A stretch of 64,000 nt of DNA from Escherichia coli (GCF_003334815.1 NZ_QOWO01000005.1); one strand, 5' to 3'; counted from the first letter of the stretch, positions 1 to 64,000 are shown. Made by a program: numbers and translations. The notes: generated from the sequence alone by a model not told the origin.

Positions 1-443
1 GCGATCAGCGCAATCCCCAGAAAGACGCCCACTTCGCGGTAAAATTGTTCGATGGTGACTTTATGCGGCGAACTTAGCGCGGTTTGAATCAGATCATAGA
101 ACGGCGCATACCAGGCGTTGACGGCGACCCCGACTTCCACCAAAAACCAGGTGACGAAGATGATCAGTGCAGTACCGAGTATTGACCAGTATTGCCAACG
201 ATGCGGGCTGTAGATAAACCAGAACAATGCAAAAAGTCCTACGCAAACAATGTAGTAAGCGTAAAAAATCAGGAAATCCAACGACCAGAAACGCGCGGCG
301 CTAATCGGGATCTGCCCGGAAGCGCCGGTGATACGCGCCACCCAGTCACCCCCACCGGCTTGCCAGAAGATAACGGCAATCAATGCCCAAACGAAGGCCG
401 AGAGAAAAAACGTTCCCGGCTTTGGGAAAAAAGACTTAAACAT
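1..443 (-). CDS. sbmA: SbmA peptide antibiotic/microcin transporter, N-terminal part (3' end lies beyond the window start)
   Basis: The reverse complement from 443 reads ATG TTT AAG TCT TTT TTC CCA AAG (MFKSFFPK...). It stays open to position 1 (...[20 protein letters not shown]). This matches my recollection of the SbmA N-terminus. It is absent from the ORF track because no stop lies in the window. Confidence 0.9.
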
Positions 444-794
444 ATGCACTCCTGCTAACTTCTTATCGTTTTAACAACTGCTGTGTATTAACCGCATGAC
501 CGCTACAAAGCGTCAGCCAAATGAAACCGCCCATTGTGACCCATAGCAAGGCGCTTAGTTCGCCAGCCTGACCATAAGAATTGTTTCGACGGATTTCACA
601 AACCAAAGATTGTTTACATAAGCGGATTAACACGCGCAGGATCACAAATGCAGGCATTGGTGAGCAGGAAAAAGATCGTGTTTACGCGCCGTTACGTTTT
701 TAACACTATTATTGCACTAATTCGCCCTTTGCAATCTATCAATGAGTAGTATAAATACGCTCAGTTACCTTCATTCAATCTATGGACACCACCG

Positions 795-1952
795 TTGAAA
801 CGTAGTCTGCTTTTTTCTGCCGTGCTGTGTGCGGCGTCATTGACCTCCGTCCATGCGGCGCAGCCGATCACTGAACCGGAGTTTGCCTCTGATATTGTCG
901 ATCGTTATGCCGATCATATTTTTTACGGCAGCGGTGCCACGGGGATGGCTCTGGTTGTTATCGACGGTAACCAGCGCGTCTTTCGCAGTTATGGCGAAAC
1001 GCGACCTGGTAATAACGTTCGCCCGCAGCTGGATTCGGTCGTGCGTATTGCTTCCCTCACCAAGCTAATGACCAGTGAGATGCTGGTGAAATTGCTCGAC
1101 CAGGGGACCGTGAAGTTAAACGATCCGCTAAGTAAATATGCTCCGCCAGGCGCACGCGTGCCAACCTACAATGGGACGCCCATTACGCTGGTCAATCTGG
1201 CAACCCATACCAGCGCCCTGCCCCGTGAACAGCCCGGTGGCGCGGCACATCGTCCGGTGTTTGTCTGGCCAACGCGCGAGCAACGCTGGAAATACCTTTC
1301 TACGGCGAAGCTGAAAGCCGCGCCAGGCAGTCAGGCGGCGTACTCTAACCTTGCGTTCGACCTGCTGGCAGATGCACTGGCGAATGCGTCCGGCAAGCCT
1401 TATACCCAGTTGTTTGAAGAGCAGATTACCCGTCCATTGGGGATGAAAGACACCACCTACACCCCCTCACCGGATCAGTGCCGCCGTTTAATGGTTGCTG
1501 AGCGCGGTGCCAGTCCGTGCAATAACACGCTGGCGGCAATTGGCAGCGGCGGCGTCTATTCCACGCCTGGCGATATGATGCGCTGGATGCAGCAGTATTT
1601 GTCATCTGATTTTTATCAGCGCAGTAACCAGGCAGATCGCATGCAGACGTTGATTTATCAGCGCGCGCAGTTTACGAAAGTGATTGGCATGGATGTCCCC
1701 GGCAAAGCGGATGCGCTTGGTTTAGGTTGGGTATATATGGCCCCGAAAGAGGGTCGTCCGGGGATTATTCAGAAGACAGGCGGTGGTGGCGGTTTCATTA
1801 CCTATATGGCGATGATCCCGCAGAAGAATATTGGCGCGTTTGTGGTGGTCACTCGTTCGCCGTTGACGCGCTTTAAAAATATGAGCGATGGCATCAATGA
1901 CCTGGTGACCGAGCTAAGCGGGAATAAACCGTTGGTTATCCCCGCGTCCTGA
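795..1952 (+). CDS. ampH: AmpH, class C beta-lactamase-like penicillin-binding protein (DD-carboxy/endopeptidase)
   Basis: 385-aa ORF with a TTG start. Signal peptide MKRSLLFSAVLCAASLTSVHA and SxxK active-site motif (ASLTK). Recognised sequence. Confidence 0.95.
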   Translation: MKRSLLFSAVLCAASLTSVHAAQPITEPEFASDIVDRYADHIFYGSGATGMALVVIDGNQRVFRSYGETRPGNNVRPQLDSVVRIASLTKLMTSEMLVKLLDQGTVKLNDPLSKYAPPGARVPTYNGTPITLVNLATHTSALPREQPGGAAHRPVFVWPTREQRWKYLSTAKLKAAPGSQAAYSNLAFDLLADALANASGKPYTQLFEEQITRPLGMKDTTYTPSPDQCRRLMVAERGASPCNNTLAAIGSGGVYSTPGDMMRWMQQYLSSDFYQRSNQADRMQTLIYQRAQFTKVIGMDVPGKADALGLGWVYMAPKEGRPGIIQKTGGGGGFITYMAMIPQKNIGAFVVVTRSPLTRFKNMSDGINDLVTELSGNKPLVIPAS

Positions 1953-2641
<689 letters not shown>

Positions 2642-2642
2642 T

Positions 2643-5570
<2,928 letters not shown>

Positions 5571-6093
5571 TTGTCATCCCTCCTCAGGGACGTAATAAGT
5601 TGATCCATCAATTATCAATGCATAGAAAACATATTATGTTTCGCGCTAACGATTATGCTGCGTTACAGACGAATGGTTCAATTATTCTTTCCCCTAAGTC
5701 CGAATGTGGACATATATAATTTATGGAGAAAAACACGCATCAAATTCATAAAAGCACAGTATTTCAACATGTTGCAGATAATTTTGTTTTTGAAGCATAC
5801 GCATAATAAATATCACAAACACAAACCAGATAAATATCCTATGAATATGCAACAAAGTTTTAATTATTCAATTTATAGCAGCGCAACCAAACTCCAAAAA
5901 ATAATAACCAACAGCTATAAATAAAGATTAAAAATATTTTCAGTGAATATAAAATTATTGCTGTTTCTATTAAAAAGATGTCCTGGCCTCTCTTCCATTC
6001 TCTTCTTGTCAACATCGCGACAACTTTCGTAAAACATCCCTACCCTGCTTCAGGTATACTATGCCCCTCGATTCCACAAACATCAGGCAGACC

Positions 6094-7068
6094 ATGACAG
6101 ACTTAATCCAACGCCCTCGTCGCCTGCGCAAATCTCCTGCGCTGCGCGCTATGTTTGAAGAGACAACACTTAGCCTTAACGACCTGGTGTTGCCGATCTT
6201 TGTTGAAGAAGAAATTGACGACTACAAAGCCGTTGAAGCCATGCCAGGCGTGATGCGCATTCCAGAGAAACATCTGGCACGCGAAATTGAACGCATCGCC
6301 AACGCCGGTATTCGTTCCGTGATGACTTTTGGCATCTCTCACCATACCGATGAAACCGGCAGCGATGCCTGGCGGGAAGATGGACTGGTGGCGCGTATGT
6401 CGCGCATCTGCAAGCAGACCGTGCCAGAAATGATCGTTATGTCAGACACCTGCTTCTGTGAATACACTTCTCACGGTCACTGCGGTGTGCTGTGCGAGCA
6501 TGGCGTCGACAACGACGCGACTCTGGAAAATTTAGGCAAGCAAGCCGTGGTTGCAGCTGCTGCAGGTGCAGACTTCATCGCCCCTTCCGCCGCGATGGAC
6601 GGCCAGGTACAGGCGATTCGTCAGGCGCTGGACGCTGCGGGATTTAAAGATACGGCGATTATGTCGTATTCGACCAAGTTCGCCTCCTCCTTTTATGGCC
6701 CGTTCCGTGAAGCTGCCGGAAGCGCATTAAAAGGCGACCGCAAAAGCTATCAGATGAACCCAATGAACCGTCGTGAGGCGATTCGTGAATCACTGCTGGA
6801 TGAAGCCCAGGGCGCAGACTGCCTGATGGTTAAACCTGCTGGAGCGTACCTCGACATCGTGCGTGAGCTGCGTGAACGTACTGAATTGCCGATTGGCGCG
6901 TATCAGGTGAGCGGTGAGTATGCGATGATTAAGTTCGCCGCGCTGGCGGGTGCTATAGATGAAGAGAAAGTCGTGCTCGAAAGCTTAGGTTCGATTAAGC
7001 GTGCGGGTGCGGATCTGATTTTCAGCTACTTTGCGCTGGATTTGGCTGAGAAGAAGATTCTGCGTTAA
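6094..7068 (+). CDS. hemB: Porphobilinogen synthase (5-aminolevulinate dehydratase)
   Basis: The ORF track gives 6061..7068. I place the start at ATG 6094 ([13 protein letters not shown]...), giving the 324-aa HemB I recognise. Confidence 0.95.
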
Positions 7069-7118
7069 TTTTGTTTCCTCTCAGAAAGGGGGAGTTAACC
7101 TGTTGAAAGTACGGTGAA

Positions 7119-7160
7119 CGCCCCCTCACCCTAACCCTCTCCCCAAGGGGGCGAGGGGAC
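7119..7160. terminator. GC-rich hairpin between convergent hemB and tauD (ccctctcccc-aag-gggcgaggg); possible bidirectional terminator or intergenic repeat
   Basis: Positions 7135-7144 pair with 7148-7157, a 10-bp stem with one mismatch. It lies in the 106-bp gap between two convergent stop codons. No clear U-tract follows. Confidence 0.4.
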
Positions 7161-7174
7161 CGTCCACTCTCGTA

Positions 7175-8026
7175 TTACCCCGCCCGATAAAACGGTTTAT
7201 CCCCAAGGATCGTCGCCCGATGCATTATCCGTCGCTGTGGCAGGTAATCGGCATTGGCATAGTGCTGGGTCACGCGGTTATCCCAAATCGCAATATCATT
7301 TGGTTGCCAGCGCCAGCGCACCTGAAACTCCGGTTTGGTGATATGGGCAAACAAAAAACTTAACAAGGCTTCGCTCTCTTTCTCGCTCACATCAACAATT
7401 CGCGTAGTAAAGCCTTCATTCACAAACAGCGCCTGTTTACCGCTCACCGGATGCGTTCGCACCACCGGATGTAGCAACGGCGGGTTTTTCGCGACCGCCT
7501 CGCGCCAGCGTTGATGTTCCTCCTCGGTTTTGCGGTATTTGTATTCCGGGAACGATTTACGGAAATCATGCTCCGCACGCAGCCCACTCAGCAGCTGGCG
7601 GAAGGGAACAGAGAGCGCCTCATAGGCCGCAATACCGCTGGTCCAGAGCGTATCACCGCCGGTCGAAGGTAACTCTTTAGCTGCCAGAATCGCCCCTGCG
7701 GGTGGCGTTTCAATAAATGTCACATCGGTATGCCAGTTGTCGTTATCTGGCGGATTATCGTTATGGGTATCCAGCACGATGATCTCGTCAACCCCTTCGG
7801 CATGCGGGTAAACAGGGTGAATATGCAATTCGCCAAAACGCTGGGCCAGCGCGCGTTGCTGCTGCGGCGTAATAGCTTGATCGCGTAGAAACACCACCTG
7901 ATGGCGCAGCACCGCATGGTAAAGCTGTTCAAACTGATTATCGCTTAACGGGCGCGTCAGGTCGGCACCCGAAATTTGTGCGCCGATATACGGCCCCAGC
8001 GGGGTAATGCTCAGACGTTCACTCAT
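7175..8026 (-). CDS. tauD: Taurine dioxygenase (Fe(II)/2-oxoglutarate dependent)
   Basis: 283-aa ORF, recognised sequence ([23 protein letters not shown]...). Its start overlaps the tauC stop by 4 nt. Confidence 0.97.
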
Positions 8027-8850
8027 TGTACTTCTCCATGCCAGGGCGTCAGGCGGCGCTGTAACGCGCGCAGACCCAGTTCTAAAAGAAAGGCGATAAT
8101 CGCAATCACCGCGATCCCCGCCAGCACCACGTCAGTTGCGAGAAATTCACCCGCTGACTGAACCATAAATCCTAAACCGCGCGTCGCGGCAATCAGCTCC
8201 GCCGCCACCAGCGTAGACCAGCCCACCCCCAGACCAATACGTAATCCGGTGAGGATTTCCGGCAGCGCACCGGGCAAAATGACAAACCACAGCACCTGCG
8301 CACGGCTGGCACCCAGCGACTGGGCGGCACGAATGCGAACCTGCTGCACGCTTTTCACCCCCGCCAGCGCCGACATCGCCACCGGTGCAAAAATCGCTAA
8401 ATAGATCAGTAAGATCTTCGAGGTTTCACCAATACCAAACCAGATCACCATCAGCGGCAAATAAGCCAGCGGCGGCACCGGACGATAAAGCTCGATTATC
8501 GGATCCAGAATGCCGCGTACCGTAGGGCTAAGTCCCATCGCGATCCCGACCGGAATACCGAACAACACCGCTGCAAATAGCGCCAGCATAATGCGCGTCA
8601 GACTGGCTGCCAGATGCTGCCACAGCGTGGCGTCCATAAAGCCTTGCGGTCCGGCAATGGTGAGTAGTTTTTCCAGTACCTGTTGCGGCGGCGGCAAAAA
8701 TAGCGGGCTAATCAGTTGCAGCGTCGCCACCGTCCACCATACGGTGAGTAAAACCGCTAACGTGCCAATGCTTAAGGTCACCTGACGCGAGAGCGGCCAG
8801 CGCCATTTCAGCCGCCGCGAATGCAGTTTTTCATTAATGAGCACACTCAT
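8023..8850 (-). CDS. tauC: Taurine ABC transporter permease
   Basis: 275-aa polytopic membrane ORF with 4-nt overlaps to tauB and tauD. Recognised sequence. Confidence 0.96.
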
Positions 8851-9614
8851 GAGAACGCCTCCCGTTGCTCAAATACGCGGCTTAAAACATATTCGCGCAT
8901 GGCGATGAATTGTGGATCGGACTTGATGCTGCGGCTCGACTCTCCCGCAACAAAGCGGCGAGCAAAGTTGAGCGGCAGCCGCTCCAGCACACGGCCAGGG
9001 CCGGATGAAAGCAGAACCAGTTCAGTCGCCATAAACACCGCTTCTTCTATATCGTGGGTAATCAACAGCACCTGCTTGCCCGTCTCCTGCCAGAGTTTCA
9101 GCAGCAGGGTTTGCATCTGGTCGCGGGTGAAGGCGTCCAGCGCACCAAACGGTTCGTCGAGTAATAACAGCTGGGGATTCGCCGCCAGCGCACGAGCAAT
9201 CCCCACCCGCTGACGTTGACCACCGGAAAGCTGCCAGATGTAGCGTTTTTCTGCGCCTTCCAGCCCCACTTTTTTCAGCATCTGGTGCGCGATTTCCAGT
9301 CGCTGCATTTTCTCTATACCTGCCAATTGCAGGCCGAACGCCACGTTGTCCTGTACATTGCGCCACGGTAGTAGCCCTTCATTCTGAAAAACTACGCCAC
9401 GCTCTGCTCCCGGTCCCTCAATAAGCTTACCCGCCAGTTGAATGCTGCCATGCTGATAAGGCACAAAACCGGCAATCAGATTCAGCAGGGTGGTTTTACC
9501 GCAGCCGGACGGCCCCAGCACCACCAGTAGCTCGCCGCTTTCCAGCGTCAGGTTGATATCTTCCAGTGCCGGTTTGCCGCCATAATCGGCGTAAAGATGA
9601 GAGATTTGCAGCAT
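8847..9614 (-). CDS. tauB: Taurine ABC transporter ATP-binding protein
   Basis: 255-aa ORF with Walker [13 protein letters not shown] signature LSGGQRQR and Walker B LLLLDEP. Confidence 0.97.
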
Positions 9615-9626
9615 CTGCGCCTCCTT

Positions 9627-10589
9627 TTATTGCACGAAGCGCGAGGTAACGTACTGGCTGTAATCATTCGCTACAGCCGGGACCTTGCCCTGCTCTTTCA
9701 AAAACTGCGCGGTGTCGATGATCGCTTTGTTCACCGGTCCGGTCAGTTCTGCCGTTTGTTGCTGCGGCGTCAGATAGGTATTCCCCTTCACCAGCCCCGG
9801 AACGTCACCTTCAGGCACGCCGCTTAAACGCGCCAGTTTGCTGATGTTTTCCGGCTGTTTCAGCCACACGTCTGGGTTAGCAATGTACGGTTGCTGAGCA
9901 TCGATGGCGCTTTTAGCGAACGCTTTCACGACCTCAGGATGTTTCTCGGCAAAATCTTTGCGCACCACCCAGACGTCCAGCGTTGGCGCGCCCCACTGCC
10001 CGACCTGTTCAGAATCGGTCAACACCTTGCCGTCTTTTTCCAGGGCGTTAACCGCCGGTGCCCAGACATAAGCACCATCAATATCTCCCCGCTGCCAGGC
10101 AGCGATAATCGCGGGCGGCTGCAGGTTCACAATCTCCACTTGCCCGGGTTTAATGCCCCAGTGTTTCAGTGCCGCCAGCAGGCTGTAGTGGGTGGTGGAG
10201 ATAAACGGTACGGCGATGCGTTTGCCAATCAGATCTTCCGGTTTGCTGATAGTTTTCTTTACCACCAGCGCTTCGGAGTTACCCAGTTTTGACGCCAGCA
10301 AGAAGACTTCAATCGGCACCTGTTGGCTGGCTGCAACCGCTAACGGGCTGGAACCGAGGTTGCCGATTTGCACGTCGCCTGAAGCCAGCGCCCGCACGAT
10401 GCTGGCTCCGCTGTCAAACTTACGCCAGTCCACGGTTGCTCCGCTTTCTTTAGCAAAGGTGTTGTCGGCCTGAGCCACTTTCGCCGGTTCGGCTGAGGTT
10501 TGATACGCCACGGTGACGTTCACCGCCTGTGCCTGAAAAGCGATGAATGCCAGTGCGGCAAGAAGTGTGTTACGCGATGAAATTGCCAT
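9627..10589 (-). CDS. tauA: Taurine ABC transporter periplasmic binding protein
   Basis: The ORF track gives 9627..10646. I place the start at the ATG at 10589 (MAISSRNTLLAALAFIAFQAQA signal peptide, GGAG upstream), giving 320 aa. Confidence 0.95.
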   Translation of the reverse strand: MAISSRNTLLAALAFIAFQAQAVNVTVAYQTSAEPAKVAQADNTFAKESGATVDWRKFDSGASIVRALASGDVQIGNLGSSPLAVAASQQVPIEVFLLASKLGNSEALVVKKTISKPEDLIGKRIAVPFISTTHYSLLAALKHWGIKPGQVEIVNLQPPAIIAAWQRGDIDGAYVWAPAVNALEKDGKVLTDSEQVGQWGAPTLDVWVVRKDFAEKHPEVVKAFAKSAIDAQQPYIANPDVWLKQPENISKLARLSGVPEGDVPGLVKGNTYLTPQQQTAELTGPVNKAIIDTAQFLKEQGKVPAVANDYSQYVTSRFVQ

Positions 10590-11204
10590 GATTGTCTGCT
10601 CCCCTGTCTTGTTATGGGAGCAGTATTCAGGAATAAAAACATTCATTAAAAGAATTAGTCGTTATCGCACAGATGATTTTATTCTTAGCAAAAAAACGGC
10701 TAAGGAAAGATTAAATATGCAATTACTCCGTTCTAACAATTGGGAAAATTACTACACTTCATTTTAGTGATGCATAAACAACCACATTACGAGATTTATT
10801 ACTTCATTATTTCTATCAATATCAATACATATAATAAAACTATTATATTCGCATTGTATATATCACTGTATCATTCTCAATCACTCGCATATTACATTCA
10901 CATAATGTATATAAACAATGCTTGTTCACAGAACATATTTTTTAAATGCAATTAATTGACAAACTAAATCACATCTAAATACAATGTATAAAACAAAATA
11001 ACTATACATACCAAACATACAAACACTTAACATATGAATTGCATAGAAACATTACCCAGTCGAACCCACGGGTCTGAAAGCCCTTGCTTTTCAGTTATTA
11101 GCAACATTTAACATTTATAAATTAACATCTGGCTGCGCCAGAGATTACGTCTCTGAGTGCATCGTTGTGCTTGTAGTATAATAAATAAAATGGAGTGTCA
11201 TTAA

Positions 11205-11876
11205 GTGGATAAGGTTTTAGATTCAGCCCTCCTTTCTTCGGCAAATAAAAGAAAGGGTATCCTTGCTATTGGCGCACATCCTGACGATATAGAATTAGGC
11301 TGTGGCGCATCGCTTGCTCGTCTTGCGCAAAAAGGAATTTATATCGCAGCCGTGGTGATGACTACCGGCAACTCTGGCACAGATGGAATAATCGATCGCC
11401 ATGAAGAATCGCGCAACGCCCTAAAGATATTAGGGTGCCACCAAACTATTCATCTTAATTTTGCTGACACCCGCGCTCATTTACAGCTCAATGATATGAT
11501 TTCCGCCCTGGAAGACATCATTAAAAATCAAATTCCTTCTGATGTTGAAATCATGCGGGTATATACCATGCATGATGCCGACCGCCATCAGGATCATCTT
11601 GCTGTTTATCAAGCTTCAATGGTTGCCTGCCGAACTATTCCGCAAATTCTCGGCTACGAAACCCCAAGTACCTGGCTTTCATTTATGCCTCAGGTTTTTG
11701 AATCCGTTAAAGAAGAATATTTCACAGTCAAACTTGCTGCATTAAAAAAACATAAAAGCCAGGAACGACGCGATTATATGCGTCATGATCGCCTGCGTGC
11801 AGTTGCACAATTTCGCGGACAACAGGTCAATAGCGATCTGGGTGAAGGCTTTGTAATTCATAAAATGATTCTTTGA
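11205..11876 (+). CDS. yaiS: YaiS, LmbE/PIG-L family (N-acetylglucosaminyl) deacetylase
   Basis: 223-aa ORF from GTG 11205, with GGAG about 10 nt upstream. It carries the PIG-L motifs AHPDDIELG and DADRHQDH. The AHPDD motif requires this long N-terminus. Confidence 0.85.
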   Translation: MDKVLDSALLSSANKRKGILAIGAHPDDIELGCGASLARLAQKGIYIAAVVMTTGNSGTDGIIDRHEESRNALKILGCHQTIHLNFADTRAHLQLNDMISALEDIIKNQIPSDVEIMRVYTMHDADRHQDHLAVYQASMVACRTIPQILGYETPSTWLSFMPQVFESVKEEYFTVKLAALKKHKSQERRDYMRHDRLRAVAQFRGQQVNSDLGEGFVIHKMIL

Positions 11877-11885
11877 GCAAATTGC

Positions 11886-13082
11886 ATGAAAACCTGGATA
11901 TTTATCTGTATGTCCATAGCAATGTTGCTATGGTTTTTAAGTACGCTAAGACGTAAACCCAGTCAAAAGAAAGGCTGTATTGACGCCATTATACCTGCGT
12001 ATAACGAAGGCCCGTGTCTGGCGCAGTCACTGGATAATCTACTGCGTAACCCTTATTTTTGCCGGGTAATTTGCGTTAACGACGGCTCCACGGACAATAC
12101 CGAAGCGGTCATGGCGGAAGTCAAACGCAAATGGGGCGACCGCTTTGTTGCCGTCACGCAAAAAAATACCGGTAAAGGTGGTGCGCTGATGAATGGCCTC
12201 AATTACGCCACCTGCGACCAGGTTTTTTTAAGTGATGCCGACACCTATGTTCCGCCCGATCAAGACGGAATGGGCTATATGCTGGCAGAAATTGAGCGCG
12301 GTGCCGATGCCGTAGGCGGCATTCCCTCTACTGCGTTGAAAGGCGCGGGTCTGTTACCGCACATCCGCGCGACCGTAAAGTTGCCGATGATTGTTATGAA
12401 GCGCACGCTACAGCAGCTCCTGGGTGGCGCACCGTTTATTATCAGCGGTGCCTGCGGGATGTTCCGTACTGATGTATTGCGTAAGTTCGGTTTCTCGGAT
12501 CGTACTAAAGTCGAAGACCTTGATCTCACCTGGACATTGGTGGCAAACGGCTACCGTATTCGGCAGGCGAATCGCTGCATCGTATACCCACAGGAATGCA
12601 ACAGCCCGCGTGAGGAGTGGCGTCGCTGGCGGCGTTGGATTGTGGGATACGCGGTCTGTATGCGCCTGCATAAAAGACTTTTATTTAGCCGCTTCGGTAT
12701 CTTCAGTATATTTCCTATGCTGTTGGTTGTGCTTTATGGCGTTGGGATTTATCTCACTACCTGGTTTAATGAATTCATCACCACCGGGCCGCATGGAGTG
12801 GTGTTGGCAATGTTTCCGCTTATCTGGGTCGGCGTAGTTTGTGTTATTGGTGCTTTTAGCGCCTGGTTTCATCGTTGCTGGTTGTTGGTGCCTTTAGCGC
12901 CGCTTTCCGTTGTGTATGTATTATTAGCTTATGCCATCTGGATTATTTATGGACTTATTGCCTTTTTTACTGGACGCGAACCTCAGCGCGACAAACCCAC
13001 CCGCTATTCCGCACTGGTGGAAGCGTCAACCGCTTATTCCCAACCTTCTGTCACAGGAACTGAAAAACTATCTGAAGCTTAA
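11886..13082 (+). CDS. yaiP: YaiP, membrane-embedded family-2 glycosyltransferase (processive-synthase-like)
   Basis: 398-aa ORF with an N-terminal TM helix. GT2 motifs present: IIPAYNEG, DGSTDNT, SDADT (DxD) and a WRRWRRW segment resembling Q/RxxRW. The C-terminal third is hydrophobic and consistent with about 4 TM helices. Confidence 0.88.
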   Translation: MKTWIFICMSIAMLLWFLSTLRRKPSQKKGCIDAIIPAYNEGPCLAQSLDNLLRNPYFCRVICVNDGSTDNTEAVMAEVKRKWGDRFVAVTQKNTGKGGALMNGLNYATCDQVFLSDADTYVPPDQDGMGYMLAEIERGADAVGGIPSTALKGAGLLPHIRATVKLPMIVMKRTLQQLLGGAPFIISGACGMFRTDVLRKFGFSDRTKVEDLDLTWTLVANGYRIRQANRCIVYPQECNSPREEWRRWRRWIVGYAVCMRLHKRLLFSRFGIFSIFPMLLVVLYGVGIYLTTWFNEFITTGPHGVVLAMFPLIWVGVVCVIGAFSAWFHRCWLLVPLAPLSVVYVLLAYAIWIIYGLIAFFTGREPQRDKPTRYSALVEASTAYSQPSVTGTEKLSEA

Positions 13083-13641
13083 TGTTAAAGAGAAAAATAT
13101 TCAGATTGCAGACCAGGTAATTATTGATGAAACTGCAGGTGAAGTTGTTATCGGCGCGAATACCCGTATTTGTCATGGTGCCGTTATTCAGGGTCCGGTA
13201 GTGATTGGCGCAAACTGCCTGATAGGTAATTATGCGTTTATTCGTCCTGGCACAATAATCAGCAATGGCGTAAAAATTGGTTTTGCCACCGAGATTAAAA
13301 ATGCGGTTATTGAAGCGGAAGCAACGATTGGTCCGCAATGTTTTATTGCCGACTCGGTAGTTGCAAACCAGGCATATTTAGGCGCACAAGTACGTACCAG
13401 TAATCATCGTCTGGATGAACAGCCCGTGTCTGTTCGAACTCCAGAGGGAATTATCGCTACCGGATGCGATAAATTAGGTTGTTATATCGGGCAGCGTTCA
13501 CGCCTTGGCGTACAAGTTATTATTTTGCCTGGGCGAATTATTTCCCCGAACACGCAACTTGGCCCGCGCGTGATTGTAGAACGTAATTTACCTACCGGAA
13601 CTTATTCACTCCGACAAGAACTTATCCGTACAGGAGATTAA
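12931..13641 (+). CDS. yaiX: YaiX, left-handed beta-helix (hexapeptide-repeat) acyl/acetyltransferase, uninterrupted
   Basis: 236-aa ORF with hexapeptide repeats (IGANTRICHGAVIQGPVVIGANCLIGNYAFIRPGTIISNGVKIG...). The start is uncertain: ATG 12931 or 12949, both inside yaiP in the +1 frame. Confidence 0.75.
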   Translation: MPSGLFMDLLPFLLDANLSATNPPAIPHWWKRQPLIPNLLSQELKNYLKLNVKEKNIQIADQVIIDETAGEVVIGANTRICHGAVIQGPVVIGANCLIGNYAFIRPGTIISNGVKIGFATEIKNAVIEAEATIGPQCFIADSVVANQAYLGAQVRTSNHRLDEQPVSVRTPEGIIATGCDKLGCYIGQRSRLGVQVIILPGRIISPNTQLGPRVIVERNLPTGTYSLRQELIRTGD

Positions 13642-13642
13642 A

Positions 13643-26773: not shown

Positions 26774-27856
26774 GTGAAACCAGTAACGTTATACGATGTC
26801 GCAGAGTATGCCGGTGTCTCTTATCAGACCGTTTCCCGCGTGGTGAACCAGGCCAGCCACGTTTCTGCGAAAACGCGGGAAAAAGTGGAAGCGGCGATGG
26901 CGGAGCTGAATTACATTCCCAACCGCGTGGCACAACAACTGGCGGGCAAACAGTCGTTGCTGATTGGCGTTGCCACCTCCAGTCTGGCCCTGCACGCGCC
27001 GTCGCAAATTGTCGCGGCGATTAAATCTCGCGCCGATCAACTGGGTGCCAGCGTGGTGGTGTCGATGGTAGAACGAAGCGGCGTCGAAGCCTGTAAAGCG
27101 GCGGTGCACAATCTTCTCGCGCAACGCGTCAGTGGGCTGATCATTAACTATCCGCTGGATGACCAGGATGCCATTGCTGTGGAAGCTGCCTGCACTAATG
27201 TTCCGGCGTTATTTCTTGATGTCTCTGACCAGACACCCATCAACAGTATTATTTTCTCCCATGAAGACGGTACGCGACTGGGCGTGGAGCATCTGGTCGC
27301 ATTGGGTCACCAGCAAATCGCGCTGTTAGCGGGCCCATTAAGTTCTGTCTCGGCGCGTCTGCGTCTGGCTGGCTGGCATAAATATCTCACTCGCAATCAA
27401 ATTCAGCCGATAGCGGAACGGGAAGGCGACTGGAGTGCCATGTCCGGTTTTCAACAAACCATGCAAATGCTGAATGAGGGCATCGTTCCCACTGCGATGC
27501 TGGTTGCCAACGATCAGATGGCGCTGGGCGCAATGCGCGCCATTACCGAGTCCGGGCTGCGCGTTGGTGCGGATATCTCGGTAGTGGGATACGACGATAC
27601 CGAAGACAGCTCATGTTATATCCCGCCGTTAACCACCATCAAACAGGATTTTCGCCTGCTGGGGCAAACCAGCGTGGACCGCTTGCTGCAACTCTCTCAG
27701 GGCCAGGCGGTGAAGGGCAATCAGCTGTTGCCCGTCTCACTGGTGAAAAGAAAAACCACCCTGGCGCCCAATACGCAAACCGCCTCTCCCCGCGCGTTGG
27801 CCGATTCATTAATGCAGCTGGCACGACAGGTTTCCCGACTGGAAAGCGGGCAGTGA
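26774..27856 (+). CDS. lacI: Lac repressor
   Basis: GTG start at 26774 (MKPVTLYDVAEYAGVSYQTVSRV...), 360 aa, ending ...RLESGQ. Recognised sequence. Confidence 0.99.
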   Translation: MKPVTLYDVAEYAGVSYQTVSRVVNQASHVSAKTREKVEAAMAELNYIPNRVAQQLAGKQSLLIGVATSSLALHAPSQIVAAIKSRADQLGASVVVSMVERSGVEACKAAVHNLLAQRVSGLIINYPLDDQDAIAVEAACTNVPALFLDVSDQTPINSIIFSHEDGTRLGVEHLVALGHQQIALLAGPLSSVSARLRLAGWHKYLTRNQIQPIAEREGDWSAMSGFQQTMQMLNEGIVPTAMLVANDQMALGAMRAITESGLRVGADISVVGYDDTEDSSCYIPPLTTIKQDFRLLGQTSVDRLLQLSQGQAVKGNQLLPVSLVKRKTTLAPNTQTASPRALADSLMQLARQVSRLESGQ

Positions 27857-27869
27857 GCGCAACGCAATT
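27849..27869 (+). promoter_or_regulatory. lac operator O3
   Basis: ggcagtgagcgcaacgcaatt overlaps the lacI stop codon. Confidence 0.9.
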
Positions 27870-27890
27870 AATGTGAGTTAGCTCACTCAT
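27869..27890 (+). promoter_or_regulatory. CAP/CRP site of the lac promoter
   Basis: taaTGTGAgttagcTCACTcat. Confidence 0.92.
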
Positions 27891-27904
27891 TAGGCACCCC
27901 AGGC

Positions 27905-27934
27905 TTTACACTTTATGCTTCCGGCTCGTATGTT
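27905..27934 (+). promoter_or_regulatory. lac promoter (-35 TTTACA, -10 TATGTT; wild-type, not UV5)
   Basis: tttaca at 27905-10 and tatgtt at 27929-34, with an 18-bp spacer. Confidence 0.92.
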
Positions 27935-27940
27935 GTGTGA

Positions 27941-31053
<3,113 letters not shown>

Positions 31054-31059
31054 TAATAA

Positions 31060-32358
<1,299 letters not shown>

Positions 32359-32367
32359 GCAATCAAT

Positions 32368-32397
32368 GTCGGATGCGGCGCGAGCGCCTTATCCGAC
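32368..32397. repeat. REP element between lacY and lacA
   Basis: gtcggatgcggcgcgagcgccttatccgac. Confidence 0.85.
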
Positions 32398-32423
32398 CAA
32401 CATATCATAACGGAGTGATCGCA

Positions 32424-33035
32424 TTGAACATGCCAATGACCGAAAGAATAAGAGCAGGCAAGCTATTTACCGATATGTGCGAAGGCTTACCGGAAAAAAG
32501 ACTTCGTGGGAAAACGTTAATGTATGAGTTTAATCACTCGCATCCATCAGAAGTTGAAAAAAGAGAAAGCCTGATTAAAGAAATGTTTGCCACGGTAGGG
32601 GAAAACGCCTGGGTAGAACCGCCTGTCTATTTCTCTTACGGTTCCAACATCCATATAGGCCGCAATTTTTATGCAAATTTCAATTTAACCATTGTCGATG
32701 ACTACACGGTAACAATCGGTGATAACGTACTGATTGCACCCAACGTTACTCTTTCCGTTACGGGACACCCTGTACACCATGAATTGAGAAAAAACGGCGA
32801 GATGTACTCTTTTCCGATAACGATTGGCAATAACGTCTGGATCGGAAGTCATGTGGTTATTAATCCAGGCGTCACCATCGGGGATAATTCTGTTATTGGC
32901 GCGGGTAGTATCGTCACAAAAGACATTCCACCAAACGTCGTGGCGGCTGGCGTTCCTTGTCGGGTTATTCGCGAAATAAACGACCGGGATAAGCACTATT
33001 ATTTCAAAGATTATAAAGTTGAATCGTCAGTTTAA
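32424..33035 (+). CDS. lacA: Galactoside O-acetyltransferase
   Basis: The ORF track gives 32373..33035, whose 5' part runs through the REP. I place the start at TTG 32424 (MNMPMTERIRAGKLF...), giving 203 aa with hexapeptide repeats. Confidence 0.95.
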   Translation: MNMPMTERIRAGKLFTDMCEGLPEKRLRGKTLMYEFNHSHPSEVEKRESLIKEMFATVGENAWVEPPVYFSYGSNIHIGRNFYANFNLTIVDDYTVTIGDNVLIAPNVTLSVTGHPVHHELRKNGEMYSFPITIGNNVWIGSHVVINPGVTIGDNSVIGAGSIVTKDIPPNVVAAGVPCRVIREINDRDKHYYFKDYKVESSV

Positions 33036-33046
33036 ATTATAAAAAT

Positions 33047-33110
33047 TGCCTGATACGCTGCGCTTATCAGGCCTACAAGTTCAGCGATCTACATTAGCCG
33101 CATCCGGCAT
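33047..33110. repeat. REP pair (BIME) between convergent lacA and cynX
   Basis: tgcctgatacgctgcgcttatcaggcctac ... tagccgcatccggcatg. Confidence 0.85.
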
Positions 33111-33137
33111 GAACAAAGCGCAGGAACAAGCGTCGCA

Positions 33138-34292
33138 TCATGCCTCTTTGACCCACAGCTGCGGAAAACGTACTGGTGCAAAACGCAGGGTTATGATCAT
33201 CAGCCCAACGACGCACAGCGCATGAAATGCCCAGTCCATCAGGTAATTGCCGCTGATACTACGCAGCACGCCAGAAAACCACGGGGCAAGCCCGGCGATG
33301 ATAAAACCGATTCCCTGCATAAACGCCACCAGCTTGCCAGCAATAGCCGGTTGCACAGAGTGATCGAGCGCCAGCAGCAAACAGAGCGGAAACGCGCCGC
33401 CCAGACCTAACCCACACACCATCGCCCACAATACCGGCAATTGCATCGGCAGCCAGATAAAGCCGCAGAACCCCACCAGTTGTAACACCAGCGCCAGCAT
33501 TAACAGTTTGCGCCGATCCTGATGGCGAGCCATAGCAGGCATCAGCAAAGCTCCTGCGGCTTGCCCAAGCGTCATCAATGCCAGTAAGGAACCGCTGTAC
33601 TGCGCGCTGGCACCAATCTCAATATAGAAAGCGGGTAACCAGGCAATCAGGCTGGCGTAACCGCCGTTAATCAGACCGAAGTAAACACCCAGCGTCCACG
33701 CGCGGGGAGTGAATACCACGCGAACCGGAGTGGTTGTTGTCTTGTGGGAAGAGGCGACCTCGCGGGCGCTTTGCCACCACCAGGCAAAGAGCGCAACAAC
33801 GGCAGGCAGCGCCCACCAGGCGAGTGTTTGATACCAGGTTTCGCTATGTTGAACTAACCAGGGCGTTATGGCGGCACCAAGCCCACCGCCGCCCATCAGA
33901 GCCGCGGACCACAGCCCCATCACCAGTGGCGTGCGCTGCTGAAACCGCCGTTTAATCACCGAAGGCATCACCGCCTGAATGATGCCGATCCCCACCCCAC
34001 CAAGCAGTGCGCTGCTAAGCAGCAGCGCACTTTGCGGGTAAAGCTCACGCATCAATGCACCGACGGCAATCAGCAACAGACTGATGGCGACACTGCGACG
34101 TTCGCTGACATGCTGATGAAGCCAGCTTCCGGCCAGCGCCAGCCCGCCCATGGTAACCACCGGCAGAGCGGTCAACAGGGCAGCCACGCTAAAGCTCATT
34201 CCGCTCGCCTGGCGCAATTGCGGTAGCAGTGGCCCGACGGAGGTGAGCAGTGGTCGCATATTAAGACCAATCAGCACCAGTACCAGCAGCAT
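33138..34292 (-). CDS. cynX: CynX, MFS cyanate transporter
   Basis: The ORF track gives 33138..34319. The 384-aa form I recognise starts at the ATG at 34292 (MLLVLVLIGLNMRPLL...). Confidence 0.92.
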   Translation of the reverse strand: MLLVLVLIGLNMRPLLTSVGPLLPQLRQASGMSFSVAALLTALPVVTMGGLALAGSWLHQHVSERRSVAISLLLIAVGALMRELYPQSALLLSSALLGGVGIGIIQAVMPSVIKRRFQQRTPLVMGLWSAALMGGGGLGAAITPWLVQHSETWYQTLAWWALPAVVALFAWWWQSAREVASSHKTTTTPVRVVFTPRAWTLGVYFGLINGGYASLIAWLPAFYIEIGASAQYSGSLLALMTLGQAAGALLMPAMARHQDRRKLLMLALVLQLVGFCGFIWLPMQLPVLWAMVCGLGLGGAFPLCLLLALDHSVQPAIAGKLVAFMQGIGFIIAGLAPWFSGVLRSISGNYLMDWAFHALCVVGLMIITLRFAPVRFPQLWVKEA

Positions 34293-34324
34293 CGTGAACG
34301 TCTTTTGATGGTTGCGCATGGCTG

Positions 34325-34813
<489 letters not shown>

Positions 34814-34825
34814 TTAAAAATAAGG

Positions 34826-35485
34826 TTACGCTGCGGTCGGTTGGCGTAGCGGTATGGCACAAACGCGAGGATTAGCGGCCAGTGGCACAAACTGGCGGGT
34901 TGCGCCGTCAAAAGCTGCGATGCTGCCGCTTTCAATGTCGTAGACCCAGCCGTGCAGGGCGATCCGCCCCTCTTCGAGCGCCAGGCGCACCGATGGATGA
35001 GTTTGCAAATTAGCCAACTGAGCAATGACGTTTTCACGTACCATCGCCGCAGCTTTTGACGGTAAATCGGAATGCGGGCGCGCCTCATTAACGACGCGGG
35101 CTGAATCGGCATAACGCAGCCAGTGGGAGACGGCAGGCATATGGTCCATGCACTGACAGCTGGCAATGGCGGTCATCGCGCCACAGTTGGAATGACCACA
35201 AATCACAATGTCAGATACCCGAAGCGCAGCGACGGCATACTCCACCGAAGCAGAAACGCCACCGGGTTCCGGCCCGTAGGAAGGGACGATATTGCCCGCG
35301 TTGCGAATAACGAACAGATCGCCAGGCTCACGTTGCGTCACCAGCTCAGGGACCAGACGGCTGTCGGAGCAGGAGATAAAAAGTGTGCGCGGGCTTTGCT
35401 GTGTCGCCAGCTGTTTAAACAAGGCTTCCCGCTTCGGAAATGCCTCGCGCTGGAATTTAAGGAATCCATCAATAATCTCTTTCAC
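34826..35485 (-). CDS. cynT: Beta-class carbonic anhydrase 1
   Basis: 219-aa ORF with beta-CA Zn motifs CSDSR and HSNCGA. Confidence 0.98.
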
Positions 35486-35593
35486 CGTTAACCTCTGTCT
35501 GTCTCTGGAATGAGAGGCAGACTACTCGCCGATTGTCATAAGGTAAAAGTCTCATTTATGATGAGTTCCATTGGATTTACTTATAGGTTGCGA

Positions 35594-36493
35594 ATGCTCT
35601 CTCGACATATCAATTATTTTCTTGCCGTGGCTGAACATGGCAGCTTCACCCGTGCCGCCAGTGCGTTGCACGTCTCCCAACCTGCGCTTTCCCAGCAGAT
35701 TCGCCAGTTAGAGGAGAGTTTAGGCGTGCCGCTGTTTGACCGTAGCGGGCGAACGATTCGTCTCACTGATGCAGGAGAAGTCTGGCGACAGTACGCCAGC
35801 CGGGCGTTACAGGAACTGGGGGCGGGTAAACGGGCGATTCATGATGTTGCCGATCTGACGCGAGGATCGCTGCGTATCGCCGTCACCCCCACCTTTACGA
35901 GCTACTTTATCGGCCCCTTAATGGCGGATTTCTATGCGCGCTATCCCAGCATCACGCTCCAGCTACAGGAAATGTCGCAGGAGAAAATCGAGGATATGCT
36001 TTGCCGCGACGAGTTGGACGTTGGGATTGCCTTCGCGCCTGTGCATTCGCCGGAGCTGGAGGCAATTCCTTTACTGACAGAAAGTTTAGCGTTAGTCGTG
36101 GCGCAACATCATCCGCTGGCCGTCCATGAACAGGTGGCGTTGAGTCGCTTGCATGATGAAAAACTGGTCCTGCTCAGCGCGGAATTTGCCACCAGAGAGC
36201 AAATTGACCACTACTGCGAGAAAGCGGGGCTACATCCACAGGTGGTCATTGAGGCGAACTCAATTAGCGCGGTTCTGGAGCTGATTCGCCGCACTTCCCT
36301 TTCCACATTGTTACCAGCAGCGATTGCCACACAACATGACGGGCTTAAAGCTATTTCTCTTGCCCCGCCACTACTGGAGAGAACGGCGGTTTTGTTGCGG
36401 CGGAAAAATAGCTGGCAGACAGCCGCCGCGAAGGCATTTTTGCACATGGCGTTGGATAAATGCGCGGTTGTTGGCGGAAATGAATCACGGTAG
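35594..36493 (+). CDS. cynR: CynR, LysR-type activator of cynTSX
   Basis: The ORF track gives 35510..36493. I place the start at ATG 35594 ([40 protein letters not shown]...), giving 299 aa. Confidence 0.95.
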
Positions 36494-36520
36494 CCGCTGA
36501 CACAGGTCTGCGGCTGGAAT

Positions 36521-36601
36521 TGCCTGATGCGCTACGCTTATCAGGCCTACGAGTTCAGTGCTCTACGTAGGCCGGATAAGGCGTTCACGCCGCATCCGGC
36601 A
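36521..36601. repeat. REP pair (BIME) between convergent cynR and codA
   Basis: tgcctgatgcgctacgcttatcaggcctac...gtaggccggataaggcgttcacgccgcatccggca. Confidence 0.88.
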
Positions 36602-36629
36602 TAAACTAAGCTCGCTGTAACCCAGTCGT

Positions 36630-37913
36630 TCAACGTTTGTAATCGATGGCTTCTGGCTGCTCCAGATATACGGTGGTTTGTGCCGGTTGTGTGCTGGCAA
36701 TCACCTTGCCGCCACGTACCGAATAACGTACCGGAACCTGACGGCGCAGCGCATCAAACCCATTTTCAGCCGGCAGGATAATCAGGTTGGCGCTGTTTCC
36801 GGCGGCAATGCCGTAATCCTGCAAATTCAACGTCCTTGCGCTGTGGTGGGTGATTAAATTCAGGCCATCGTTAATCTGCCCGTAGCCCATCAACTGGCAA
36901 ACATGCAGCCCCATATGCAGCACTTGCAGCATATTCGCCGTTCCCAGCGGATACCACGGATCGAAGACATCATCGTGACCAAAGCAGACGTTAATGCCGG
37001 ACTCCAGCATCTCTTTAACGCGCGTGATGCCGCGACGTTTTGGATACGTATCGAAACGTCCTTGCAGATGAATATTGACCAGCGGGTTGGCGACAAAGTT
37101 AATACCGGACATTTTCAGCAAGCGGAACAGGCGTGAGGTATACGCCCCGTTATAGGAGTGCATTGCCGTGGTGTGGCTGGCGGTGACTCGCGCGCCCATG
37201 CCTTCATGGTGCGCCAGGGCAGCAACGGTTTCGACAAAGCGCGACTGCTCGTCATCGATCTCATCACAGTGAACGTCGATGAGACGGTCGTATTTTTGCG
37301 CCAGGGCGAAGGTTTTATGCAGCGACTCCACGCCGTATTCACGGGTAAATTCAAAATGCGGAATCGCCCCCACTACATCTGCCCCTAAGCGTAACGCCTC
37401 TTCCAGCAACGCTTCACCGTTGGGATACGACAAAATCCCTTCCTGAGGGAAGGCGACGATTTGCAGATCAATCCACGGCGCGACTTCCTGCTTCACTTCC
37501 AGCATTGCTTTCAGCGCAGTTAGCGTTGCATCCGAAACATCGACATGGGTACGCACATGCTGAATGCCGTTGGCAATCTGCCATTTCAGCGTTTGCCATG
37601 CGCGTTGTTTCACATCGTCATGGGTTAATAACGCTTTGCGCTCGGCCCAGCGTTCAATGCCTTCAAACAGCGTGCCGGACTGATTCCAGTTCGGTTGTCC
37701 GGCGGTTTGCGTGGTGTCCAGGTGAATATGTGGCTCCACAAACGGCGGTATAACTAAACCTTGTTCGGCATCCAGGCTGTTTTCAGTTATGGGCATCACG
37801 CCGGATTGCGCATCAATGGCGCTGATTTTTCCGTCCTGCAGATGAATCTGCCACAGCCCCTCTTCGCCTGGTAACCGGGCGTTAATAATTGTTTGTAAAG
37901 CGTTATTCGACAC
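36630..37913 (-). CDS. codA: Cytosine deaminase
   Basis: The ORF track gives 36630..37928. I place the GTG start at 37913 ([16 protein letters not shown]...), giving 427 aa. Amidohydrolase HxH motif PHIHLDT. 11-nt overlap with codB. Confidence 0.96.
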
Positions 37914-39162
37914 TGTTAGCCTCCACATGCGTCATTGCTGCTGTCGTTTTACGATTCAAAATCGGGTTAAGGATCAGATAGCTCAGCGCGCCACCTAATA
38001 CCGCGTTGACCGGAACAATTCCCGGTAACCAGTGGCCTGCAGCAATCCCCAAGGCGACCGCCAGAATCGCCACCCAATTGACACTCATCATACGCGTGGT
38101 CGCAAAGTGCTCATAGCGGCGACGGTTCATCAGATAGTCGGCGATGATCACGCCACCCACTGGAGGAATAGCTGCCGAAAGGAAGGTCAACCAGCCGACA
38201 AAATTGTTATACAGCCATAATGCGCAGACCGTACCGATAATACCGTTGATTACCGAAAGGGTTTTGCTCGACATCCCGGTAATGTTGGCGAAACCTAAAC
38301 CCGACGCATAGAGTGCGTTATCGTTGGTGGTCCAGATATTCAGCCCCAGCACCACAATCGCAGGCAGCAGCAGGCCCTGAGCAATCATCACATCAGAGAT
38401 ATCCGCCATGCCCAGTGCCGCAGCGCCCGCTGCACCGAAAATAAACATCAACGAGTTGCCGAGGAAAAAGGCCACCATCGCCACCAGCACCGCCAGTTTG
38501 GCATTGCGACCAAACCGGACAAAGTCAGCGGTGAGCGTACCCGCACTGATAAATGACCCCACAACCAGCGCCAGCGCGACATTGAAATCTAACGGTTGTG
38601 CGGGAACGACCGCTTTTAATGCGTCCAGGCCGCCCATGCCGTTAACAGCCAGCCACACGGAATAACCGCCCAGGCAGGCGATAGCCGGAACCGCAATCAC
38701 CGAAAGAACCGTCAGCGCCGAAATGCCAAAAAAGACGGTGACGGTCATCAGTAAACCGGAAACGGCAATCAGCAAATTAATATCCAGCCCGGTTGCCTTA
38801 CCCACCGGAATGGCAAACATCGCCACACCGACGCCAAACCAGCCAACCTGAGTTCCGCCCAGTAGCAGTGAAGGCAGCCATGAGCCTTTAACACCAAACG
38901 AGAAGCGAGCAAGAAGATGAGTGGTCAGGCCGGTTTTTGCGCCAATGTAACCGAGAAATGAAGTGTAAATACCGAGGAGAAGATTACCGATGAGAACTGC
39001 GAGGAAGAAATCATGATAGCTAAGACCGGTTCCGAGAGTGCCGCCGGTCCACATACTGGCGGAAAAGAAGGTTAATCCCAGCATGACGAACGTCAATGCC
39101 AATACCCCTTTCCGCGCCGACTGCGGGACTGGCCCCTGGCTAAAGTTGTTATCTTGCGACAC
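37903..39162 (-). CDS. codB: Cytosine permease (NCS1 family)
   Basis: 419-aa polytopic ORF ([29 protein letters not shown]...). Recognised sequence. Confidence 0.97.
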
Positions 39163-39228
39163 GAAATTCCCCCTTTTTGCTGTTTGAAACCCAAAAAATC
39201 CGCCGCATTCTATTCATCTGAAGATAAA

Positions 39229-39244
39229 AAGCAATCGTTTTCGT
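39229..39244 (-). promoter_or_regulatory. Candidate PurR box upstream of codBA
   Basis: The codB strand reads ACGAAAACGATTGCTT, a 13/16 match to the PUR-box consensus ACGCAAACGTTTGCGT. It lies 67-82 nt upstream of the codB ATG. Confidence 0.6.
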
Positions 39245-39314
39245 GGGGAAATATATTTTTTATATGAATGAGTGCAAAAAGGTGGGGGAAAAATTATCGG
39301 TGTAAAAACAGTGG

Positions 39315-39486
39315 GTAGGCCTGATAAGACGCGTCAGCGTCGCATCAGGCATCTGAGCATGGTGTCGGATGCGACGCGAGCGCCTTATCCGACCTACGGT
39401 TCAGGTCCGTAGGCATGATAAAACGCGTCAGCGTCGCATCAGGCATCGGCACACAGTGCCGGATGCACCGCGCGACGCATCCGACA
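39315..39486. repeat. BIME cluster (four REPs) between codB upstream region and prpE 3' end
   Basis: gtaggcctgataagacgcgtcagcgtcgcatcaggcat / gtcggatgcgacgcgagcgccttatccgacctac / gtaggcatgataaaacgcgtcagcgtcgcatcaggcat / gccggatgcaccgcgcgacgcatccgac. Confidence 0.88.
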
Positions 39487-39491
39487 ATAAC

Positions 39492-41378
39492 CTACTCTTC
39501 CATCGCCTGGCGGATCTGATCCAACGACGCAGGATCATCAATGGTCGTCAGATCTCCAGGATCGCGTCCTTCGCAAATCGCCTGGATCGTGCGGCGCAGC
39601 ATTTTTCCGGATCGCGTTTTTGGCAATTGCGAGACAAACCAGACGTGCGCCGGGCGGCCAAAGTTGCCAATCTGGCTGTCCACCAGCGCCATAATCGCCT
39701 TCTCTTGCGAGTGCGCCACATCACGATCTTCCAGACTGTCGCTCTCTTTCGGAATGACAAACGCCACCGCCACCTGCCCTTTCAGCGCATCTTTCACCCC
39801 AACCACCGCCACTTCGGCAACGCCCGGATGGCTGGAGATACTCTCTTCAATCTCGCGCGTCCCCAGCCGATGCCCGGCAACGTTAATTACATCGTCAGTG
39901 CGCCCGAGAATAAAGTGATAACCGTCAGCGTCACGGATGCCCCAGTCAAAGGTGGCGTACACCGGGCGGGAAAACAGCGACCAGTAAGTCTTCACAAAGC
40001 GGCCGTCGTCGCCCCAGATGGTCTGAATACACCCCGGCGGCAGCGGCCCTTCCACCACCAGCATCCCTTTCTCGTTGACGCCACACGGTTCGCCGGTGAC
40101 TTCATTAAGCAACTGCACGTTATAGCCATACATCGGCACACCGGGGCTTCCCAGACGCGTCGGCCTGTCGTCCAGACCGCGAGCAATCGCCATAATCGGC
40201 CAGCCGGATTCGGTCTGCCAGTAGTTGTCGATGACCGGCACATCCAGCGTATTGCTCACCCAACTGGCGGTCGGCTCGTCCAGCGGTTCTCCAGCCAGAT
40301 AGAGCACTTCCAGCGACGAGAGATCGTGTTTGCGAATTTCAGCGGTAGGGAATTTTTTCAGCACGCGAATGGCGGTCGGCGCTGAGAACATCCGGCTAAC
40401 CTGATATTTCTCGACGATTTTCCACCACACGCCGCAGTCCGGCCAGGTCGGCAATCCTTCGTAAACGATAGTCGCCATCCCCGCCAGCAGCGGCGCGTAA
40501 ACGATATACGAATGCCCCACCACCCAGCCGATATCCGATGCGCAAAAGAACACGCTGCCCGCTTTGCCGCCAAAAATGGTGTCCATCGAGGTCGCCAGCG
40601 CCACCGCATATCCGCCGACGTCACGCTGCACGCCTTTAGGTTTGCCGGTCGTGCCGGAAGTGTAGAGAATGCAGGAGGTTTCGTTGGATTCCAGCCACGC
40701 CACCGGTACCCGCGCGCCGATGTGTTGATGGCGCAACGACGCGAAATCGACATCCCGCCCGCTGACGCGCGCCATTTTCGCCAGCCCGCGATCCACCAGC
40801 AAAACATGGCGTGGCTGGTGCTGCGCCTGACTTATCGCATCGTCGAGCAATTTTTTATAGGGAATGATTTTGCCACCGCGCGCTCCGGCATCAGCCGAGA
40901 CAATCAGCACCGGTTTAGCGTCATCAATTCGCGCCGCCACGCTGTGCGAGGCAAATCCACCAAACACCACCGAGTGAATAGCGCCAATGCGCGCGCAGGC
41001 CAGCAGAGTAATATGCGCTTCGGCAATCATCGGCATATACACCAGCACCCGATCGCCGCGCTGCACACCCAATGAACGCAACATTGAGGCCACCGCGTTC
41101 ACTTCGTCATGCAGCTGACGAAAGGTAAAGGTGCGCTCTTCTTCTGTTTCCGAAGAGACGGCAATCAGCGCCAGCGCCTCTGGCTGTTTCTCCAGCCAGC
41201 GGTCGATGGCGTTGTGGCACAAGTTGGTTCGGCCTTCACAAAACCAACGGGCAAACGGCGGATTGCTGTGATCGAGCGTTTGCGTAAAGGGCGTCTGCCA
41301 GTCAATACGCCGGGCCTGCTCGGCCCAGAACTGCTCCGGTTCGTTAATCGAACGCTGATAAAATTCGCTAAAAGACAT
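39492..41378 (-). CDS. prpE: Propionyl-CoA synthetase
   Basis: 628-aa ORF with the AMP-forming acyl-CoA synthetase motif YTSGTTGKPKG. Recognised sequence. Confidence 0.97.
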   Translation of the reverse strand: MSFSEFYQRSINEPEQFWAEQARRIDWQTPFTQTLDHSNPPFARWFCEGRTNLCHNAIDRWLEKQPEALALIAVSSETEEERTFTFRQLHDEVNAVASMLRSLGVQRGDRVLVYMPMIAEAHITLLACARIGAIHSVVFGGFASHSVAARIDDAKPVLIVSADAGARGGKIIPYKKLLDDAISQAQHQPRHVLLVDRGLAKMARVSGRDVDFASLRHQHIGARVPVAWLESNETSCILYTSGTTGKPKGVQRDVGGYAVALATSMDTIFGGKAGSVFFCASDIGWVVGHSYIVYAPLLAGMATIVYEGLPTWPDCGVWWKIVEKYQVSRMFSAPTAIRVLKKFPTAEIRKHDLSSLEVLYLAGEPLDEPTASWVSNTLDVPVIDNYWQTESGWPIMAIARGLDDRPTRLGSPGVPMYGYNVQLLNEVTGEPCGVNEKGMLVVEGPLPPGCIQTIWGDDGRFVKTYWSLFSRPVYATFDWGIRDADGYHFILGRTDDVINVAGHRLGTREIEESISSHPGVAEVAVVGVKDALKGQVAVAFVIPKESDSLEDRDVAHSQEKAIMALVDSQIGNFGRPAHVWFVSQLPKTRSGKMLRRTIQAICEGRDPGDLTTIDDPASLDQIRQAMEE

Positions 41379-41417
41379 AATGCTCTCCTGTTGAACTTAC
41401 GCCTTACCGCCGTTTAC

Positions 41418-42869
41418 TTAAATGACGTACAGGTCGAGATACTCATTGACCGGCATCTGTTCCAGGCGAGCTCTGTCGAGAGAAACCTCCAGAATGCGCT
41501 GCTGTTGGCGAGTCGGGAACTGGCGCGCGAGATTGATTTTGAATTTATCGACCAGTTTCGGAATACCATCCTGACGGCGGCGAGCATGACCAATGGGGTA
41601 CTCCACCACCACTTCTTCAAATCGTGTGCCGTCGGTGAACTCAAGGGTAATGGCATTGGCGATGGCGCGTTTTTCCGGGTCGTGGTAGTCAGCGGTAAAT
41701 GCCGGATCTTCAAAGCAATTGATCTTCTCGCGCAGGGCGTCAATGCGTTTATCTTGCGCAACGTTGTCCTCGTAATCTGCCGCCGTTAAGCGCCCGAATA
41801 GCAGCGGGATCGCCACCATGTACTGAATGCAGTGATCGCGGTCTGCCGGGTTATTGAGCGGCCCTTTTTTGTCGATGATGCGAATACAGGCTTCGTGGGT
41901 GCGAATGGTCACTTTTTCGATATCCGCCGCCGTTTTGCCTGCTGCCTGCATCTGTTCATAGAGCGTCATCGCTGCTTCAACTGCCGTCTGGGAGTGGAAC
42001 TCCGCCGGGAAGGAGATTTTGAACAGCACATTTTCCATAACGTAGGAACCGTACGGGCGCTGGAAGCGGAACGATTCACCTTTAAAGGAGACGTCGTAGA
42101 AGCCCCACACCGGCGCAGTCAGGGCTGACGGGTAACCCATTTCGCCCGTTTTCGCCATCAGTGCCAGACGTACCGCGCGGGAAGTGGCATCGCCCGCCGC
42201 CCAGGATTTACGCGTGCCGGTGTTCGGCGCATGGCGATAGGTGCGCAGCGACTGACCGTCCACCCACGCCAGCGAAACGGCGTTGAGAATTTCCTCGCGG
42301 GTCAGGCCGAGCATTTCGGCGACCACGGCGGTGGAAGCCACTTTCACTAACAGAACGTGGTCGAGGCCGACGCGGTTAAAGGAGTTTTCCAGCGCGATGC
42401 AGCCCTGAATTTCATGGGCTTTGATCATTGCGGTCAGCACCTGTTTCATGGTCAACGGCGCTTTGCCGCTGGCGACCGCGTTGCGCGAAAGCCAGTCCGC
42501 CGTTGCCAGAATGCCGCCGAGGTTGTCGGAAGGATGGCCCCACTCCGCCGCCAGCCAGGTATCGTTGAAATCGAGCCAGCGGATCATCGCGCCGATGTTA
42601 AATGCCGCCTGGACGGGGTCGAGCTGGAACTGAGTTCCGGGGACGCGCACGCCGTTGGGTACGACGGTGCCGGGAACAATTGGCCCCAGCAGTTTTTTAC
42701 AGGCCGGGTATTCGAGAGCTTCCAGACCGCAGCCGAGCGTGTCGAGCAGGCAGTAATGTGCGGTGTCGTAGGCCACTTTAGAGCTGATTTCGTAGTTCAT
42801 GACGTAATCGACGATATCAACGATTTCACGATCAAATTCCGGGCGGATGTTGTTGATTTGAGCTGACAT
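41418..42869 (-). CDS. prpD: 2-methylcitrate dehydratase
   Basis: 483-aa ORF ([23 protein letters not shown]...). Recognised sequence. Confidence 0.97.
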
Positions 42870-42902
42870 TGGGTACGTTTCCTTATTGTTATTCGTAGAG
42901 GT

Positions 42903-44072
42903 TTACTGGCGCTTATCCAGCGCGACAAACGGGCGGTCTTCCGGTCCAACATAATTGGCGGAAGGACGGATAATTTTGTTGTCCTGACGTTGTTCGATAA
43001 TGTGCGCCGCCCAGCCGGTGACGCGGGCGATAACAAACAGTGGTGTGAACATCTCGGTGGGAACGCCCATCATGTTGTAGGAAACAGCAGAGAACCAGTC
43101 GAGATTGGGGAACATCTTTTTGCTCTCCCACATCACCGTTTCCAGGCGATCGGCGATGTTGTACATCTTCAGCGAGCCGCCTTCCTGCGAGAGCTGCTTC
43201 GCCACACGTTTAATCACCTGGTGGCGCGGGTCAGCGATGGTGTAAACCGGATGACCAAAACCAATGACCACTTCTTTGTTTTCCACGCGCTTGCGGATAT
43301 CTGCTTCGGCTTCGTCCGGCGTTTCGTAGCGTTGCTGGATCTCCAGCGACACTTCATTCGCCCCGCCGTGTTTTGGCCCGCGCAGTGCGCCAATCGCGCC
43401 AATAATCGCGGAATACATATCAGAGCCGGTGCCCGCAATCACCCGACTGGTAAAGGTGGAGGCGTTAAACTCGTGTTCGGCGTACAGCACCAGCGAGATA
43501 TGCATCGCCTTTTCCCAGCTTTGCGATGGCTTTTCGCCGTGCATCAGATGCAGGAAGTGACCGCCGATGGAGTCGTCATCGGTTTCCGGTTGGATGCGTT
43601 CGCCGTTGTGGCTGTAGTGATACCAATAAAGGAGAATCGAGCTAAGCGACGCCAGCAGTTTGTCGGCAATATCCCGCGCGCCAGAGACGGTATGCCCCTC
43701 TTTTTCTGGCAGCGTGCAGCCGAGCGCGGAAACACCGGTGCGCATAACATCCATCGGGTGCGACGCCGCCGGTAAGGCTTCCAGCACGGTACGCACGTTA
43801 GCCGGTAAACCGCGCAGGGCTTTCAGTTTCGTTTTGTAAGCGGCGAGTTCGTCACGGGTCGGCAGTTTGCCGTGGATCAGCAGATGCGCCACTTCTTCAA
43901 ATTCGCAATGTTTCGCCAGATCAAGAATATCGTAGCCGCGGTAATGCAGGTCATTGCCACTTTTACCCACGGTGCAGAGCGCCGTATTGCCCGCCGGAAC
44001 GCCAGAAAGTGCCACAGATTTTTTCGGTTTAATGACATGGGTACTGTTTTGCAGGATCGTTGTGTCGCTCAT
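42903..44072 (-). CDS. prpC: 2-methylcitrate synthase
   Basis: 389-aa ORF of the citrate synthase family (GFGHPVY motif). Recognised sequence. Confidence 0.97.
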
Positions 44073-44114
44073 GTTGTCCTCGTCATTGTTATCATTTGTA
44101 GGGTCGAGATTGTT

Positions 44115-44393
44115 GTCGGATGCGACGCTATGCGTCTTATCCGACCTACAGTTCAGTTCACCCCGTAGGCCTGATAAGTCGCGTCAGCGGCGCATCAGGC
44201 ATCGGTTGTCGGATGCGACGCTATGCGTCTTATCCGACCTACAGTTCAGTGCACCCCGTAGGCCTGATAAGTCACGTCAGCGGCGCATCAGGCATCGGTT
44301 GTCGGATGCGACGCCATCCGTCTTATCCGACCTACAGTTCAGTGCACCTCGTAGGCCTGATAAGTCGCGTCAGCGACGCATCAGGCATCGGCT
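44115..44393. repeat. Three tandem 93-bp BIME units (six REPs) inside the prpBCDE operon, between prpB and prpC
   Basis: gtcggatgcgacgc(t/c)at(g/c)cgtcttatccgacctacagttcagt.cacc.cgtaggcctgataagtc.cgtcagcg.cgcatcaggcatcgg.t starts at 44115, 44208 and 44301, an exact 93-bp period. Confidence 0.92.
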
Positions 44394-44418
44394 GTCGAAT
44401 ACAATCAACGGGCGTTTT

Positions 44419-45309
44419 TTATTTCACCTGGCTACGGGCAAACAGGTTGTCGAGCTTCTCTTCGTACTGGTAGTAGTTGATGCTTTCGTACAGCTCGTTG
44501 CGGGTCTGCATGGTGTCGATGACGCTTTTCTGCGTGCCTTCCTGGCGCAGGACGTTGTAGACATGTTCAGCGGCGCGGTTCATGGCGCGGAACGCTGAAA
44601 GTGGGTACAGCGCCATTGCGACATGGGCGCTGCGTAATTCGTCGGTGGTAAACAGCGGCGTGGCACCAAATTCGGTGATGTTGGCGAGGATCGGCACCTG
44701 CACCGCATCGGCAAACTGGCGGTACATGGCGAGTTCGGTAATCGCCTCCGGGAACAACATCTCGGCACCCGCTTCAACATAGGCCTGCGCACGCTCGATC
44801 GCCGCATCCAGCCCCTCTACCGCCAGAGCATCGGTGCGCGCCATGATCACAAAATCAGGATCGGTTTTCGCATCCACCGCCGCGCGGATCCGATCCACCA
44901 TCTCTTCTTTCGAGACGATCGCTTTATTCGGACGATGACCGCAGCGTTTCGCACCAACCTGATCTTCAATATGCAATCCTGCCGCACCGGCTTTAATCAT
45001 CGATTTCACGGTGCGCGCCACGTTAAAGGCCGAAGAACCAAAACCGATATCCGCATCCACCAGCAGCGGCAGCGAACAAACGTCGGTGATACGGCGAATG
45101 TCGGTCAGCACATCATCAAGGGTAGAAATACCGAGATCGGGCAGCCCCAGCGAACCTGCCGCCACGCCACCGCCAGAAAGATAAATTGCCTGATATCCGG
45201 CACGCTGCGCCAACAGCGCATGATTAGCGTTGATGGTGCCAACAATCTGCAATGGATTTTCTTTAGTCAGTGCAGCGCGAAACGCTTTACCTGGAGAGTG
45301 TAGAGACAT
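44419..45309 (-). CDS. prpB: 2-methylisocitrate lyase
   Basis: 296-aa ORF of the isocitrate lyase/PEP mutase family ([24 protein letters not shown]...). Recognised sequence. Confidence 0.97.
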
Positions 45310-45355
45310 AGCCCATCCTTTGTTATCAACTTGTTATTTGCGTTGATAAAGACAA

Positions 45356-45371
45356 AGCAAGGGGTGTGCCA
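45356..45371 (-). promoter_or_regulatory. sigma54 (-24/-12) promoter of prpBCDE
   Basis: The prpB strand reads TGGCAC-ACCCC-TTGCT, a perfect GG-N10-GC spacing. It lies about 47-62 nt upstream of the prpB ATG, and the adjacent divergent gene encodes a sigma54 activator. Confidence 0.85.
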
Positions 45372-45444
45372 CAATTGCCTTAATAAAATTAAATGTTTAA
45401 TTTCAATTTGTTAGAGATAAAGTCATGAACTAATCCGCAAATAT

Positions 45445-45504
45445 GCGTTTCAGTTAACGTTTCAGGCAATGTTTCACCGCGTTTCATTGCAACAATTATG
45501 AAAC
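45445..45504. promoter_or_regulatory. Candidate PrpR enhancer: four GTTTCA repeats plus an inverted TGAAAC
   Basis: GTTTCA occurs at 45447, 45459, 45471 and 45481. gtttcat (45481-87) and atgaaac (45498-504) form an inverted repeat about 110-140 bp upstream of the sigma54 promoter. Confidence 0.55.
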
Positions 45505-45547
45505 AAGACTAAACCCAATATTCGGTTTCTTAACTTTGCGGTGCGCT

Positions 45548-47134
45548 ATGGCACATCCACCACGGCTTAATGACGACAAACCGGTTATCTGGACGGTATC
45601 TGTAACGCGCCTGTTCGAGCTGTTTCGCGATATCAGCCTCGAGTTTGATCACCTGGCGAACATTACCCCTATTCAGCTTGGCTTTGAAAAAGCAGTGACC
45701 TACATCCGCAAGAAACTGGCAAACGAACGCTGTGACGCCATCATCGCGGCTGGCTCTAACGGCGCGTACCTGAAAAGCCGCCTGTCAGTGCCAGTTATTT
45801 TGATTAAACCGAGCGGCTACGATGTGTTACAGGCACTGGCAAAAGCCGGAAAACTCACCTCTTCTATCGGCGTTGTCACCTATCAGGAAACCATTCCAGC
45901 GCTGGTGGCGTTTCAAAAAACCTTTAATTTGCGCCTCGACCAACGTAGCTACATTACCGAGGAAGACGCACGCGGGCAGATTAACGAGCTAAAAGCTAAC
46001 GGCACCGAAGCGGTGGTCGGCGCAGGGCTGATTACCGATTTGGCAGAAGAAGCCGGAATGACCGGAATTTTTATCTATTCCGCCGCCACCGTGCGCCAGG
46101 CGTTCAGCGATGCGCTGGATATGACGCGCATGTCGTTACGCCATAACACTCACGATGCCACCCGCAACGCCCTGCGTACTCGTTACGTGCTGGGCGATAT
46201 GCTCGGTCAATCACCACAGATGGAACAAGTACGGCAGACTATTTTGCTGTATGCCCGCTCCAGTGCGGCGGTGTTGATTGAGGGGGAAACGGGGACGGGC
46301 AAAGAGCTGGCGGCCCAGGCGATTCATCGGGAATATTTTGCCCGCCACGATGCGCGACAGGGCAAAAAGTCGCATCCGTTTGTTGCCGTCAACTGCGGGG
46401 CGATTGCCGAATCGCTGCTGGAAGCAGAACTGTTTGGCTATGAGGAAGGGGCGTTTACCGGCTCGCGACGCGGAGGTCGCGCCGGGCTGTTCGAAATTGC
46501 CCACGGCGGTACGCTGTTTCTGGATGAGATTGGCGAAATGCCGCTACCTTTGCAGACCCGGCTGCTGCGGGTGCTGGAAGAAAAAGAGGTCACCCGCGTC
46601 GGCGGGCATCAGCCTGTTCCGGTAGATGTACGGGTCATTAGCGCCACTCACTGCAATCTGGAAGAAGATATGCAGCAAGGACGTTTTCGCCGTGATCTGT
46701 TTTATCGGCTGAGTATTTTGCGTCTGCAATTGCCACCACTGCGCGAGCGGGTGGCGGATATTCTTCCGCTGGCGGAAAGCTTTTTGAAAGTGTCTCTGGC
46801 GGCGCTCTCCGCCCCATTTTCTGCTGCATTACGCCAGGGGTTACAGGCAAGTGAAACTGTGCTGCTGCACTACGACTGGCCAGGCAATATTCGTGAACTG
46901 CGCAATATGATGGAACGACTGGCGCTGTTTTTAAGTGTGGAACCGACGCCGGATTTAACGCCGCAGTTTATGCAACTGCTACTGCCGGAACTGGCGCGCG
47001 AGTCGGCGAAAACTCCCGCTCCACGCTTACTGACACCACAACAGGCACTGGAGAAATTTAATGGCGATAAAACAGCAGCGGCGAATTATTTAGGCATCAG
47101 CCGGACGACGTTCTGGCGGCGGCTGAAAAGCTGA
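45548..47134 (+). CDS. prpR: PrpR, sigma54-dependent activator of the propionate operon
   Basis: The ORF track gives 45536..47134. I place the start at ATG 45548 ([15 protein letters not shown]...), giving 528 aa. AAA+ Walker [14 protein letters not shown] loop and C-terminal HTH are present. Confidence 0.95.
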
Positions 47135-47136
47135 AC

Positions 47137-47168
47137 TGCCGAATGCAGCGCGAACGCTTTATCCGGCA
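47137..47168. repeat. Single degenerate REP after prpR
   Basis: tgccgaatgcagcgcgaacgctttatccggca. Confidence 0.7.
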
Positions 47169-47231
47169 TAAATTTCAATAGATGATCACCGATAAACTTA
47201 CGCATCGGAGATGTTTACATAGGATTCAGAA

Positions 47232-47507
47232 TTACTTCTTCTTATAAATATTTGCCGTGCCGTGGATCTTATTGTCAGTTTGACCGGAGGTCAGTACCAA
47301 CACATCAGCCCCTTTTTCATCCGCTTTTTTGATCAAATCTTCTTTTGCATCTGCAGTCGACATTTCATTGCTGGTTGAAATATCACCTATTTTTTCATAC
47401 TGCGATTCAACTTTTTCAAATTCCGCTTTGGTCATCAATTCAGCGGCATAGACATTGGTAACGGCTAACGCTAACGCACCGACTAACATTTTAGAGATTA
47501 TTTTCAT
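47232..47507 (-). CDS. yahO: YahO, small periplasmic DUF1471 (YhcN/BhsA-family) protein
   Basis: 91-aa ORF with signal peptide [21 protein letters not shown]. Recognised sequence. Confidence 0.93.
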
Positions 47508-47653
47508 ATTACGGCTCCAGAGTTGTTATCACACTATCACCCACCCACATTATTGGGTTGATTAATAATTAGTTCAGTCAGGGCATAAACGCCAGTAACC
47601 GGAAATAAGACACTTTGTGATCTCTCTCGCACCCGATTATTTTTGGTAGAAAT

Positions 47654-48325
47654 ATGATGCAGTTAGTTCACTTATTTATGGATGAAATCACTATGGATCC
47701 TTTGCATGCCGTTTACCTGACCGTAGGACTGTTCGTGATTACTTTTTTTAATCCGGGAGCCAATCTCTTTGTGGTAGTACAAACCAGCCTGGCTTCCGGT
47801 CGACGCGCAGGGGTGCTGACCGGGCTGGGCGTGGCGCTGGGCGATGCATTTTATTCCGGGTTGGGTTTGTTTGGTCTTGCAACGCTAATTACGCAGTGTG
47901 AGGAGATTTTTTCGCTTATCAGAATCGTCGGCGGCGCTTATCTCTTATGGTTTGCGTGGTGCAGCATGCGCCGCCAGTCAACACCGCAAATGAGCACACT
48001 ACAACAACCGATTAGCGCCCCCTGGTATGTCTTTTTTCGCCGCGGATTAATTACCGATCTCTCTAACCCGCAAACCGTTTTATTTTTTATCAGTATTTTC
48101 TCAGTAACATTAAATGCCGAAACACCAACATGGGCACGTTTAATGGCCTGGGCGGGGATTGTGCTCGCATCAATTATCTGGCGAGTTTTTCTTAGTCAGG
48201 CGTTTTCTTTGCCCGCTGTGCGTCGTGCTTATGGGCGTATGCAACGCGTTGCCAGTCGGGTTATTGGTGCAATTATTGGTGTATTCGCGCTACGCCTGAT
48301 TTACGAAGGGGTGACGCAGCGGTGA
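47654..48325 (+). CDS. yahN: YahN, LysE/RhtB-family amino-acid exporter
   Basis: 223-aa ORF with about 6 TM segments. Recognised sequence. Confidence 0.9.
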   Translation: MMQLVHLFMDEITMDPLHAVYLTVGLFVITFFNPGANLFVVVQTSLASGRRAGVLTGLGVALGDAFYSGLGLFGLATLITQCEEIFSLIRIVGGAYLLWFAWCSMRRQSTPQMSTLQQPISAPWYVFFRRGLITDLSNPQTVLFFISIFSVTLNAETPTWARLMAWAGIVLASIIWRVFLSQAFSLPAVRRAYGRMQRVASRVIGAIIGVFALRLIYEGVTQR

Positions 48326-48341
48326 GCAGATAATTTACTCT

Positions 48342-48587
48342 CTACGTAATCAACCTGATTTGCCGAATCACGGCCATCGGCGATGATAGCCCCCGTAATG
48401 CGTGGTCCTTATTTCCGATAAGTTTACTTGAGTCTTTAGCTTCCCATTTCAGCCCACTCTCCCCTGTGTGGGCTTTTTTCATTGGTCTGCCCCATCCTGA
48501 ATAGCCAAACAATGGCAATGTTCCACTTTGCAGGGATGATAATAAGGGGATCTGATTCAGAAGAGTTTTGAAAAGTTGGACCGCCAT
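48342..48587 (-). CDS. yahM: YahM, annotated 81-aa hypothetical ORF (doubtful)
   Basis: Matches the K-12 yahM ORF I recall (MAVQLFKTLLNQIPLL...). However, it contains the opposite-strand yahN terminator, and its 5' end overlaps the tRNA-like element. Confidence 0.3.
   Translation of the reverse strand: MAVQLFKTLLNQIPLLSSLQSGTLPLFGYSGWGRPMKKAHTGESGLKWEAKDSSKLIGNKDHALRGLSSPMAVIRQIRLIT
48451..48479 (+). terminator. Rho-independent terminator, probably for yahN
   Basis: agcccac-tctcccctgt-gtgggct followed by ttttt, about 125 nt after the yahN stop. Confidence 0.75.
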
Positions 48588-48657
48588 CGAGGCCTCGAAC
48601 CCCGTACCATACAACAATCCTGGTTGTCGTCTGCTCTTCCTGATGAGCTAATGGCGG
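48577..48657 (-). ncRNA. tRNA-like element (cloverleaf with encoded CCA and a non-canonical anticodon arm); possible tRNA pseudogene or att remnant
   Basis: The minus strand reads CCGCCAT TA GCTC ATCAGGAA GAGC A GACG ACAAC CAGGATT GTTGT ATGGTA CGGGG TTCGAGG CCTCG ATGGCGG T CCA. It has a perfect 7-bp acceptor stem, a perfect 4-bp D stem, a 5-bp T stem and a TTCGA T-loop. Confidence 0.55.
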
Positions 48658-48999
48658 TTTTTGATATGAGCCTTACAGCATATTTTCTGTCAGGCTTGAG
48701 TGCGATGCGTAAGATACAGAAAAGACCCCACGCAAACATGATGGAATTATGATTTTTTTCATATGAATGTCAACCAACACATTCACAAAACATCTGCATG
48801 AGATCATTTTTTATACACCGCATGGCTGCGAAACCACTACTGGTGCTTTTTTAAGCGAAGTGTCGCCGATCACAACAAAATATCGGCGAAAAAAGAGATG
48901 GAATGCCAGTTGGCATACAGATATACAGATGAAATGATTACCTGCATTGCGATTCACTCTCAGGTGGAATAACAACTTGCAGGTGGAACCCTTTCTGAA

Positions 49000-49815
49000 C
49001 TAAAGAGTGTAGCGGATTTTAACGTGCTTATTTACAGGATAATATCTGTCACCTAATTCCTGCACTCTATTAGATATCCATTCATTTAATCGCGCATCAT
49101 CTCTGTATGTTTTTACGTCCAGAACAGAGAGCAATAACATCACCAGTGATTCAGGAAAAACAGGGTAGATATTTTTTAAGTGTAATAATAATCCATGCGC
49201 AAGCGCCTGCTTAATGGGCGCGTCTGTCTCCGGAATAGACGACATTTCGCGAAGCCATTTTTCCACATGCATACACTCTTTCCCTTTAGGGAAAATTCTC
49301 AGCAAAGGCATATGGTATTCAAGAAGAATACATTTGCAATCTGTTCGCACTGAATCGATAAACTGCACTAATTTCTTAAGCCCGGTAAAGCGTCCAGCCT
49401 GCACGTTTGCTTTAATATCAAGAAACGCATCATCCTGGTCATATACCCAAACTGTCCCTTTTTGATTTTCAAGTATGTGAAAAACAAACTTAACCGGGTG
49501 ATCAGGGTAATCCATCCAGTCATAAAATCCAGGGAAATCATTAAACTGCACATTTATGGTGAGTGCGTTATCGTCTGACCACTCACAGTCTCGTACGGCA
49601 GCCATGAGATGAATGAGTTTGTCGTCATCGACTAAATCATCACGACAATCATAAGGATAATCATAATATTGTTTAATCAAAACCTTGAATATATCGACAC
49701 AGGAAACCAGGGAGCTTTTGATATCCTCTGGTAACTGATTGTTTTTAACCGTATTAAGTATGCTTTGTTGCGTATATGGCATCAAATTATTGTGCGGAGC
49801 TTTTAATGATATCAT
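49000..49815 (-). CDS. yahL: YahL, acidic 271-aa protein of unknown function (low-GC gene)
   Basis: 271-aa ORF, recognised as yahL. It has no signal peptide or TM segment and no catalytic motif I can identify. Confidence 0.8.
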   Translation of the reverse strand: MISLKAPHNNLMPYTQQSILNTVKNNQLPEDIKSSLVSCVDIFKVLIKQYYDYPYDCRDDLVDDDKLIHLMAAVRDCEWSDDNALTINVQFNDFPGFYDWMDYPDHPVKFVFHILENQKGTVWVYDQDDAFLDIKANVQAGRFTGLKKLVQFIDSVRTDCKCILLEYHMPLLRIFPKGKECMHVEKWLREMSSIPETDAPIKQALAHGLLLHLKNIYPVFPESLVMLLLSVLDVKTYRDDARLNEWISNRVQELGDRYYPVNKHVKIRYTL

Positions 49816-49982
49816 CGCGATCTCTCTTAAATAAAAATAAACGTCGCAGATAATAAAGCTCTGATTAAACCAGGCACTATCAGAAATCGCTCATAACTAA
49901 CGTGTGAAGTATTGTGTACTGGAGGGCGTTAATTTAACAATTTAAATTTACGTTATAGGTTTTACTGCTACTTTGATATTAT

Positions 49983-50020
49983 TTCGCTCTCCTTAACTAA
50001 AAAGTTAAGTGGAGAGCGAA
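49983..50020. other. Long bulged hairpin between yahK and yahL
   Basis: ttcgctctccttaact-aaaa-agttaag(tg)gagagcgaa forms 16 paired bases with a 2-nt bulge. No U-tract lies on either strand. Confidence 0.6.
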
Positions 50021-50057
50021 GTTAATATGTTAAACCACAAGGTATTTATTAATTTTT

Positions 50058-51107
50058 TCAGTCTGTTAGTGTGCGATTATCGATAACAAAACGATATTTC
50101 ACATCACCGCGCAGCATTCGCTCATAGGCTTCATTAATTTGATCGGCCCGAATCATCTCTATATCAGCCACGATGCCATGTTCGGCGCAAAAATCGAGCA
50201 TCTCCTGAGTTTCTGGAATGCCGCCAATCATAGAACCGGCTATCGCACGGCGTTTCATGATCAGGTTGAAAACTTCCGGCGATTTATGCGGTGTCGCAGG
50301 CGCACCAACCAGCGTCATGGTGCCATCACGCTTCAGCAAGGTGGTAAAATCGTCGAGATTATGTGGCGCAGCTACTGTATTCAAAATGAAATCGAAACTC
50401 TTCAGATGAGCCGCCATCTCATCGGCATTGCGTGAGTTAACAACTTCATCGGCCCCCAGGGCTTTTGCCGCTTCGCGTTTTGCCTCAGAAGTGGTAAATG
50501 CCACCACATGTGCCCCCATCGCGTGGGCCAGCTTAATCCCCATATGTCCCAGACCGCCGATGCCGACCACGCCCACTTTTTTACCCGGCCCGGCCTGCCA
50601 GTGACGTAGCGGCGAATACGTGGTGATCCCTGCACACAACAAAGGAGCCACCGCCGCCAGCTGCTCTTGCGGGTGACGAATACGCAGAACATATCGCTCA
50701 TGAACGACGATCTGTTGTGAGTAGCCGCCCAGAGTATGGCCCGGTTCGTCCGGCGTCGGCGAGTTATAGGTGCCGGTCATGTGATCACAGTAGTTTTCCA
50801 ACCCGTCTTCACACTCTTCGCAATGTTTACAACTGTCGACAATGCAGCCGACACCGACCAGATCGCCCGGCGCATATTTTTCTACCTGATCACCAACGGC
50901 TACCACACGCCCCACAATTTCATGACCCGGCACGCAGGGGTAAACCGTCCCCGCCCACTCGGAACGGACCTGGTGGAGAGCGGAATGGCAAACGCCACAG
51001 TAAGCGATTTCGATTTTGACATCATTCGGTCCCGGTTCACGCCGGGTGATATCCATCGGTTCAAGTGGTTGTTTAGCGGAATATGCACCAACAGCTTTGA
51101 TCTTCAT
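50058..51107 (-). CDS. yahK: YahK, NADPH-dependent aldehyde reductase (Zn-dependent CAD-family ADH)
   Basis: 349-aa ORF with GHE motif (PGHEIVG), structural-Zn Cys cluster CKHCEECEDGLENYC and Rossmann GIGGLGH. The catalytic-site motif reads CGVCHSALH (see findings). Confidence 0.95.
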   Translation of the reverse strand: MKIKAVGAYSAKQPLEPMDITRREPGPNDVKIEIAYCGVCHSALHQVRSEWAGTVYPCVPGHEIVGRVVAVGDQVEKYAPGDLVGVGCIVDSCKHCEECEDGLENYCDHMTGTYNSPTPDEPGHTLGGYSQQIVVHERYVLRIRHPQEQLAAVAPLLCAGITTYSPLRHWQAGPGKKVGVVGIGGLGHMGIKLAHAMGAHVVAFTTSEAKREAAKALGADEVVNSRNADEMAAHLKSFDFILNTVAAPHNLDDFTTLLKRDGTMTLVGAPATPHKSPEVFNLIMKRRAIAGSMIGGIPETQEMLDFCAEHGIVADIEMIRADQINEAYERMLRGDVKYRFVIDNRTLTD

Positions 51108-51483
51108 TGTGTTTACTCCTGATTAGCTATGTGTATTTGGCAACGCCTGATATGTCATCGCGGCAAAACGCGTCCATTGAATATAGCCAATATTTAAACC
51201 ACCCGATCCAGCCCCAACATGCCGCGAGCCTGAATGAAACAGAGCAGCAACGTTCCCCATAAGGCGAGCGCCTGTAAGTGTGATATTTGCTATCTGTAAA
51301 AGACTAAAATCGGCAAAACTGATGATCTTTTCACGTAGACAAATAGTTATCTACACAACGTCAATAAGGGCATATTCCTCAAAGATAATGTCCATTTCTG
51401 CCGACACACTCATATTCAGATTGCCCCACTCCCTGGGGCTTAAATCTCTTACTATTCACCGTTGCAGGCGTTTCAAATGCGCA

Positions 51484-60254: not shown

Positions 60255-61343
60255 TCAACCACCTGCTTTCATTACCCATTCAGAGATAAATTTATTACCC
60301 GGTACTGGCGGAGAGTACAAATAGCCCTGCAAAAAGTGAACGCCTTTACCGATCATTAAATCCGCCTGCTCCTGGGTTTCTACCCCTTCCGCCACGATAC
60401 TCAGACCAGGCTTACGCGCTAGTTCGACAATATTGTCCACAATATGACCGGAGATTTCGTCGACACTCGCCATTTGCACAAATGACTTATCGATCTTAAT
60501 AAAATCGACCGGGAACGCCTGCAAGTAACGATAGGTCGCATAACCCGTACCAAAGTCATCCAGCGCAAAGGTAATGTTGTGCTGATGAAGGCTGTCAAAT
60601 ATCGCTCTGGCTTCTGGCGTTACCGGAATAGGGTTACGTTCCGTTAGCTCGAGAACCAGCTTGATTTTATCGTTACCTAATTTATTAACCAGGTTCAGAC
60701 ACTCTTTTTCAAATCCCGCTGCCAAAAAACAACCCGCCGAGACGTTGATGCCAATATGGAAATTGTCCGGCAGCAAATGTTTTACCGGCATCAGAATATC
60801 CGCAGTCTGTTTCATCAGTTGGCGGGTCATTATGACAATAAGACCGGATGACTCCGCCAGAGGAATAAACTGATCCGGTGGGATAATTCCCGTTTGTGGA
60901 TGTTCCCAGCGGACAAGCACCTCACAGCCCGTCAGTACCCCAGTCTGCGCGCAGAAAACCGGTTGGATCCACGGTTTGAATTCGTGGTTTTCCAACGCCA
61001 GACTGATGGCTTCAGGCGTGACGATATGGTGATAGTGATTATCATTAATATATCTGTGACTATTACTCCCCGTGGCGGATATGATCTCCGGATTGTACTG
61101 AAAGAAAATATCGCGCCAGAAAGTAATATCGCTCTGAATCCCCAGTTTCTCAAAGAGCTGTTTCTTTTGATGTGAAATTGTCTTTGCACTGCGATTTCTG
61201 TACTGTGATATTTCTGTTACAGACATTCCCTGCATCAGCAGCTTGAGTAGCAGTCGTTCTTTCTCGGATACGCTACCAGGCAATGACAAATGAACCGTTG
61301 TACCGAACTCTTGCAGAAAAACACGAAAATCACATGAATTCAT
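60255..61343 (-). CDS. pdeL: PdeL (YahA), LuxR-HTH + EAL c-di-GMP phosphodiesterase
   Basis: The ORF track gives 60255..61349. I place the start at 61343 (MNSCDFRVFLQEFG...), giving 362 aa. It has a LuxR-type HTH (MSVTEISQYRNRSAKTISHQKKQLFEKL) and EAL-domain motifs (ELTE, DDFGTGYA). Confidence 0.95.
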   Translation of the reverse strand: MNSCDFRVFLQEFGTTVHLSLPGSVSEKERLLLKLLMQGMSVTEISQYRNRSAKTISHQKKQLFEKLGIQSDITFWRDIFFQYNPEIISATGSNSHRYINDNHYHHIVTPEAISLALENHEFKPWIQPVFCAQTGVLTGCEVLVRWEHPQTGIIPPDQFIPLAESSGLIVIMTRQLMKQTADILMPVKHLLPDNFHIGINVSAGCFLAAGFEKECLNLVNKLGNDKIKLVLELTERNPIPVTPEARAIFDSLHQHNITFALDDFGTGYATYRYLQAFPVDFIKIDKSFVQMASVDEISGHIVDNIVELARKPGLSIVAEGVETQEQADLMIGKGVHFLQGYLYSPPVPGNKFISEWVMKAGG

Positions 61344-62051
61344 GAACACACCTTTATCTTTTATCGCTGTTCAGTATGAGTGATTACCTGTCGATTCCTG
61401 AGCACACATAAGGGGTAACCATAAACATCAGCGATGCCATACGTATAACATCCCACATCACTATCAAGAAGATTATCTTTACCTCTGATGCTCGCTCAAA
61501 AACAGTTACGCTAAATACCTTAAAAAGGTAATCACAAGTCAAACTCAGGAGATAATCACGCAAGAATGCAATATTAAAATTCAGATACTCATTTTTGGTA
61601 ATAAAGAAGTAGTTGGACTATTTCAATATTTATAATTTCCCACTACATACTGGCATCCATTCATGAGCAAAGGCGCATTATATGAATTTAACAATCCAGA
61701 TCAACTGAAAATACCTCTCCCTCATAAACACATAGCGTCAACATTCAATGACATAATGAGTAAAGATGTTGGTTATGCATACGTATCATTACTCTATGCC
61801 TGTCCCTTAAAAACCCACTCATTAAGACTGAATCCATTCAGCAAATGATAACCAATATTATAGCAATGCCAATAAAAACAATATTTAAAACATTCAATAA
61901 AATATCACACACAGATAATTAAACCTTAAATAACAAATGGTTGCGTTAATTTCAGTTGATTTACGATACACATTTCTCATGAATAATGCGTCATTTCAAA
62001 TGATCAGCAATATTTACATTAAATAAGACTAAACTTATTGAACATTCGCAA

Positions 62052-62076
62052 CAGCCCAAATGTAGGTTTTGGGCTG
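62052..62076. terminator. Hairpin downstream of betT (9-bp perfect stem); possible bidirectional terminator
   Basis: cagcccaaa-tgtaggt-tttgggctg. A T-rich tract (ttcttttctttttt) follows on the + strand 8 nt later. It lies about 140 nt after the betT stop on the - strand. Confidence 0.5.
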
Positions 62077-62217
62077 CAATAGTTCTTTTCTTTTTTATTA
62101 TCTGTTGTCTGGTAATCATCAATAGATACTAAGGGCTTAACCGTATAGATATAACGTATCAAGAGGTAGGAGAAACAGCGCCATATGCAGACATGGCGCG
62201 GTTTTATGCAATAACAA

Positions 62218-64000
62218 TCACGCGTCCGGGAACATCACGCTATGGCCCGGCGCTTCACGATGGAGATGAATAAAGTTAAGGTGCCGCTCGTACTGGTCAA
62301 GAATATCGGTGATCACCTGCTCTTTGCTGTAGTCCATCAGGTCGTTGCCCTGGCTGCCTTCTAACAGGAAGGTTTCCAGCCGGTAGTAGGTCGATTTACC
62401 GCTGCGTGCGCGGTAGGTAAAGCCCGGCACCGAATATTGCTGCGGCCAAATCTGATAGACAAAGTTTTGCTCTTCGCCCATATGCACCAACAAATCCAGA
62501 TGACCCAACTGCTGTCCCTCTTCCGGTGGCAGGCTTTTTAGCTCCACGTACGCGCCGCGCAACCGCAACTCCTGCGCCACTTCTTCCATTGCCGGGTAAC
62601 AGACCGTCTCCATCATCTGTTTAGTGTAACGCGTGCCCGGATAATTCATCAGGCGCGAGAGACGTTTTTTCCAGCTCAGGCGATCCTGAAGCCCCAGCGG
62701 TCGCGGTGCGGTATCGCGGTTGGCACTTTCACGGCGGTAATCTTCTACCTTCAGAGATTTATACAACCCCGCCATCACGAAGAAGATCACAAAGCTGAAC
62801 GGCAGCCCCATAATCACCGTGGTGTTTTGCAGCGCGGATATCCCGTTAGTCATCAGCATGCCGAGCGTCAGCAGGCCAATCGCCACCGACCAGAAGACGC
62901 GCAGCCAGCCGGGGGCGTCGCTGTTGATATCTTTAAGCTGCGAGGTGAAATTCCCCAGCACCAGCGCCCCGGAGTCCGCCGAGGTCACATAAAACAGCAG
63001 GCCAGTAATGGTGGCGACGGAGGCGCTAAAGGTAAACGCCGGATACTGCGCCAGCAGGCTGTAGAAGCCGCGCTCCGGATGGACCATCGCTTCCTCGGCA
63101 AATGCCGCGCCGCCGTGGATGATTTCATACAGCGCGCTATTGCCGAACACCGAGAGCCATAACAGCGTGAAGGTAAACGGAATAATCAACGTGCCCAGCA
63201 CGAACTGGCGAATGGTACGCCCACGCGAGATACGCGCCAGGAACAAGCCGACAAACGGCGACCATGCCACCCACCATGCCCAGAAGAAGAGCGTCCAGTT
63301 ATTCATCCACTCAACCGGACGGTCGAAGGCAAAACTGTTGAGCGTCATGCCCATAAAGCGATTCACATAGTCGCCAACATTCAGCACCAGTGCATTAAGC
63401 AGGAACGAAGTGTCGCCCATAAACAATACGAACAGGATCAATCCCAGCGCCAGCGCGACATTAAGCTCCGATAACACGCGAATGCCCTTATCGACACCGG
63501 AGGTGACAGAGATCGTGGCGATTATCACCGACAAGGCGATCAGTGCCGCTTTCGCCGCCATCGAATCGGGAATATCAAACAGTACGCTCAAGCCATAGTT
63601 AAGCTGCACCACACCGATACCGAGCGTAGTGGCAATACCGAAGATAGTGCCGATCACCGCTGCAATATCCACTGAGTGACCTATCGGCCCGTTAATCCGT
63701 TTACCGAAGATCGGGTACAGCGCCGAGCGGATGGTGAGCGGCAAATTATAACGATAGCTAAAGTATCCGAGCGCCATGCCCATCAGCGCATACATCGACC
63801 AGCCGGTTAAGCCGTAGTGAAACAGCGTCCAGACCATCGCCTGACGCGCGGCCTCAATCGTCTGTCCCGCGCCTTCCGGCGGCTGCATATACTGCGTTAC
63901 CGGTTCGGCTACGGAGAAGAACATCAGGTCGATACCGATCCCGGCAGCAAACAGCATCGCCGCCCAACTCAGCAGGCTGAATTCCGGTTTGGATTGTTCT
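62218..64000 (-). CDS. betT: BetT choline transporter (BCCT family), C-terminal about 590 aa; 5' end beyond the window
   Basis: The reading frame is open from 62218 to the window edge. The track ORF 62218..63957 starts at an internal Met. Recognised BetT sequence, with a BCCT Trp-rich segment (WTLFFWAWWVAWSPFVG). Confidence 0.95.
   Translation of the reverse strand, partial: EQSKPEFSLLSWAAMLFAAGIGIDLMFFSVAEPVTQYMQPPEGAGQTIEAARQAMVWTLFHYGLTGWSMYALMGMALGYFSYRYNLPLTIRSALYPIFGKRINGPIGHSVDIAAVIGTIFGIATTLGIGVVQLNYGLSVLFDIPDSMAAKAALIALSVIIATISVTSGVDKGIRVLSELNVALALGLILFVLFMGDTSFLLNALVLNVGDYVNRFMGMTLNSFAFDRPVEWMNNWTLFFWAWWVAWSPFVGLFLARISRGRTIRQFVLGTLIIPFTFTLLWLSVFGNSALYEIIHGGAAFAEEAMVHPERGFYSLLAQYPAFTFSASVATITGLLFYVTSADSGALVLGNFTSQLKDINSDAPGWLRVFWSVAIGLLTLGMLMTNGISALQNTTVIMGLPFSFVIFFVMAGLYKSLKVEDYRRESANRDTAPRPLGLQDRLSWKKRLSRLMNYPGTRYTKQMMETVCYPAMEEVAQELRLRGAYVELKSLPPEEGQQLGHLDLLVHMGEEQNFVYQIWPQQYSVPGFTYRARSGKSTYYRLETFLLEGSQGNDLMDYSKEQVITDILDQYERHLNFIHLHREAPGHSVMFPDA

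Follow-up and report, generated by a model that had tools for sequence, protein, structure and literature searches.

The 64-kb stretch of Escherichia coli DNA analysed here (the window) raises the question of what is actually produced by a small gene annotated as coding for a 'putative transcriptional regulator' peptide, as this gene shows a nucleotide invariance of tRNA grade across the genus while its reading frame is mostly broken. The curated peptide annotation of xtpA conflicts with the evolutionary signal at the same place, and this conflict is what makes the locus of interest. Its features, in window coordinates, are as follows.

47654-48325, plus strand: yahN
48342-48587, minus strand: yahM open reading frame, with its ATG within the 3' acceptor strand of the tRNA-like element (ATGGCGGTCCA)
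48557-48739, minus strand: xtpA open reading frame (60 aa; b4845 in MG1655), whose codons 28-54 are the tRNA-like element
48568-48795, minus strand: genus-conserved block of 228 nt (promoter, leader, element and a trailer of ~9 nt), delimited by BLAST of Escherichia loci
48577-48657, minus strand: tRNA-like element of 81 nt, from an ARAGORN call and the minimum free energy (MFE) cloverleaf
48658-48738, minus strand: leader of 81 nt (N-terminal codons of XtpA) with two predicted hairpins, at ~48738-48701 and 48696-48669
48746-48773, minus strand: sigma-70-type promoter from a scan (11/12 matches), with the -35 TTGACA at 48773-48768, a 16-nt spacer and the -10 CATAAT at 48751-48746
49000-49815, minus strand: yahL
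50058-51107, minus strand: yahK

Read along the minus strand from 48657 to 48577, the letters of the element are CCGCCAT T A GCTC ATCAGGAA GAGC A GACG ACAAC CAGGATT GTTGT ATGGTA CGGGG TTCGAGG CCTCG ATGGCGG T CCA. They give an acceptor stem (CCGCCAT/ATGGCGG) with 7/7 Watson-Crick pairs, followed by U8; a D stem (GCTC/GAGC) closing the D loop ATCAGGAA; a T stem (CGGGG/CCTCG, with one G-U pair) carrying the T loop TTCGAGG; and a 3' end made of a discriminator T (U73) and an encoded CCA. The canonical marks of a tRNA found here are U8, A14, G18-G19, the UUCGA motif of the T loop, the CCA end, the 7-bp acceptor and the D and T arms, and every cloverleaf feature that the initial annotation had listed at 48577-48657 (-) can be read in the sequence. 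The anticodon arm departs from the canonical form: four extra nucleotides (GACG) are inserted before a 5-bp stem (ACAAC/GTTGT) with the loop CAGGATT, which places A33 and U37 instead of U33 and a purine at 37. An aberrant hairpin has replaced this arm, and it can be drawn either with 7 bp and a 6-nt loop, as in the MFE fold, or with 5 bp and the 7-nt loop CAGGAUU.

ARAGORN, proposed as a check at the outset, called a single tRNA across the 64-kb window, at exactly 48577-48657 (-), and labelled it Ser(gga). The Rfam tRNA model RF00005, proposed alongside it, gave no match at the gathering score in the whole window, nor at E<=10 when 451 nt or 101 nt were searched, and PGAP annotates no tRNA at this locus in any of >5000 complete E. 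coli genomes. The MFE fold of the element is the cloverleaf (-29 kcal/mol, z = -1.9 against shuffles); taken alone, the folding energy of an 81-nt element is weak evidence and not decisive. It is the homology to phage tRNA genes, together with the extreme conservation, that sets the element beyond chance. Given that the Rfam tRNA model fails on it, recognition of the element by the tRNA machinery is not guaranteed.

A working, decoding tRNA, for example the tRNA-Ser(GGA) of the ARAGORN label, would account for the call itself, for the intact acceptor, D and T arms and for the encoded CCA. However, serine tRNA identity requires a long variable arm, and the element has none. The 4-nt insertion before the stem, the 6-nt loop in the MFE fold, A33 and U37 in the 7-nt-loop reading, and the lack of both an RF00005 match and a PGAP tRNA in those genomes likewise speak against decoding, which we regard as scarcely credible.

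The initial annotation had presented the element as unannotated and novel, overlapping a '60-aa track ORF'. This cannot be upheld, as the ORF is xtpA, which curated MG1655 (NC_000913.3) lists as b4845 at 345252-345434, between yahL and yahM, with the product 'putative transcriptional regulator XtpA'; UniRef gives the name 'Putative transcriptional regulator XtpA' to one member of the cluster to which the ORF's protein belongs. The window has a 60-aa ORF between yahL and yahM, a tRNA-like sequence inside it and an ATG at the predicted +1, and the title of Muto, Goto, Kurita, Ushida, Soma and Himeno 2022 (J Biochem 171:459, doi 10.1093/jb/mvac007) describes a leaderless xtpA mRNA that includes a tRNA-like sequence. 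The XtpA peptide is the reported effector, affecting the levels of the GcvB sRNA, and an overview of RegulonDB v12 names XtpA among the small proteins newly added. The 81-nt element is the tRNA-like sequence of xtpA, published in 2022, and hence is already known. Our data agree with that report in the locus, and its leaderless mRNA fits an ATG at the predicted +1. The two readings differ in the product: there the effector is the peptide, whereas here the frame is broken outside E. coli and the RNA is invariant.

Two minor observations concern the protein encoded in the window. A private SNP at 48732 turns Val3 of XtpA into Ala (GCG), where MG1655 and five other E. coli strains have GTG, and in the protein collection the exact window XtpA protein was found on one contig only.

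For comparison across species, loci were fetched with YahN as the anchor from other Escherichia species, Citrobacter, Salmonella and others, with each non-coli lineage represented by one genome. At these YahN-anchored loci the element is absent outside Escherichia. Within the genus it is identical at 81/81 positions in E. albertii, E. ruysiae, E. whittamii, Escherichia sp. E1V33 and the divergent 'E. coli' SCPM-O-B-8794. At the four-fold degenerate sites of yahN, 42-48% of positions differ between K-12 and each of these five lineages; the neutral expectation for the element is about 34-39 changes/81 nt per lineage, with a probability of ~1e-20 of seeing none. The Escherichia alignment has 33/81 variable columns in the leader and 1 in the element.

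The whole 228-nt block stands out in the same way, with an identity of 90-93% vs 84-88% for yahN and yahK (BLAST), and sequences beyond the -35 (upstream) and >10 nt past the CCA are essentially unalignable across species. The body of yahM and yahL are missing in E. ruysiae, E. whittamii and E1V33, and the 228-nt block is kept in all three. Its upstream neighbour is yahL in E. coli, yahK in E1V33, an SNF2 helicase gene in E. ruysiae and E. whittamii, and in E. albertii a yahK remnant followed by yahJ/yahI-like genes. The helicase gene codes for a 1079-aa SNF2-family protein and stands in for yahL and yahK (in E. ruysiae and E. whittamii, loci L015, 4971-8210 (-), and L016); it may belong to an inserted island.

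Two trivial causes of the invariance were considered. Recent transfer, or gene conversion from phage copies, was rejected, as it does not fit phage copies that reach at most 86% identity, a chromosomal-type hairpin that is found on no viral contig of IMG/VR, and flanks that have diverged in each species. Contamination of the non-coli assemblies by E. coli DNA is unlikely because of the same diverged flanks. As judged from the substitution counts, the invariance demonstrates purifying selection on the nucleotides of the cloverleaf throughout the genus.

This selection bears directly on the possibility that the element is a dead, functionless pseudo-tRNA left by an ancient lambdoid prophage. Such a relic would be expected to have a non-decoding anticodon arm and to escape RF00005, its sister copies in prophages are plainly decaying, and the element is lacking in ~5% of E. 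coli genomes. But 81/81 identity in five lineages against ~35 neutral changes expected (P ~1e-20 per lineage), a conserved promoter and a block kept through the turnover of its flanks are not what a relic should show, and we consider this explanation highly improbable. The initial annotation had offered a decayed tRNA gene as one interpretation: the tRNA ancestry stands, given the homology to phage argN and the non-decoding arm, but decay does not, with 81 nt invariant where ~35 neutral changes would be expected. A tRNA-mimic RNA, another of its interpretations, is the option that best fits the pattern of conservation.

Among E. coli records, 4822/5171 carry the exact 81-mer, and the complete genomes lacking the element amount to ~5%. 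The sequence is reportedly similar to a phage Arg-tRNA and is said to be conserved in all E. coli strains. Among E. coli variants of the element, that of O157 alone is common; in it, a T-stem G-U pair becomes G-C. The Shigella flexneri element has one disruptive change. In Escherichia sp. MOD1-EC7003 the equivalent of 48535-48972 is deleted, element and promoter included (L012, 4681-4891), and the locus is dispensable in at least one Escherichia lineage.

The reading frame behaves differently from the nucleotides. Codon 4 of XtpA is TAG in SCPM-O-B-8794, E. ruysiae, E. whittamii and E. albertii and AAG in E1V33; no sequences but those of E. coli and Shigella have TGG there. A 1-nt insertion (+1 frameshift) directly before the element is seen in both E. 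ruysiae and E. whittamii, and E. ruysiae is also without the xtpA ATG. The N-terminal 27 codons differ between K-12 and E1V33 by 9 amino acids through 15 nt changes. Among 15 E. coli XtpA protein variants, substitutions occur only at residues 3-27 or 58-59 and none in 28-54. The ORF is intact in every E. coli/Shigella sequence sampled.

The published reading, in which XtpA is the sole functional product and the tRNA-like sequence is a leftover supplying codons 28-54, draws on what Muto et al. 2022 state in their title and conclude, on the curated CDS annotation, on the ATG placed exactly at the predicted +1, and on this intact ORF in all E. coli and Shigella sampled. It has to contend with a stop at codon 4 in 4/5 non-coli lineages, a frameshift in two and loss of the ATG in one, all with the 81 nt unchanged; with zero synonymous changes in 27 codons against 42-48% at yahN four-fold sites; and with N-terminal 27 codons that evolve freely. 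We therefore regard the peptide as an unlikely sole product. Stops and frameshifts in other species reject the 60-aa ORF as the source of the element's conservation, in agreement with the initial annotation, which had stated that no ORF explains it. The invariance is complete, synonymous sites included, and the frame is broken, which indicates that selection acts on nucleotides and not on the peptide, and this constraint is most simply read as selection on a tRNA-shaped structured RNA. The XtpA frame itself looks specific to E. coli, overlying what would be an older RNA gene.

The second ORF that overlaps the element fares no better. The yahM ORF is cut short in E. albertii and E1V33 and missing from E. 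ruysiae and E. whittamii, and it is probably not a conserved protein-coding gene; the doubt cast on it from the start is borne out by its lack of conservation outside E. coli. The ORF also crosses the yahN terminator hairpin (48431-48481) in antisense.

The initial annotation had pointed to a -35-like CTGACA hexamer. This hexamer sits within a predicted leader hairpin and is not the promoter; the near-consensus promoter is TTGACA-N16-CATAAT at 48773-48746 (-). The predicted +1 lies 7 nt past the -10 hexamer and is the A of the xtpA ATG, at 48739; an ATG at the predicted +1 gives the geometry of a leaderless mRNA. Across Escherichia species the promoter block is identical at 41-48/51 positions. 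Reg-seq confirms a 'yahM' promoter and TSS with IHF as a repressor, and gives no yahM coordinates in its text and supplement. The promoter that Reg-seq assigns to yahM is probably that of xtpA. In two further datasets, 'yahM' is among the differentially expressed RNAs of a small-RNA-enriched pool, and yahM and yahN are given as a pair of convergent transcripts that overlap.

When the RNA from 48739 to 48577 is folded as a whole, it forms the two leader hairpins and the cloverleaf (-55.8 kcal/mol, z = -3.1). A consensus fold of seven Escherichia sequences has the same architecture, with few compensatory changes in hairpin 2. Leader identity across species is 66-72/81, above the neutral expectation and far below that of the element. 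As the leader is more conserved than neutral sites, a longer functional RNA fits better than a 5' leader that is discarded, and the functional unit may be the whole ~160-nt RNA and not only a processed 81-mer.

The origin of the element was traced through its relatives. A plasmid match annotated 'tRNA-OTHER', lying between tRNA-Ile and tRNA-Arg, first pointed to a phage family, and the BLASTN search suggested in the initial annotation did find relatives: seven phage/plasmid copies are 77-86% identical to the element over 81-90 nt, with E down to 1e-19, at the position of argN. The homologues of phiP27, mEp460, pHX138, TL-2011c, PhiR49_2 and Evi sit between ileZ and argO, and the cluster lies 3' of Q or a DNA methylase gene and 5' of stx or lysis genes (phiP27, mEp460, TL-2011c, PhiR49_2, Evi). 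In the Yersinia phage YeP1, no other gene of tRNA type stands between Q and the homologue, which is followed by tRNA-Met and tRNA-Gly. Canonical members of 77 nt are annotated as argN tRNA-Arg in Stx2 phages (313 phage records). Copies of the argN-position family, each in the coordinates of its own locus, include:

L005, 3009-3085: argN-position family copy
L006, 3002-3079: argN-position family copy
L007 and L008, about 3001-3088: argN-position family copies

In the family alignment the acceptor stem, U73, CCA and the D and T arms are common, and the anticodon arm varies. Homology of the chromosomal element to every phage copy is limited to 48665-48577, that is, to the element and 8 nt upstream, and stops at the CCA. 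The element and canonical argN of Stx/lambdoid phages have in common CCGCCAT/ATGGCGG, U73 and CCA, a D arm with A20 and the T arm. They differ in that argN has 77 nt and a normal anticodon loop (UCG in PhiR49_2), whereas the window element has the 4-nt insertion and no usable anticodon loop. The aberrant centre GAGCAGACGACA...TTGTTG (GACGACA...TTGTTG) is common to the window element and the phiP27/mEp460/pHX138 type, whose arm forms a hairpin of 7 bp around a 3-nt loop; this points to common descent of the element and the phiP27/mEp460 type after the anticodon was lost. As far as sequence comparison reaches, these relationships show that the element descends from the argN-position gene of the ileZ-argN-argO cluster of lambdoid/Stx phages, and that the source lineage already had its anticodon arm replaced by a non-decoding hairpin.

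The anticodon region of the family is changeable in other copies also. The loop is UCG in PhiR49_2 and in Stx2 argN, CUUGGAA in TL-2011c and CCUUUAA in Evi, and the annotations differ accordingly (tRNA-Lys for the PPompW copy, 'Pseudo-TTG' for YeP1), with the acceptor, D and T arms unchanged. The pattern resembles a single gene lineage in which the anticodon has been switched or has decayed. A literature search on ileZ/argN/argO found nothing.

The chromosomal copy differs from its phage relatives in setting and in state. Phage argN is part of a tRNA cluster, whereas the window element is solitary on the chromosome and has a promoter of its own, between yahL and yahM/yahN and with no flanking tRNAs or phage genes; alignment detected no remnant of ileZ or argO beside it. 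The phiP27/mEp460-type pseudo-tRNA (PGAP 'tRNA-OTHER') is decaying in prophages, whereas on the chromosome the copy has stayed intact and invariant. When IMG/VR was scanned for the aberrant arm, >120 loci came up, and the chromosomal-type hairpin was on no IMG/VR contig. In the dominant forms the T loop is lost (GGGGGCGGGTCCCC) and poly-G tracts of G5 to ~G17 are present, and uncompensated acceptor mismatches and truncations are also seen among these prophage copies. Where poly-G replaces the T loop of the prophage pseudo-tRNA, between ileZ and argO (L045-L164, e.g. L077, L087 and L108), the tract is slippage-prone.

The place of the element on the chromosome suggests one more explanation, an integration-site (att) scar at the edge of a low-GC yahL-yahM insertion, as the initial annotation had also considered. 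The element does lie at the boundary of a variable segment, with the yahM body present or absent from ~9 nt after the CCA, and low GC spans 48400-50200. Its 3' half, however, is unrepeated across the 64-kb window, which leaves the proposed direct repeat without a counterpart; no integrase is nearby, and YahL and YahM are without phage relatives. Far from being a 3' fragment, the element forms a full-length cloverleaf and has a promoter of its own, and purifying selection is not expected on an att scar. We judge an att remnant to be very improbable.

We consider it probable that the tRNA-like element of xtpA is derived from phage argN, that its nucleotides and not its frame have been kept, and that its product is a tRNA-shaped RNA module. 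Transcription from the sigma-70 promoter would start on the A of the xtpA ATG, as predicted, and the transcript would carry the 81-nt leader, predicted to form two hairpins, and then the 81-nt cloverleaf with CCA at its end. The conserved product would be a tRNA-shaped RNA in which the acceptor/T-arm helix, the D/T-loop elbow and the CCA end are intact, and which might be recognised by tRNA-binding machinery. It could act either after RNase P-type maturation to ~81 nt, or while still part of the longer transcript, as one of its domains. Within E. coli proper, translation of this RNA as a leaderless mRNA into XtpA is also reported, and XtpA is reported to affect GcvB levels. For a more specific version we see the chances as about even: that the product genus-wide is a tRNA-shaped non-coding RNA from an anticodon-less argN lineage; that the XtpA frame was opened only in E. 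coli/Shigella; and that the GcvB phenotype of a delta-xtpA strain might reflect the loss of the RNA and not that of the peptide.

If the reading that we prefer is true, E. coli K-12 carries a conserved, phage-derived tRNA mimic, and XtpA would clearly exemplify how a protein frame can arise over a structured RNA gene. It would then be necessary to assign the 'yahM promoter' of Reg-seq to a tRNA-shaped RNA, and the yahM ORF would be more doubtful still.

Known systems offer partial likenesses. As in tmRNA (SsrA), the xtpA RNA would combine a tRNA-like domain and a translated frame in a single RNA. tmRNA builds its tRNA-like domain from its 5' and 3' ends, this domain receives alanine, and entry into the frame occurs in trans; unlike tmRNA, the xtpA element has no G3-U70 pair, and no Rfam tmRNA match was found in the 64-kb window or in 451 nt. 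The closest functional precedent documented is tRNA-Other of Bacillus cereus (Rogers et al. 2012, PMC3399842), although the likeness is of kind only: sequence and organism are unrelated, and no overlapping peptide has been reported there.

Three further ideas were tried and given up. The element might have acted as a GcvB sponge through pairing of its CA-rich hairpin strand (ACGACAAC) with the GcvB R1 seed, but the duplex energies were no better than controls: for full-length GcvB and R1 duplexes against shuffles or random genomic windows, the fraction equal or better was 0.49, 0.67 and 0.86. The leader as a decayed ileZ was rejected, as local and global alignment scores were no better than those of shuffles. 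YahL and YahM as phage cargo found no PHROG, Pfam or phage tblastn matches. Elsewhere in the window, five Rfam naRNA4 (REP-derived) matches lie at 17017-17094, 19124-19300, 39318-39394 and 44112-44400, with three tandem 103-nt copies at 44112-44400; these matches and copies are ordinary REP/BIME arrays.
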